NCBI GenBank assembly: GCA_963730185.1
Contig: CAVSQW010000006.1
Coordinates: 480,001-544,000, forward strand
Origin: an uncultured Gemmatimonadales bacterium
GTDB taxonomy: Bacteria; Gemmatimonadota; Gemmatimonadetes; Gemmatimonadales; GWC2-71-9
Direction: 5' to 3'
DNA: 64,000 nucleotides
Notes under the pieces: generated by a model
What the model was told of the DNA's origin: nothing
Database searches by the model: none
What the model saw: the letters and a program-made list of their open reading frames with translations, nothing else
Position numbers and translations under genes: made by a program
Part shown: positions 1 to 64,000 of the stretch, one piece after another
How positions within the stretch are numbered: position 1 is the stretch's first letter
Layout: each line of letters begins with the position of its first letter

Positions 1-571
1 CGGCGGCCCCGGTCAGTCGCTCGGGCCGATCACGCTGGAGCACCTTGAGATCGGGCACCAGGGCGGCCATCGTCTCGACGGTCGTCACCCGCTCGCGCCA
101 GGCCTCGAAGTTGGCGACCGAGACCACGTTCTCGCGGCGGTTCAGGGGCAGGTTCACCTGCCAGAGGGCCGCCAGACGATCGGGATGGGGATAGGGCAGC
201 GGCCGGAGCAGGATCCCTCGGACCGTACCGAAGATGGCCGTGGTGGCGCCGACGCCCAGGGCAAGCGTGCCGATCGCGGCCAGGGCGACCCCCGGACTCC
301 GAGCGAGCGAGCGAAGCGCGAACCGGGCGTCGCGGACCCCGTCCTCAACCCAGCGGAGCCCCCGCACCGCCCGGGCGTCGTCCTTGTGGACGTCCACGCC
401 CCCGAAGTCACGGCGCGCGGTCCGCCGCGCTTCCGCCGGCGACATCCCGCCGGCCACCCGCTCGGCGATCTCCTGCTCGAGATGGAAGCGCATCTCCTCG
501 TCCATCTCGCGCTCGAGCCGGTCGCGGCGGACGAGCCAGATGACCCGTTTGACGAAGGCGGGAAGCCGCAT
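1..571 (-). CDS. ABC transporter permease, duplicated orphan permease (ADOP/MacB-FtsX-like), N-terminal part; runs off the window edge
   Basis: Manual translation from ATG at 571: MRLPAFVKRVIWLVRRDRLEREMDEEMRFHLEQEIAERVAGGMSPAEARRTARRDFGG...RDARFALRSLARSPGVALAAIGTLALGVGATTAIF...LLRPLPYPDPDRL, the typical ADOP N-terminus; directly downstream of a PadR gene. Absent from the ORF track because there is no stop inside the window. Confidence 0.9.
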   Translation of the reverse strand, partial: MRLPAFVKRVIWLVRRDRLEREMDEEMRFHLEQEIAERVAGGMSPAEARRTARRDFGGVDVHKDDARAVRGLRWVEDGVRDARFALRSLARSPGVALAAIGTLALGVGATTAIFGTVRGILLRPLPYPHPDRLAALWQVNLPLNRRENVVSVANFEAWRERVTTVETMAALVPDLKVLQRDRPERLTGAA

Positions 572-584
572 GGTCGGGGCCCGG

Positions 585-917
585 TCAGCCGGTCGCGTCG
601 AGCAACCGCTCCACCGCCCCGGCGAAGAGCCGCCAGCTCTTCTGCTCGCTGGTGGCCCGCCGCCGCCCCTCCGCCGTCAGCTCGTAGAACTTGGCGCGAC
701 GGCCATCCGGCGACACCCCCCAGGCCGACCGGACCAGACCCCGATCCTCCAGCCGATAGAGCGCGGGATAGAGCGACCCCTGATTGACCTGGAGGACGTC
801 GTCGGAGAGCTCCCGGATCCGCTTGCTGATGCCCCAGCCGTGGAGCGCGCCCAGCCGGAGGGTGCGGAGGATCAACAGATCGAGGGAGCCCTGAAGGAGA
901 TCGGCGCGATCGGCCAT
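585..917 (-). CDS. PadR family transcriptional regulator (acidobacterial type)
   Basis: LLQGSLDLLIL...HGWGI...QGSLYPALYRLE...RRAKFYELT motif; adjacent to an ADOP permease. Confidence 0.93.
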   Translation of the reverse strand: MADRADLLQGSLDLLILRTLRLGALHGWGISKRIRELSDDVLQVNQGSLYPALYRLEDRGLVRSAWGVSPDGRRAKFYELTAEGRRRATSEQKSWRLFAGAVERLLDATG

Positions 918-940
918 GCCAGCCTGCCCGTGGAGTTATG

Positions 941-987
941 CCTAGACGTCCGACAACAAGCTATGATCTTGTTGTCGGATGTCAAGG
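941..987. promoter_or_regulatory. Long inverted repeat upstream of padR (putative operator or terminator)
   Basis: CCTAGACGTCCGACAACAAG-ctatgat-CTTGTTGTCGGATGTCAAGG, 18/20 complementary arms, between the decarboxylase stop and the padR start. Confidence 0.6.
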
Positions 988-989
988 TA

Positions 990-2336
990 TCAACCGTCCC
1001 GGGCGGCGGCGAGGATCGCTCCGAGGCTCCGGTCCACGTCCCGGTCGGTCGTTCGCCAGGACGAGACGCTGATCCGCATCGCCGCCCGGCCCTGCCAGAC
1101 GGTGCCGCCGGCCCAACAGGTCCCGCCGGCCTGCACCCGGGCGATCACCCGGCGGGTCCGCTCGTCGTCGCCGAACGACGCCAGCACCTGATTCAGGACC
1201 ACGTCGTTGAGCACCTCGGCGCCGCCCGCCCGGAGACCATCGGCGAACCGGGTCGCCAGCCGGCAGCAGCGCTCCACCAGCTGGGCCAGCCCCGACCTGC
1301 CTAACGAGGCCAGGGCGGCCCAGATCTCGACCCCGCGGGCCCGCCGCGAGAGCTCGGGGGTATAGGCGTCGGGCTGGCGGGTGTCTTCCCGCACCAGGTA
1401 GGCCGCGCTGGTGGCCATGGCCGCCTCGAGCTGCGCCGGGCTCCGCACGAAGACGAGCCCGCTGTCGTAGGGGACGTTGAGCCACTTGTGGGCGTCGGTG
1501 GCGATCGAGTCGGCCTCCGCCACTCCGGCGGCGAGCGGGCGGAGGCGAGGCGACGCCAGGACCCAGAGCCCGAAAGCGCCATCGACGTGCACCCACGCGC
1601 CCGCGTCGTGCGCCCGCCCCATCAGCTCGACGGCCGGATCGAACGCCCCCGTGTTCACGTTGCCGGCCTGGAGACAGAGGATCGTGGGACCCGCCAGCCG
1701 GGGCAGGCGGTCGGCCCGCATCCGCCCCTGCTCGTCCACCGGCACCCGGACCACCCGCTCGCGGCCGAGGCCGAGGAGGCTCAGCGCCTTGAGCAGGCTG
1801 ACGTGGACCTCGTCGCCCACCACCACCGTGATCGGGGGCGCACCGAAGAGACCCCGGGCTCCGACATCCCAACCCTCCCGGGCCAGCAGCATGTGTCGCG
1901 CGGCCGCCAGCCCAGAGAAGTTCGCCATCGTGGCCCCGGTCACGAACCCGGCGCCGGTCCCGGCCGGCAGCCCGAGGGCTTCGACCAGCCACCGAAGGGC
2001 CACGGTCTCGATGGCGGACGTGCCCGGCGCCCCGACCGAGAGGCCACTGTTCTGGTCCCAGGCGGTGGCGAGCCATCCGGCCGCGACCGTGGCCGGCAGG
2101 GCCCCGCCGGTCACGAACCCGAAGTACCGTCCGCCCGCACTCGCGATCGCGGCCGGCGAGCCGAGCTCGTCGAGGCGGGCCAGCACGGCCGCCGGGTCGG
2201 TGGGTTGCTCCGGGAGCGGCCCCCCGAGCTCCCGGAGCCGGGCCAGCGCCGCCGGGCCGGGCACCACCGGGCGCTCGTCGAGCGACGCGAGAAAGCGAGC
2301 CGCCCGAGTGGCGGCGTCGGCGAGCAGGTCCTCCAT
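990..2336 (-). CDS. Group II PLP-dependent decarboxylase (aromatic amino acid/glutamate decarboxylase family)
   Basis: WVHVDGAFG and DAHKWLNVPYDSG (PLP lysine) motifs; ELSRRARG; RBS GGAGG upstream. Confidence 0.9.
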   Translation of the reverse strand: MEDLLADAATRAARFLASLDERPVVPGPAALARLRELGGPLPEQPTDPAAVLARLDELGSPAAIASAGGRYFGFVTGGALPATVAAGWLATAWDQNSGLSVGAPGTSAIETVALRWLVEALGLPAGTGAGFVTGATMANFSGLAAARHMLLAREGWDVGARGLFGAPPITVVVGDEVHVSLLKALSLLGLGRERVVRVPVDEQGRMRADRLPRLAGPTILCLQAGNVNTGAFDPAVELMGRAHDAGAWVHVDGAFGLWVLASPRLRPLAAGVAEADSIATDAHKWLNVPYDSGLVFVRSPAQLEAAMATSAAYLVREDTRQPDAYTPELSRRARGVEIWAALASLGRSGLAQLVERCCRLATRFADGLRAGGAEVLNDVVLNQVLASFGDDERTRRVIARVQAGGTCWAGGTVWQGRAAMRISVSSWRTTDRDVDRSLGAILAAARDG

Positions 2337-2373
2337 CGTGCCTCCCTCCTGAGCGCTCGTTCCTGACCCGGCC

Positions 2374-3967
<1,594 letters not shown>

Positions 3968-4116
3968 GTTGATCTCCCGGTGGGCGAATCGGGGCAGCGC
4001 GACCGACGGAGTGGTCGTGCAAGCTCGCACCCAGACCCGACGAGGTGAAGCCCCACCCGCTGATTTGCCCCGCACCCACCGATCCCGGATATTCGACGCT
4101 CACGGAGGGAGACTCC

Positions 4117-5124
4117 ATGCAGCGCCGAGATTTCGTTCGGGGTGCGGCCGCGACCGCCGCCCTCGCCGCCTGGCCCGACCACCTGAGGGCCTTTCCCCGC
4201 GGGGCGCCCAGCCGGCCGCCGTTGCTCAACGCCCACGCCCACGTCAACAGCCAGCGGGTCGCCGATCACCTCGCCAGCCTCATGGGCCGGCGAGTACTCG
4301 AGCCCCTCGATGGCGCCGAGATCATCCGCCGCCTCGACCGAATGGGCATCCGCCGCGCCTTCGTGCTGTCGACCGCGTACATGATGGCGTCAGACGTCGG
4401 CCACCCGCTTCCGCCCGACGAGGAGCAGAAGGCCGTGGCGGCCGAAAACGACTTCGCCGCGGCCCAGGCGGCCCTGGCACCCGATCGGCTGATCCCGTTC
4501 CTGAGCGTGAACCCGAAACGCGACTACGCCACCGCCGAGATCGACCGGGCCGTCGATCGCAACGGGATGCGAGGCTTGAAGCTGCATTTCTGGAACTCGA
4601 TGGTGGACCTTCGCCAGCCGGACCAGCTGGTCAGCGTCAAGCGCGCCATCGATCACGCGGCGGCCCGCGGCCTGCCCGTGGTGGGGCACGTCTATATCGG
4701 GGCCGTCAAGGACTTCGGACCCGACGACATCGATCGGATCATCGACCAGATCATCCTCCCGAACGAAGGGCTTCGCTTCTCGTTCGCTCATCTGGGTGGC
4801 GCGGGCGGATTCGCGGGCGTCGTGCAGCGGATCTTCGCCCGGCTGGTGGAACGGGTCGGGCCGGGCCATCCGGCTGCCAACCGGGTCTTCGCCGACATGG
4901 CCGTGACCCTGCTGGCCGACGGCATCGGGCCGATCCCGGCCACCCCACCGGCCGCCCGGGCCCGGATGGGAGAGCTGCTCCAGGGATGGGGGCTCGACCG
5001 GGTGTACTGGGGCAGCGACACCTTCGAGGCCTCGCTCGCCCAAACGGAGGCCGCCTGGCCGCTCGACGAGGTCGCGTGGGACCGCCTGGCCAGCAACACC
5101 GGCAACCGATTCCTGGGGAGCTGA
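4117..5124 (+). CDS. Tat-exported amidohydrolase family protein (Amidohydro_2-like)
   Basis: MQRRDFVRG twin-arginine signal after a GGAGGGA RBS; NAHAH, GLKLH, AHLGG and WGSD metal-site motifs. Confidence 0.82.
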   Translation: MQRRDFVRGAAATAALAAWPDHLRAFPRGAPSRPPLLNAHAHVNSQRVADHLASLMGRRVLEPLDGAEIIRRLDRMGIRRAFVLSTAYMMASDVGHPLPPDEEQKAVAAENDFAAAQAALAPDRLIPFLSVNPKRDYATAEIDRAVDRNGMRGLKLHFWNSMVDLRQPDQLVSVKRAIDHAAARGLPVVGHVYIGAVKDFGPDDIDRIIDQIILPNEGLRFSFAHLGGAGGFAGVVQRIFARLVERVGPGHPAANRVFADMAVTLLADGIGPIPATPPAARARMGELLQGWGLDRVYWGSDTFEASLAQTEAAWPLDEVAWDRLASNTGNRFLGS

Positions 5125-5155
5125 GGATCGGCTCGGCGGTACCGAAAAGCGCCTC

Positions 5156-5212
5156 TTGACAGGTCAACCCCGGAACCAGACATTGGGAGGAGAAACCGAA
5201 CAAAAACCGAAA
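5156..5212 (+). promoter_or_regulatory. sigma70-type promoter with SOS-box-like direct repeat
   Basis: TTGACA (5156-5161), 17 nt, GACATT (5179-5184); ACCGAA repeated at 5195 and 5206 (GAAC-N7-GAAA); the palindrome TTGACagGTCAA overlaps the -35. Confidence 0.55.
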
Positions 5213-5220
5213 GTCAGAAC

Positions 5221-5391
5221 ATGACGCCTTCTCCCGCGCACGAACCTCTCCCCGACCAGCCCGCCGTGCGCACCGGTTCCGGAGGCCCAACCTACCTTCG
5301 GATCAGGGTTTGCCCCGAGTGCGCCGGGCCCGTCGTGCACGCGTCCGGCTGCCTGAGCTGCCCCCACTGCGGCTGGGCCCGGTGCGGCTAG
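5221..5391 (+). CDS. Small six-cysteine zinc-ribbon protein (56 aa) resembling the class II ribonucleotide reductase C-terminal tail
   Basis: Manual translation: MTPSPAHEPLPDQPAVRTGSGGPTYLRIRVCPECAGPVVHASGCLSCPHCGWARCG*. Below the ORF-track cutoff; lies between the promoter and the radical SAM gene. Confidence 0.75.
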   Translation: MTPSPAHEPLPDQPAVRTGSGGPTYLRIRVCPECAGPVVHASGCLSCPHCGWARCG

Positions 5392-6422
5392 CCGCGGCCC
5401 GACCTCGGCCAGTAGAGCCGACCCGCCCGCCTGGGCCAGCCAGGCCTGCCCAGCTGGCCCTCGAGCTCGGCCGGGCTCGACCGCCCATGCCGGTGCTCGA
5501 CACCCGCCGGCGCGGCTCACGGTTCGTAGGCCTCACCAGTCGGTCGGTGCTCAACTCGCCGGGGAGCACCGGTATGGACTTCTGGACCCTGAATCCCTAC
5601 GTGGGATGCGAGTTCGGGTGCTCGTATTGCTATGCTCGGAACACCCATCGCTGGGTCACCGAGCGGAATGCCGACCGTGGCCCGCGCGAGCTCACCGCCC
5701 TGAGCCCGGCCCAGGCCTTCGAGCGGAACATCTTCGTCAAGCGGAACGCCGCCCTGGTGCTCCGCCGCACCCTCGACCCGAGGAAGCTCAGCGGCACCCC
5801 CCTGCTGATCGGAACCGCGACCGATCCGTATCAGCCGGCGGAGCGCCGCTTCGGGGTTACCCGGTCGGTGCTCGAGGCGCTGACCGAGTATCGGGGGCTC
5901 GACCTCAGCCTTACGACCAAGTCGGCTTTGGTGACTCGGGACCTCGACGTGCTGCAGGAGCTTGGCGCCCGGCACCGGCTCACCGTGAACATCTCCCTCA
6001 TTTCGATGGACCGGGAGTTGATCCGGCGGCTCGAGCCCCGGACGCCGCTGCCCCACACCAGGCTCCGGGCGTTGGCCGCGCTCAGCGGTGCCGGGATCCA
6101 GGCGGGGATCATGATCGCGCCGATCGTCCCGGGCCTGACCGACGGGTGGGGGGCCCTGGGTGGCTTGCTGGCCGCGGCCAAGGAGGCCGGGGCGCGTTTC
6201 GCGGTCGGGTCGGCGCTCCGACTCAATCCCGGAGCGCGTGCCGGCTTCCTCCCCGTGCTCGAGCGGGAGTTCCCCGAGCTGGTGGGACGCTACCGCCGCC
6301 GCTACGGTCAGCGGACCGGCCCGGAGCGGGCGTACGGGGCGGCGCTGGAGAAGCGGTTGACCACCCTCCGGGCCATCCACGGCTTGCCCGGCGGCACTCT
6401 CCGCTACCGGCCGGCCGATTGA
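5382..6422 (+). CDS. Radical SAM protein, SplB/Rv2578c-like (spore photoproduct lyase-related DNA repair family)
   Basis: LNPYVGCEFGCSYCYAR (CxxxCxxC), GTATDPYQPAERRF..TR, TTKS..V.RDLD and APIVPGLTD motifs. Start inferred at GTG 5382, overlapping the small-ORF stop; the ORF track start is 5310. Confidence 0.88.
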   Translation: MRLAAARPRPVEPTRPPGPARPAQLALELGRARPPMPVLDTRRRGSRFVGLTSRSVLNSPGSTGMDFWTLNPYVGCEFGCSYCYARNTHRWVTERNADRGPRELTALSPAQAFERNIFVKRNAALVLRRTLDPRKLSGTPLLIGTATDPYQPAERRFGVTRSVLEALTEYRGLDLSLTTKSALVTRDLDVLQELGARHRLTVNISLISMDRELIRRLEPRTPLPHTRLRALAALSGAGIQAGIMIAPIVPGLTDGWGALGGLLAAAKEAGARFAVGSALRLNPGARAGFLPVLEREFPELVGRYRRRYGQRTGPERAYGAALEKRLTTLRAIHGLPGGTLRYRPAD

Positions 6423-6431
6423 GGCAGCGGG

Positions 6432-7415
6432 TCAGTCCAGCGTCAGCACGATCTTACCGAACACCTCGTTCGCCTCCATCGCCGCGTGCGCCTGCGCCAC
6501 CTCGACGAGCGGGAACACCGCGCCCACCACCGGTTCGAGTCGAACCGGCGTGGCGCCCGCCTCGAACAGTCCGATCACCCGTTCCTCGAACTCCCGCACC
6601 AGCGGCACCCGTTCCGCCCGGCCGCGGGCCCGCATGACCGTGCCGATGATCTCGAGGCGATTGCGGAGCACCTGGCCGAGATTCACGTCGGCGGCGTGCG
6701 GCCCTTGCAGGGTGCCCAACAACACGAGCCGACCGCGCGGCGCGAGCGAGGCGAGATTGTCCGTCAGCGCGCCCCCGCCGAAGAAATCCAGAATCACGTC
6801 GGCGGGCGCGTCGAGGGCCGATCGGAAGCCGACGGTCGAGGTGTCGACGCCCCGGTCGAGCCCCAATCGCACGGCGTGCTCCAACTTCGCCGCGGTGCGC
6901 GAGGTGCCGATCGACACGGCGCCGAGCCACCGGATCAGCTGAACGGCCGCGGTGCCCACGCCACTTCCCACGGCATGGACGAGCACCCGCTCTCTCGGCG
7001 CCACCCGGGCCCGCGTCACCAGGGCGTCGTACGCGGTGAGGAACGCTTCGGGAATCCCCGCCGCCGCCTCGAACGAGAGGCCGGCGGGCATCGGCAGCAC
7101 CTCGTCTTGGTGAACGGCCACGAACTCGGCCTGGGCGCCGCCGCCCACCAGTCCCATGACCCGGTCGTCGGCTCGCCAGCGGCCGGCCTCCGGGCCGAGC
7201 GCCACGATCTCGCCGGCGTATTCGAGGCCCGGGATGTCCGCGGGCCAGCCGGGCGGCGCGGGATAATTGCCTTTGCGCTGGATGATGTCGGCCCGGTTGA
7301 GTCCCGCGGCCCGAACCCGCACCAGCACCTGTCCCGGACCGGGGGTCGGAGTCGGCACCTCGTCGAGCGAAAGAACCTCGGGACCTCCGGCACCATGGTG
7401 TACGATGGCTTGCAT
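6432..7415 (-). CDS. NAD(P)H-quinone oxidoreductase, PIG3/zeta-crystallin family
   Basis: GLNRADIIQRKGNYP, PGLEYAG, HAVGSGVG and C-terminal GKIVL motifs. Confidence 0.92.
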   Translation of the reverse strand: MQAIVHHGAGGPEVLSLDEVPTPTPGPGQVLVRVRAAGLNRADIIQRKGNYPAPPGWPADIPGLEYAGEIVALGPEAGRWRADDRVMGLVGGGAQAEFVAVHQDEVLPMPAGLSFEAAAGIPEAFLTAYDALVTRARVAPRERVLVHAVGSGVGTAAVQLIRWLGAVSIGTSRTAAKLEHAVRLGLDRGVDTSTVGFRSALDAPADVILDFFGGGALTDNLASLAPRGRLVLLGTLQGPHAADVNLGQVLRNRLEIIGTVMRARGRAERVPLVREFEERVIGLFEAGATPVRLEPVVGAVFPLVEVAQAHAAMEANEVFGKIVLTLD

Positions 7416-7536
7416 GATTCGGAACCTAGCCACCATCCGGGGGCCGCGCGCTGGGGGTCACCATCCGGGCGCCGTGCCCTGTGGCCGCTCCACCGCCGGG
7501 CGGCGTCTCCTCCCTGACATCGGACCCGGACTCGTC

Positions 7537-8724
7537 ATGCCTCACCTTGCCGTCGCCGCCCTCGTGGCGCTCATCCTGCCAACCCTCTCGGCCTGCGGGT
7601 CGAGCGACGGCGGCCCGCCGCCGGCACCGCCGCCGCCCCCGTCGTCGGCTACGCTCCGCCTCGAGACCGTGGCGACCGGGCTCGCCTTCCCGGTCTTTCT
7701 CACCCACGCGCCCGGCGACACCGCCCGGCTCTTCGTCGTGGAGAAGACCGGTCAGGTGCGGATCATCACCAACGGATCGCTGCTCCCCACTCCGTTCGTC
7801 GATCTTTCGTCCCAGGTCAGCGGCGGAAGCGAGCAGGGTCTGCTCGGGATGGCGTTCCATCCCGACTACGCCACCAACGGGATGGTCATCGTGGACTACA
7901 CCGATCGCTCGGGAGACACCCACCTCGCCCGTTTCCAGGTGTCCACGGCCGATCCCAACCAGCTCGACCCCGCCTCGGCGCACACCATCCTCACCGTGAG
8001 CCAGCCCGCCTCCAATCACAACGGCGGGATGGTGACGTTCGCTCCAAGCGATGGCGATCTCTACGTCGGTCTGGGCGACGGCGGCTCGGCCGGCGATCCC
8101 CAGGGCAACGGTCAGAACCGGGCGACCCTGCTCGCCACCATCCTCCGCCTCAGGGTCGCGACCAACGGACAGCTTTCCATCCCGGCCGACAACCCCTTTT
8201 CCGTGGCCAGCGGCTTCCGGCCGGAGATCTGGAGCTACGGGCTCCGCAATCCGTGGCGTTTCAGCTTCGACCGCGCCACCGGCGACCTCTACGTCGGCGA
8301 CGTCGGCCAGGGCGCCCGCGAAGAAATCGATCTCTCGCCCGTGGCCGACGGCGCCGGGCGGGGGCTCGACTTCGGCTGGAACGTGATGGAGGGAACCGCC
8401 TGTTACCCCTCGGGTGGCAACTGCGACCGCACCGGCCTGACGCTGCCGGTTCTCGACTACGACCACGGCCAGGGCTGCTCGGTGACCGGCGGCTACGTCT
8501 ATCGGGGCCCCACGCTGACCAGCATGCAGGGGGTGTACTTCTACGCCGACTACTGTGGCGGGTGGGTGCGGAGCTTCCGATGGGCCGGAGGCCAAGTCAC
8601 GGAAGAGACGGAATGGACCAGCCTCTCGCCGGGCGGGTCGATCACCAGCTTCGGCGAGGACGCCGCGGGCGAGCTCTATGTCCTGACGGAGTCAGGTGGG
8701 GTATATCGGATCGGGCCGGCCTGA
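7537..8724 (+). CDS. PQQ-dependent sugar dehydrogenase (glucose/sorbosone dehydrogenase family) lipoprotein
   Basis: Lipobox LSAC; EQGLLGMAFHP, NHNGG, GLRNPWRFSFD and SFGED motifs. Confidence 0.9.
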   Translation: MPHLAVAALVALILPTLSACGSSDGGPPPAPPPPPSSATLRLETVATGLAFPVFLTHAPGDTARLFVVEKTGQVRIITNGSLLPTPFVDLSSQVSGGSEQGLLGMAFHPDYATNGMVIVDYTDRSGDTHLARFQVSTADPNQLDPASAHTILTVSQPASNHNGGMVTFAPSDGDLYVGLGDGGSAGDPQGNGQNRATLLATILRLRVATNGQLSIPADNPFSVASGFRPEIWSYGLRNPWRFSFDRATGDLYVGDVGQGAREEIDLSPVADGAGRGLDFGWNVMEGTACYPSGGNCDRTGLTLPVLDYDHGQGCSVTGGYVYRGPTLTSMQGVYFYADYCGGWVRSFRWAGGQVTEETEWTSLSPGGSITSFGEDAAGELYVLTESGGVYRIGPA

Positions 8725-8735
8725 CGCGGCGGGGC

Positions 8736-9653
8736 TCAGAAGAGCGCGGCGATCCGCTCGCGACCGGCCCCGTCGGGCAGCCGGCCGAACCCCGCGCCCA
8801 TGTTGTCGACCAGGTGCTCGACCCGGGAGGTCGCGGGAATGGCGCAGGTGACGGCCGGGTGCGACACCACGAACTTGAGGAACAGTTGGGCCCAGCTCGA
8901 GACGTCGTACTCGGCTGCCCAGGGTGGAAGCGGCCGTCCTCGGACCCTGCCGAAGAGCCCCCCACCGCCGAACGGCCGGTTGACGATCACGGCGACCCCC
9001 CGCTCCCGCGCCAGTGGCAGCACCATCCGCTCGGCCCCGCGCTCGTCCAGGGAGTAGTTGATCTGGACGACGTCGATCGGCTCGCTCCGGATCACCCGGG
9101 CCACGTCCTCGTGGGCGGATTCCAGATAGTGGGTGACCCCGAGATATCGGATCCGGCCTTCGTCCCGCCAGGCCCGGAGGGTGCGGCGGTGGGTCGCGAC
9201 GTCGAGGAGGTTGTGCACCTGCATCAGGTCCAACCGAGCCACCCGCATCTTTTTGATCGATGCCTTCATCTGCGCGATCCCCGCCTCCCGGCCGCGGGTC
9301 CAGACCTTGGTGGCGGTGAACATCCGGTCGCCGAGGCCCAGCTCGGCGGCGAGGTCGCCGTAGACCGCTTCCGAGGTCCCGTACATCGGCGACGAATCGA
9401 TCACCCGGCCACCCCGCTCGACGAAGGTGCGGAGCACGTCGCGGAGCGCGGCTCGCGCCCCCTGGTTCCCGCCGACGTCGAAGGTCTGCCAGGTACCCAT
9501 CCCAATGACCGGAAGCGGCTCCCCGGACGAGGGGATCGGGCGCTGAATCGGATCGTCTGCCGGTTCAGGACGGCTCCCTCCGCCGGAGGTCGGGCCGACG
9601 GCCAGGAAGCGGGTTCGGCCCGCCAGGCCGAGGGCGATCGAGGCCGCGATCAC
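8736..9653 (-). CDS. Aldo/keto reductase; possible Tat signal with uncertain start
   Basis: LPVIGMGTW, IDSSPMYG, ATKVW, DLMQVHNL and AIPATS motifs; RRDVI lies just upstream of the annotated start in the same frame. Confidence 0.88.
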   Translation of the reverse strand: MIAASIALGLAGRTRFLAVGPTSGGGSRPEPADDPIQRPIPSSGEPLPVIGMGTWQTFDVGGNQGARAALRDVLRTFVERGGRVIDSSPMYGTSEAVYGDLAAELGLGDRMFTATKVWTRGREAGIAQMKASIKKMRVARLDLMQVHNLLDVATHRRTLRAWRDEGRIRYLGVTHYLESAHEDVARVIRSEPIDVVQINYSLDERGAERMVLPLARERGVAVIVNRPFGGGGLFGRVRGRPLPPWAAEYDVSSWAQLFLKFVVSHPAVTCAIPATSRVEHLVDNMGAGFGRLPDGAGRERIAALF

Positions 9654-9759
9654 GTCGCGACGGAACTCGTCGGCCGCCGGCGCCGACGGGTGGGTTGCAC
9701 TCGGCTAGCGGGCCGCCCTGATTACCCCCGTCACCCTCACTCGTCAGACGCGGATTTCC

Positions 9760-10706
9760 GTGACCGACCCACCATCGACCCTGCCAACCGGTCCCGAGCT
9801 GGAGCGGCTGCGCGCCGCCATTCCGGCCGGAGTGCACTTCGGGACCTCCACCTGGACCTACCCCGGCTGGCAAGGACTGGTCTATGCCCGGGAGTACCGC
9901 GCCAGCGGGCAGAGCGCGGCGATGCTCGCCGAGTATGCGCGATTCCCGCTCTTCGGCACCGTGGGGATCGACTCGAGCTTCTACGGACCGCCCAAGCCGA
10001 AACCCTGGTCCAATGGGCCAAGGCGCTCCCACCCGGGTTCAAGTGCGTGAGCAAGGTCTGGGACCGGATCACCGTCCACACCTTCGCCGGTGCCCGCGAA
10101 GCGGCGCGCGCCGGTCAGCGAAATCCGGACTTCCTCTCGCCCGAGCTCTTCGAGGAGGAAGTCTGGACGCCCTACCGGACCTATTTCGGCGACCACACCG
10201 GGCCCTTCGTCTTCGAGTTCCAGACCATCGCGGCCCAGGACCGGATCTCGCCGGGACGCTTCGCCGCACTGCTCGACGCCTTCCTCGGCCGGCTGCCCCC
10301 CGAGGGCGAGTATGGAGTCGAGATTCGGAACCAGGAGTTTCTGACGCCCGCCTATTTCGCGGTCCTTCGCGAGCACGGAGTGGCGCACGTCTTCAACTCG
10401 TGGACCCGGATGCCGCCGCTGGGAGGGCAGCTCGACCTGCCGGGGGCCATCACCGGCCGATTCCTGGTGTGCCGCGCCCTGCTCCGACCGGGCCGCAGTT
10501 ACGCTCAAGCGGTGGATCGCTTCGCGCCCTACGATCGGATCCGCGAGGTCAACCCCCGCCTTCGGCGCGACCTGGTGCGGCTGGCCCGGACGGCCGCGGA
10601 GCTCCGCCTGCCGGCCTATCTGCTGGTGAACAATCGGGCGGAGGGAAGCGCGCCACTCACCATTGCGGCGGTGGCCCGGATCCTGGCCGGCGACGTGGAA
10701 GGCTGA
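9760..10706 (+). CDS. DUF72 domain protein, frameshift near 9995-10005
   Basis: FGTSTWTYPGWQGLVY and TVGIDSSFYGPP in ORF 9760..10050 continue as FVFEFQ, YGVEIRN and YLLVNNRAEGSAP in the frame of ORF 8253..10706. Confidence 0.85.
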
Positions 10707-10712
10707 CCATGG

Positions 10713-11072
10713 TCAGGCCGGCGAGTGACGTCGCCGGCGGCGGACGACCGCCCGGCTCCGCCGGCTGCGCCCGAGCTGCCGGACCGCCTCTCGGGACTGC
10801 GCCGCCAGCCGCGTCAACTCGTCTCGATCCAATCCGGCAAGCGGTAACTCGACCCAGCCCAACGGGCTCGGCACCGGCTCGTCCACGAGCGGACGGCCCC
10901 GGGCGCGGGCCATGAGCTCCTGGCGCCGGGGCTCCGGCAGCCGCAGCAGCAGCGACCGCTCGCCCACCAGGGCGAACATGCGGCCCGCCGTGAAATAGCC
11001 TTCGCGGTTCGTAAGGCGGCGAACGGAGACACCCGGGAGGGCACTCAGAAGGGTACGGATGGCGTCGGACAT
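10713..11072 (-). CDS. TfoX N-terminal/YjbR-like small protein
   Basis: GYFTAGRMFALV...LLLRLP...GWVEL...L..LAAQS pattern typical of TfoX_N/MmcQ-YjbR folds. Confidence 0.55.
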   Translation of the reverse strand: MSDAIRTLLSALPGVSVRRLTNREGYFTAGRMFALVGERSLLLRLPEPRRQELMARARGRPLVDEPVPSPLGWVELPLAGLDRDELTRLAAQSREAVRQLGRSRRSRAVVRRRRRHSPA

Positions 11073-11126
11073 CGGGGCAGCGATTGTATCGCCCGGAGCG
11101 GGCCCGCGCCACCCCGATCCGAAGGT

Positions 11127-12344
11127 CTACCGAAACAAGGACCCGAGGTCCTCACCGGCGGTGGCAGCGATCCTGGCCACCGTCTCGCCGATCTTGTTGT
11201 TGGGCGTCGAGGCGCCGGCGGTGATTCCGATCCGAAGACCATCGCCGAGCCAACCGGCGGTCTCGATTTCGGCCTTGGCCCCCACCGGCTGGTGCCGGAT
11301 CGTCCCGGCGGCCGGGTCGATGCACTCCGAGTCCTCGATGTGATAGGTCGGCACGCCGCGCCGCTCGCAGAGCTTGGCCAAGTGGCAGGTGTTGCTCGAG
11401 TTGTAGCCGCCGACCACCACCATCCGGTCGACCCCGTCCTCGAGGAGTTGGACCACGGCGTCCTGACGCTCCTGGGTCGCCGAGCAGATGGTGTCGAAGG
11501 TGCGCACCCGGCGGGCGCCCTCCTCCGGGCCGTACCGCCGAATCACTGCCTGGCGGAGCTCCTCCGCGATCGCCAGCGACTCGCTGGAGAGCATCGTGGT
11601 CTGGTTGGCGAGGCCGATCCGCTCGAGATCCTTCGCGAAGTCGAACCCGGGCGAGATGACGTCCTGGAACCGCTCCGTCATCGCCGCCGGGTCGCCGCCG
11701 CGCTCGATGTAGTCGCACACCTCGTGGGCCTCGGCCATGTCGAGCACCACCAAATACCGTCCGCCGGGATGCCGGGTCACCTGGCTGGCCGTCGCCTTGG
11801 TCTCCTCGTGCCAGTGCTTGCCATGGATCACGGCCGTGAAACCGTCGCGGGCATAGCCCTCGACCCGCTTCCAGACGTTGAGGACCGACCCGCAGGTGGT
11901 GTCGACCAGCACGCACCCGATGGCCCGCAGGCGGTCGAAGTCGTGCCGGGTTACTCCGAAAGCCGGGAGGATCACCACGTCGTCGGCCGACAACCGGGAA
12001 AAGTCGAACTCTCCCGAGTCGCCCCGATGGAGGAAGCACACCCCCATCGATTGGAGCTTGCTGTTGACGTGGGGATTGTGAATGATCTCCCCGACCAGGA
12101 ACAGCCGGCGATCCGGGAACTTGGTCCGCGTCTCGTACGCGTATTCGACCGCCCGGTCCACCCCGTAGCAGAAGCCGAACTCGCGAGCCAGACGGAAGGT
12201 GAGTCGGCCGACCGGTAGGGCGTAGCCGGTAGCCTTGAAGGCCTCGATCACGGCGCTGTGATAGTCGGCCGTGAGAATGCCTTCGATTTCCGTCTTGAGC
12301 CCGAAGCCCTTTCGGAAATAGGTCTGATCGCTCGGGTTGGTCAT
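11127..12344 (-). CDS. ispH: 4-hydroxy-3-methylbut-2-enyl diphosphate reductase
   Basis: FGFCYGVDRA, EIIHNPHV, VDTTC, DTICSATQERQ, SSNT and GITAGASTP motifs; start MTNPSDQ overlaps the upstream stop (ATGA). Confidence 0.96.
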   Translation of the reverse strand: MTNPSDQTYFRKGFGLKTEIEGILTADYHSAVIEAFKATGYALPVGRLTFRLAREFGFCYGVDRAVEYAYETRTKFPDRRLFLVGEIIHNPHVNSKLQSMGVCFLHRGDSGEFDFSRLSADDVVILPAFGVTRHDFDRLRAIGCVLVDTTCGSVLNVWKRVEGYARDGFTAVIHGKHWHEETKATASQVTRHPGGRYLVVLDMAEAHEVCDYIERGGDPAAMTERFQDVISPGFDFAKDLERIGLANQTTMLSSESLAIAEELRQAVIRRYGPEEGARRVRTFDTICSATQERQDAVVQLLEDGVDRMVVVGGYNSSNTCHLAKLCERRGVPTYHIEDSECIDPAAGTIRHQPVGAKAEIETAGWLGDGLRIGITAGASTPNNKIGETVARIAATAGEDLGSLFR

Positions 12345-12868
12345 CCCGTCTTCCGTTTCGAAACCCGGCCGCAGGCACCCTCCGCGGGACGGACCGGAAT
12401 CGCGGTGAAGGTGCCGGACAGGTGGATCGTGTCGACTTGGTTTGCCGCCCGGAGGCGCAGGTCCAAGGTGCCCGTGGCGCCGCTGTCGGTCCCGGTGACG
12501 CTGACGACCCCACCGCTCCCCGTGAACCCCATGATGTCGGTGTCGTCGAACCAGCGGACAGCCGCTGCCGCCAGGGGGCGCCAAGCGACGTTCACCTCCG
12601 GCGCGAGCACCGGATGCGGCCCCGGCGACACGGTATCCCGGTCAAAGAGGACGAAGCTCACACCGGTGTCGCCCCGGATGGCTTCGACCTGGAGCATCGT
12701 GTCGACCGCACACCAGCTGGCCGTGGCGGGCCCCGTGAACCGGCCGGCATACTTGCCAGTCCAGGCCACCGACAGCATCCCGGGGCCATTCTCGACCGCC
12801 GTCGGTTGCGAACGACAGGCCCAGGGCGCCAGCGCCAGGGCCAGGGCCAGAATCAGGGCGACCCGCAT
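12341..12868 (-). CDS. Hypothetical lipoprotein
   Basis: Hydrophobic signal ending PWAC; translationally coupled to ispH. Confidence 0.7.
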   Translation of the reverse strand: MRVALILALALALAPWACRSQPTAVENGPGMLSVAWTGKYAGRFTGPATASWCAVDTMLQVEAIRGDTGVSFVLFDRDTVSPGPHPVLAPEVNVAWRPLAAAAVRWFDDTDIMGFTGSGGVVSVTGTDSGATGTLDLRLRAANQVDTIHLSGTFTAIPVRPAEGACGRVSKRKTG

Positions 12869-12952
12869 GACCGGGAAGCTAGGAGGAAGCCGCCGGGGAG
12901 GACAGCCCGGCGTCGGCAGATGCGATCAGGGATGAGAGGTCGAGCGGTCGGG

Positions 12953-13402
12953 CTACGAGGCCTGCGCCCACTTGCTGCGACCGTCCCGGTGGAGGCCGTA
13001 CGCTCGGAGACGGCGCCACAGCGTCGTCCGGCTGATCCCGAGGCTCTTGGCCGTCTCGGCGAGCCGCCAGCCGTGCGTGTCGAGGGACCGGACGATGGCT
13101 TCCTTCTCTCGCTCGGCCAGGGTCCGGGGACCCACGCTGCCGGGGAGGAACATCGCTTCACCCAGATCGATGGCGCCGACCTTCAGCGGCTTGAGACGGC
13201 CGCCGAGCTCCGCGAGCTGGGGCATCAACTCCCGGGCGGTCACCGAAAGATCCAACTCCAGATCCCGCGCCTGCGAGTTGGCATACAGCACCTTGCCCTG
13301 GCTGTCGAACACCACCACGCCCTCGCTGAAGGAATCGAGCAAAGCCTTCGCGAGCGGTGAGAACACCGAGGGGAGTGGGGTCGGGCTGTTGTTGGCCGTC
13401 AT
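12953..13402 (-). CDS. PAS-like domain plus Fis-type HTH regulator (no AAA+ domain)
   Basis: LLDSFSEGVVVFDSQGKVLYANSQA (PAS start) and TLAEREKEAIVRSL...AETAKSLGISRTTLWRRL (HTH_8); 149 aa from ATG 13402 with GAGG RBS. Confidence 0.85.
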   Translation of the reverse strand: MTANNSPTPLPSVFSPLAKALLDSFSEGVVVFDSQGKVLYANSQARDLELDLSVTARELMPQLAELGGRLKPLKVGAIDLGEAMFLPGSVGPRTLAEREKEAIVRSLDTHGWRLAETAKSLGISRTTLWRRLRAYGLHRDGRSKWAQAS

Positions 13403-13424
13403 ATGCCTCGTTTTACGGAGAAAC

Positions 13425-13461
13425 GTTCCAATAGGTTTCACGATTGAAACGCTGGCGTCAA
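13425..13461 (-). promoter_or_regulatory. Putative promoter of the PAS-Fis gene with palindromic operator GTTTCA-N4-TGAAAC
   Basis: Minus-strand TTGACG (13456-13461); perfect palindrome 13435-13450 in the spacer and -10 region; extra half-sites GTTCCA at 13425 and GTTTCA at 13484. Confidence 0.55.
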
Positions 13462-13642
13462 GGGTCGAGCGGGGCGCCATCGTGTTTCAGCTCTTGGTTT
13501 CGGCACCCATTCCAGCTCCCCTCCGATGACTGGCTCGGCTGGCTGGCGGCCGCCGGGAGGCCGGAGGCATGGTCCTGGACCATAGTGATGATGTGGTCTA
13601 GCAGGAGCATAGCATATCGTTTATCATCAATTACATAGCCAC

Positions 13643-13658
13643 CTGACCGGACGTTCAG
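13643..13658. promoter_or_regulatory. Putative TetR autoregulatory operator
   Basis: Imperfect palindrome CTGACCGGACGTTCAG just upstream of the RBS (AGGAGG) of the TetR gene. Confidence 0.5.
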
Positions 13659-13675
13659 TCAACCAGGAGGGGACG

Positions 13676-14194
13676 GTGAAAGGACCGATCTTGGAAGCCT
13701 CGGTTTCAGTCCTGCTCTCCAGAGGATTGAACGGATGGTCAGTGGACCGCGTCTCACAGCAGGCCGGGTGCGCCAAAGGGCTGGTCAACTACCATTTCGG
13801 CTCCAAAGCCTCGCTCCTCGCCTCGAGCGCCGAGTCGATCGCGCAGCGGCGAGAGCGGCGGCGAGCGGAGGCGCTATCTGGTGCCCACGGCGCCGATGCG
13901 GTCGACGCTCTCTGGTCCACCGTCGTCGACGACGCTCGATCCGGCAGCTTCGCCGCCTGGATCGAGCTGGCCGCCCTCCAAGGATCGGCCCGCACCGGGT
14001 GGGACGCGGTCGCCCCGGCCGACCGCTTGAGGGGCGAGTTGGCGAGGGCGCTCGAGGTGGGCCTCGACGACCTTCCCGACGGCCTCACCCTCACCGCCCT
14101 CCTCGACGGAATGTCCCTCGCCCTGCTCGAGGGGGCACCTGAGTCCGCGGTCCAGACCGCGTACCAGATGGCCTGGCCTGGACTACTCGGCTGA
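13676..14194 (+). CDS. TetR/AcrR family transcriptional regulator
   Basis: ILEASVSVLLSRGLNGWSVDRVSQQAGCAKGLVNYHFGSKASL helix-turn-helix. Confidence 0.9.
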   Translation: MKGPILEASVSVLLSRGLNGWSVDRVSQQAGCAKGLVNYHFGSKASLLASSAESIAQRRERRRAEALSGAHGADAVDALWSTVVDDARSGSFAAWIELAALQGSARTGWDAVAPADRLRGELARALEVGLDDLPDGLTLTALLDGMSLALLEGAPESAVQTAYQMAWPGLLG

Positions 14195-14218
14195 GGCGCC
14201 GGCCGTGGAGCTCCGGTC

Positions 14219-17200
14219 TCAGTGAATTCCCGCCATCGTTTTGGGCGGCCCTTCGGCCCACCACTGATGGGGAAGCGGCCGTTGACGGGGCCAGATCTCG
14301 TTCAAGGTGGCCCCCTCGTACATCCGGCCGTTCTTCATCACGTACTCGATCGAATCGCTGTTCCGGATGTTCGTGAGCGGGTCCTTGTCCAGCACCAGGA
14401 GGTCGGCCAGCTTGCCGACTTCCAGCGACCCAAGATCGGTCCCCATCCCGATCGCCTCGGCGCCATAGATCGTGGCGATCCGGAGCGCGTCGTGATTGGA
14501 GAGCCCGCCCGAGGCCAGTGACCAGAGCTCCCAGTGATCGCCGAGTCCCTGGAGCTGGCCGTGGGCACCCAGCCCGATCCGGCCGCCGGCATCGATGAGC
14601 TTCTGACCCATTCCGCGTGCTTCGGGAAGACGTAGTCGTCCTCCACGAACCACCCGCCCTGGCGATAGCCCCCGCGGATCCCGGGAGGCGGCTCGCTCCC
14701 CCGCCGGCGGGCGCGGGAGTCGATCTGCCCCTTGGGCATGAAGTGGGCGAGCTTGGAATCACCCACCACGTCTTCGTGGGTGTAGTACCAGTTCTCGCCG
14801 AACGGCCCGCCGTAGGACACCAGCAGGGTGGGCGTATTGGTGGTTTGACTGGTCTTGAAGAGCTCAGCGACGTCGTTGAAGATCGGGGCGACCGGCATCG
14901 CGTGCTCCACTCCGGGATACCCGTCCATCGCGTGGGTCAGGTCGAGCTTGAAGTCGATCCCGCCCTCGGTGGTGGGCATGAGCCCGAGCTCCTTGGCCGC
15001 CATGATGACCCACTGGCGCTGCTGGCGGTTGCCCGTCATGTACATCTTGAGGGTCTTCGTATCCCAGAACTCCGAGTAGCGCTTGAGGAACGTCTTGGCC
15101 TGCTCGGCGCTGCCGATGTGATCGCCGGAAAAGACGCCCGGTCCGGTCGAGTAGATCCGGGGCCCGAGCATGCCGCCGCTGGCCACCCGGTCCTCGTAGC
15201 TCAGGACGTCGGTGCTGCCGGTCTGCGGATCACGGGTGGTCGTGACGCCGTAGGCCAGCATGGTGAGGTATTGCCACGTCTGGGTCGAGTGGATCTCGGG
15301 AATCAGCGACTGCGGGTGGTAGTGGATGTCCACGATGCCCGGCATGATGGTCTTGCCGGAGACGTCGATCACCTTGGCGCCCGAGGGAATCGAGACCTGG
15401 CCGCGAGCGCCGATCCCGACAATCCGGTTGTCCTTGATCACGATATCGGCGTCGTCGATGATCTCGTGCCCCTTCATCGTGATCGCGCGACCTCCTCGGA
15501 GGACGACCGTGCCCCGGGGCGTGTCGCGAGGCACCTCGACCGTGACCTTGAGCTCGCTCGGGCGGTAGCCGGGCTCATCGTCCTTCTTGCCCTTGGCCGT
15601 GTCGGGCTTGGCGGCCCGGCCGGCAGCGGCCTTGGCCACTGAATCGGCGCGGAGCCGCGACTCGAGGTCGAACACCTTCAGCTTGATCGAGTCGGGCACG
15701 GTCGCGCCCGCCTTGGTCAGGCTGTCGGCGTGGGCCTTGAGCGTCTTGATGCTGTCGGTCACCGCCTTGGAGACCCGAGCGCTGTCGGCCTTGGCCCGCG
15801 CCGCGGCCTTGAGACTGTCGTCGACGACCTTGGCGCGGGTCAGGTCGTAGGTGAAGAGCACGTTGCCGAGCGCGAAGTAGGCCGTCGCGCCGGTCGCTCC
15901 CCAGGACGGGAATTCGCCGCCCACGTCGGTGAGCTTTCGAACCGGAACCGCGCCGGCGGCCACGTTGACGGTCGGCACCGGGCCGCCGGTCTCGGGGACC
16001 GTGACCGCGTAGACGTCGCGGCTGATCTGAGCGATGACCTGATCGCCTTCCGGGGCCATCATGATCAGCGCGGCCGGCACGCCCATGGGGCCGCCTTCCA
16101 GCGCGTCGGACCGATCCAGCACGGTGCGGACCATGTCGCGCGACACGGTCGCCACCCGGCGGGGCAGGACCGCGGGCTCGAAGTCGGCGTCGAGATCGGC
16201 GATCCCGCCGCCCGAGGGCGGCGCCACCACCTTGATGATCTGCTTCTCGTCGGTGCCGTCCCAGCGAAACGAGACGAGGCCGTCGCGGAAGCTCGAGGCG
16301 TAGATCCGGTCGGGCTGGCTCTTGACGAAGTGGGGGACGTCGCGGCCCGCGGTCGGCGCGATCTCGGTCGCGTCGCCGCCGGTGGACGGCACCCAGATGA
16401 AGTCGCCGCCGATCGGGGCGCCGCCGTTGCCGGACGCGTTCACCAGGACCCGGGAGGCCTGTCGAATGGCCACGATCCGGGAGCCGTCGGGCGACCAGGC
16501 CGGATTGGAATAGAGCGCGCCGACGCGGGTCAGCTGAACCGCCTGCGGGTTCCGCCCCTCGAACGTCACCTTCATGATCTGACCGCCGGCCGTCTCGTCC
16601 CAGGTGATCCAGGCGAGCGACTTGCCGTCGAACGACCAGCTGGCCTCGTACTCCCCGACGTCGGCCGAGGTGACCCGGCGGGGCGTGCCGTCGGGCAGGT
16701 CCATCACGTAGAGCCGGTCGACGGCGGTGAACGCCAGGTGCTTCCCGTCGGGCGACACCGCCGGGTTCCGGATCTGGTGGGCGGTGATCGTCGCCGAGGT
16801 GTCTACCCGGTAGGTGAACTTGACCTCGGGCCCGATCGCGGCATGGACGTCGGCGGAGAATGGAATCCGCACCGGCGCGCTCCGGTCGAGCGGCACCCGC
16901 CAGATCCCGCCGCCGTACGAGATCACGATCGCCTTGGAGTCGGGAAGGAAGGCGTAGCCCGGCAGGACGTCGAGGGTGGCGCGGCCCTCCTGGTCGTCGC
17001 GCTGCACCGGGAAGGCGAGCCAGCTCTCCTCGCCGGTCTCCAGGTTCCGGAGGCGGAGCCCGGTCTTGGATTCGTGCCGGGTGCCGTAGACCAGCCACCG
17101 GCCGTCGGGCGAGACGGCCGGCCGGAAGGCCGAGCCGTACCGGCCGGTCATCTGGGTGGAGACGCCGGTCTCGCGGTCATACCGGGCCAGCTCGTACTGG

Positions 17201-17878
17201 GGATAGATCGCGTTGTAGTTCCAGTCGCCTTCGCGCCCTGCGTACCAGATGTATCGGCCGTCCGGGGTGAAGGCGGCGCCCAGCGTCTTGAGGTTGGCCG
17301 GCTCGCGGATCAGGGGCAGGCCGCTTCCGCCGTCGACGTGGTACATCTGGAGCTTGGCGGTCCCGAAGAGGCTGGTGGCCCGGCTGACCACGATGTACTT
17401 CCCGTCCGGACTCCAGACCGGCGAGACGTATTCGTTGTCGTTGCCGCGGGTCAGCTGGGTGGTGTCGCCGGTGGCGACGTCGAGCAGCCAGACGTTGTCG
17501 CCGCCGCTCCGGTCGGACACGAAGACGATCCGACTTCCCGTCGGGGCTGAACCTCGGCTGGGCGTCGTACGGGAGGCCGCTGGGTGATCGCGGTCGCGCG
17601 GCCGCCGGTGATCGGCATGGTGTAGAGATCGCCGAGCAGGTCGAAGACGATCGTCTTGCCGTCGGGACTCACGTCGAGGGAGATCCAGGTTCCCTCGGTG
17701 GCCGTGAAGTACGCGGTGCGTTGCATGGGCGAGGGGCAGCGGCTTCTGATCGCCGTTCGGGGCGCCGGGGCCGTCGGGTCGCTGCGCCGAAGGTCGGAGC
17801 GCCGGGCAGCAGGGCGAGCAGGCCGAGCGTCGCCGCCGACCGCCGGATCGCGGACTTGAGCATGATGGAGTCTCTCAT
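14219..17878 (-). CDS. Secreted PD40/TolB-like beta-propeller plus amidohydrolase, paralog A (frameshifts near 14610, 17520-17580, 17710-17770)
   Basis: Signal peptide in ORF 17669..17893; [22 protein letters not shown]40 repeats; [39 protein letters not shown]. Confidence 0.85.
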
Positions 17879-17886
17879 GACGCGCC

Positions 17887-20800
17887 TCACCACTTGAGGC
17901 CGGTGGTGTTGGACGGCGCGGTGTGGCGCCAGGGCTGGTCGTCAGGCGCCGGGCGCTGCCGGGGCCAGAGTCTCGTTCAGGGTATCGCCTTCGTAGAGCC
18001 GGCCGTTCTTCATCACGTACCGGATCGTGTTCGAGTTCCTGATGTTGTCGAGCGGGTTGGCGTCGAGGACGAGCAGGTCGGCCAGCTTGCCGGGCTCGAG
18101 CGAACCCAGGTCGCGCCCAAGACCGATCGCCTGGGCGCCCATGAGGGTCGGCGACCCGGAGCGCCTCGTGGTTGGTCATTCCGCCGCTCTGGACGTTCCA
18201 GAGCTCCCAGTGGTAGCCTAGGCCCTGGAGCTGGCCATGGCTGCCGATCCCGGCGCCGCCCGCCGTTCTCGACCAGGTTCTTGGAGAACTCGGCGTGCTT
18301 GTAGAAGGAGTACTCCGAGGTGCGGGCCCAGCCGCTCGGTCCGGGTGAGACGCTGATTCCGGCGCCGGGCTTTCTGGTCGATCTCCTCGCTCGGGCGTGA
18401 AGTGCCGGAGCTTGGCGTCGCCGACCACGTTCTCGGTGTCGTAGCGGTAGTTCTCGGCCCAGGGACCGCCGTACTGCACGATCAGGGTCGGGGTGTTGGT
18501 GGTCTGCGAGGTCTTGAACAGCTGAATCACGTCGTCGTACATCGGGTAGATCGGGATCGTGTGTTCGATCGCCCGGATACCCGTCCATCGCGTGGGTCAT
18601 GTTGAGCGCGAACTGGAGACCGCCCTCCGTGGTGGGCATGAGGTGGAGCTCCCGGGCCGCCATGATCAGGTACTGCCGCGTCTGCGGCGGTTGCCCGACA
18701 TGTACATCTTGAAGGTTTCGGTGTCGTAGTACTTGCTGTAGCGGTCGCAGGACGTACCGAGCTCGATCGAGGCTCCCGACCCGGTCGCTGCTGAAGACAC
18801 CGGGGCCGGTGGAGTAGATCCGCGGCCCGAGCGCCTGACCGGCCTCGACCCGGTCCTGGTAGGTCAGGACGTCGGTCGTGGAGGTCTGCGGATCGCGGGT
18901 CGTGGTGACGCCATAGGCCAGGTTGGCCAGGTAGATCCAGGGCTGTTTCCAGTGGATCCCCCAGGCCGGCCACATGTGCGAGTGGGTGTCGACGAAGCCG
19001 GGGACGATGGTCTTACCGCTCACGTCGATCACCCGGGCGCCGGCCGGGGCGGTGCCCTGCGCGCCGACGCTCACGATCCGGTTGTTCCGGATCACGATGT
19101 CGGCGTTCTCGATCACCTCGTCGCCCTTCATGGTGATGGCGCGGGCTCCGCGAAGCACGACGGTTCCCTGGGGAATGTCCCGATTGGCGTGGATCAGGAA
19201 GCGGTGCTCGGCCGGGCGGTACTCGCTCTGCCACCGGGTCACCGAGTCGACCCCCGCGCGCCCGGAGGCTGTCGTCGACCCGGAGGCCCCGGGCCAGGTC
19301 GATAGGAGACGAACGCGTTGCCGATCGCCCAGTAGGCGGTCTTGCCGTCGGCGCTCCAGCTCGGGAATTCGCCGCCGATGTCGGAGATCTGGAGTGAGCG
19401 GGTCTCGGCGCTGTCGGTGGTGGTGACGTTGATCACCGGTACCTCGCCGCCGATCAGCGGGGCCCGGTGCGACGTACACGTCGTTGCCGACCTGGGCCAG
19501 CACGAAATCGCCTCGGGGAGCCATCAGCACGGCCCCGGCGGGCCGGGACGGCGGTCTCGGCCGGCTCCTTCGCCCAGTCCCGGGCGGCATCACATGTCGA
19601 CCGAGGCGCTCGTCGCCGGGCGCAGTTCACGCCGAGAGGGGAGCGGACCAGGATCCTCGAGATGCTGCTTGAGATCGGTGCCGTCGAACCGGAAGGACAC
19701 CGGGCCGCCCCGGTGTCGGGCGGGCTGCCGGGCGGCGCCCGCATGAAGCCGTAGGCGTAGATCCGGCTGGTGTCCTGGGTGAAGTGCGGGTTGCCCAGCC
19801 CCTCGGTCGGGCGGATGACGGTGACCGCGCCGCCGGTGGCCGGAATCCAGAAGAACTCGGCCCCCATGCCGTCGCCGATGAAGGGACCGATCTGCTCCTC
19901 GAGATTCCGGGCGGAGGAGCGAACCCCGACGATCCGCTTGCCGTCGGGCGCCCAGGCCGGGTTCTGGTAGAAGGCGGTTTCCTGGGTGAGTTGGGTGGCC
20001 GGGTCCCGCCGGCGAGGTCGGCCCGCCTTCATATTCGCCGTCGGTGCCGTTCCAGGTTACGTACGCGAGCGAGGCGCCGTCGGGCGACCAGGCGGGGTAG
20101 TACTCGCCGGTTTCCGCGCTGGTGACCCGCTTGGGAGCTGCCGTCCGGCAGATCGGCCACGTAGAGCCGGTCCAGCGCGGTAAAGGCCACTCGCTTGCCG
20201 TCGGGCGACGACCAGGGTCACGGATCTGGCTGACCGTGAAGGTCGGGGCGTCCTCGATCGGATACTCGAACTTCACTTCCGGCCCGACTGCGACTTCGGC
20301 GTCGATGGTGAAGGGGATGTTGCCGGCGGCGTGTGCCGTCGATCGGGACCCGCCAGATCTTCGCCTCCGTAGGAGACGACGATCGCCTTCGAGTCGGGCA
20401 GGAACGAGTAACCCGGGAGGACGTCGATGTCGGGCGCGGCCTCCATGATCGTCGCGCTGGACCGGGTAGGCGAGCCACCGCTCCATCCCGGTCGCGAGCT
20501 CGCGGAGCTCGAAGGCCGGTCTGGGCAGTCTCGCGGGAGCCGTAGACCAGCCACTTGCCGTCGGGCGAGACCGCCGGCCGGAAGCCGGAGCCGTAGCTGC
20601 TGGTGAGGGTGGTCGTCTGGTGCCGGTCTCCCGATCGTAGACGCTCAGCTGGAACTGCGGCATCTCGGCGTTGTACTGCCAGAGGCCAAGCCGCATGCCG
20701 TAGTAGATGTAGCGACCGTCGGGCCCGAAGGCCGGGCCGAAGTAGGCCTGCGGGCCCGGCGCCCGGGTCAGCTGCAAGCCGGTGCCGCCCGCGATGTCGT

Positions 20801-21320
20801 AGAGCCAGAGCTTGGGCGTCCCGAATCCGGCCGACCGGCCGACCACGACGTATTTGCCGTCGGGTGTCCACTTCGGAGAGATGAACTGCGAGTAGTTGCC
20901 GGGGGGCGAGATCTGACGGATGTCGTCGCCGTCGGGCCCCATGGTGTAGAGGTTCTCGCCTCCGCTTCGGTCCGACACGAACACCACCCGCTTGCCATCG
21001 GGGCTCCAGCGGGGCTGGGCGTCATAGGCCAGGCCGGACGTGAGCTTGGTCGCCTTGCCGCCGGCGATCGGGAGCCGGTAGAGATCGCCCAGCATGTCGA
21101 AGACGATCGTCTGCCCGTCGGGGCTCACGTCGAGCGAGGTCCAGGTGGCCCGCGAGGTGGTGAACCGCGCGGTGCGGCCCTGGGTGAGCGGGAGGCCCGG
21201 CTTGGTGGTGTCGGCTGGAGTGGCCGATCGAGCGGGAGCGCCCGCGAGTGGGGTAATGGCGAGAAGACCGCCCATCCCGAGGATCAGGGAGGAGCCGCCT
21301 AAGAGACGTCTCAGCAGCAT
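17887..21320 (-). CDS. Secreted PD40/TolB-like beta-propeller plus amidohydrolase, paralog B (many frameshifts)
   Basis: Pieces spread over ORFs 19590..21320, 20218..20871, 20273..20554, 19454..20032, 19239..19436, 18013..19593, 17451..18542 and 17942..18142; [34 protein letters not shown]. Confidence 0.78.
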
Positions 21321-21545
21321 GTCAAACTCCGCTTGCGCGATTCGATGCGAGAGGGGACGACCATCCCGTCAGATGTCCTGTCAGCTGAATGCGTTGCGTG
21401 GGAACATCAAGTTTACATCTGACCGGGGGTACCGGCCAGTTGAGGCGCTAGGCCGTCACGTGCTCGGCCTACGCGCCAGCGCCGGGCTGAGTTTCGCGAT
21501 CCGGCGCCGGCGGCGGGTGGACGGCCGAAGGGCCGGCCGAGCGGC

Positions 21546-24500
21546 TCACCGGATCCCGGCAGCGGGGGTGGGATCGGCGTGTCGCCAGGCGACCGGGGGC
21601 AGGAGCCGCTGGCGGGGCCAGATCTCGTTCAGGGTTTCGCCCTCGTAGACCCGCCCGTTCTTGACGACGTACCGAATCGAGTTGGTGTTCCGGATCGATT
21701 CCAGCGGGTCGCGGTCGAGGACCACGAGGTCGGCCAGCTTGCCGGGCTCGATCGAGCCCAACTCCTTGCCCAACCCGATGGCCTCGGCGCCGTAGATCGT
21801 GGCGACCCGGAGCACGTCATGTGGCGCGAGGCCGCCGGACGCGACGTCCCACATCTCCCAGTGGTATCCGAGGCCTTGGAGCTGGCCGTGGCCGCCGATG
21901 CCGGCCCGGCCGCCCGCCTGGATCAGATCGCGGATGAAGGCGGCGTGCTGCCGGAAGGCGTACTCGTCCTCGCGGAACCATCCGCCCGGTCCGGGCGATC
22001 CGCCGGCGCCCATGCCCCGGCGGCGGGTCTTCATGTCGAGCTCGGCTTCGGGCGTGAACCGCCGCAGCTTGGCGTCGTCGTGCACGTTCTCGTGGGTATA
22101 CCAGTAGTTCTCGGCCCAGGGCGCGCCGTACGATACCAGGAGGGTCGGCGTCGTGGTGGTCTGGGCGACCCGGAAGAGGCCGATCACGTCTTCGTACATC
22201 GGGGTGAGCGGGATGTTGTGCTCGACCCCGGCGTATCCGTCCATCACGTGGGTGAAGTCGAGCTTGGCCTGGAGGCCGCCCTCGGTGGTCGGCATGAGGC
22301 CGAGCTCCCGGGCCGCCATCACGATCCACTGACGCTGCTGGCGGTTCCCGGCCATGTACATCTTGAGGGTCTTGGTGTCGTAGTACTCGCTGTAGCGCTT
22401 GAGGACGTTCCGGGCGTGCTCGAGGCTCCGGATGTGCGCGCTCGAGAAGACCCCGGGCCCGGTGGAATAGATCCGGGGTCCCAGGATCTCACCTTCCTCC
22501 ACCCGATCGGAGTAGCTCAGGACGTCGGTCGTGCCGGTCTGCGGGTCGCGGGTGGTGGTGACGCCGTAGGCCAGCTCGGCCAGCAGCGCCCAGGGCTGGG
22601 CGGTGTGGACGCCGGGCGAGTGCCGAAAGTGCGCGTGGGTGTCGACGAAGCCCGGCAGGATGGTGCGGCCCGAGACGTCGATCACCCGCGCCCCCTCGGG
22701 GACCGCCACCTGTCCGCGCTTGCCTACCGCGGTGATCCGATTGTCGATGATCACGATGTCGGCGTCGTCGATGATCTCGTGATCACGCATGGTGATGGCC
22801 CGCCCCCCCTGAGCACCGCCGCGCCTCGGGGAAGGTCCCGGGTTCCGTTGACCCGGATCCGGCGCTCCACCGGCCGGTATCCCGCCCGACTGCTGTCCGC
22901 CCGCCCGGCCGAGTCGGGGGTGACCGCGCGGAGGCTGTCGTCGACCGCGCGGGCCCGTTCCAGGTCGTAGCTCACCAGCGCGTTGCCGATGGCCCAGTAG
23001 ACGGTGTGGCCGTCAGCGCTCCAGGAGGGGAACTCGCCGCCGATCTCGGTGAGCCGGCGGACCGGTACCGCCGCGGTGGCCGGGTTGGCGACCGAGACCG
23101 TCGGGGTCTCGCCGCCGACCATCGGGACCGGGATCACGTAGAAGTCCTGGCCCACTTGGGCGAGCGCCAGGTCGCCGCGGGGCGCCATGAGCACGAGGCT
23201 CGCCGCGGGCGGCGGCCCGCTCGAGCCCGGCTGCGGCTGACCGGTCACCTTGAGGTGGGTCCGCTGATCGGTGCCGTCGAACCGGAACGAGACCAGCCCG
23301 TCGTCGTCGCTGTAGGCGAAGATCCGGGTGGAATCGCCGGTGAAATGAGGGGACGAGCGGCCCGACGCGAGCGCGATCGTCACCACCTCGCCACCGTCGG
23401 CCGGGACCCAGACGAACCGGGTGCCGAGGCCCCCACCGAAGCGCTGCAAGGTCTCCTGGAGGTCGCGGGCGTCGGCTCGCATCGCGACGATTCGCCGGCC
23501 GTCGGGCGCCCAGGCGGTCTGATAGTACGTGGCGGCCGTGCGGGTGAGCTGGACCGGCTCGCCTCGACCGTCGGCCCGAGCCTTCATCACATGACCGCCC
23601 GAATCGCTCCAGGTCACGTAGGCGATCCACTGCCCGTCCGGCGACCAGGTGGGGTAGAACTCGCCGGTGGCACCGCGGGTGAGTCGGCGGGGCGTGCTGT
23701 CGGCGAGCGGCATGATCCAGACCCGGTCCAGGGCGGTGAACGCCACCGACCGGCCGTCGGGTGACGGGACCGGGTCGCGAATCTGGCGGGCGGTGAGCGT
23801 CCGGGAATCGTCCACCCGGTAGTCGAATCGGACCAGAGGACCGATCGGCACCCGGAGGTCGGCGGTGAACGGGATCTTCGCGGGCGCCGACCCGTCGACG
23901 GGCACCCGCCACAGCTCGCCACCGTACGAGAGCACCACCGCCCGGCTGTCGGGGGTGAAGGAGTAGCCGGGCAGCGCGTCCATGTCGGGCACCGCCTCGG
24001 TGTTGTCGCGCTGAATCGGGTAGGCGAGCCAGCGCTCCACCCCGGTGGCCAGCTCGCGAATCCGGAGCCCGGTCCCGGCGTCGTGCCGGCTGCCGTAGGT
24101 CAGCCACTTCCCGTCGGGCGACAGGGCCGGGCGAAAGGCCGAGCCGTAGCGCATCGACATGGTGGACTGGGCGCCAGTGAGCCGGTCGTACTGGGCCAGC
24201 TCGTAGGTCGGGAAGATGGCGTTGTACTGGAACATCCCCTGCCGGGTCGCGAACCAGACGTAGCGGGGATCGGGCCCGAACGCCGCGCCGAGGGTGGTCA
24301 GCGGCGTCGGCCCCCGCACCAGCTGGACCCCTGAGCCGCCATCCTTGTGGAAGAGCCACAGCTTGGCGCCGGTGCCGCCGGTCCGGGTGACCACGACGTA
24401 CTCGCCGTCGGGAGTCCACTCGGGCGACATGTAGTCGTGGTCGGTACCCCGGGTCACCTGGGCGGAGTCGCGGCCATCGGGCGACACGGTCCAGACGTTC

Positions 24501-24823
24501 TCGTCGCCGGTCCGATCGGAGACGAATACGATCCGCTTCCCGTCGGGGCTCCACCGGGGCTGGGCATCGTAGGCCATGCCGCTGGTGATTCGGGTGGCCC
24601 GCCCGCCGGCGATCGGCAGGGTGTAGAGGTCGCCCAGAAGGTCGAAAACCAGGGTTCTCCCGTCGGGACTCACATCCACCGACATCCAAGTGCCCCGCGA
24701 CGTAGTCATCTCCAACGTCCGGGCCGGCGTCAGGGGGAGCCCGCCCTTGGCCCGACCGGCCTCTTGGGCATGCAACGGGGCCACGACGAGGAGCGCGAGC
24801 GCGACGAGAGCAACGCGATGCAT
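21546..24823 (-). CDS. Secreted PD40/TolB-like beta-propeller plus amidohydrolase, paralog C (frameshift near 22800)
   Basis: Signal [64 protein letters not shown]. ORFs 22751..24988 and 21546..22790 join at the C-run around 22799-22809. Confidence 0.88.
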
Positions 24824-24998
24824 GGGCCTGGCCTGGTCTGGGAAGACCGGGAAGATACCGGCCAGGCGCCAGGTCGCCAGCCGCGGATCGCGAACCAGGT
24901 GGACGGGTGCCGATTCAGAGGAAACGTCGCCGATCGTCGGGCGGTTCGGTTGTGTCACGATCGCCTGGTCGAGGGATCCGATCGCCACCCGAGAACGT

Positions 24999-25035
24999 CC
25001 TCCGCGTGTCCTTTCCTCTTTCTCAGACGCGGAGG
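24999..25035 (+). promoter_or_regulatory. Hairpin sequestering the Shine-Dalgarno of the lactonase gene
   Basis: CCTCCGCGT (24999-25007) pairs perfectly with ACGCGGAGG (25027-25035), which contains the GGAGG RBS 6 nt before ATG 25042. Confidence 0.55.
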
Positions 25036-25041
25036 TGCTTC

Positions 25042-26214
25042 ATGCTGCAACGCCATCGTCTCCTCGCGCTCGCCGCCCTGCTCCTGGCCGGCGGGTGCAA
25101 CAGCGACCGGGTCACCGACCCGGCCACTTCGTCACCAGCCACCGGGCCCGCGCTCGATCGCGGCCACGGCGAGGAGCCCCGCGACGCAGGTCCGGGCGCG
25201 GTGTTCACGATGACCAACGGGTCGGCCGGGAACGACATCCTGGTCTTCCCGCGCCGGGCCGACGGGTCACTGGGCGAGCCGGCGGCGGTGCCCACCGGCG
25301 GCGTGGGCACCGGCACCGGCCTCGGCAACCAAGGAGGCCTGGCGCTGAGCGGGAACGGTCGCTGGCTCTTTGCCGTGAACGCCGGCAGCAACGACGTCAG
25401 CGCCTTCCGGGTCGGGCCGCACGGCCTTCGCCTGGTAGCGCGGGTGCCGTCGGGCGGCACGCAGCCGATCAGCCTGACCTTGAACCGAAACGTGCTCTAC
25501 GTGCTCAACGCCGGCGGCGACGGCAACATCGCCGGGTTCTGGGTCGGTTGGCGCGGCCTTGCTCCGATCCCCGGCTCGGTTCAACCGCTCTCCGGCACCG
25601 GCGTCGGTCCGGCGCAGATCGGGTTCCATCCGAGCGGCCGACTGCTGGTGGTAACGGAAAAGGCCACCAACCAGCTCACCGTCTACCGGGTCGATCAGCG
25701 GGGACGGGCCTCCGCACCGACCAGCTACGCCTCGAACGGGATGACCCCCTTCGGCTTCGCGTTCGACGGCCGGGGCACTCTGGTGGTCTCGGAGGCGTTC
25801 GGCGGAGCGACGGATGCCAGCGCCGTGTCCTCCTACCGGTTCCGCGACAACGGGGCGCCGGCCGTCCGGAGCGGAAGCGTCCCGGACACCGAGTCGGCGG
25901 CGTGCTGGATCGCGATCACCGAGAACGGCAAGTTCGCCTATACCACCAACGCGGCCAGTGGATCGATCAGCGGGTATGCGATCACCCCCGACGGCCGGCT
26001 CGAGCTGCTCGACGAGGACGGCGTAACCGGCTCGACCGGGCCGGGGAGCGGGCCGATCGACATGACGATGAGCCGGAACAGCCGCTATCTCTACTCGCTC
26101 AACAGCGGCAACGGGACGATCAGCGTGTTCCTGATCCGCGCCGGCGGCTCGCTCGAGTCGCTGGGCACCGTGAATGGCCTCCCGGCAACGGCCAATGGCC
26201 TGGCGGGATTGTGA
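25042..26214 (+). CDS. Lactonase-family 7-bladed beta-propeller lipoprotein (6-phosphogluconolactonase-like)
   Basis: Lipobox AGGC; LFAVNAGSNDVSAF, LYVLNAGG, AACWIAIT and YLYSLNSGNGTISVF blades. Confidence 0.85.
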   Translation: MLQRHRLLALAALLLAGGCNSDRVTDPATSSPATGPALDRGHGEEPRDAGPGAVFTMTNGSAGNDILVFPRRADGSLGEPAAVPTGGVGTGTGLGNQGGLALSGNGRWLFAVNAGSNDVSAFRVGPHGLRLVARVPSGGTQPISLTLNRNVLYVLNAGGDGNIAGFWVGWRGLAPIPGSVQPLSGTGVGPAQIGFHPSGRLLVVTEKATNQLTVYRVDQRGRASAPTSYASNGMTPFGFAFDGRGTLVVSEAFGGATDASAVSSYRFRDNGAPAVRSGSVPDTESAACWIAITENGKFAYTTNAASGSISGYAITPDGRLELLDEDGVTGSTGPGSGPIDMTMSRNSRYLYSLNSGNGTISVFLIRAGGSLESLGTVNGLPATANGLAGL

Positions 26215-26265
26215 TTGGTGAGTGGCGAATGGTGATTAGGGAGTGAGTGGGGAGTAGGGAGTAGT
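26213..26265 (+). repeat. Degenerate G-rich heptamer tandem repeat (GGGAGTA/GGGAGTG-like)
   Basis: gattggt gagtggc gaatggt gattagg gagtgag tggggag tagggag; shares two 15-mers with the reverse complement of the 32.1 kb repeat. Confidence 0.7.
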
Positions 26266-26271
26266 GTTGGG

Positions 26272-26298
26272 GGGGCGGCCTGGGCCGCCCCTTTCCTT
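26272..26298 (+). terminator. Rho-independent terminator-like hairpin
   Basis: GGGGCGGCC-tg-GGCCGCCCC followed by TTTCCTT, downstream of the lactonase gene. Confidence 0.6.
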
Positions 26299-26407
26299 GT
26301 CTTCGGCCGGCCCGGGCGCGACCCTCGGCGGGCATCCCGATCGGGGCCTTTCGCGCTACCTTTGGGGCCGTCCGCCGTCGCGCTCGCCCGTCTCAGGATC
26401 GGTAACG

Positions 26408-27142
26408 ATGTCCTTCTCTCCCGACCGTCCCTCACCCCGCCGGAGCTTCCTCGGCCGACTAGCCGGCGGCGTGGCCGCGCTGGGCCTGACGGGCCTGGTC
26501 ACCACCCCCGCCGAGGCGGAGGAGCCGGACGTCGATTCGGCGGGCCTCGAGCGCGATCCGCTGGCCGAGACGCCGGGCCAGAGCTGGGACATGTCGTGGG
26601 TCGACCGCGTAACCGGGAAATACCGGCAGGTGTTCGACGCGCCGGAGATCGCCGAGGGCGCCGTGGTCCATCAGGCACGGGTGTTCATGAGCGGCTTCGG
26701 CGAGGTGTACGGCGCCAAGGACCCCGAGCTGAGCGCGGTGATGGTGATCCGGCACGCCGCGATCCCGATGGCCGCCAACGATCGCCTCTGGGACGAGCTG
26801 GAGCTGGGCAAGCGGTTCAAGCTCAAGGATCCGGAGACCGGGAAGCACGCCCGGCGGAATCCTTTCCTGAACGCCAACGCGCCCCAAGGCGCCAAGTACG
26901 CGCTGATCTGGGCCGATGGCGGGCTCGACACGCTGATCGGTCGGGGCGCGATCGCGCTCTGCTGTAACCTGGCCCTGTTCCGACTGGTGTCGATGGTGGC
27001 CAAGCAGGACAAGATCGAGACCGGGGCGGCCCGCGAGAAGACGCTCGCCAATCTGGTCCCGGGCGTGATCGTGCAGCCGTCGGGAATCTTCGCGGTGGCC
27101 CGGGCCGAGGCGGCGGGATGTCAGTACATCCTGGCGACCTGA
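26408..27142 (+). CDS. Tat-exported hypothetical protein, DsrE-like fold suspected
   Basis: PRRSFLGRL twin-arginine signal; RQVFD, VMVIRHAA, GAIALCCNLAL and PGVIVQPSGIFAV...GCQYI resemble DsrE/DsrF-like elements. Confidence 0.7.
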   Translation: MSFSPDRPSPRRSFLGRLAGGVAALGLTGLVTTPAEAEEPDVDSAGLERDPLAETPGQSWDMSWVDRVTGKYRQVFDAPEIAEGAVVHQARVFMSGFGEVYGAKDPELSAVMVIRHAAIPMAANDRLWDELELGKRFKLKDPETGKHARRNPFLNANAPQGAKYALIWADGGLDTLIGRGAIALCCNLALFRLVSMVAKQDKIETGAAREKTLANLVPGVIVQPSGIFAVARAEAAGCQYILAT

Positions 27143-27158
27143 GCTCAGCCCGACCGCA

Positions 27159-27623
27159 TCAGTCGGCGCCGGCGACCTTCTTGCGGGCCTCCGACAGGTA
27201 GGCCGGCTCCAGCTCCAGCAGGCTGCCGATCTTCCGGATCAACCGGGCCTCGTGGTCGGCGATCTTCCCGTCGGCCAGGATCACACCCCACATCACCTCC
27301 GCCAGAACCATCTTCTGACCCAGGTCGTAATGCTCGGCGATGAGCCGGGTGAACTGGAACTGGTCGATCGATTGCTCCCGCTCGGCCTCGGCCAAGGCGA
27401 GCAGTTCGTCGGCCTGGGCGGCGTCGAGTCCGAAGTGACGAATCACGGCGCTCTGGATCTGGGTCCGTTCGGCATCGGCGAACTCGCCGTCGGCGTGAGC
27501 CAGCTCGAGCAGCAAGGCGCAGGCCGCGAGGGCGACGGGCTCCGGCCGCCGGCCCGGCTCGCGGGTGGCGGGTGCGTCGTGATGGATGTGGCGGGTGAAG
27601 AAGCTCCGAATGGAATCCAGCAA
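27159..27623 (-). CDS. TerB family protein
   Basis: [17 protein letters not shown]...[25 protein letters not shown] start at 27623 after a GGGAG RBS. Confidence 0.88.
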
Positions 27624-27790
27624 CGTGTGACTCCCGGTGGTGCGGACGGTTCGCCCGGTCCGTCGACCGGGGCTCCGCGCATAATAGATCCCGCGAGCCA
27701 ATCTCGCATCCGAATCGGAGCGAAACCCGTCACCCGGGTCGGCCGTCGTGTGGGGAGCCCCTCGCCCGACCACCACGGAGGCCGTCGTCG

Positions 27791-28252
27791 ATGCCGGTCT
27801 ATTCGCTCCAGGTGAACGGCGCGACCCATCCCGTCGCGGTCGCCGCCGAGACCCCGCTTCTTTGGGCCCTGCGTGACGGGCTCGACCTCACCGGCACCAA
27901 GTACGGGTGCGGCGTCGGCCTCTGTGGTGCCTGCACCGTGCTGCTCGACGGCGTGGCGGTGCGTTCCTGTCAGATCCCGGCAGGCCAGGTCGGCGAGCGC
28001 CGGGTCACTACCATCGAAGGCTTGGCGGCCGGTGCCCTCCACCCGCTCCAAGAGGCCTGGATCGCGGAGGACGTCGCGCAGTGCGGCTACTGCCAGTCCG
28101 GCCAGCTGATGAGCGCCGCCGCGCTTCTGTCCCGGCATCCTCGGCCCACCGACGACGAGATCGACGAGGCCATGGCGGGGAACGTGTGCCGCTGCGGCAC
28201 CTACGGGCGGATCCGGCGAGCCATCCACCGCGCCGCCGAGGCCGGCTCGTGA
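27791..28252 (+). CDS. iorA: (2Fe-2S)-binding subunit, isoquinoline 1-oxidoreductase alpha-like
   Basis: [25 protein letters not shown] and NVCRCGTY motifs. Confidence 0.9.
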
Positions 28253-30465
28253 CCGCCCCCGAGGCCTGGTCGCGACGCGAGTTTCTCCGGACCACGGCCC
28301 TGGGCGGCGGCGGGCTCCTGGTCGCGATCGCGCTGCCGGGGTGCCGTCGCGTCGGGAAGGCCGGCGGCGATTCCGACCCGCCGACCAGCCTGACGCTCTA
28401 TGTCAGGATCCAGACCGCGGGAACCACGATCCTGGCACCCAAGATCGACATGGGTCAGGGCACCAAGACGTCGCTTCCGATGATCGTGGCGGAGGAGCTG
28501 GACCTCGACTGGGGGCGGGTCCGGGTCGGGTGGGCCCCGATCGAACCGGGTTATGGATGGCAGGGCGCCGGCGGCAGCACCAGTGTGTGGGAGAGCTACG
28601 AGCCGCTCCGACGGGCCGGTGCGGCCGTCCGCGCCATGCTCCGACAGGCGGCGGCGGAGCGGTGGGGAGTCCCGATCGACGAAGTAGAGACGGATCGGGG
28701 GGTGCTCCGGCACGAGGCCTCGGGCCGTTCCGCTCCCTACGCCGAGATGGCAGCCGGGGCGGCGACGCTACCCGTTCCCGCCTGGCCGCGACTCAAGGAC
28801 CCGAACACGTTCCACGTCATCGGCCGGCCGACGGCCCAGGTGGACGCGCGGGCCATCGCCACCGGGCGCGAGCGCTACGCCTGGGACACCCGGGTCCCGG
28901 GAATGCTCCGCGCCGCCGTGGTGCGCGGCCCGATGGGCTCGACGGTCCGCGCCGTTCGGGACGACGCCGCCCGCGGGGTGCCCGGGGTGCGGCAGATCGT
29001 CCGGGTGGACCGGTCACGCCACTCCGCCCTCCCCTGGAACGGGGTCGCGGTGGTCGCCGAGTCGACCTGGGCCGCCTTTCAGGGCGCCCGGGCGCTCGAG
29101 GTGGACTGGTCCCGGGGCGCCTCCGACCTTTCATCGGCCCAGCTTCGCGAGCAGCTCCGGACGCTCGCGGCCCGACCCGGGCGATCGATCCGGGCCACCG
29201 GCGACGTCGACCAGGCCCTCCGGTCGGCCGTCACCGTGATCGAAGCCGAATACGAGCTCCCCTTCCTGGCGCACGCCCCGATGGAGCCGAATGCGTGCTT
29301 CGCGCACCTCAGGGCCGACGGTCTCACGCTCCGGGGGCCGTTTCAGGACCCCAGCGACGTGCGTCAGTTCGCCGCCGAGCTCACGGGCTTGGCGCAGGAC
29401 CAGGTGACCATCGAGCCCTGCCGTCTGGGAGGCGGGTTCGGCCGCCGGCTGGCGTCCGATCACGCCTGCGAGGCGGTGATCGTAGCCCAAGCCGTTCAGG
29501 TGCCGGTGCAGGTGGTCTGGTCCCGCGAAGACGACGTCCGCTTCGACCTCTATCGCCAGGCCGCGGTGCACCGGTTGGCCGCCGGCCTCGACCGGTCGGG
29601 ACGATTGATCGTGTTCCGGCAACGCAAGGCGAGCACCTCGCTCCGGCTCTACCGCGATCCGGCCACCCGGACCCCTGAGGACTACGAGATCTACGCCGAC
29701 GATCCGCCGGCCGGGCTAGTCCCCCACTACGCGGTGGAGTACGCGCCCCTCGCGACGCCGGTCCCGCTCGGAACCTGGCGCTCGGTGATACACTCCGGCA
29801 ACGCGTTCGCCCTCCAGGGCTTTCTCGACGAGATCGCCCGGGCGGCCGGACGCGATCCGCTGGCCTTCCAGCGTGAGCTGCTGGGCGGAGACCGCGAGCT
29901 GTCCTATGGGCAGCACGGCGGCCCGACCTGGAATCCGGGACGGCTTCGGCGGACACTCGACCTCGCGGCGGCACAGGCTCACTGGACGGCGCCGATGCCG
30001 AAGGGGCAGGGACGGGGCATTGCTGGTCACTTCACCTTCGGGAGTTACGTCGCGATGGTGGCGGAGGCGAGCGTGGCCGACGACGGGGCGGTTCGAGTCC
30101 ACCGGATCGTTGCCGCGATCGACTGCGGCACCCCGGTCAATCCGCTGGGCATCAGGGCGCAGGTGGAGGGCGGGATCCTGTACGGGCTGGCGGCGGCGCT
30201 GGGTGGGGAGATCACCCTGGCCGGCGGCCGGCCGGAGCAGTCGAACTTCCACGACTATCCCCCGCTCCGGATGGACCAGGCGCCGACGATCGAAGTCCAC
30301 GTCGTGCCCAGCGCCGAACCGCCGCGAGGCGCCGGCGAGACAGCCGTGCCCCCCGTCCTTCCCGCCGTGGCGAACGCGATCTACGCGGCCACCGGACTCC
30401 GGATCCGGCGGGCGCCGATCACGCCGGAGCGAATCCGCGAAGCGCGCGAGGCCGGGGGTGGCTAA
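28249..30465 (+). CDS. iorB: Molybdopterin-binding subunit, isoquinoline 1-oxidoreductase beta-like (Tat signal)
   Basis: SRREFL signal; [26 protein letters not shown] and GAGET motifs; GTGA overlap with the iorA-like stop. Confidence 0.88.
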
Positions 30466-32003
30466 CCCGCCCGAGCCAGGGCGGCGCGCTCCATCTCGGC
30501 CTCGATCTCCAGGCTCTCCCGATCCCGGAAGATGGTCGCCACGGCCCGGACCTCCCGACCGACGTAGTACCGGACCCGACAGTCGAACGCATCGGGATCG
30601 CCGTCGAGCTCCGAGCGGTCCCACTGCTCGGCGTGACCGACATAGGCGATCGTCGCGTCGTAGTGCGCGCTCCAGAAGAAGGGCACGTCCGTGAAGGGGC
30701 GCTCCGCTCCCAGGACGTTCCGGGCGGCGGCCTGCCCCTGCCGCTGCGCGGCGGCCCAGTGCTCCACTCGGATCAGGTCGCCGGTCACGGGATCGGGGTA
30801 GCGAGCGGCGTCGCCGACGACGTAGAGATCGGGCGCGGCCCGGAGATACCGGTCCACCACGATGCCCCGCTCGACCCGAAGGCCCGCCGCCTCGGCAAGC
30901 GCGACCCGGGGGCGTACCCCGACGCCCGCAACCACCAGGTCGGCCTCGATCGTGGTGCCGTCGGAGAGGGTGACCGCCCCCGCGTCGACCGCGCGAGCCG
31001 TGAGGCCGAGGTGGAATGTCACGCCGCGCTTCTGGTGGAGGCGCTGGATGAAGGCGCCCAGATCCGGGCCGAGGACCCGCTCGAACAGCGTCCGCTCGGG
31101 GGCCACCACCCGAACGTCGACGCCTCGGGCCCGGAGCGCGGCCGCCACCTCGAGACCGATGAAGCTGGCGCCCAGCACCACCGAGCGGTGCCCCGCTTTC
31201 GCGTCGGCGACGATGGTCCGACTGTCGGCCAGGGTCCGGAGATACCGCACGGCGGGCCGGCCGCCACCCTCGAGGGTGAGACGAATCGGCTCCGCCCCGG
31301 GAGCGAGCAGGAGCGCGCCGTATCCGCGCCGCTCACCGCCGGCCAGCTCGACCTCGTGACGCGCCGGATCGATCGCGGCCACTTCGCGCCGCACCACCTC
31401 AACCCCCAGGTCGTCGTAAAAACCGGGCGGATGGAGCGGGATCCACTCTTCGGGCGCGTTTCCGGCCAGGTAGTCCTTGGACAGGTTGGGTCGATCGTAG
31501 GGCGCGTCGGAGTCGAGGTCGACCAGGGTCACCGGCCCAACGTAACCCTGCTTCCGAAGCTCTTCGGCAGCCGCGGATCCGGCGGCGCCGGCCCCGACGA
31601 TCAGCACCGAGGCGGGAGACACCTTGGGCGTCCGCTCCGGATGGCTAGCGGGCCACCCCGATTCGACCTTCGCACCGACGACGACCTGGCCGCCCGTTTC
31701 GGTCACCGTCCAGCGGGCGACCGGCAGGAGCGCCGGTCCGCCCACGGCTTCGCCCGTCGCGAGCGAGAAGCAGGCGTGGTGCCAGGGACACCGGATCGTC
31801 TCCCCCACCACAAGCCCCTCGGCCAGCGGGCCGCCGTAGTGGGAGCAGGTCGCTCCGATGGCGAATATCCGGTCGCCCCGGCGGACGACCACGACCGGCT
31901 CGCCACCCGCGTGACCGAGCAGCGGCTGCCCTTCGACCAGCGAATCGGCGGCGACGCCGAGAGCCAGATCGGGGCCTTGGAGAGTTGGGGGTGTGTCGGA
32001 CAT
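30462..32003 (-). CDS. Rieske (2Fe-2S) domain plus FAD-dependent pyridine nucleotide-disulfide oxidoreductase
   Basis: CSHYGGPL...CPWHHACF Rieske motifs; GAGAAG, PYDRPNLSK, GASFIGLE and VPFFWS. Confidence 0.92.
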   Translation of the reverse strand: MSDTPPTLQGPDLALGVAADSLVEGQPLLGHAGGEPVVVVRRGDRIFAIGATCSHYGGPLAEGLVVGETIRCPWHHACFSLATGEAVGGPALLPVARWTVTETGGQVVVGAKVESGWPASHPERTPKVSPASVLIVGAGAAGSAAAEELRKQGYVGPVTLVDLDSDAPYDRPNLSKDYLAGNAPEEWIPLHPPGFYDDLGVEVVRREVAAIDPARHEVELAGGERRGYGALLLAPGAEPIRLTLEGGGRPAVRYLRTLADSRTIVADAKAGHRSVVLGASFIGLEVAAALRARGVDVRVVAPERTLFERVLGPDLGAFIQRLHQKRGVTFHLGLTARAVDAGAVTLSDGTTIEADLVVAGVGVRPRVALAEAAGLRVERGIVVDRYLRAAPDLYVVGDAARYPDPVTGDLIRVEHWAAAQRQGQAAARNVLGAERPFTDVPFFWSAHYDATIAYVGHAEQWDRSELDGDPDAFDCRVRYYVGREVRAVATIFRDRESLEIEAEMERAALARAG

Positions 32004-32012
32004 GGAGAACTA

Positions 32013-32174
32013 TAGTGAATTGGGATTAGGGAGTTGGGAATAGGGAGTGAGCAGGGAGTTGGGAATAGGGAGTGAGTAGGGAGTGGGCGGCAGGGAGGGA
32101 GTAGGGAGTAGGGAGCGAACGCCGCCACTCACCAATCCCCACTCACTCCCCAATCCCTACTCCCCAATTCACTA
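32013..32174. repeat. Inverted-repeat element built from G-rich heptamers
   Basis: Terminal TAGTGAATTGGG (32013-32024) and CCCAATTCACTA (32163-32174) are perfect reverse complements; the interior is tandem GGGA(G/A)T(A/T/G) units with a C-rich mirror arm. Confidence 0.8.
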
Positions 32175-32178
32175 GTCC

Positions 32179-33489
32179 CTACCCCCCCGCCATGATCGCT
32201 TGCCGTTTCCCGAGCCAGTAGCCGTTGAGGAGCCAGAGACCGGCGAGCGGGGCGGCGACGAGAGCGACGCCCGTCATGCTGAGACCGAGGGTGGTAAGCA
32301 ACGGCGTCGCCCAGGCGCCTACCTGGTCGCCGAGGCGATAGATGAAGGTGTCGATGAAGCTCTTGGCCTTGAAGCGATCCTCGCGGCTCACCACGGTATA
32401 GAGGACCTCGCGCGAGGGCCGGGCCACGGCGTAGTTGCCGCCGCGACGGGCCACCTGGAACAGCACCAGCAGCGCGATCGACGGCGCGAAGCCGAGGCCC
32501 AAGAAGCCGAGCACCGAGATGGCCGGCACCAGGGTCAGGGTGACGGCGACGCCAAGCCACTTCATGATCCGCCCGGTGAAGAACACCTGGACCACCACGG
32601 TCACAATGTTCGTCCAGAGGTCGATCTGGCCGAACAACGCGGTCTGGGCATCGCGACCGTTGATCTGCTTCGCGATCAGGTCGGCCTGCTGGAAGTAGAG
32701 AAAGGTCGAGCCGATGGTGTAGAGGAACATGTAGCCGCAGATGCCGAGCAGGTACGGCGACTTGATCACGTGGGTGATCCCGCTCAGGAGGCCGCCGCCG
32801 ACCGGGGCGGCTTCCGCGGCGATGCCCGACCGGCCGGCCCGCGACGCATGCGCGAGCCCGGAGAGCTGCCTGGCGCACTGCACGGCCAGCTCGAGGAGGA
32901 CGGCCGAGACGAGCAGGAGCGCCGCCGTGCCGATCACCTTCACGAACGACACCGTCACCGCCGCCCCGACGATCCCGCCCACCGTGCCGCCGACCCCAAT
33001 GAAGCCGAAGAGACGCTTCCCCTGTTCCGAGCGGAAGGCGTCGGCCATGAAGCCCCAGAAGATCGACACCACGAACAGGTTGAAGACGCTGGTCCAGATG
33101 TAGAACACCCGGCCCACCCAGACCGAGCTGCCCTGCCCCAGGCCGACGAACAGCCCGTAGAAGATCAACAGGTTCAGAATGAAGAACCGGTACGTGAGCG
33201 GAACGAACCGGCTCCGCGGCATCCGCGCCACCAGGGCGGCGAAAGGCGGATTGACCACCAGCATCGCGATCATGGTGCCGGTGAAGAGCCAGGGCAGGTT
33301 CCGGACTCCGCCCGCGAGGCCCGCTTGGTCCCGAATGGGGCGGAGGATGTAATAGCTGGCCAGCAGGCAGAAGAAGTAGGCGCACGACCACAGGGTGGCG
33401 CGGACCTCTTCGGGCTTGACCTCGATCACCCGACCGAGGAGACGAGTGACCGGCCCGTCCGAGTCGGGGGCGGCGTCAGCGTGGGGCAA
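32179..33489 (-). CDS. MFS transporter, NTP/NDP exchange (Npt/AAA)-like family
   Basis: YYILRPIRD, FYIWTSVFNLFVVSIFW, KRLFGFIG and KAKSFIDTFIYRLGD motifs; multiple TM segments. Confidence 0.88.
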   Translation of the reverse strand: MPHADAAPDSDGPVTRLLGRVIEVKPEEVRATLWSCAYFFCLLASYYILRPIRDQAGLAGGVRNLPWLFTGTMIAMLVVNPPFAALVARMPRSRFVPLTYRFFILNLLIFYGLFVGLGQGSSVWVGRVFYIWTSVFNLFVVSIFWGFMADAFRSEQGKRLFGFIGVGGTVGGIVGAAVTVSFVKVIGTAALLLVSAVLLELAVQCARQLSGLAHASRAGRSGIAAEAAPVGGGLLSGITHVIKSPYLLGICGYMFLYTIGSTFLYFQQADLIAKQINGRDAQTALFGQIDLWTNIVTVVVQVFFTGRIMKWLGVAVTLTLVPAISVLGFLGLGFAPSIALLVLFQVARRGGNYAVARPSREVLYTVVSREDRFKAKSFIDTFIYRLGDQVGAWATPLLTTLGLSMTGVALVAAPLAGLWLLNGYWLGKRQAIMAGG

Positions 33490-33663
33490 GGGGATGCTCC
33501 TGAGCGGTGATCGAGGCGAGGCGAGGCGAACAACTGGCGCGAACTTATCGCACCGACGTCCCTTTCGCCAAAGCCCTCCAGCGAGCGCCGGCCGGCGTTT
33601 CGCGCCTGACGGTGGACGCCTCAGACCGGGCGCCCACCGTCGAGGCGGGGTTCCGGGCCCGGA

Positions 33664-34107
33664 TCAGCGAACCACGAAGTTCACGGTATCGGGCTTGACC
33701 GACGTCATCGGGACGTGGTCGCCGTACGCGAAGACCGCGATGAGCCGATGGGGGCCGGGAGCCAGCCCTTCGAGGCGGAGCGAGTCGGCGCCGGTACCGA
33801 TGTGGTAGACGCCCTCGCGCTTCGGAATCACCGAGTCGGCCGGGGTCGGATCGACGTCGACGAACACGTGGTGGTGCCCCTGGCCGTCCATATGGGAGCC
33901 GTCGGCGGGCACCAGCGTCGCGCCCGACACCGCCAGCCGCACGGTCAGGCTGGCATCGGTGGTGTCGCCGGATTGAGGACTCAGGATCGTCACCGCCGCG
34001 GCGGGCGCGGAGGACGCGGATTCCGCCGGCGGAACCGGCGGCGCCTCGGGCTTGCACGCCAGGGCGGCGAACCCGAGCAACAGGACTACGGGCAGATGTC
34101 GTGGCAT
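33664..34107 (-). CDS. DUF4399 domain lipoprotein
   Basis: Lipobox ALAC; GHHHVFVD, LAPGPHRL and GDHVP motifs. Confidence 0.8.
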   Translation of the reverse strand: MPRHLPVVLLLGFAALACKPEAPPVPPAESASSAPAAAVTILSPQSGDTTDASLTVRLAVSGATLVPADGSHMDGQGHHHVFVDVDPTPADSVIPKREGVYHIGTGADSLRLEGLAPGPHRLIAVFAYGDHVPMTSVKPDTVNFVVR

Positions 34108-34193
34108 GGCTCCAAGATGGAGCCCGAACTCCGAAAGCGCGAGGGGCGGGCCGGTCGGCCCGGTTCGACCCGGCCCTGACCTGGACGGCGGGG

Positions 34194-36860
34194 CTAGGAC
34201 TCGCGCATCGCCGCGAGTGGATCGACCTGTCCCGCCCGCCGGGCCGGCAGGACCGCCGCGGCCAACGCCACCAGCGCGAGCAGCGCGGGCACCACCACGA
34301 AGGTCACCGGGTCGAACGGCGAGATCTCGTAGAGCAGGCTCGCCAGCAGCCGGGACAGCCCCAGCGCGGCGAGGGCCCCGAGCGCCAGGCCCACCGCGGT
34401 GAGGGCCAGGGCTTGGCGGAGCACGAGCCGCACGACGCGCCCTCGTCCGGCGCCCAGGGCCATCCGGATCGCCAGCTCCTGGCGACGCTGGGCCACGGCC
34501 TGGGCCAGCACGCCGTAGAGACCGACCACCCCGAGGAGCAGCGCCACGCCCGCGAAAGTGGCGAGCAGCACCGTCGCGAAGCGGCGCCGCGCCATGCTCT
34601 GAGCGTAGAGCTCATCGGCGGTGCCTATCAGGTCGATCGGCAGCCGCGGGTCGAGCTCCGTGATCGCCCGCCGAATCGGGCCGATCAGGGTCTTCGGGTC
34701 GGCCGCCGCACGGGTCCGGATCAGGAGGGTCTGCCAGGAGAGCCAGTCCCAGGTCTTCTGGGGATAGGGGAGATACACGATGGGCGTCGGCGCGACGTCG
34801 GCCGCCAGCATCCGGGCGTCGCCCACCACCCCGACCACCTCGATCCAGGGCTCCCCCTCGCGGAACTGGATCCGCCGGCCCACCGGGTCGGCGCCGTTCC
34901 AGAGTCGGCGGGCCAGGGTCCGGTTGACGATCGCCACCGGTGGGGCATCGGCCCGATCGCGCGGGTCGAAGGCCCGGCCCCGCTCGACCGGAATGCCGAG
35001 GGTGCCGAAGTAACCCGGCATCACCGCCTCCAGCGGAACCGGGTCGAAGCGCCCGCTCGGATTGGGCGATTCCCGGCCCTCGATCGCGAAGCTGTAGGTC
35101 ATGGTCCCCCCGACCGCGGGGGTCTGGCTGGTGGAGCCCACCCGTTCGACACCCGGCACCGCCGCGACCCGGCGGAGGGCACGCTCGTAGAAGTCGCGCT
35201 GGGCCGCCCCGTCGGGATAGCGCGCCCGCGGCAACGACATCGGAACGACCAAGAGGTCGGCGGTGCGAAAGCCGTAGTCGATCTGCTGGAGGCGAACGAA
35301 CGACCGGACCAGGAGTCCGGCTCCGATCAGGAGGACCAGCGACAGGGCCACCTCGCCGACCAGCAGCACCGACCGAAGCCGGGCGTGGCCGGTGCCACCG
35401 CTCCGGTCGCCGCCGGCTCGAAGGGTCGCCTGGGGACTGGTGGCCGAGAGCCGAAAGGCCGGCACCAGGCCGAAGAGGAGCGTGCTCGCCAGGGTGATTG
35501 CGCCGGCGAAGCCGAGGACCACCGGGTCGAGGTGGATCGCCTCCGTTCTCGGCAGGTCGGCGGGGGCCAAGCGGAGAAGCAGGCGGAGCAGCCCTGCTGC
35601 GAGCCCGAGCCCCGCCAGACCGGCCGCCACCGCCAGCATCGCCCCCTCCACCAGCAGCTGCCGCACCAGCCGACCGCGACCGGCGCCGAGCGCCCCGCGG
35701 ACGGCCACCTCGCGCTCGCGGACCAGGCCTCGCGCCAGGAGCAGGTTGGCCACGTTGGCGCACGCGATCAGGAGCACCAGCGCGACGCCCGCCAGCAACA
35801 CCAGGAGCAAGGGCCGCACCCCGGCCACCAGATCGGACTGGAGCGGAACCACCGTGGCGCTCCAGCCTTTCATGTCGGCCGGATACTCCTTGGCCAGGGT
35901 CGCCGCGATCGTGTGGAGCTCCGAGCGGGCCTGCTCGATCGCGACCCCTGACTTCAGCCGACCGACGACCTCCCAGTTGTGACTCCGCCGACTGGTGGGG
36001 TCGAGCTGCCCGTCGGGGACGAGACGCCAGAGGTCGACCCCCGAGCTCGGGAACACGAAGTCCGGCCCCATCACGCCGACCACCGTGTGCGACCGGTCCT
36101 CGATCGTCAGGGTCCGGCCGACGATGTTCGGATCGGCGCCGTAGCGGTCGCGCCAGAGCCCGAAGCTCAGCAGCACCTCCCGATCGCCCCGCTCGGCGTC
36201 TTCCCGGGTGAACAGCCGTCCGAGCAGCGGCTTGACCCCGAGCAGCTGGACGGCCGCCGGCGTGAGCCCGGTGAGGAGGACGTTGGTGGGCTCGCCGTCG
36301 CTGGTCAGCGCCACGGTATAGGCCTGGCTGTGCGCCCCGATCGCGGTGAAGGACGTGGCCCGCGCCCGCCAGTCGAGATAGTTGCCCTCCGAGACCACGT
36401 TCCGGTCGTCGCCGTCGGGCGCCACCTCCCAGAGCCTGACCAGGCGATCCGGCTCCTGGAACGCCAGGGGACGGAGGAGGACACCGTTCACCACGCTGAA
36501 CATCGCGACGGTGGCGCCGAGGCCCACGGCCAGCGTCAGGATCGCGAGAAGGGAGAAGCCGGGCGATCGGCGGAGCACCCGCCAGCCGAAGCGCGTGTCG
36601 CCGGCGAGCCCGCCCAACCAGGCGCCCCGCCGGCGCTGGCGCTGCTCCCGCCGATCGATCCGCGCGCACAGAGCCTTGGCCCGGCGGATGTCGCCGAACT
36701 CGCGGCTCGCGCGGGCCCGCGCCTCCGCCGGGGAGAGGCCCTGGCGCTCGTACTCGCGGACCATCATCTCGAGATGAAAGGTCATCTCGTCGTCGAGATC
36801 AGCGCCGGCGTCCGGGCCGAAGAAGCGGAGGTACCGGCGCCACGCCGGGTCGCGGGCCAC
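34194..36860 (-). CDS. ABC transporter permease, duplicated orphan permease (ADOP)
   Basis: DLDDEMTFHL prefix; TLAVGLGATVAMFSVV; LLIACANVANLLLAR; REVAVRGALGA; ELAIRMALGA; PARRAGQVDP. Confidence 0.93.
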   Translation of the reverse strand: MARDPAWRRYLRFFGPDAGADLDDEMTFHLEMMVREYERQGLSPAEARARASREFGDIRRAKALCARIDRREQRQRRRGAWLGGLAGDTRFGWRVLRRSPGFSLLAILTLAVGLGATVAMFSVVNGVLLRPLAFQEPDRLVRLWEVAPDGDDRNVVSEGNYLDWRARATSFTAIGAHSQAYTVALTSDGEPTNVLLTGLTPAAVQLLGVKPLLGRLFTREDAERGDREVLLSFGLWRDRYGADPNIVGRTLTIEDRSHTVVGVMGPDFVFPSSGVDLWRLVPDGQLDPTSRRSHNWEVVGRLKSGVAIEQARSELHTIAATLAKEYPADMKGWSATVVPLQSDLVAGVRPLLLVLLAGVALVLLIACANVANLLLARGLVREREVAVRGALGAGRGRLVRQLLVEGAMLAVAAGLAGLGLAAGLLRLLLRLAPADLPRTEAIHLDPVVLGFAGAITLASTLLFGLVPAFRLSATSPQATLRAGGDRSGGTGHARLRSVLLVGEVALSLVLLIGAGLLVRSFVRLQQIDYGFRTADLLVVPMSLPRARYPDGAAQRDFYERALRRVAAVPGVERVGSTSQTPAVGGTMTYSFAIEGRESPNPSGRFDPVPLEAVMPGYFGTLGIPVERGRAFDPRDRADAPPVAIVNRTLARRLWNGADPVGRRIQFREGEPWIEVVGVVGDARMLAADVAPTPIVYLPYPQKTWDWLSWQTLLIRTRAAADPKTLIGPIRRAITELDPRLPIDLIGTADELYAQSMARRRFATVLLATFAGVALLLGVVGLYGVLAQAVAQRRQELAIRMALGAGRGRVVRLVLRQALALTAVGLALGALAALGLSRLLASLLYEISPFDPVTFVVVPALLALVALAAAVLPARRAGQVDPLAAMRES

Positions 36861-36867
36861 CGACGCC

Positions 36868-37206
36868 TCAGGCGGGCTGGCCGGTGGCGAGCACCTTGGC
36901 CACCAGCGCCACGTAGCGGTTCCAGCTTCCGGACTCGGCCGCCAGCGCTTTCCGCCCGGCGGGAAGCAACCGGTAGAACTTGGCTCGGCGGTTGTTCTCC
37001 GAGAGCCCCCACTCCGACTCGATCAGGGCCCGGGCCTCGAGCCGATGGAGGGCCGGATACAAGGCGGCGTCTTCGAGCCGGAGCTCGTCGTCCGTGGCCC
37101 GCCGGAGCCAGCTCATGATGGCGTAGCCGTGCATCCGGTCGCCGGTAAGGGCCTTGAGGACCAAGAGGTCGAGGGTTCCCTGGAGCACGTCGATTTCGCG
37201 GGGCAC
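36868..37206 (-). CDS. PadR family transcriptional regulator
   Basis: LQGTLDLLVL, HGYAI, LYPALHRLE and SENNRRAKFY motifs; imperfect palindrome TCCAC-N11-GTGGA just upstream. Confidence 0.93.
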   Translation of the reverse strand: MPREIDVLQGTLDLLVLKALTGDRMHGYAIMSWLRRATDDELRLEDAALYPALHRLEARALIESEWGLSENNRRAKFYRLLPAGRKALAAESGSWNRYVALVAKVLATGQPA

Positions 37207-37283
37207 GGTCTCTCCACTAAACGTCTTGGTGGAACGCTAGCACTCGACCGGAGCGAAGGCAAGTGCGTCACGCCGCCCGCACT

Positions 37284-37343
37284 ACTACACATATAGTTGA
37301 CAACCGGTCCAGCGCGCCGTAGCTTGGCAACTAGTCCTCTAGT
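37284..37343 (+). promoter_or_regulatory. sigma70 promoter flanked by two BlaI/CopY-type operators
   Basis: TTGACA (37297-37302), 17 nt, TAGCTT (37320-37325); ACTACAcaTATAGT (37284-37297) and ACTAGtcctCTAGT (37330-37343), both ACTA-N6-TAGT, similar to the TACA-NN-TGTA BlaI/MecI/CopY box. Confidence 0.7.
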
Positions 37344-37354
37344 AGGAGCGCGCC

Positions 37355-37723
37355 GTGCCCCGCCTCACCGATCGCGAGCTCGACGTCATGCACGTCCTCT
37401 GGGACCTGGGCTCCGGCACCGTCACCGAGGTCCGCGAGCAGCTGAGCGACGAGCTGGCCTACACCACCGTCCTCACCATCCTCCGCACCCTCGAGCAGAA
37501 GGGCCACGTGGGCCACGAGGAGGTCGGCCGGGCCCACCGCTACCGGCCGCTGATCGACCGGGCGGCGGCCGGGCGGAGCGCAGTGTCACACCTGATGGAG
37601 AAGCTGTTCGACAACTCGCCCGAGAGGCTGCTGACCCATCTGGTGAGTGAGCGCGGCCTCTCCCGGGCGGAAGTCCGCCGACTCAAGCGGCTGCTCGACG
37701 AGCGGCTGGAGGAGGACCGATGA
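37355..37723 (+). CDS. BlaI/MecI/CopY family transcriptional repressor
   Basis: LTDRELDVMHVLW...AYTTVLTILRTLEQKG...LFDNS motifs. Confidence 0.93.
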   Translation: MPRLTDRELDVMHVLWDLGSGTVTEVREQLSDELAYTTVLTILRTLEQKGHVGHEEVGRAHRYRPLIDRAAAGRSAVSHLMEKLFDNSPERLLTHLVSERGLSRAEVRRLKRLLDERLEEDR

Positions 37724-38156
37724 TCGCGATCTGGATGGTCTACGCCTGTTTCGTCGGGCTGGTCGTCTTCGGTGTCGGGCGGGCAATCGAAGAGCTGGCC
37801 CGGCTCGCCGATCGGCCGCGGCGATGGGTCTGGGTGGGCGCCATGGCGCTCAGCCTCGGCTTCCCGCTCGCCCTTTTCGCCTTTCCGTCGCTCGGGGCCG
37901 CGCGCCGGATGCCGATCGCGCCGTGGCAGGTCGCGGCCGGCGCCGGGGCACCGGTGGGCCCGGCTCGATCAACGACTAGCCCGTCCCATTCGAGGAGCTG
38001 GAGCGGACCCTCGATGCGGTCTACGACCGGCGGCCCTGGAAGGACCGCTATTGGCAGGCGGACTGGACCGCCGGCTATCGGCAGCTGACGGCGGTGCTCG
38101 ACGTAGCCCGCCGGGCGACCGTGCGGGTGCGGCTTTGCCCTAGCAACTCGGACTGA
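37720..38156 (+). pseudogene. Remnant of a BlaR1/M56-type sensor: N-terminal TM segment plus ExbD/TolR-like C-terminal fragment, peptidase domain absent
   Basis: MIAIWMVYACFVGLVVF...RPRRWVWVGAMALSL is coupled to the blaI-like stop (ATGA); another frame reads GSIND*PVPFEELERTLDAVYDRRPWKDRYWQADWTAGYRQLTAVLDVARRATVRV (ExbD-like); no HExxH. Confidence 0.55.
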
Positions 38157-38249
38157 GGTCCCTGGCTGAAGGGCGCGCTTGTCAGAATGCCGGCCGGTTC
38201 CTAACCTAGACGAGAGGAGTCCAACTCCCGTCGACCGTCAGGCATTGCC

Positions 38250-39350
38250 ATGAGAGCGGTGAGACTCGCCCCGGCCTGCTTCTTGGCCTCGATGCCGTTC
38301 GCGGCAGGCCCCGCGGCGGCTCAGACGATCCGAGTGCGAACGGTCGACGAGGTCACCCGGCAACCGGCCGCCGGAGCCCTGGTCTCGCTCCTCACCCCCA
38401 GCGGAGCTCGGCTCCGGCAGCGGCTCACGGACCATCTCGGCCGGGCCACGCTCACCGCCTCGGGCCCGGGCGTGTACCGGGTCCGGGCCGACCGGATCGG
38501 ACATCCCGGCATCACCTCGGACTCCCTGGCGCTCCGCGCCGCCGACACGGTGGAGCTCACGATCGCGATGCCCGCGCGCCGGACCGTGCTGCCGGAGCTG
38601 GTCGCCACGGGCACGAGCCCCTGCGTGACGGACCCGGCGTCCGCCCGGAGCACCGCCGCGCTCTGGGAGGAAGCGCGGAAAGCGCTCCTGACCAGCCAGC
38701 TCACCCGGGACCGACGCGACCTCCGGTTTACGGTCCTGGAGTTCAGCCGCCGGCTCGGGCCCAACCTCGCCGTGCTCGAGGAGACCACCGACACGCTCGA
38801 GCTCCCGGCCCTCCGTCCGTTCACCTCGATCCCCGCCGCCATTCTGGAGCGCGACGGCTGGATTCGCCGCGACGAGGAGAAGGTCATCTACTATGGTCCC
38901 GACGAGGCCCTGCTCCTCTCCGACTTCTTCCTGAGGACGCACTGCTTCCGGACCGAGTGGAGCCGGCGGGACGGGCGGGCTGTCGTCGCCCTCCGGTTCG
39001 AGCCGCTCCGAGGCTCCAGCGCCGACATCTCCGGCGCGCTCTGGCTCGACCCCGGCCGAGCGGAGCTGACCTCGGTCGACTGGCGCTACGAGCGGCTCCC
39101 GCGCGACCTGCCGTCCGGGGCCACCGGGACCGCCCGGTTCGAAGCGCCGCTCGAGGGCGGGTACGTCGTCTGGCACTGGGCCATCCGGATGCCGCATCAG
39201 CTGACCGTGACGGTCAAGGCGTCGGACGGGACGCCGGATCTCGGCTCCCATCCGGTCATCGAGAGCTACGTCGAGGAGGGCGGCGAGGTGCTCCGGATCG
39301 AGAGCCGGCCGCCGGCCACGCAACCCTCCTCGCGTCCGGCGGGTCTATAG
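38250..39350 (+). CDS. Secreted protein with carboxypeptidase-regulatory-like N-terminal domain
   Basis: Signal peptide ending AAAQ; VRTVDEVTRQPAAGALVSL...TDHLGR...GVYRVRADRIG; YYGPDEALLLSDFFLRTHCF. Confidence 0.8.
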   Translation: MRAVRLAPACFLASMPFAAGPAAAQTIRVRTVDEVTRQPAAGALVSLLTPSGARLRQRLTDHLGRATLTASGPGVYRVRADRIGHPGITSDSLALRAADTVELTIAMPARRTVLPELVATGTSPCVTDPASARSTAALWEEARKALLTSQLTRDRRDLRFTVLEFSRRLGPNLAVLEETTDTLELPALRPFTSIPAAILERDGWIRRDEEKVIYYGPDEALLLSDFFLRTHCFRTEWSRRDGRAVVALRFEPLRGSSADISGALWLDPGRAELTSVDWRYERLPRDLPSGATGTARFEAPLEGGYVVWHWAIRMPHQLTVTVKASDGTPDLGSHPVIESYVEEGGEVLRIESRPPATQPSSRPAGL

Positions 39351-39386
39351 CGGCAGCGTCCCCCTCGCCGCTTCTGGAGGATCATC

Positions 39387-41780
39387 GTGTCCCGATTCGA
39401 CCCCGGCGCCCTCGTCCGTGCCGTCCGGCTCACCTTTCGGGCCCTGGGGCGGCGGCCCGGCTTCACCGCCGCCGCCGTGCTGACCCTCACGCTCGGCATC
39501 GGCGCGAACACGGCGATGTTCAGCCTGGTCGACTCGATCGTGCTCAGGCCCCTGCCCTACGCCGACCCGTCGCGCCTGGTGGTGGTCTGGCCAGGGACCT
39601 TCCTCGGCAATCGAGCCGTCGACTACCTCCGCACCAACGCCCGAACGCTCGACCGGGTCGGATCGTTCAGTCCGGGTTGGCTGATGGGCCTGACCGGCGT
39701 GCCCGAACCGACCCAGCTCTCGGCCGCCCGGATCTCGGGCAACCTGTTCGACGTGCTGGGAGTCCGGCCGGCCCTGGGCCGGACCTTCGGGATGGAGGGC
39801 GAGACACCCGGCAACGACCACGTCGTGGTCCTGGGCGACCGGGTCTGGCGCCGGAGCTTCGGGGCGGACCCCGCGGTCGTGGGACGGTCGATCCAGCTCG
39901 ACGACGAACCCTACACCGTGATCGGGGTGATGGCGCCGAGCTTCCAGATCCTCGACACCGACACCGACCTCTGGACGCCGCTGACGATGGATCCGACGGC
40001 CATGCACTGGGCCGGGCAGGTCACCCAAGTGGTCGGACGGCTGGCTCCCGGCGCGACCGTTCGCCAGGCCGACGTCGAGTTCCGAACCCTGGCCGCCGCG
40101 ATGGGGCGCCAGTTCGATGAGCCTGACGACTGGGCCCGGAGCGCGCAGGTGGCGGGCTGGCAGGACGACTTGGTGGGCGGCGTGCGCAGCACCCTGCTCG
40201 TGTTGCTCGGCGCGGTGGGCTTCCTGTTGCTGATCGCCGTGGCCAACGTCGCCAATCTGCTCCTGGTCCGGACGGCGGAGCGACGGCACGAGCTGGCCCT
40301 TCGGTTCTCGCTCGGCGCCACCCGGGAACAAGTGGCGCTGCTCCTGCTCGGTGAGAGCCTCGCCCTCGCTCTGCTCGGCGGGTTGGGCGGCCTGGGGCTG
40401 GCGGCCGTGGCCGTCCGGCTCGCCCCCGCCATTCTCCCGAGCGATCTTCCCCGGCTGGCGGAGGTGGGCCTCAACGGAACGGTGCTGGCGGTGGCCGCCG
40501 GGATCACCCTGCTGACGGCCTTGGCTTTCGGCGCCGCCCCGGCGCTCCACGCGGCCCGCGACGCATCGGGCACTTGGATCCGAAGCGGGCGGGGCTCGAG
40601 CGGGAGCGGCGGTCGCACCCGAGGGGTGCTGATCGCCGGGGAGGTGGCGGTCGCCTTGATTCTCCTGGCGGGCGCCGGCCTCATGATCCGAACGGTGCGG
40701 GCCCTCAATGCGGTGGACCCGGGATTCAAGCCCGATCACCTGCTCACGCTCCAGCTCCAGCCGTCCGGATTCGAGACCCGGGACGCCCTTCGGGCCTACT
40801 GGCGAACGATGCTGGACCGGGTGAGGGCAGTGCCTGGGGTGGTCGCGGCCGGGTCGATTCTCCACCTGCCGACCGGCGGACGGAAGTGGCAAGCCGATCT
40901 CGAGATCGACGGCCGCCAGCTCGAGCGAGGGCAGGCACCTCCCCGGTCCGCCTGGCAGTCGATCTCGACCGGCTACCTGAAGACGGCTGGCATTCCCCTG
41001 ATCCGGGGACGCGACGTGGCGCCGGAGGACGGACCCGACGCGCCCCGGGTCATGCTGGTGAACACCGAGCTGGCGCGACGCCTCTTCCCGAACGAGAGCC
41101 CGATCGGCCACCGCATCAAGGCGGGATACGCCACCCGGCAGCAGTGGGCGACGGTGGTGGGGGTCGTGGGCTCGGTCCGGCACGACAGTCTCAACACCCC
41201 GCCCGGCCCGGAGATCTATCTGCCGTACGACCAGACCACGGTCACCGCGAGCGCCGTGGTAGTCCGGACCGCCGGGAGCCCGGCGGCGCTGGCGCCGGCG
41301 ATCGTCGGGGCGATCCGAAGCGTCCAGGCCGAGGTGCCGATCTCGGACGTGCGGTCGATGCACGACCTCCTGGCGGCGTCGATCCAGCGTCAGCGGAGCG
41401 TGCTCGCCTTGTTCGGCGCGTTCGCGGCGGTGGGACTGATGCTCGGCGCGGTCGGGATCTACGGGGTGGTCGCGTATGGCGCTCGCCAGCGGGCGCGGGA
41501 GATCGGCATCCGGGTGGCGCTGGGCGCCGACGCCCGATCGGTCGCCGGGCTGGTGGTGCGCGACGGACTCTGGTGGGCGATGCTCGGGGTGGCGGCGGGA
41601 GTGCCGATCGCGCTCGGTCTCGGTGGGGTGCTCCGGGGCCTGGTGTACGGCGTCCCGGTGACCGACCCGGCCAGCCTCGCCGGCGCGGCAACGGCGCTGG
41701 TGGCGGTCGCGGCCCTGGCCAGCTACCTGCCGGCCCGCCGGGCGGCGCGAGCCGACCCGACGACGGTCCTCCGGGGGTAG
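39387..41780 (+). CDS. ABC transporter permease, duplicated orphan permease (ADOP)
   Basis: TLTLGIGANTAMFSLV, LLIAVANVANLLL, REIGIRVALGA and PARRAARADP motifs. Confidence 0.93.
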   Translation: MSRFDPGALVRAVRLTFRALGRRPGFTAAAVLTLTLGIGANTAMFSLVDSIVLRPLPYADPSRLVVVWPGTFLGNRAVDYLRTNARTLDRVGSFSPGWLMGLTGVPEPTQLSAARISGNLFDVLGVRPALGRTFGMEGETPGNDHVVVLGDRVWRRSFGADPAVVGRSIQLDDEPYTVIGVMAPSFQILDTDTDLWTPLTMDPTAMHWAGQVTQVVGRLAPGATVRQADVEFRTLAAAMGRQFDEPDDWARSAQVAGWQDDLVGGVRSTLLVLLGAVGFLLLIAVANVANLLLVRTAERRHELALRFSLGATREQVALLLLGESLALALLGGLGGLGLAAVAVRLAPAILPSDLPRLAEVGLNGTVLAVAAGITLLTALAFGAAPALHAARDASGTWIRSGRGSSGSGGRTRGVLIAGEVAVALILLAGAGLMIRTVRALNAVDPGFKPDHLLTLQLQPSGFETRDALRAYWRTMLDRVRAVPGVVAAGSILHLPTGGRKWQADLEIDGRQLERGQAPPRSAWQSISTGYLKTAGIPLIRGRDVAPEDGPDAPRVMLVNTELARRLFPNESPIGHRIKAGYATRQQWATVVGVVGSVRHDSLNTPPGPEIYLPYDQTTVTASAVVVRTAGSPAALAPAIVGAIRSVQAEVPISDVRSMHDLLAASIQRQRSVLALFGAFAAVGLMLGAVGIYGVVAYGARQRAREIGIRVALGADARSVAGLVVRDGLWWAMLGVAAGVPIALGLGGVLRGLVYGVPVTDPASLAGAATALVAVAALASYLPARRAARADPTTVLRG

Positions 41781-41920
41781 CGAAACCGGGTCAGGGCATG
41801 CCGGGCCACTCCGACGATCGGTAGATTTGAGGGCGTGGACCGGTGTTCGTCACCTGGGGCGAACCGAGCCGGACCGCCGACGTTCGACCTCGGAGAGTCC
41901 GAATCCGGGCTCCGCCTTTG

Positions 41921-44148
41921 GTGGTACATACCCGTCACTGGAATCCCCTGACATGGGGACTGTGCCTCGTCGCGAGCCTGACCGGGCTCGCCGGTTGCGG
42001 GGTCGATCCAGCCCCGACCGGGACGGACGGCGCCGGCCGCCCCGGGCTGGCGAGGGCCGCGGGGCCGCCCAATCACTTCCAGTTCTACAACATCCTCTTC
42101 ATGTACCCCCTGGGCGTTCCCACCCGGAGCCCGATCGGGGTCCAAGTGCTCGATTCGGCTGGAATCGCGATCAGCGGCCTCAAGGTGTCCTCCCTCGTGG
42201 ATTCCGGCGGCGGCGTCATCGAGACGCTGCCGAACCCGGACCCGACCCTCGCCGGCGACCCGATCTTCGCGTCCTGGCTGCTGGGCGATTCCCTCATGCG
42301 CCAGGTGGCCCACGTCGAGGCCGGCGGGATCCGGTCGGAGAACCTCGTCGTGCTGGGCACGGTGGGTAAGGTGACCCTGGTGAGTGGTGGCGGTCAGCAG
42401 GGTCGACCCGGCGGGGCGGTGCCGGACCCGGTGGTGGTTCAGGCGGCGACGGCCACCGGCAAGCGGCTCGGCGCGGGCTTCGCGGTGTTCTTCCGGCCGC
42501 TCGACACCCTCGCCCAGGTAAAGGCCTCGCACTCGGTGCTGACCGACGATCAAGGCCTTGCCACTCAGGCGGTGCCCTGGATCCTGGAGGCCAAGCCGGG
42601 CCTCAACACGATGCTGGTGCAGGGCAAGTTCGCCCAGGTTCAGATCCAGGTTCACGCCGAGGGGGTGGCGCCGAAGCCGGAGCGGACCCGGGAACCGGAC
42701 CGCGCTGTTCACCGGGTTCGCGACGCCGACCGTCCTCCAGGCCGTGACCCCGGTCTCGCAGGCGGTCAACGCCGGCACCGCGATCCTGCCCGCGCCGGGG
42801 GTCCGAGCCTTCGACGCCGATGGGGTGCCGCTCGCGGGGGTGCCGATCGATGACAGTGGCATCGGGCCAGGGGCACCTCGACGGCGGCACCGGAGCCACC
42901 GGCCCGGACGGGATCTTCCAGGCACAAGGCTGGGTGGCGGGGGCAACACCGGGCGACAACGTCGTGCAGGCGACGACCGAGGGGCTCCCGGGCACCGCGG
43001 CGTTCACCGCCGTCGGACTGAGCGACCAGCCTGCTTCCGTCTCGGCCTGGGCCGGAGACGGGGCCACCGGATACGCCGGCAACTTCGTCGCCGTCTCGCC
43101 GGCGGTGCGGGTGCTGGATGGGCAGGGGCGGCCGGTCGCGGGGCCGACGGTCGGGTGGGAGGTCATCGCCGGCAACGGGACGATCTCGGCCAGCGCCACG
43201 ACGGTCGACGCCGACGGCGTCGGCACCCTGCCGAGCTGGCGGTGGGGGCTTCCCGGCCCCCAGATGGTCCGCGCTACCGTGGCCGGCCAGCCGCCGGTGA
43301 CGTTCCACGGAAACGCGGCGGCCGTTCCACCCAGCGAATTCGGGATCGAGATCCGCTATTCCGCAGGGCCGCCGACCCACTCCCAGGACTCGATCTTCCA
43401 CCTGGCGGCGGCGCGGTGGGGGCTTCTCGTGGTGGGCGACCTGACCGACCAGCCGATCGACCTGCCCGCGGACCCGGCCGGCTGCTTCCCCGCTCTCCAC
43501 GAGACCGTCGACGACCTGGTCATCTTCGTCGAGCTGGTCGACATCGACGGGGCCGGCGGGATCCTCGGCGCCTCGGGCGCGTGCCTGGCCCGGGAGGAGG
43601 ACCTCCTGCCCGCCGTCGGCATCCTCCTCCTAGACCGGGCCGACGTCTTCGCCCTCGAGAACCGGGGGCTCCTGGCCGACGTCATGGTCCACGAGATGGG
43701 CCACATTCTCGGCTTCACCGAGACCGAGTTTCGCCTCAAGGGACTGTATGCCGAGCGCCCGGTGGGCAACCCGCTTTACCTCGGGCCGTCCGCCCAGGCG
43801 GCCTACGCGGCCGTGGCGCCGGCCGGCACCGTGTCGTTCCTGGTGCCCCTGGAGAATTCCGGTGGTCCGGGCACCCGGAGCTCTCATTGGCGGGAATCGA
43901 TCCTTCACAGCGAGCTGATGACGGGCTACATCGACCCGGTCAATCGGCTGAGCGCAATCACCGTCGCGGTGTTCCGCGACCTCGGCTACCGGGTGAACGA
44001 CCTGCCCGCCGATCCGTTCGACTTCGCGACTCTTCTCCAGGCGGCAAGCCGGCTCGCCGGCCCGGCCGTCCAGGTCCGGACCAGCCCCTGGAACGGCCCT
44101 CTTCGGACGATCGACCGGCACGGCCGGGTGGTCCGGACGTTCCGCTAG
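41921..44148 (+). CDS. Lipoprotein with Ig-like repeats and a C-terminal leishmanolysin (M8)-like zinc metallopeptidase; frameshifts near 42670 and 42845
   Basis: Lipobox LAGC; repeated VSGGGQQG...DPVVV and GDGATG...PAVRVLDGQGRPV Ig-like units; HEMGHILG, SHWRES and ELMTGY motifs. Confidence 0.78.
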
Positions 44149-45671
44149 CCGCGAAGCGCCCGCACCGCCTCGATGGTGTCGGCCTCGGCGGCTGACTTGT
44201 CCGGCCGATAGCCCTTGATCCGCGCGAAGCGGAGGGTCACCCCGCCGGGGTACTGGGAGCTCTCCTGGACCTCGTTGAAGGCGACCTCCACCACCAGCTC
44301 GGGTCGAACCCGCACCACCCGACCCTCCCGCCCCGTCTCGCGGGCCAGCAGCTCCCGGGTCTGCCAGGCCAGGATCTCGTCGGTCATTCCCTTGAAGGTC
44401 TTCCCCAGCATCACGACCCCGCCGGTGGCGGGGTCGCGGGCGCCGAGGTGAAGGTTGCTGAGCCAGCCCCGGCGGCGCCCCGACCCCCACTCGGCCGCCA
44501 GCACAATGAGGTCGAGGGTCCGGGCCCGCTTGATCTTGAGCCAGGCGCCGCCCCGCCGGCCCGCGGCGTAGGGCGCGTCGAGCGCCTTCGCCATCACCCC
44601 CTCGTGTCCCCGCGCCAAGGCGTCGGCCTCGAACGCGAGGGCCGGGTCGAGACGATCCGTCACGAGACGGGTTACGATCAGATCCGGCGGCAGGACGGCC
44701 GCCAGACGGTCGCCGCGCTCGGCGTAGGGATGGTCGAGCAGATCCTGACCCTCGGCGTGGAGCAGGTCGAAGAAGAACGGCGTGAGCGGCAGCTCCTGGC
44801 GGAGAGCGTCGACGTCGAGCTTCCGGCCGAACCGGCGCATCGTTTCCTGGAACGGCCGCGGGCGCCCGTCCGCCGCGAGCGCGATGACTTCGCCGTCGAG
44901 GATCACGCGCTCGGCCGCCAGCGGCCGGATCAGCTCCACCACGTCGGGCACCGCGTCCGTCACGTCGTTCAGGTTCCGGGTGAAGACCCGGACCTCGGCG
45001 CCCGACTTGTGGACCTGAATCCTGGCCCCGTCGAGCTTGAGCTCGAACCCCGCCCGGCCGAGTTGACCGAGAGCGTCCGGCACGTCGCGGGCCGAGCCCG
45101 CCAGCATCGGCTGGACCGGCCGGAAGAGCTCCAGCCGGTAGCCGGCCAGTCCCGCCGCGCCCTCGGTCATCGCCACCCGCGCCACGACGCCGAGATCGCC
45201 GGCCAGCATCGTGGCCCGCCGAACCGAGGCCGCCGGGAGGCCCGCAGCCTTGGCCACGGCATCGGCCATCACGCCCCCGAGCGCGCCCTGCCGAACCTCG
45301 CCCAGCGCCAGCGCGCCGAGAAAGGCCCGCTCCCTGGGCGTGGCCCGATCGAGGAGCTCCCCGATCAGTCGCTGCCGCTCGGCGGCGGCGCCCTTCCCCT
45401 TCACCCGGCTGATTCGATCGAAGGCCTGGTCGACATCGGCCAGCAACAGGTCGGCGGACAGCTCGGTGATCTCCGGGCGGGCATCGCGGAGGGTGGCCCA
45501 CCCGACGCCCAGCCGCCCCTGGCGCGGGGTCCCGACGAGGAAGCCCACGGCGATCGGGATCTCGTCCGGGGCGAGTCGGGAGATCAGATCTGCGAGCCGG
45601 CCGACCTTGTCGAGGCGGCCGGTCGTCGCGGCGACCCGTTCGGAAACGGCGACCAGCTGGGCGAGGCGCAT
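44145..45671 (-). CDS. lig: ATP-dependent DNA ligase (LigB/Cdc9-like)
   Basis: PMLA, ELKLDGARIQVH (adenylated Lys), LDGEV, FFDLL, EGVMAK, WLKIK and LRFARI..YRPDK motifs. Confidence 0.95.
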   Translation of the reverse strand: MRLAQLVAVSERVAATTGRLDKVGRLADLISRLAPDEIPIAVGFLVGTPRQGRLGVGWATLRDARPEITELSADLLLADVDQAFDRISRVKGKGAAAERQRLIGELLDRATPRERAFLGALALGEVRQGALGGVMADAVAKAAGLPAASVRRATMLAGDLGVVARVAMTEGAAGLAGYRLELFRPVQPMLAGSARDVPDALGQLGRAGFELKLDGARIQVHKSGAEVRVFTRNLNDVTDAVPDVVELIRPLAAERVILDGEVIALAADGRPRPFQETMRRFGRKLDVDALRQELPLTPFFFDLLHAEGQDLLDHPYAERGDRLAAVLPPDLIVTRLVTDRLDPALAFEADALARGHEGVMAKALDAPYAAGRRGGAWLKIKRARTLDLIVLAAEWGSGRRRGWLSNLHLGARDPATGGVVMLGKTFKGMTDEILAWQTRELLARETGREGRVVRVRPELVVEVAFNEVQESSQYPGGVTLRFARIKGYRPDKSAAEADTIEAVRALRG

Positions 45672-45723
45672 CGTCAGGGCGTCGCCGAGAAGGGGCGCAT
45701 CGCCCGACTCCATCGCCTCGGGG

Positions 45724-46848
45724 TCAGAGTCTGGGCGCCCTCACCCCGCCCGTGGGCACCCACCGGCAGCCCGCATCGTCGATGCCGAAGCCGAGGATCT
45801 CGGACCGCACCCGGTCGTCGTCGGTCACCGTGCGGGAGAAGACGAAGAGCGAGTCGCCCTGAAAGGCGGGGAGCGACAGCAGGTCGCCGGCCACCGGAAC
45901 CCGGGCGTCGACGCAAGCCTGGCTCAGGTCCGGCGACAGCAGTGACACGTAGTAACGATAGTTGATGAAGTCGGTGGGCCGGTCCCGGGACGCTTGGTCG
46001 ACATCGAGGTACACGGCGGCGAGCTCACCGGTCGCGAGTCGGTGCAGGCCGGCGCTGAGAGAGCCCACCGGCTGAAAGGGGGTGGCCCCGGCGGCGGCGA
46101 TCCGTCGGCGCTGGCGGTCGAACAGGTCGTCCGGGTCGCCCCGACGGTCGCGCCAGGGAATCGTCACGAAGCCCACCAGCCGCCCCGAGCGATCGAGGAT
46201 CTCGAGGCCGGGCTCGGTGGGAAGCTGCGCCAGGTAGCCGTCGGTGGTCGGGACGACTTCCGAGCGCCCGTGCCGGATCGTGATCGGCATCGCGGTGAGC
46301 AACCGAGCCGGTGTGGTCCCCAGCGTCACCATGGAATCGGTCTCGAGGCTCCATCGAACCACCATCGCCCGCGCCAGATGGGCCGCAAAGATCACGGTGT
46401 CGCCCCGGCGGGTCCAGCCCTGCCCCACGTCCTGAACCGGCAGCGGCACGAGCCGGACGAACGAACGGTCGACCAGCGAGAAGAGCGTCAGGCGCCGGAG
46501 GCCGATGTCGCTCACGGCCAGGAGCGACCCCGCAACGACGCCGGTCGCGGCCGGGAGGCGAAGCTCGCCGGGCCCGCTCCCCGGTCGGCCCAGGACCCCC
46601 ACCAAGCCGCCGACCGGCGAGAACTGGACCACCCGCCCCCGATCGACGTCGGTAACGAACGACGAGCCGTCGGCCCCTCGGCTCAAGAAGGTGAAGTTGC
46701 CGATCGGGAGGTCCCCCGGCTCCTCGACTCGCACCGGCGCCAGCCGCACCAGCGACGGCCCCGCGGCGTCGCTGATGGGACCGTCGGCGGTGCGCGCGCA
46801 CGCGCCGACGAGGGCCAGGATGCCCGACAACCATCTGCGGCCGGTCAT
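45724..46848 (-). CDS. Hypothetical lipoprotein, six-bladed beta-propeller-like
   Basis: Lipobox VGAC; FVTDVDRGRVVQF...LGRPGSGPGELRLP...LAVSDIGLRRLTLF (NHL/6-blade-type repeat). Confidence 0.7.
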   Translation of the reverse strand: MTGRRWLSGILALVGACARTADGPISDAAGPSLVRLAPVRVEEPGDLPIGNFTFLSRGADGSSFVTDVDRGRVVQFSPVGGLVGVLGRPGSGPGELRLPAATGVVAGSLLAVSDIGLRRLTLFSLVDRSFVRLVPLPVQDVGQGWTRRGDTVIFAAHLARAMVVRWSLETDSMVTLGTTPARLLTAMPITIRHGRSEVVPTTDGYLAQLPTEPGLEILDRSGRLVGFVTIPWRDRRGDPDDLFDRQRRRIAAAGATPFQPVGSLSAGLHRLATGELAAVYLDVDQASRDRPTDFINYRYYVSLLSPDLSQACVDARVPVAGDLLSLPAFQGDSLFVFSRTVTDDDRVRSEILGFGIDDAGCRWVPTGGVRAPRL

Positions 46849-47134
46849 GGGGAACGATCTCCGGGGACGGAACGGGGACTTCGGGAGCTCCAAAGACAAG
46901 ATAGGGTGGTCGGGGAGGGCTGGGCCAGCGGGATTGATCGGAAAGGTCCGGCCGGGTCCGTCCAATCCTGGGTAGGTTTCGCCGGCGGTTCGGGGGGCCG
47001 GCAACCAAATGCCAGCCAAGGGCGCATCCCTTCGGCCCCCTCGCGCATCTAAGACGTGGCCGGACACCTCGTGGACCGGCACCCGAGCCTCGGGGCCTGA
47101 CGCCCCGTCCCACGCGCGGTAAGATCATAAGGCT

Positions 47135-48448
47135 ATGACACGATTCCGGCTCTCCCTGCCGTCCCTCGCCGCGTTCCTGCTGACCATGGCATCGCCGGCC
47201 GGGGCGCAGACTCGCGCCGTGACCCTCGCCGAGGCGATTCAGCGGGCCGAGACGATCGACCCGACGCTGACTCAGGCGGAATCCAGCATCAAGACCACCG
47301 GCGCGACGGTCCGGGCGCAGTACGGCAATTTCCTTCCGCGCCTCCAGGCCACCAGTCAGTACAACTCGCTCTTCTCCAGCGGACCCGATCGAATCAACCC
47401 GGTCACCAACGAGGTGATCAGCGGCAACACCACGGCCACCACGGTCACCTTCGGCGCCGAGGCCCAGCTCAACCTCAACAGCGGGTTCCAGCTCTTCACC
47501 GGCCTGAGCGCCGCCAAGGCCCAGCGCGACCAGGCCGAAGCCAGCTACGACCAGCAGCGGGCCAATCTGGCGCTCCAGACCACGAACACGTTCCTCGACG
47601 CCCTCCAGGCCGCCGACGTGGTGCGGGTTCGTGAAGCCGCCGTTCAGCGGGCCGAGGAACAGTTCCGCGTGGCGATGGCCAAGCTGGAGACCCGGGCGGG
47701 CACCGTGGTGGACTCGCTCCAGTCCGCGATCACGCTCGGTCAGGCTCAGTTGGCGGTGTATGAGGCGCAGGCCCAGGTGGCCGCCAACCAGGCGCTCCTG
47801 GCCCGAGTCGTCGGTGAGGAAGGCCAGGTGGAGGCGGTGCCCGACTCGAGCCTCTTCGAGTTCTATCGAATCAGCGATACCGCCGCCCTGATCGCCGAAG
47901 CGGGCAGCCGCTCGCCGCAGGTGATCGCGGCCGAAGCCGGCCTCCGGGCGGCGCACAGCCAACTCAAGGGCGCCAAGTCGTCCTACCTGCCACTCCCCTC
48001 GCTCAGCTTGAGCCTGGGGAGCAACTACCGCGGCCCCGGCGACTATCAGCGGCTCAGCAACCGGGGGATCACCCTAACCGGGACCTGGACCCTGTTCGAC
48101 GGCTTCGGCCGGGAACGGCAAGTGTCCCAAGCGGCGGCCCAGCTGGAGAACGCCGAGGCCACCGCCTCCGACCGGCACCGTGAGGCGCAGGCCCAGATGA
48201 TCGGGCAGATCGCGAACCTCCACGCGGCGGAGCAACGGCTGACCCTGTCGCAACAGGTGCTCCAGGCCTCGCGCGCCAATCTCCAGGTCCAGCTGGAACG
48301 CTACCGTCTCGGGACCGTTCGGAGCGAGGACGTGAACATCGCTCAGGACAAGCTCAACCAGGCCGAGCTCGACGCGGTGCTGGCGCGGTATGCCTACGTC
48401 CGGGCCAAGGCGCAGATCGAGGCCGTGCTGGGACGGCGGCTCAGGTAG
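47135..48448 (+). CDS. TolC family outer membrane efflux protein
   Basis: Signal peptide; TLAEAIQRA, two OEP repeats (NFLPRL and SYLPLPSL), WTLFDGF, ERYRLG. Confidence 0.92.
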   Translation: MTRFRLSLPSLAAFLLTMASPAGAQTRAVTLAEAIQRAETIDPTLTQAESSIKTTGATVRAQYGNFLPRLQATSQYNSLFSSGPDRINPVTNEVISGNTTATTVTFGAEAQLNLNSGFQLFTGLSAAKAQRDQAEASYDQQRANLALQTTNTFLDALQAADVVRVREAAVQRAEEQFRVAMAKLETRAGTVVDSLQSAITLGQAQLAVYEAQAQVAANQALLARVVGEEGQVEAVPDSSLFEFYRISDTAALIAEAGSRSPQVIAAEAGLRAAHSQLKGAKSSYLPLPSLSLSLGSNYRGPGDYQRLSNRGITLTGTWTLFDGFGRERQVSQAAAQLENAEATASDRHREAQAQMIGQIANLHAAEQRLTLSQQVLQASRANLQVQLERYRLGTVRSEDVNIAQDKLNQAELDAVLARYAYVRAKAQIEAVLGRRLR

Positions 48449-48520
48449 ATCGGGAGACGGGGAGGGACGGGGAGGGACGGGGAGGGACGGGGGGTTGGGA
48501 ACATACTCGAGATCGGGAGA
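48447..48520 (+). repeat. 11-bp G-rich tandem repeat bracketed by AGATCGGGAGA direct repeats
   Basis: GACGGGGAGGG-type unit about 3.5 times between the tolC stop and the MFP start; AGATCGGGAGA at 48447 and 48510. Confidence 0.7.
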
Positions 48521-48524
48521 GGGA

Positions 48525-49646
48525 ATGGCTCCACTCAGGGTGGGTGCGACCTCGTTGATGCTGGCGGCGGTGGTGGTGGCGGGGGCGTGCAAGGGCAAAT
48601 CCGACGACGACGCCGCGGCGGCCAAAGCCGACACCCTCGCGGCGACGAGTGGGATGACGCTGCCGGTGGTCGGCGCGCCGGTCCGGAAGGGCGACCTGGT
48701 CCTGACGGTCACCACCACGGGACAGGTGCACTCCGACGCGGTCGCCACGCTTCGGAGTGAAACCCAGGGGCCGATCACCGCGGTCCTGGTCCGGCCGGGG
48801 CAGCGGGTCAAGCAGGGCGACCCGCTGGTGCAGGTGGACCCTCGCCTCCTCGACATCGCGGTGGCGCAAGCGCAGGCCGGCTACGAGAAGGCCCGGCTCA
48901 ATGTGCTCGACAACACCGTCCCGGACTCGATCGTGACCGGCAAGGCGGTCACTGGTGTGCGGCTCCGAAACGCGGAGATCCGGGCCGGCCTCGACGAGGC
49001 CAAGGCGGCGCTCGCCAAGGCCAAGCTCGACCGCGAGAAGGCGACCGTCACCGCGCCGTTCGACGGGACCATCGACGAGGTCAAGGTCGCGGTCGGCGCC
49101 CGGCTCAACCAAGGTGACGAGGTCGCCAAGATCGTGGACCTCTCGAACCTCCGGATCGAGGCCCAGGTACTGGAGCACGATCTCCCCTACATCAAGCTGG
49201 GCGGTGAGGCCTTCATCACCGCCGCCGCGATGCCCGAGAAGTCGATCCGGGGCCGGGTGACGGCCATCCTGCCGCTGGTCGACAGCTCGACCCGCGCCGG
49301 GCGCGCCGTGATCCGGGCCCCGGGCGACGGCGTGCTTCGCCCCGGGATGTACGCGGACGTCCGGCTCGAAGCGACTCGGCTCCCTAACCGGATCATCGTT
49401 CCCGCTCCCGCGATCATCGAGCGAGACGGCCGCCCCCTGGTGTTCGTGGTGAAAGACGGCCGGGCCCAGTGGGTGTACATCAACCCGGGCCGGTCCAACG
49501 GCACCGACACCGAGGTGCTACCCGACAGCACCACCGGCCAGATCCCGCTCCAACCCGGCGACACGGTGATCGTCGAAGGCCACCTGACGCTGACCCACGA
49601 CGCGCCGGTCCGGCTGGTCGCCAAGGCCGAGCGAAAGGGGAGCTGA
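48525..49646 (+). CDS. RND efflux periplasmic adaptor (MFP) lipoprotein
   Basis: Lipobox AGAC; VRPGQRVKQGDPL, TAPFDGTI, LRPGMY and LQPGDTVIVEG motifs. Confidence 0.92.
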   Translation: MAPLRVGATSLMLAAVVVAGACKGKSDDDAAAAKADTLAATSGMTLPVVGAPVRKGDLVLTVTTTGQVHSDAVATLRSETQGPITAVLVRPGQRVKQGDPLVQVDPRLLDIAVAQAQAGYEKARLNVLDNTVPDSIVTGKAVTGVRLRNAEIRAGLDEAKAALAKAKLDREKATVTAPFDGTIDEVKVAVGARLNQGDEVAKIVDLSNLRIEAQVLEHDLPYIKLGGEAFITAAAMPEKSIRGRVTAILPLVDSSTRAGRAVIRAPGDGVLRPGMYADVRLEATRLPNRIIVPAPAIIERDGRPLVFVVKDGRAQWVYINPGRSNGTDTEVLPDSTTGQIPLQPGDTVIVEGHLTLTHDAPVRLVAKAERKGS

Positions 49647-49652
49647 CCGCTC

Positions 49653-52600
49653 GTGTCGATCGCCGCCGCCGCCCTTCGCCGGCCCGTCACCACCATTGCG
49701 GCCACGACGGCCCTCGTCCTCCTGGGAGCGGTGTCCCTGGGGCGCTTGCCGGTCTCCCTCTTGCCCGACGTGACGCTGCCGGTTCTCACCATCCGAACCA
49801 GCTATCCCGGCGCCGCGGCGCCCGAGGCCTCCCGGTTCGTGGCCGAGCCGATCGAGGAGGCGGTGGCGGCGACCCCCGGGTTGGTCGACGTGCGCTCGGT
49901 GAGCCGGAGCGGCGAGGTCACCACCACCCTCCGCTTCGCCTGGGGGACCGACATCCCGCGGACCGTGCTCGACATCCGGGAGCGGCTCGACAACGTGCGG
50001 GCCAGGCTCCCCGATCGAGCCGACCGGCCGGTCCTCCTGACCAGCGACCCGGGCGAGCGCCCGATCGCGGTGCTCGGCCTCACGGCGGCAGGCGACCTCC
50101 GAAGCATCGCCCGCCAGGCCAAGGACGTGCACGCCCGCCGGCTGGAGCAGCTGGCCGGGGTCGCCAGCGTCGCGGTGGTAGGCGATCCCAAAGACGAGAT
50201 CCGAGTCGACGTGGACCCGGAGCGGGCCCGGTCGCTCGGCATCACCCCGGGCGACGTGGCCACCGCGATCCAGAACGCCAACGTCGCGGCGCCCGGCGGC
50301 ACCGTGCGGCGCGGCCAGTTCCGGTACTCGCTCCGGGCCCTGACCGAGTTCCAGTCGGTCGCCCAGGTCGAGGAAACACCGGTCGGGCCGGCCCGCGCCG
50401 GGATCCGGCTCAAGGACATCGGGTCGGTCAGCTTCGGATTGGCCGATCCCAAGACCCTGACCACGCTGGACGGACGTCCGGCGGTCGGCCTGGTGATCTA
50501 CAAGGACGCGGGCGCCAACACGGTGGCGGTGACCCAGGATCTCTTCAAGGTGGTCGACCAGCTCACCAAGGAATTTCCCGAAACCCGAATCCAGCTGGTG
50601 GCGGCGCAGGCCGACTTCGTGGTGGCCGCGCTCAGCAACCTCGGCCAGGAGATTTTCATCGGCGGAGCGCTCTCGCTGATCGTGATCCTCCTCTTCCTCA
50701 AGGACTGGCGGGTGTCGCTCGCCATCGGCCTGATGGTCCCGCTCTCCGTGATGGTGGCGCTCACCCTGCTCCAGGTCATGGACGTCACCATCAACATCCT
50801 GTCGCTGGGCGGCTTGGCGCTCGGGGTGGGCCTCTTGGTCGACAACGCCATCGTCGTGGCGGAGGGTACCGGCCGCCATCTGGAGACCGGCAAATCCCGG
50901 GAGGAGGCAGCGCGGATCGCCAGCCGAGGAGGTCACCGGTCCCCTGGTCGCAGGCACCCTCACCACCCTGCTGGTGTTCGGCCCGATCGTGTTCGTCCGG
51001 GGGCTGGCGGCGGCGCTCTTCCGCGACTTGAGCCTGAGCGTGGTCGTGACGCTCACGGCCTCGCTGGTGCTGGCGCTGACGCTGATGCCGGTGATGATGA
51101 CGTGGGGGCGCGGACCGCCGGGCCGACGGGCCGAAGGCCGGGAAACGGGAGAGCCCGGGATTCTGGATCGAATCGGACATGCCTGCTCGGAATGGTACGA
51201 GCACGGCATGCTCTGGTCACTCCGGCATCCGGGCACCGTCTTCACGATGTCGGCAGTGCTCACCGTCCTGATGGTCGTGGTGACCATGCGGCTTCCCCGG
51301 GAGATCCTGCCGCAGGTGGACGAAGGCATCGCGGTCGCCCAGCTCAAGCTCCCGGAGGGCACCGTCGATCCAGGAGACCACCCGTCAGGTCAAGCGGATC
51401 GAGGCGGCGGCCGAGGCGCTGGGATCGAAGGGGATCTACAGCCGGATCGGGACCGCGACCGACGAAGAGGTCCTGGCCGGCGCCGATCCGGGCACCTCCG
51501 CCACCGCGCAGATGCTGATCCCCCTCCCCACCGACCGCTCGGCGACCCGCTTCGCGGACCAGCTGCGGGACGCGGTGCCGGATCTCTCGAGCGGGGCGCT
51601 GGCGATCGACCTGGCGGGACAGTCGGAATTCGGCAGCCTGATCGGCCGGGAGGGCCGCCTGGTCCGGGTCGAGGTCTCGGCCGCCCGGATCGAGGAGGCC
51701 GCCCAGTGGGCCGACACCGCGCGGGTCCACCTGGCCGACCTGCACCACCCTGGCCGACGTGCGCGACGCGTTCGCCAGCACCCAGCCCACCGTCGAAGTG
51801 ACCCTGGACCGGGCCCGGATCGCCCAGCACGGCATCTCCACCGACCAGGTCGCCAACGCCCTGGCCGGCGCCCTCGGCGGAGTCGAATCGGGCGAATTCC
51901 GCGAGCCCGACCGGCGGACCCCGATCATGGTCCGCTACACCGGCAACGCCAACGAGGACCTGGCGACCGCACTGGCTACCCCGGTGAACCGGATTCCGCT
52001 GGGCCAGCTGGTGAGCACCCGCGAGGTCCGGAGCCCGATCGAGGTGGTCCGGATCAACCAGCGCCCGGTGAGCGTGGTCGAGGCGATGGTCGAGCGGGGC
52101 GGCCTGGCCCGGGCCACCGACGACGTGACCCGGACCCTCGCCGGGCTCACGCCCCCGGCCGGGATCCAATGGACGGTGGGCGGCGCCGATGAGGAGCAGC
52201 GCCGGACCACCAGGGAGCTCACCCTGGTGGCGGTGCTCTCGGTGGCCCTGATGTTCCTGGTGCTGGCCGGCGAGTTCGCGTCGTTCACCACCCCGCTCCT
52301 GGTCATGCTGACCGTCCCGCTGGCCGGCGCCGGCGGGATTCTCGTTCTCTGGCTCACCGGCCAGAGCCTGAATGCGGTCGCGTTGATCGGCATCATCGTG
52401 ATGATCGGCATGGCCGACAACGAGGCGGTCGTGAAGCTCGACGCGATCCAGCGCTTCCGCGAGGCCGGCCACCCGATCGAGGAGGCCGTCCTGCTGGGAG
52501 GCCGCCAACGGCTCCGGGCCATCGCGATGACCTCGATCACCACCATCACCGGCGTGCTTCCACTCGTGTTCGGCTGGGGCAGTGGCGGCGCGCTCTACCA

Positions 52601-52757
52601 GCCCCTGGCGGCCGGGGTGATCGGCGGGTCGGTGACGGCGCTGGCGGTGACGTTCTTCCTGCTCCCGACGGCGTACGTGGTGGTGGAGCGCCGGAAGGAG
52701 CGGAAGGCGGCGGAGGCGGCCTTGCGGGCGGGTACGACGGCGGGGGCGACGACGTGA
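49653..52757 (+). CDS. RND efflux permease 1 (AcrB/AcrD/AcrF family), frameshifts near 50925, 51365 and 51745
   Basis: RRPVTT, YPGAAA...VAEPIEE, SLGGLALGVGLLVDNAIVV, RLRAIAMTSITT and PLAAGVIGG across ORFs 49653..51518, 50974..51801, 51512..52192 and 51759..52757. Confidence 0.88.
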
Positions 52758-55700
52758 TCCGCTGGGCGTCGACCCGGCCGTCGGTCGTGTGGGCCACCGG
52801 GATCGCCCTGATCCTGGCGGGCGGCGTGGCCTTTACCCGGCTGCCGCTCGCCACCAAGACTCGGGTCGACCTCCCCCGACTCACCGTGGGCGTGAGCTGG
52901 TCCGGCGCGGCGCCCGAGGTGGTGGAGAGCTACGTCACCTCGCCGATCGAAGAGGCGATCCAGGGCGTCAAGGGCGTCAAGAAGGTCACCAGCGAGTCGA
53001 GCGAAGGCTCCTCGAACATCACCATCGAGCTCGAGCCCGAGACCGACGTGACCATGGCCCGGCTCGAGATCCACGAGCGGTTGGAGCTGATCCGGAAGGG
53101 CTTCCCGATCGGGGTGGGCGCACCGCAGGTGTCCAACTACCAGCCGCCCGAGCTCCAGGAGGAAGCCCTCCTCACCTACACCTTCTCCGGTCCCTATACC
53201 CCCGGAGCGCTCACCAAGATCGCCCGCGACAAGATCCAGCCGAGGATCTCCACCGTGCCCGGCGTGTCGAGCGTCGGCACCATGGGCTCGGCGGAGACCC
53301 GGGTGTCGGTGATCTACGACCCGGTGCGCCTCCGCCAGCTCGATCTCTCTCCCGAGCTTCTCGCGGCCGCCCTCCGGAACGCCCGGGTGGTCCGGGCCCT
53401 CGGCAACGAGCGGGTGGGCACCAGCGTCATCGCCGTGGCGCTCCGCGACCAGCCGTCGGTGCTCCCCGATCTGGAGAACCTCGCCGTGCGGGCGTCGAGC
53501 GGGAGGGTCTTCCGCCTGGGCGAGCTGGCGACGGTGCGGCCCGAGGAAGATACCGGCGGCCAATTCTATCGGATCAACGGCCGGACCGCCGTCGGATTCC
53601 GGGTCTTCCGCGACGCCGGCGCCGACGCCATCAAGACGGCCGCCCGGATCAAGGCCGCGGTCACGGCCCTGATCCCGACCCTGCCGCCCGGGATCGGCTT
53701 CCAGCTGATCTCGGACGAGAGCAAGGACCTCGCGAAGCAGCTCCGCGACCTCACCCTCCGTGGCGGGATCGCCTTCCTGGCCGTGATGCTGGTCCTGGCC
53801 ATCGCGCTCCGGAACTTCACCTCGATCTGGCTGGTGATGGGGAGCGCCGCCGTCGCGATCGCCGGGACGGCCCTCGGTCTCTACCTCCTCCAGATTCCGG
53901 CCAATCTGCTGACGCTGGCCGGGTTAGGCATGGGGATCGGTGTCCTGGTCCAGAACGGCCTGGTGGTGGTGGAGCGGCTCCGCCACGCGCCCGACACCCC
54001 GGCGGGGCGGGCCGAAGCCGGCCGGCGGATCACCCCGGCGGTGCTGGGTTCGACCCTGACCACCGCGGTGGTGCTCTTCCCCTTCCTCTACCTCCAGGGC
54101 GACGCCCGGGCCGCCTTCGTGCCGTTCGCCGCGGCGTTCGCGATGGGGCTCGGGTGGTCGGTGCTGTCGTCCCTGGTGATGATCCCCGCCGTCGGCGCCG
54201 GGCACGGGCTGGCCCGGCGGCGCTGGCGGCGGCTCCAGCGCCTCTACGTCCGGTTGCTGCTGCCGCTCCTTCGCTGGCGTTGGGCCACCCTGGCCGTGGT
54301 CGGCGCCCTGTTGGTGGTGGCCGGGTGGGGCTTCGCCACCAAGGTGCCGCGAGCCAACTGGGGAGACTGGTTCGGCCAGCGGACCACGCTCCGCGTCTTC
54401 CTCACCTTTCCCCACGGCTCCGATCCGGAGAGCCTGGACCGGGCCATCGCCGAGTTCGAGCAGATCGCGGTGGGGCGGCCCGGGGTCGAACGGGTCGACG
54501 CCCAGAGCCTGGGGTCGGTCGGCGCCGGTGGGGTCAGCGTGCTCTTCACCCGCGAGGCGGGCTTCACCTCGATTCCCCTGGTGATGCAGGAGGAGATGAC
54601 CCAGCGCGCCGTGCTGATCGGGGGCGCCACGATCACCGTTCAGCGGCCAGGGCCCCGCCTTCTTCAGCGGCGGCGGCGCCAGCAGTGTCTCGTTCCGGAT
54701 CAAGATCCTGGGCTACTCCTTCGCCGGCGTGGAAGGGCTGGCCAAAGACCTTCAGGCCCGGTTGGAGCAGATCCCCAGGGTCCGCGAGGTGAACATCAAC
54801 GCCGGCAGCTTCTTCGGCCGCGAGCGGAGCATGAACGTGACCCTGGAGCCGGACCGCGACGCCATCGCCCGGGCCGGGATCACCACCAGCGACTTCGCGA
54901 GCGCGGTGCTCCGGGAGGTGTCGGGATCGGTCGGGCGGCACCCGGCTCGAGCTCGACGGCGACGAGATTACGGTGACGCTCAAGGCCAAGGGCGCCCGGG
55001 ACCGCTCGCTGCTCGAGCTCAACGACGCGATCGTCCCGACCCCGACCAAGGCCCCCATTCGGATCAGCGACCTGGCCAGCCTCGGCGAGAACGAAGGTCT
55101 CGGGCGGATTACCCGGGAGGATCAGCAGTATGTCCGGATCGTGAGCTACGACTTCCGGGGCCCCGCCAAGCTCGCCAACCGGACCCACGACGCCTTCATG
55201 GCCTCGATCAGCGTCCCGCCGGGGTATTCGGTCGGCGACGAGAAATTCGAATGGCAGACCGACGACAGCAGCAAGGGGCTCTGGATCGTGTTCGCCGCCG
55301 GCATCACCCTGGTGGTGCTGTCGGTGGCCTTCGTGTTCGACTCGATCTGGGCCACCAGCATGGTGTTCCTGGGGCTCCCGGTGGCGCTGGCGGGAGTCGC
55401 CGGCGTGTTCTGGGGGACGGGCACGGCCTTCACCCGCGAAGCGGCCGTGGGGGTGATCCTGGTGGTCGGGCTGGCGGTGAACCAGACCATCCTCTTCGTG
55501 GACGGGCTGCTGGGCCGGGGCACCAAGGGCCGCTACCGCCGGGGCACCAGCGGCCCCGCCGTCGTGGCCACGGCCCGCGACCGCTCCGGCATGATCCTGC
55601 TCGTGACCTTCACGACCATTGCCAGCCTGGTGCCGCTCGCCGTCGGCACCGACGCCGACAGCCTGTTCGGCTCGATCGCCCTGGCCACCTCGGGCGGCAC

Positions 55701-55833
55701 GGTGGCCGGGACGCTGGGCGCGCTCTTCATCGTGCCGGTCCTCACCCTCGGCCGGCGGAGCGGTCCCCAGCGCCGCCGGAAAGGCTGGCGGCCGAGGCTG
55801 CCCGGGCTCCGCCTTCGCCGGACGAAGGCCTAG
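52754..55833 (+). CDS. RND efflux permease 2 (divergent), frameshifts near 54640 and 54940
   Basis: WSGAAPEVVESYVTSPIEE, TLAGLGMGIGVLVQNGLVV, STLTTAVVLFP, ITREDQQY; GTGA overlap with permease 1. Confidence 0.85.
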
Positions 55834-55839
55834 GGTCGG

Positions 55840-57034
55840 CTACCTCGCCTCGACCAGCTCAGCCAACGCGGTCGCGACCGTCTCGACCTCCTCGCTGGTG
55901 TTGTAGTAGTGGGGTGAGAGTCGGACGGCGCCGGCCACGCCCTTCTCTTCGAAGTCGATCACCGCGTACTCGCGGAGCGAGACGTTGCCGTTGATCCGTC
56001 GCGCCCGCAGCCGGTCGACCAGGGCCGCGGGATCGTGCCCCCTGAAGGCCACGGTGACGATGGCACAGCGTTGCCCGCCGCGGTCGAGCACCCGGGCGCC
56101 GGGAAGGGCGGCCAACCGAGCCCGGAGCTCCTCTGCCCGGGCCCAGGCGAGCCGCTGGATTCGCTCCAGCCCGATCGCCGCCGCGTAGCGGGCGGCGGCC
56201 CCCATCCCGAGCACCAGGGCATACGGGCAGCTCCCACTCCTGGAAGCGCCGGGCGTCGGGAACCACCCGATACTCCGAGGCCCTGGTCCACTGGGCGCCC
56301 CGCATGTCGACGTGGAGCGGATGGTCGCCGCGGGCCAGGGCCCGATCGGACACGTAGAGGAAGCCGATCCCGCGGGGGCCGCGGAGGAACTTCCGGCTGG
56401 TGGCCGACAGATAGTCGCAGTGAAGCGCCGCGACCGAGATCGGCAGCTGGCCGACCGCCTGACAGGCATCGACCAGGTAGGGAACGCCGGCGGCCTCCGC
56501 GACTCGGCCCACCGCCTCGAGCTCCTGGACCAGGCCCGAGTTGGTCGGAATCCAGGTCATCGCCACCAGCCGGCACGGCCCCTGATCGAGAAGGGAGCGG
56601 ACGTGATCGGGGTCGACCCCGCCCTCGGGCAGGTCATTCGCCCGGACCACCTCGACCCCGTGCCGTCGGGCCAAGGCCAGGTACTGGATCTGGTTGGAGA
56701 TGTAGTCCGCGCGAGAGGTGACGATCCGATCGCCCGGTCGGAAGTCGAAGGCACTGAGCGCCGCGACGAAGCCGGCCGTGGCGCTGGAGACCACGGCCAC
56801 GTTACCACGGGGCGCCCCGACCAGGCCTGCCACGGCGCCGAGACCCTCGTCGATGGCCTCGGTCCGAAGGTCGGCGGCTTCGTACCCACCGATCTCCGCC
56901 TCGAGCCGGAGGTGAGCCTCGATCTCGGCCAGGACCGGGGCCGGCATCAGACCGGCGCCGGCGTTGTTGAAGTGGACTCGGTTCAGGACGCCGGGCGTCT
57001 CGGCCCGCCAGCGCTCGAGGTCGGGATCGGACAT
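55840..57034 (-). CDS. Aminotransferase class V PLP enzyme (cysteine desulfurase/EgtE-like), frameshift near 56225
   Basis: HFNNAGAGL, LVDACQAVGQ, ATSRKFLRGPRGIGFLYV; C-terminus VRLSPHYYNT in ORF 55840..56469. Confidence 0.88.
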
Positions 57035-57071
57035 CGGGGTGGGTCCTCGTGGGTGGTCGGTTCGATGGCGG

Positions 57072-57606
57072 TCAGCGGGTCCAGATCACGATCAAGCCAC
57101 AGTATTGATCCCGGGCACCCGCGAACTCGGAGGGAATGGTGGCCGGGCCGGAGTAAATCTCCACGCCCTCGATCTCCTCCGGCGCGACGATGTCGAGCGA
57201 GGTGCTGCCCGGTTGGACCTGGCCGTCGATCGCGACCCGGAGCGACGCAGGGTACCACGATGTTGCTCGACCTCGATCGAGGGTAGCGCTCTCCGCGCCG
57301 GGCGTGAGCTCGATCCTGATCGGCTCCATGACCCGGAACCCCGATGCCGACGATGGACGAACAGCCGATGGCCCGGACCAGGAGATGAACCGAGCCCACG
57401 GTGAGTCCCGGAATCGTGAACCGTCCGGCGGCATCGGTATGGGCCGGAGCCGCCGAATCCACGGTCACCAGCGCCCCCTCCACCGGCCGGCCGCCATCCC
57501 GTGACACCACGAGGCCGCGCAGCACCGCCTCGCCCTGGGCCGCCACGGGGCCGGCCCAGGCCAGAACCGCCAAGTTCACCAACGCAAGCAGTTGCAGTGG
57601 ACGCAT
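57072..57606 (-). pseudogene. Short or degraded protein: carboxypeptidase-regulatory-like N-terminus plus TonB-receptor-plug-like C-terminal motif, in different frames
   Basis: Signal plus LRGLVVSRDGGRPVEGALV...TDAAGRFTI (ORF 56983..57606) and IDG...EEIEGVEIYSGPATIPSEF...CGLIVIWTR (ORF 57072..57434). Confidence 0.55.
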
Positions 57607-57724
57607 GTTCGAACGCCTCCACGATCCCCCAAGCTACGGCCGGACTGGGCGGCCGGGAATTGACGCCGGCCACATCTAGGCGCAACGTTGCACGACGAAC
57701 CTTCTCTCCCGAAACGAGCCCTCG

Positions 57725-60700
57725 ATGCGATCAGCCCTGAGCCGGGCGCTGGCCGGCCTGACCCTGTCCCTCGTCGCCGCGGTTCCGGCGGCCGCGCAGA
57801 CCCTCCTCCTCCGCGAGCCGTCGGTCAGCGACCGGAACGTGGTCTTCGCCTACGCCAACAACATCTGGGTCACCGGCCGGGAGGGCGGCGACGCCCGGCG
57901 CCTCACCAGCTTCCAGGGCGAGACCTCGAACCCGAGGCTCTCCCCCGACGGGAACTGGGTGGCGTTCAGCGGCCAGTACGGTGGCAACAGCGACGTCTAC
58001 CTGGTGCCGGTCGAGGGCGGCGAGCCCAAGCGGCTCACCTGGCACGCGGCCGATGACGAGGTGGTTGGCTGGACGCCCGACGGGAAGAGCGTGGTCTTCG
58101 CCTCGGGGCGCACGTCCGCCCCGACCCCGGGGGTCACCAAGTTCTGGACCGTGTCGGTCGACGGTGGCCTGCCCCAGGCGCTGGCCATCCCCCGCGGCTC
58201 CGAAGGCCACTTCAGCCCGGACGGCAAGCGGTTCGCCTATCGGATGACGAACTACTGGGATCCGGAGTGGCGGAACTACCGGGGCGGGCAGAACCGCCCC
58301 GTCTGGATCATGGACCTGGCCACCCGCGAGATCGAGTCGCCGCCCTGGACCGACAGCAAGGACACCGAGCCAGTCTGGGCGGGCGACAAGGTCTTCTTCC
58401 TCTCGGATCGCGACTGGCTGGTGAACGTCTGGTCGTACGACACCCGGACCAAGGCGCTCGCCCAGGTCACCCACTTCAAGGACTACGACATCAAGTCGCT
58501 CGAGTCGGGCGGCGGCGTGGTCGTCTTCGAGCAGGCCGGCCGGATCCACCTGCTGGACCCGGCGACCGGGCAGCACCACCCGCTGAACATCACCGTCAGG
58601 GGCGACTTCCCCTGGATGACGCCCCAGTGGAAGGAGGTGAGCCGCTCGATCCGGCAGGCGGCGCTTTCGCCGACGGGCAAGCGGGTGGCCTTCGAGGCCC
58701 GGGGCGAGATCTTCACGGTCCCGGCCGAGAAGGGCGACTGGCGGAACCTGACCCGGACGGCCGGCGTGGCCGAGCGGACGCCCGCCTGGTCGCCGGACGG
58801 TAAGTGGGTCTCCTGGTTCAGCGACGCCAGCGGCGAGTACAAGCTGGTGATCGCCTCGCAGGACGGATCGAGCCCCCGGGAGATCACCCTCCCAACCCCG
58901 ACCTTCTACTTCACGCCCCAGTGGTCGCCCGACTCGAAGAAGATTCTCTTCACCGACACCGGGCTCCGGCTCTGGTGGGTCGACGTCTCCAGCGGCAAGG
59001 CGACTCACGCCGACACCGACCAGTACATGGTCCCGGCCCGGACCATGAACCCGGTCTGGAGCCCCGATTCCCGGTGGATCGCCTACACCAAGCGAAACGC
59101 GTCCCAGATCCACTCGGTCTTCGTCTACGACACCCGGTCGGGGCAGGTCCATCAGGTCACCGACGGCATGGCCGACGCCACCTCGCCGGCCTGGGACGGC
59201 TCGGGCAAGTACCTCTTCTTCCTGGCCTCCACCAACTTCGGTCTCAACACCGGGTGGCTCGACATGTCGAGCTACGAGCGACCGGTGACCCGGGGTGTGT
59301 ACCTGGCGGTGCTCGGGCAGAACGAGCCGTCGCCGCTCCTGCCGCGGAGTGACGAGGAGAGCGGGCAGGCGGGTGGACGGATGGGCGGGCCGAATGGGCC
59401 CAAGCCGGCCGACAGCGTCACCGTCGCGATCGACTTCGACGGGATCTCGGACCGGATCGTCGCGCTCGACTTGCCACTCCGCGATTACCAGGAGCTCCAG
59501 GCCGGCGCGGCGGGGACGATCTTCTTTACCGAGAACATTCCGGCGACCGGCGTCGACGCCGGCCCCCGGCCCGGCGACGCGCTCTATCGCTATCAGCTCT
59601 CCGAACGGAAGGCGATCCCGTTCGCCAGCAACGTCCAGACCTTCCTGGTGTCGGCCGACGGGAAGAAGCTCCTCTACCGCTCGCCGGGTCAGGCCGGGGC
59701 CTTCCATCTCGTCGACGCCGACAAGGGCCCGCCCGCGCCCAACGCCGGCCGCTTGAGCCTGGGCCTCCGGATGCTGGTGGACCCCAAGGCCGAATACGCC
59801 CAGATGTTCAGCGAGGGCTGGCGCTTCCAGCGGGACTTCCTCTACGTCCCCAACCTCCACGGCGCCGACTACGTCAAGACCAAAGCACTCTACGCCCCGT
59901 TCGTGCCGTTCGTGCGGCACCGGACCGACTTCAACTACCTGCTCGACGTCCTGGGCAGCGAGGTCGCGATCGGGCACTCGTTCGTTCGCGGCGGCGACAT
60001 CCCCGACATTCCGCGCGCCAACGCCGGGATGCTGGGCGCCGACTTCGAGGTGGCCAACGGCCGCTACCGGATCACCAAGATCTACACCGGCGGCAACTGG
60101 AATCCCGGGATCGACGCGCCGCTCGGCGCCCCCGGCGTGGGCGTGAGCGTCGGCGACTACGTCTTGGCGATCAACGGCGCCGACCTGGCGGGCACCGACA
60201 ACATCTACCGGCTGCTCGAGGGGACCGCCAACCGGCAGACCGAGCTGCTCGTCAATTCGACGCCGTCGGTGCAGAGCGCCCGCACCGTGACGGTGGTGCC
60301 GGTGGCGAGCGAGGTGCCGCTCCGAACGATGGATTGGGTCGAGGCCAACCGCCGCAAGGTCGACTCGCTGAGCGGCGGCAAGCTCGGGTACGTGTATCTC
60401 CCGAACACCGGGCAGGGCGGGTACACCTTCTTCAACCGCTACTTTTTCCCTCAGCAGGACCGGCAGGGCATGGTGGTGGACGAGCGGTTCAACGGGGGCG
60501 GCTCCGCAGCCGACTACATCGTCAACGTGCTCAATCGGAAGCAGCTGGGCTACTTCAACAACCCGGTCGGCACCCGGACGCCGTTCAACCTGCCGGAGGC
60601 CGGCGTTTGGGGGCCGAAGGTGATGCTGATCAACGAGATGGCGGGGTCGGGCGGCGACCTGATGCCCTATCTCTTCAAGGAGATGAAGATCGGCCCGCTG

Positions 60701-61006
60701 GTCGGGAAGCGGACCTGGGGCGGCCTGGTCGGCACCTGGGACACGCCGCCGCTCATCGACGGCGGCATCATGATCGCGCCCCGGGGCGGCTTCTTCGACC
60801 TCGACGGACAGTGGGCGGTCGAGAACCAGGGCGTCGCCCCCGACATCGACGTCGAAATGACCCCGAAGGACGTGATCGCCGGACGGGATCCGCAGCTCGA
60901 GCGCGGCGTCTCGGAGGCGATGCGGATGCTCAGGGAGAACCCCGTGGTGCTCAAGCCGGAGCCGGCTCCCCCGATCCGGTCGCGGCGCCCGGGATCCTCA
61001 CGCTGA
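57725..61006 (+). CDS. Tricorn protease homolog (peptidase S41B)
   Basis: Signal peptide; two beta-propellers; PDZ-like segment; GYVYLPNT, DERFNGGG, AGSGGD (catalytic Ser), GKRTWGGLVG, ENQGVAPDI and DPQLE. Confidence 0.95.
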   Translation: MRSALSRALAGLTLSLVAAVPAAAQTLLLREPSVSDRNVVFAYANNIWVTGREGGDARRLTSFQGETSNPRLSPDGNWVAFSGQYGGNSDVYLVPVEGGEPKRLTWHAADDEVVGWTPDGKSVVFASGRTSAPTPGVTKFWTVSVDGGLPQALAIPRGSEGHFSPDGKRFAYRMTNYWDPEWRNYRGGQNRPVWIMDLATREIESPPWTDSKDTEPVWAGDKVFFLSDRDWLVNVWSYDTRTKALAQVTHFKDYDIKSLESGGGVVVFEQAGRIHLLDPATGQHHPLNITVRGDFPWMTPQWKEVSRSIRQAALSPTGKRVAFEARGEIFTVPAEKGDWRNLTRTAGVAERTPAWSPDGKWVSWFSDASGEYKLVIASQDGSSPREITLPTPTFYFTPQWSPDSKKILFTDTGLRLWWVDVSSGKATHADTDQYMVPARTMNPVWSPDSRWIAYTKRNASQIHSVFVYDTRSGQVHQVTDGMADATSPAWDGSGKYLFFLASTNFGLNTGWLDMSSYERPVTRGVYLAVLGQNEPSPLLPRSDEESGQAGGRMGGPNGPKPADSVTVAIDFDGISDRIVALDLPLRDYQELQAGAAGTIFFTENIPATGVDAGPRPGDALYRYQLSERKAIPFASNVQTFLVSADGKKLLYRSPGQAGAFHLVDADKGPPAPNAGRLSLGLRMLVDPKAEYAQMFSEGWRFQRDFLYVPNLHGADYVKTKALYAPFVPFVRHRTDFNYLLDVLGSEVAIGHSFVRGGDIPDIPRANAGMLGADFEVANGRYRITKIYTGGNWNPGIDAPLGAPGVGVSVGDYVLAINGADLAGTDNIYRLLEGTANRQTELLVNSTPSVQSARTVTVVPVASEVPLRTMDWVEANRRKVDSLSGGKLGYVYLPNTGQGGYTFFNRYFFPQQDRQGMVVDERFNGGGSAADYIVNVLNRKQLGYFNNPVGTRTPFNLPEAGVWGPKVMLINEMAGSGGDLMPYLFKEMKIGPLVGKRTWGGLVGTWDTPPLIDGGIMIAPRGGFFDLDGQWAVENQGVAPDIDVEMTPKDVIAGRDPQLERGVSEAMRMLRENPVVLKPEPAPPIRSRRPGSSR

Positions 61007-61025
61007 GCGGAAGGAGAGGACGATC

Positions 61026-61289
61026 GTGACCCAGTCCAATCTCGTGCGCGAAGCCCGGCTCAAGCCGGAGGCGGCCCACCTCTACCCCGGGCTCACGCCC
61101 GGGGTCTGGCTTCCGGCGTCGGAGGTCGGCGCCAAGCTGCTGCTGCAGCATCTCAAGGCGTCGTTCGCCCCGAGCCTCGGAAGCCGGCTCCTGAACGAGG
61201 AGCACTTCGAGTTCCGGGGGGGCATCGACCGCGGGCGCGGAAACCCGCTCCGCACCCGCTATGGCGACGAGTCGATGATCCAGCACTGA
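61026..61289 (+). CDS. Small hypothetical protein (87 aa)
   Basis: GAGAGGA RBS; GC3-rich codon usage; REARLKPE...LYPGL.PG.W...HFEFRGG motif. Confidence 0.7.
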   Translation: MTQSNLVREARLKPEAAHLYPGLTPGVWLPASEVGAKLLLQHLKASFAPSLGSRLLNEEHFEFRGGIDRGRGNPLRTRYGDESMIQH

Positions 61290-61302
61290 GCGCCGGAGCC
61301 GC

Positions 61303-61976
61303 CTAACGGCCGCGTCCGCCCCGCTCGCCTCGCTCTCCCCGCTCACCCCGGAGAATGCCGACCCGGCCTCGGAAGCTGGGGCCATAGTACCAGCTCGGGC
61401 CGTACCAGGCCCACGGCCCGGAGAACCAGGGGTCGTACCAACCGAGATAGGCCCGGGAATACCGTTCCGGGCTCACGGTGTAGTGCACCACGTCGTACTC
61501 GTACCGTCCATCCGCCGCGCGGTCGACGATCGCCAACAACGCCGCCTCTGGATCCTGCCCGGCCGTGCTGTCGTCCAGCGCGGTCAGGTCCCAGTGCCCG
61601 TTCCGCACCAGGTCGTCCATCTGGAACGGATGGGTCGACCAGGCCGCGAGCACCACGCCCGAACCGGCGCGGCTCCCCACGGTGAACGTCTCCCGGTCGC
61701 CGCGTCCGCGGATCTCCATCTCCTGGCCGCCATCGATCGCGGCGTCGTCACGAGGATCCACGGGGAAGAGCACGCGGACGTTGCCGCGGTCCGTCATGCG
61801 GAGCACGAGCAGATAGCCGTCCTCGGCGACCTGAACCTTGACCTTGGCTCGGTCACCCGGGGAGTAGTGAGGCATCGTCATTGAGATTGAGCTTGACCGG
61901 CGGATCGGACGTCGGAAGACATAGCGGAATGCGCACTCGGCGCCAACAGGGAAAGGGCCAACGCTACGGTGAGCAT
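61303..61976 (-). CDS. DUF4384 domain protein with signal peptide; two apparent frameshifts near 61870-61910
   Basis: MLTVALALSLLAP signal (ATG 61976), DPPVKLNLND in a second frame, then YSPGDRAKVKV...DGYLLVL...GNVRVLFPVDP; Tyr/Trp/Gly/Arg-rich tail. Confidence 0.75.
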
Positions 61977-62013
61977 AACGACCGGTGCCAGGTCATGTCC
62001 TGAGGTGTAGATG

Positions 62014-62145
62014 TCAAGTTCCATGCCCCCATCGCGCGCCGCCTAACTCCGGGCGCCGCAACGCGCTTCCAAAATCAGGCCCGAGCGCCGGAGCGTCCTC
62101 GTTCGGGGACAGGTGTCCCGTGCCGGCGATTCGTCCGACGGGACA
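62014..62145 (-). promoter_or_regulatory. Putative sigma54-like promoter with upstream palindromic enhancer sites
   Basis: Minus-strand GGGCATGGAACTTGA (GG-N10-GA; 62014-62028); GGGACA-GG-TGTCCC (62106-62119) and TGTCCCGT-N16-ACGGGACA (62114-62145), 80-120 bp upstream. Confidence 0.4.
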
Positions 62146-62170
62146 GGCCGCCGGTTGCGGCGGCGATCGA

Positions 62171-62905
62171 TCAGCGGTTCGGAAGCCGAGCGGTCACCTG
62201 ACCCGACGCATCGAGAAACTCCAGGCTCGCCCTTCCGAGCGAATCGACCGCGAGCCGGAGCCGAGGCCGGCCCTCCGGATCCGAGAGGTTGATGATGGCG
62301 GCCCGGCTCCGATCCCGTCCGACGTAGACTCGCTGGGCGAACATCGGCTTGCCGTCCACCGGCCCCATCAGCCGGGCGAGGGCCTCCTTCTTGGCGGGTC
62401 CGTCGGGCAGCTGGTCGATCGAGTCCTTCCTCATGACCAGATCGTAGAGCGGGGTCACGGCGCGATCGGCGACGGTGAGTCCCAGGCGGCGCTGCCCGTT
62501 GTCGTCGTTGTAGCTGAGGTAGAGCACCTGATCCTGGTCGAACTGATCGAAGGCGAGCTGCGAGCTCGCGTGATACGTCCCGTCAGGGTCCCGGCTCCCG
62601 CCGAAGGCCAGCCCCCCGTTCTCGGAGCCTTCGTCGTTGAAGAAGATGATTCCCGGACGCCGCCCACCCGGGTAGCCGAACGGCTTGCCGTGGTAGATGG
62701 GCCCGATCGAGCGCGGGGTGTTGGAAATCACCATCCGGAGCTTGCCGTCGGGCTCGACCACGTTGATCCGCTGGACGTCGATCTCGTCGAAACGAGTCTT
62801 CCGGCTGGACTGGAAGGCGGAGAGAGCCGCGATCACGAGGAGCGGTGTGGTGACGAGCGCGTGGGCCCGGAGCACGCGGAGCTCGCGGCGAAGGCGACGG
62901 GACAT
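62171..62905 (-). CDS. Conserved hypothetical membrane-anchored protein
   Basis: GAGGT RBS; N-terminal hydrophobic helix; FDEIDVQRINVVEPDGKLRMVISN and RPRLRLAVD...ASLEFLD beta-rich repeats. Confidence 0.75.
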   Translation of the reverse strand: MSRRLRRELRVLRAHALVTTPLLVIAALSAFQSSRKTRFDEIDVQRINVVEPDGKLRMVISNTPRSIGPIYHGKPFGYPGGRRPGIIFFNDEGSENGGLAFGGSRDPDGTYHASSQLAFDQFDQDQVLYLSYNDDNGQRRLGLTVADRAVTPLYDLVMRKDSIDQLPDGPAKKEALARLMGPVDGKPMFAQRVYVGRDRSRAAIINLSDPEGRPRLRLAVDSLGRASLEFLDASGQVTARLPNR

Positions 62906-62942
62906 GAGATACCTCGAGTGCTGGGGTCGCGAGATCGGAAGG

Positions 62943-64000
62943 TCAGTAGTTCCAGACCGCCGGATCGTCCCCGGCGGGCGCGTGCTCCCTCACGTACACC
63001 CCCATCCGACGCACCATCTCGGCCCAGGGGAACAGGTGCGAGCCGTGACCGCGCTTGGGGCGGCCGTAGGCGAAGGTCGCCGGGTAGTCGGGATCGACCG
63101 ACCGGAGCCACTCCTCCCACTCGTAGACGGCGAGGTTGAGGTAGAAGTCATCCATGTCGCCCGCGAAGAAGTGGAGCTTGTCGCGGAGCTCGGGGCCGAG
63201 GGTTCGCCAGTGATCCGCGGCGTAAGCCCGGAGGTCGTAGCCGTGTTCCTTCCAGTAGGTGGCGACCTCTCGATCGATCGTGCCGGTGAGCTTGTTCCAG
63301 AGTGGCTGGGGATAGCCGTCGGGGTCGGTCGGGCCATAGATCGCGTCCCAGGCCTCGAGCTGATAGCCCGACCGGCCCCTCGTGCCCAGGACCTCCTCGA
63401 ATCGGCTGAGCTGGCGGGTGGTCCACACCACCTGGCCCTCGACGGTCCGCCGGAAGGGGCGCTCCAGCGAGACGAACAGGCCGGCCGGCAGCGTGAAGGC
63501 GCTGGTGTCCTGGTAAATGTCGATCAGCTGGTCCTTCCGGAAGTCGATCGGATCGGGCTGCAACACCCAGGCGCCGCCGAAGACGTCGGGATGGCGGAGC
63601 TGGAGCGCCAGCGTCTGCCAGCCACCGGTCGACGCGCCTTCGAGGAGCCGGGCGTAGGGCTTCCCGATCAGCCGAAACCGGCGCTCCAGCTCGGGGATGA
63701 CCTCCTCGACCATCGCGTCGCCGTAGGGACCGTTGTTGGCGGAGTTGACCGAGTAGGAGTCCGGGAAGTATGGGGTCTGCTGCTGGAAGCTGACGGCCAC
63801 GACCCGCGGCAACGAGTCGGAGGTCCAGGCCCGATAGAAGTCGTAACCCGTTTCCAGACCGCTCGCCGGATTGATCCGGCCCAGCCCCCGCACGCCGGCC
63901 GAGTCGGGGGAGAACCCGAACGGGACGTTGTGGCCCGATCGTGAAGACGACGGGATAGCGGGCGTCGGGATGGTCGGCGTAACCCTTGGGCAGCAGGACG
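62943..64000 (-). CDS. Alpha/beta hydrolase (putative esterase family), C-terminal part; apparent frameshift near 63935
   Basis: DSYSVNSANNGPYGDA, GASTGG nucleophile elbow, GDMDDFYL and GH; upstream LPKGYADHPDARYP in another frame; runs off the window edge. Confidence 0.82.
   Translation of the reverse strand, partial: SCCPRVTPTIPTPAIPSSSRSGHNVPFGFSPDSAGVRGLGRINPASGLETGYDFYRAWTSDSLPRVVAVSFQQQTPYFPDSYSVNSANNGPYGDAMVEEVIPELERRFRLIGKPYARLLEGASTGGWQTLALQLRHPDVFGGAWVLQPDPIDFRKDQLIDIYQDTSAFTLPAGLFVSLERPFRRTVEGQVVWTTRQLSRFEEVLGTRGRSGYQLEAWDAIYGPTDPDGYPQPLWNKLTGTIDREVATYWKEHGYDLRAYAADHWRTLGPELRDKLHFFAGDMDDFYLNLAVYEWEEWLRSVDPDYPATFAYGRPKRGHGSHLFPWAEMVRRMGVYVREHAPAGDDPAVWNY

Follow-up and report, generated by a model that had tools for sequence, protein, structure and literature searches.

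A free-standing, SOS-boxed homolog of the NrdJ redox tip, usually in an operon with a SplB-like radical SAM gene, in Gemmatimonadales

The two genes and their upstream region

The window analyzed here (the whole stretch of 64,000 nucleotides, from an uncultured Gemmatimonadales bacterium) carries on its forward strand an open reading frame (ORF) of 56 amino acids, 5221..5391, which runs from an ATG to a TAG and encodes a variable, proline-rich N-terminus followed by a predicted six-cysteine zinc ribbon. The start codon is uncertain, being either ATG 5221 or GTG 5266. The product ends in CPECAGPVVHASGCLSCPHCGWARCG, and its six cysteines all fall within the last 26 residues, as an earlier note on this DNA had described. 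These residues are encoded by a conserved core of 26 codons (5311..5388, forward strand) of the form C-P-x-C-x9-C-x2-C-x2-C-G-W-x2-C-x with the stop codon next, a homolog of the C-terminal zinc/dithiol tip of the class II ribonucleotide reductase (RNR) NrdJ.

The core aligned without gaps in 38 of 38 copies found from the side of the radical SAM gene that follows, and the six cysteines, Pro2 and Gly21 were invariant in all of them; the N-terminus varies between relatives and is not conserved. Across these copies pN was 0.254 and pS 0.65, so that the check for purifying selection proposed in the earlier note came out in favor of the ORF. Uncorrected pN/pS was 0.39 in the ORF frame versus 0.63-1.98 in the five other frames, codon identity was 0.47 at third positions versus 0.76 and 0.73 at the other two, and GC at the third codon positions of the core is 1.00. 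The six-cysteine pattern followed by a stop occurs only twice in six frames of the 5.27 Mb genome, at the small ORF and at the end of nrdJ, and a chance origin of the ORF is therefore rejected. Judged by these sequence measures, the 56-aa ORF is a real conserved gene and its six-cysteine core is under purifying selection. The Cys-x-stop end was found in 116 of 116 distinct copies, those standing without the radical SAM gene included, these copies having been chosen by the pattern. Two degenerate copies were also seen, one (L202, genome G065) without the first CxxC and one (L015) frameshifted, reflecting either decay or assembly error. An AlphaFold model of the core (pLDDT 88) has three short strands in a small ribbon. 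A fold search with the 31-residue model returned generic zinc ribbons and Rieske fragments only (Z no higher than 3.3), which is uninformative at this size, and a PDB sequence search with the core found generic zinc fingers alone.

The second gene of the operon, 5382..6422 on the forward strand with GTG 5382 as its probable start, encodes a radical SAM protein of the Rv2578c/PA0069-like (SplB-like) kind. The GTG lies in the radical SAM frame 7 nt before the TAG at 5389-5391; where the earlier note had the stop of the small ORF overlapping this GTG, the in-frame start and a 10-nt overlap of the two genes were confirmed, but the stop codon itself is not overlapped by it. The protein matches PF04055 (E 2e-11) and scores 213.8 bits against a cut-off of 430 for NF038135 (Rv2578c) and 209.7 against 360 for NF033668 (PA0069), and by these scores it is a relative, not an equivalog, of Rv2578c/PA0069. 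Identity as a spore photoproduct lyase (SplB) was rejected, with scores below the cut-offs (25.3 bits versus 400 for TIGR04070, 17.4 versus 27 for PF20903) and no conserved fourth cysteine. A PDB sequence search with the protein gave no match. A QLALEL stretch (5451-5468, forward strand), 5' of ATG 5487, fits a QLxL-type motif kept at the N-terminus in relatives; most relatives, though not this protein, have such a motif at the C-terminus too, and we take it to resemble a sliding-clamp binding motif. Some relatives (L106, L208) have 3' of the radical SAM gene an ORF starting MxRSVLFIDPPAF, presumably a Y-family polymerase.

Read from 5382, the radical SAM protein has the three cysteines of its CxxxCxxC motif (5607-5630, forward strand) and no others, as the earlier note had said. 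The argument built on this, that the peptide supplies a cysteine which the enzyme is missing, does not hold: no fourth cysteine is conserved across the relatives of the enzyme, with or without the peptide, and a missing cysteine therefore fails to single out the peptide-linked enzymes. The stretch GTATDPY (5811-5831, forward strand) belongs to a motif G[TS][AG]TDPY that was found, without a cysteine, in 80 of 80 radical SAM relatives. Cys140 has a role in spore photoproduct lyase, and primer sequences in the accessible part of the same source suggest that G[TS][AG]TDPY is the counterpart of the Cys140 region (PMC3467042). Extra cysteines averaged 2.65 and 1.88 in peptide-free clades versus 1.17, mostly in columns that differ from clade to clade, and in the single shared column a cysteine was present in 0 of 5 close relatives whose peptide is absent or truncated. 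The idea that extra cysteines stand in for the peptide in peptide-free enzymes was dropped, the columns being mostly clade-specific.

Upstream of the small ORF there is a TTGACA -35 hexamer (5156..5161, forward strand), with GACATT, a poor match, at the -10 position (about 5179-5184). A sigma-70 scan called no full promoter at the small ORF, so that of the TTGACA promoter read by the earlier note only the hexamer was recovered. TTGAC occurs at the same distance in many relatives, where TATATT occupies the -10 position, under a second operator.

A LexA-type direct-repeat operator, CCGAACAAAAACCGAA (CCGAA-N6-CCGAA), lies at 5196..5211 on the forward strand and was absent from the earlier note. 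The upstream regions of relatives have TTCGG-N6-TTCGG or its reverse complement in common. When 65 sites in front of related radical SAM genes were made into a matrix, it gave 27 sites above the threshold of 14 bits over the host genome, with the window site second-best. The box also precedes lexA, in two copies, as well as recA, uvrB and an imuA/imuB-like pair, and the operator common to lexA and recA is thus the one present here; several matrix sites precede unrelated genes or fall inside genes. For a box with an A/T-rich core, exact sites numbered 8 at a spacer of 6 and 0, 0, 0, 0 and 1 at spacers of 4, 5, 7, 8 and 9. For 113 of 116 distinct copies a relaxed form of the box lies upstream at a distance of no more than 300 nt, versus 2.5% of random windows. 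There was no box in 700 nt around the start of host nrdJ. Candidate sites of a CCGAA-N6-CCGAA regulon in the host genome (G000), made up of lexA, recA, uvrB, the imuAB-like pair and several unassigned genes, are C15:702364, 702394, 526680 and 485643, C3:38912, C6:223248, C12:195279 and 121366, and C14:321385. Weaker boxes lie in the window at 6778, inside a quinone-oxidoreductase-like gene (21.6 bits), and at 11119, near the start of a small gene at 10713-11072 (15.1 bits).

From these sequence data we infer that LexA binds the CCGAA-N6-CCGAA box and that the operon is damage-inducible, and the best reading of the microprotein gene is that of an SOS-regulon gene in its own right. The box resembles the direct repeat of alphaproteobacterial LexA, given as GTTC-N7-GTTC in the available text of PMC8565304. 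A literature search, mostly of open-access papers, found no description of a LexA box for Gemmatimonadota.

Relation to the NrdJ tail

The top family match of the peptide was PRK08665 (NCBIfam, B12-dependent RNR) at positions 731-759 of 759, the last 29 positions of that model (E 8.8e-7), which bears out the earlier note in taking it for a homolog of the six-cysteine NrdJ tail. Its spacing, C-x2-C-x9-C-x2-C-x2-C-x4-C, is identical to that of the host nrdJ tail, and the full six-cysteine spacing is common to NrdJ tails alone. A match to HVO_0416 was weak (E 0.015), and there was no Pfam Com match at E up to 1. In the Atlas the peptide fell with clusters that have no family name (0.94 and 0.92) and with a viral cluster (0.92), named families all scoring below 0.9; HVO_2523-like and Com clusters are among the neighbors and, since their scores are under 0.9, are leads only.

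Likeness to the host tail is limited beyond the spacing. The peptide is identical to it at 11 of 26 positions, the net charge is -4 in the host NrdJ tail and averages +0.9 in Gemmatimonadales peptides, and the peptides have a fixed Ser12, Trp22 and basic residue 24 where the host tail differs. The peptide has neither a catalytic barrel nor an IscU-like/TSCPD domain, and nrdJ is on another contig, C15 (C15:269215-271994 of G000; L081:5216-7995), with its own tail present. Host nrdJ is spread over three frames with two apparent frameshifts, the pieces spanning the whole model including the tail; the splits are probably assembly indels. The possibility raised in the earlier note, a decayed 3' end of nrdJ left by a deletion, is contradicted by this full nrdJ with its tail elsewhere and by the gene before the ORF: an Amidohydrolase_2 protein (4045-5124, with a weak TAT signal match, and not kept beside the peptide in the relatives viewed) precedes it, so the small ORF is no stump of a deleted nrdJ.

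NrdJ was full-length with its own tail in 5 of 5 genomes tested that have the peptide and lack the enzyme. A role for the peptide in completing a tail-less NrdJ was considered and dropped, four apparent tail losses being contig ends. Identity as a class II RNR or NrdJb subunit was likewise rejected, the peptide being the tip only in a host whose NrdJ keeps its own tail. One carrier of the peptide, G108 (98% complete, 230 contigs), has no PF02867 or PRK08665 match, which reflects either an assembly gap or another class of RNR.

Copies with and without the radical SAM gene

Among the best 80 of 582 radical SAM loci, the small ORF lies upstream on the same strand in 37. In a quick tree the peptide-linked loci form one clade (SH-aLRT 98, 41 rows), whose three rows without the peptide comprise two contig edges and the frameshifted L015. 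Across the phylum the core profile matches 254 of 301 genomes, four unpublished ones being counted in. In the family to which the window belongs, most genomes have both a long-frame match (nrdJ) and a short-frame one, whereas in other families the long-frame match is mostly the only one. Linkage was scored in 106 genomes with a listed short-frame match, a set that leaves out G000, G057 (unpublished), G113, G295 and 215 unlisted matches. The peptide is upstream of the radical SAM gene within 3 kb in 97 of the 106, among the matches listed, the synteny for which the earlier note had called; the radical SAM match begins within 600 nt in 92 and at 0.6-3 kb in 5. Stop/start overlaps between the two genes are common. 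A programmed frameshift fusion, suggested by the common -1 overlap, was rejected; overlap frames vary and both inserts and unlinked copies exist, so plain coupling suffices. In genus g7 and in G191 the peptide gene is separated from the radical SAM gene by unrelated genes or repeats (L208, L209, L211, L318-L340). G163 and G191 have two peptide copies each, and the enzyme gene of G163 has its own box.

In the 9 unlinked genomes the radical SAM gene is on another contig (2) or has no match (7). Three of the nine (G083, G235, G236) are contig edges, and six are true orphans (G038, G102, G154, G193, G227, G240), G240 having only a separate PA0069-type gene. In genus g11 (the best 30 of 48 matches less two unpublished, giving 28 loci), the enzyme is downstream in 14, none is within 1.5 kb in 13, and the contig is too short in 1. 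NF033668 was found in 0 of 15 orphan genomes (the first five 95-99% complete, ten further 57-98%); a linked genome used as positive control, G326, was found. Orphans keep the six cysteines, and they keep the box too except L302 and G227. For four orphans with the same upstream gene pN was 0.075 and pS 0.571, and for three others 0.159 and 0.583. The next gene of most orphans is on the opposite strand. Their shared context, as opposed to a species tree, suggests a shared loss of the radical SAM gene. Since the peptide is kept where the neighboring repair enzyme is lost, it probably has a job of its own.

The converse arrangement, enzyme and box with no peptide, was found in 23 Gemmatimonadaceae-type loci and also in G039, G090, G078 and G069, and 17 Acidobacteriota-type loci have the enzyme without the peptide. 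In Acidobacteriota, 21 of 151 genomes (one unpublished genome included) match the core, all in frames of at least 259 aa, with no stand-alone copy.

Protein searches with the peptide returned 64 close matches and 1744 representatives; among the best 150 representatives, 120 are of 90 aa or less with the same spacing, although some of these may be contig fragments. One subgroup, of low GC, lies on contigs from metagenomes and from IMG/VR. The 72 viral loci comprised 46 with a stand-alone copy, 17 with a long or edge frame and 9 without the pattern, and a radical SAM gene was present in none of the 72; the loci are not independent, because most come from one metagenome. Neighbors of the viral copies (39 of 74 listed neighbors were scanned) include DNA methyltransferase, endolysin, holin, terminase and RusA-like genes. 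In low-GC phage or prophage contigs (L112-L165, L216-L256) the six-cysteine ORF is often directly 5' of a DNA methyltransferase or endolysin gene. An RNR was found in 0 of 5 viral contigs with a stand-alone copy (40-86% complete), so any RNR target of viral copies would be the host's. GenBank phages gave 50 records, the 40 listed being nearly all NrdJ tails, and plasmids gave 5, of which 4 are annotated as RNR.

The dedicated partnership proposed in the earlier note, taken as obligate, is not supported, given a peptide under selection without the enzyme, an enzyme without the peptide in Gemmatimonadaceae and Acidobacteriota, and viral copies that stand alone. Of the two-component damage-inducible module that it proposed, the damage-type operator survives but obligate pairing does not, each gene being kept alone. 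A peptide-radical SAM complex prediction scored 0.38 versus 0.00 for the best control (runs 0.00, 0.61 and 0.38), with contact agreement between runs of at least 84% and a partner pLDDT of at least 55. The mark used was passed by 116 of 157 solved complexes and 2 of 215 mismatches, counts that apply here only roughly; passes at 0.60 or below make up 18 of the 157 solved complexes and both passing mismatches.

Possible roles and known systems

The reading that we prefer, while holding it tentatively, is that of an SOS-controlled zinc/dithiol microprotein acting in trans on host NrdJ and perhaps tuning the supply of DNA building blocks. DNA damage would lead to cleavage of LexA and production of the peptide. 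On the model proposed for the NrdJ tail, Cys 1, 2, 4 and 5 would be zinc ligands that keep Cys 3 and Cys 6 in place as a redox pair. Acting in trans, this free pair would shuttle extra electrons to the active site or the fused tail of host NrdJ, so that more dNTPs would be available for repair and for translesion synthesis. Alternatively, the peptide would be a competitor that damps NrdJ turnover; the sequence does not give the sign of the effect. The radical SAM gene would be a co-regulated operon neighbor and at most an optional second client; given the weak complex score, the peptide may interact with its product in a non-exclusive way.

The link to NrdJ is drawn because the peptide retains, along with the Cys-x-stop end, the two cysteines that are not zinc ligands in the NrdJ model, features needless in a plain ribbon; an end of this kind in all copies is like an RNR tail that has to reach an active site. 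Cys3 and Cys6 are invariant (38/38), only NrdJ tails have the full spacing, and the orphans are selected without the enzyme in genomes whose NrdJ is tailed. SOS control together with carriage by RNR-less phage contigs makes host NrdJ the simplest common target. The low identity to the host tail, whose charge is of opposite sign, the strong radical SAM linkage, the complex score with that enzyme and the carrier with no RNR match count against it, and co-occurrence of peptide and NrdJ is of little weight because NrdJ is near universal in the phylum. In the accessible text of PMC5704485, all six tail cysteines of the Stackebrandtia NrdJ were needed for TCEP-driven turnover, zinc is proposed to be bound by Cys 1, 2, 4 and 5, with Cys 3 and 6 as the redox pair, and the tail can pass electrons between subunits. 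Thioredoxin, glutaredoxin and lysates failed to reduce the tail, and the whole cysteine-rich domain (CRD), expressed separately, did not rescue the TCEP-driven activity of truncated NrdJ (PMC5704485). This failure counts against action in trans, although that CRD aggregated.

The cysteines that speak for NrdJ are also what weighs on a rather doubtful alternative, in which the link to NrdJ is ancestral only and the protein is a generic SOS zinc ribbon that binds nucleic acid, RNA polymerase or another repair protein, or that senses redox state or zinc: four cysteines would suffice for it, yet six are conserved along with the Cys-x-stop end. In a variant it regulates the following gene, like haloarchaeal Brz or like Com of phage Mu, a small zinc ribbon regulating the gene that follows; regulation in cis would have no target in most orphans, where opposite-strand genes come next, and the Pfam Com search was negative. 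The generic fold matches, the departures from the host tail at residues 12, 22 and 24, the viral neighbors and, as leads only, the HVO_2523-like and Com neighbors in the Atlas are all compatible with a generic ribbon, and small CPxCG proteins can act as regulators according to the part of PMC2253796 available.

It is unlikely that the peptide serves the radical SAM enzyme as an accessory (a thiol or H-atom relay, an electron shuttle or a cluster protector) with a second role to explain its survival alone. The close and often overlapping gene pair, the single clade, the weak complex score and the additional cysteines of peptide-free clades would fit such an accessory. One clade is, however, one historical event, the additional cysteines sit mostly in clade-specific columns, and G[TS][AG]TDPY is cysteine-free in every relative; selection on the peptide persists without the enzyme, the enzyme occurs alone in many loci, and the pair is split by inserts in g7 or given separate boxes in G163. 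A short six-cysteine peptide immediately 5' of a radical SAM gene also recalls the precursors of ranthipeptides (SCIFF), whose partner radical SAM enzymes have SPASM/RRE domains and which have a conserved leader. That the enzyme modifies the peptide in this way is highly improbable, given an enzyme with PF04055 and a weak SPL match and no SPASM or RRE domain reported, an N-terminus that is not conserved, an SOS-type box, and peptide and enzyme each found alone. The least credible account, largely refuted, is a decayed nrdJ 3' end or a leader ORF kept only for translational coupling; homology to the nrdJ end, the widely varying N-terminus and start, and the two degenerate copies are what it would explain, against a complete nrdJ on C15, no TSCPD or catalytic remnant upstream, where the amidohydrolase gene lies, and synonymous change far exceeding replacement change even in orphans with no gene to couple.

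If the peptide acts on NrdJ, a protein would tie the SOS response directly to dNTP supply. More broadly, and with still less assurance, free NrdJ tips may form an undescribed class of trans-acting class II RNR regulators or electron carriers that was recruited to the SOS response in Gemmatimonadales and is carried by RNR-less phages; through such a class, dNTP supply would respond directly to DNA damage or infection. Its members might belong to the missing reducing route of CRD-type NrdJ, for which thioredoxin, glutaredoxin and lysates failed in PMC5704485. As a synthetic peptide, the natural 26-residue free redox tip is a ready reagent for tests of electron delivery or inhibition in trans. 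Whatever its role, the locus brings to light a conserved microprotein that had been overlooked and, for Gemmatimonadota, a candidate LexA operator.

The tail domain is known as the end of NrdJ or of NrdJb (PMC5704485; PMC9669993, each in part), and a literature search (mostly open-access, main texts without supplements) found no stand-alone NrdJ tail. With the CRD zinc finger described in these sources and at the end of PRK08665, the peptide shares its spacing, C-terminal place and predicted zinc ribbon, and it keeps both the proposed zinc ligands and the proposed redox pair. It differs in being free-standing (35-70 aa) with no IscU-like/TSCPD part or catalytic barrel, in having an SOS-type operator and a host with an intact nrdJ, and in sequence. 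The split class II RNRs likewise encode the tail apart from the catalytic subunit; NrdJb, however, is a whole CRD of 150-220 aa serving a tail-less NrdJa (PMC5704485, PMC9669993, as far as available), whereas the peptide is the tip alone, away from nrdJ, in a host whose NrdJ has its own tail. Brz, HVO_0416, HVO_2523-like proteins and phage Mu Com are likewise small zinc ribbons that stand alone, some before the gene that they regulate; the peptide has instead six cysteines in the NrdJ spacing, and its matches to those proteins are weak.

SplB-like radical SAM genes are SOS members in several phyla, and the available portions of this literature mention no small six-cysteine partner (PMC8565304, PMC3765255). 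The enzyme here has the CxxxCxxC motif and family-level similarity in common with these proteins (COG1533; NF038135, NF033668) but falls below both curated cut-offs and has no fourth cysteine like Cys140/141 of spore photoproduct lyase. Set beside these systems, the small gene is an SOS-boxed, free-standing NrdJ redox tip that is usually in an operon with a SplB-like enzyme and does not depend on it.
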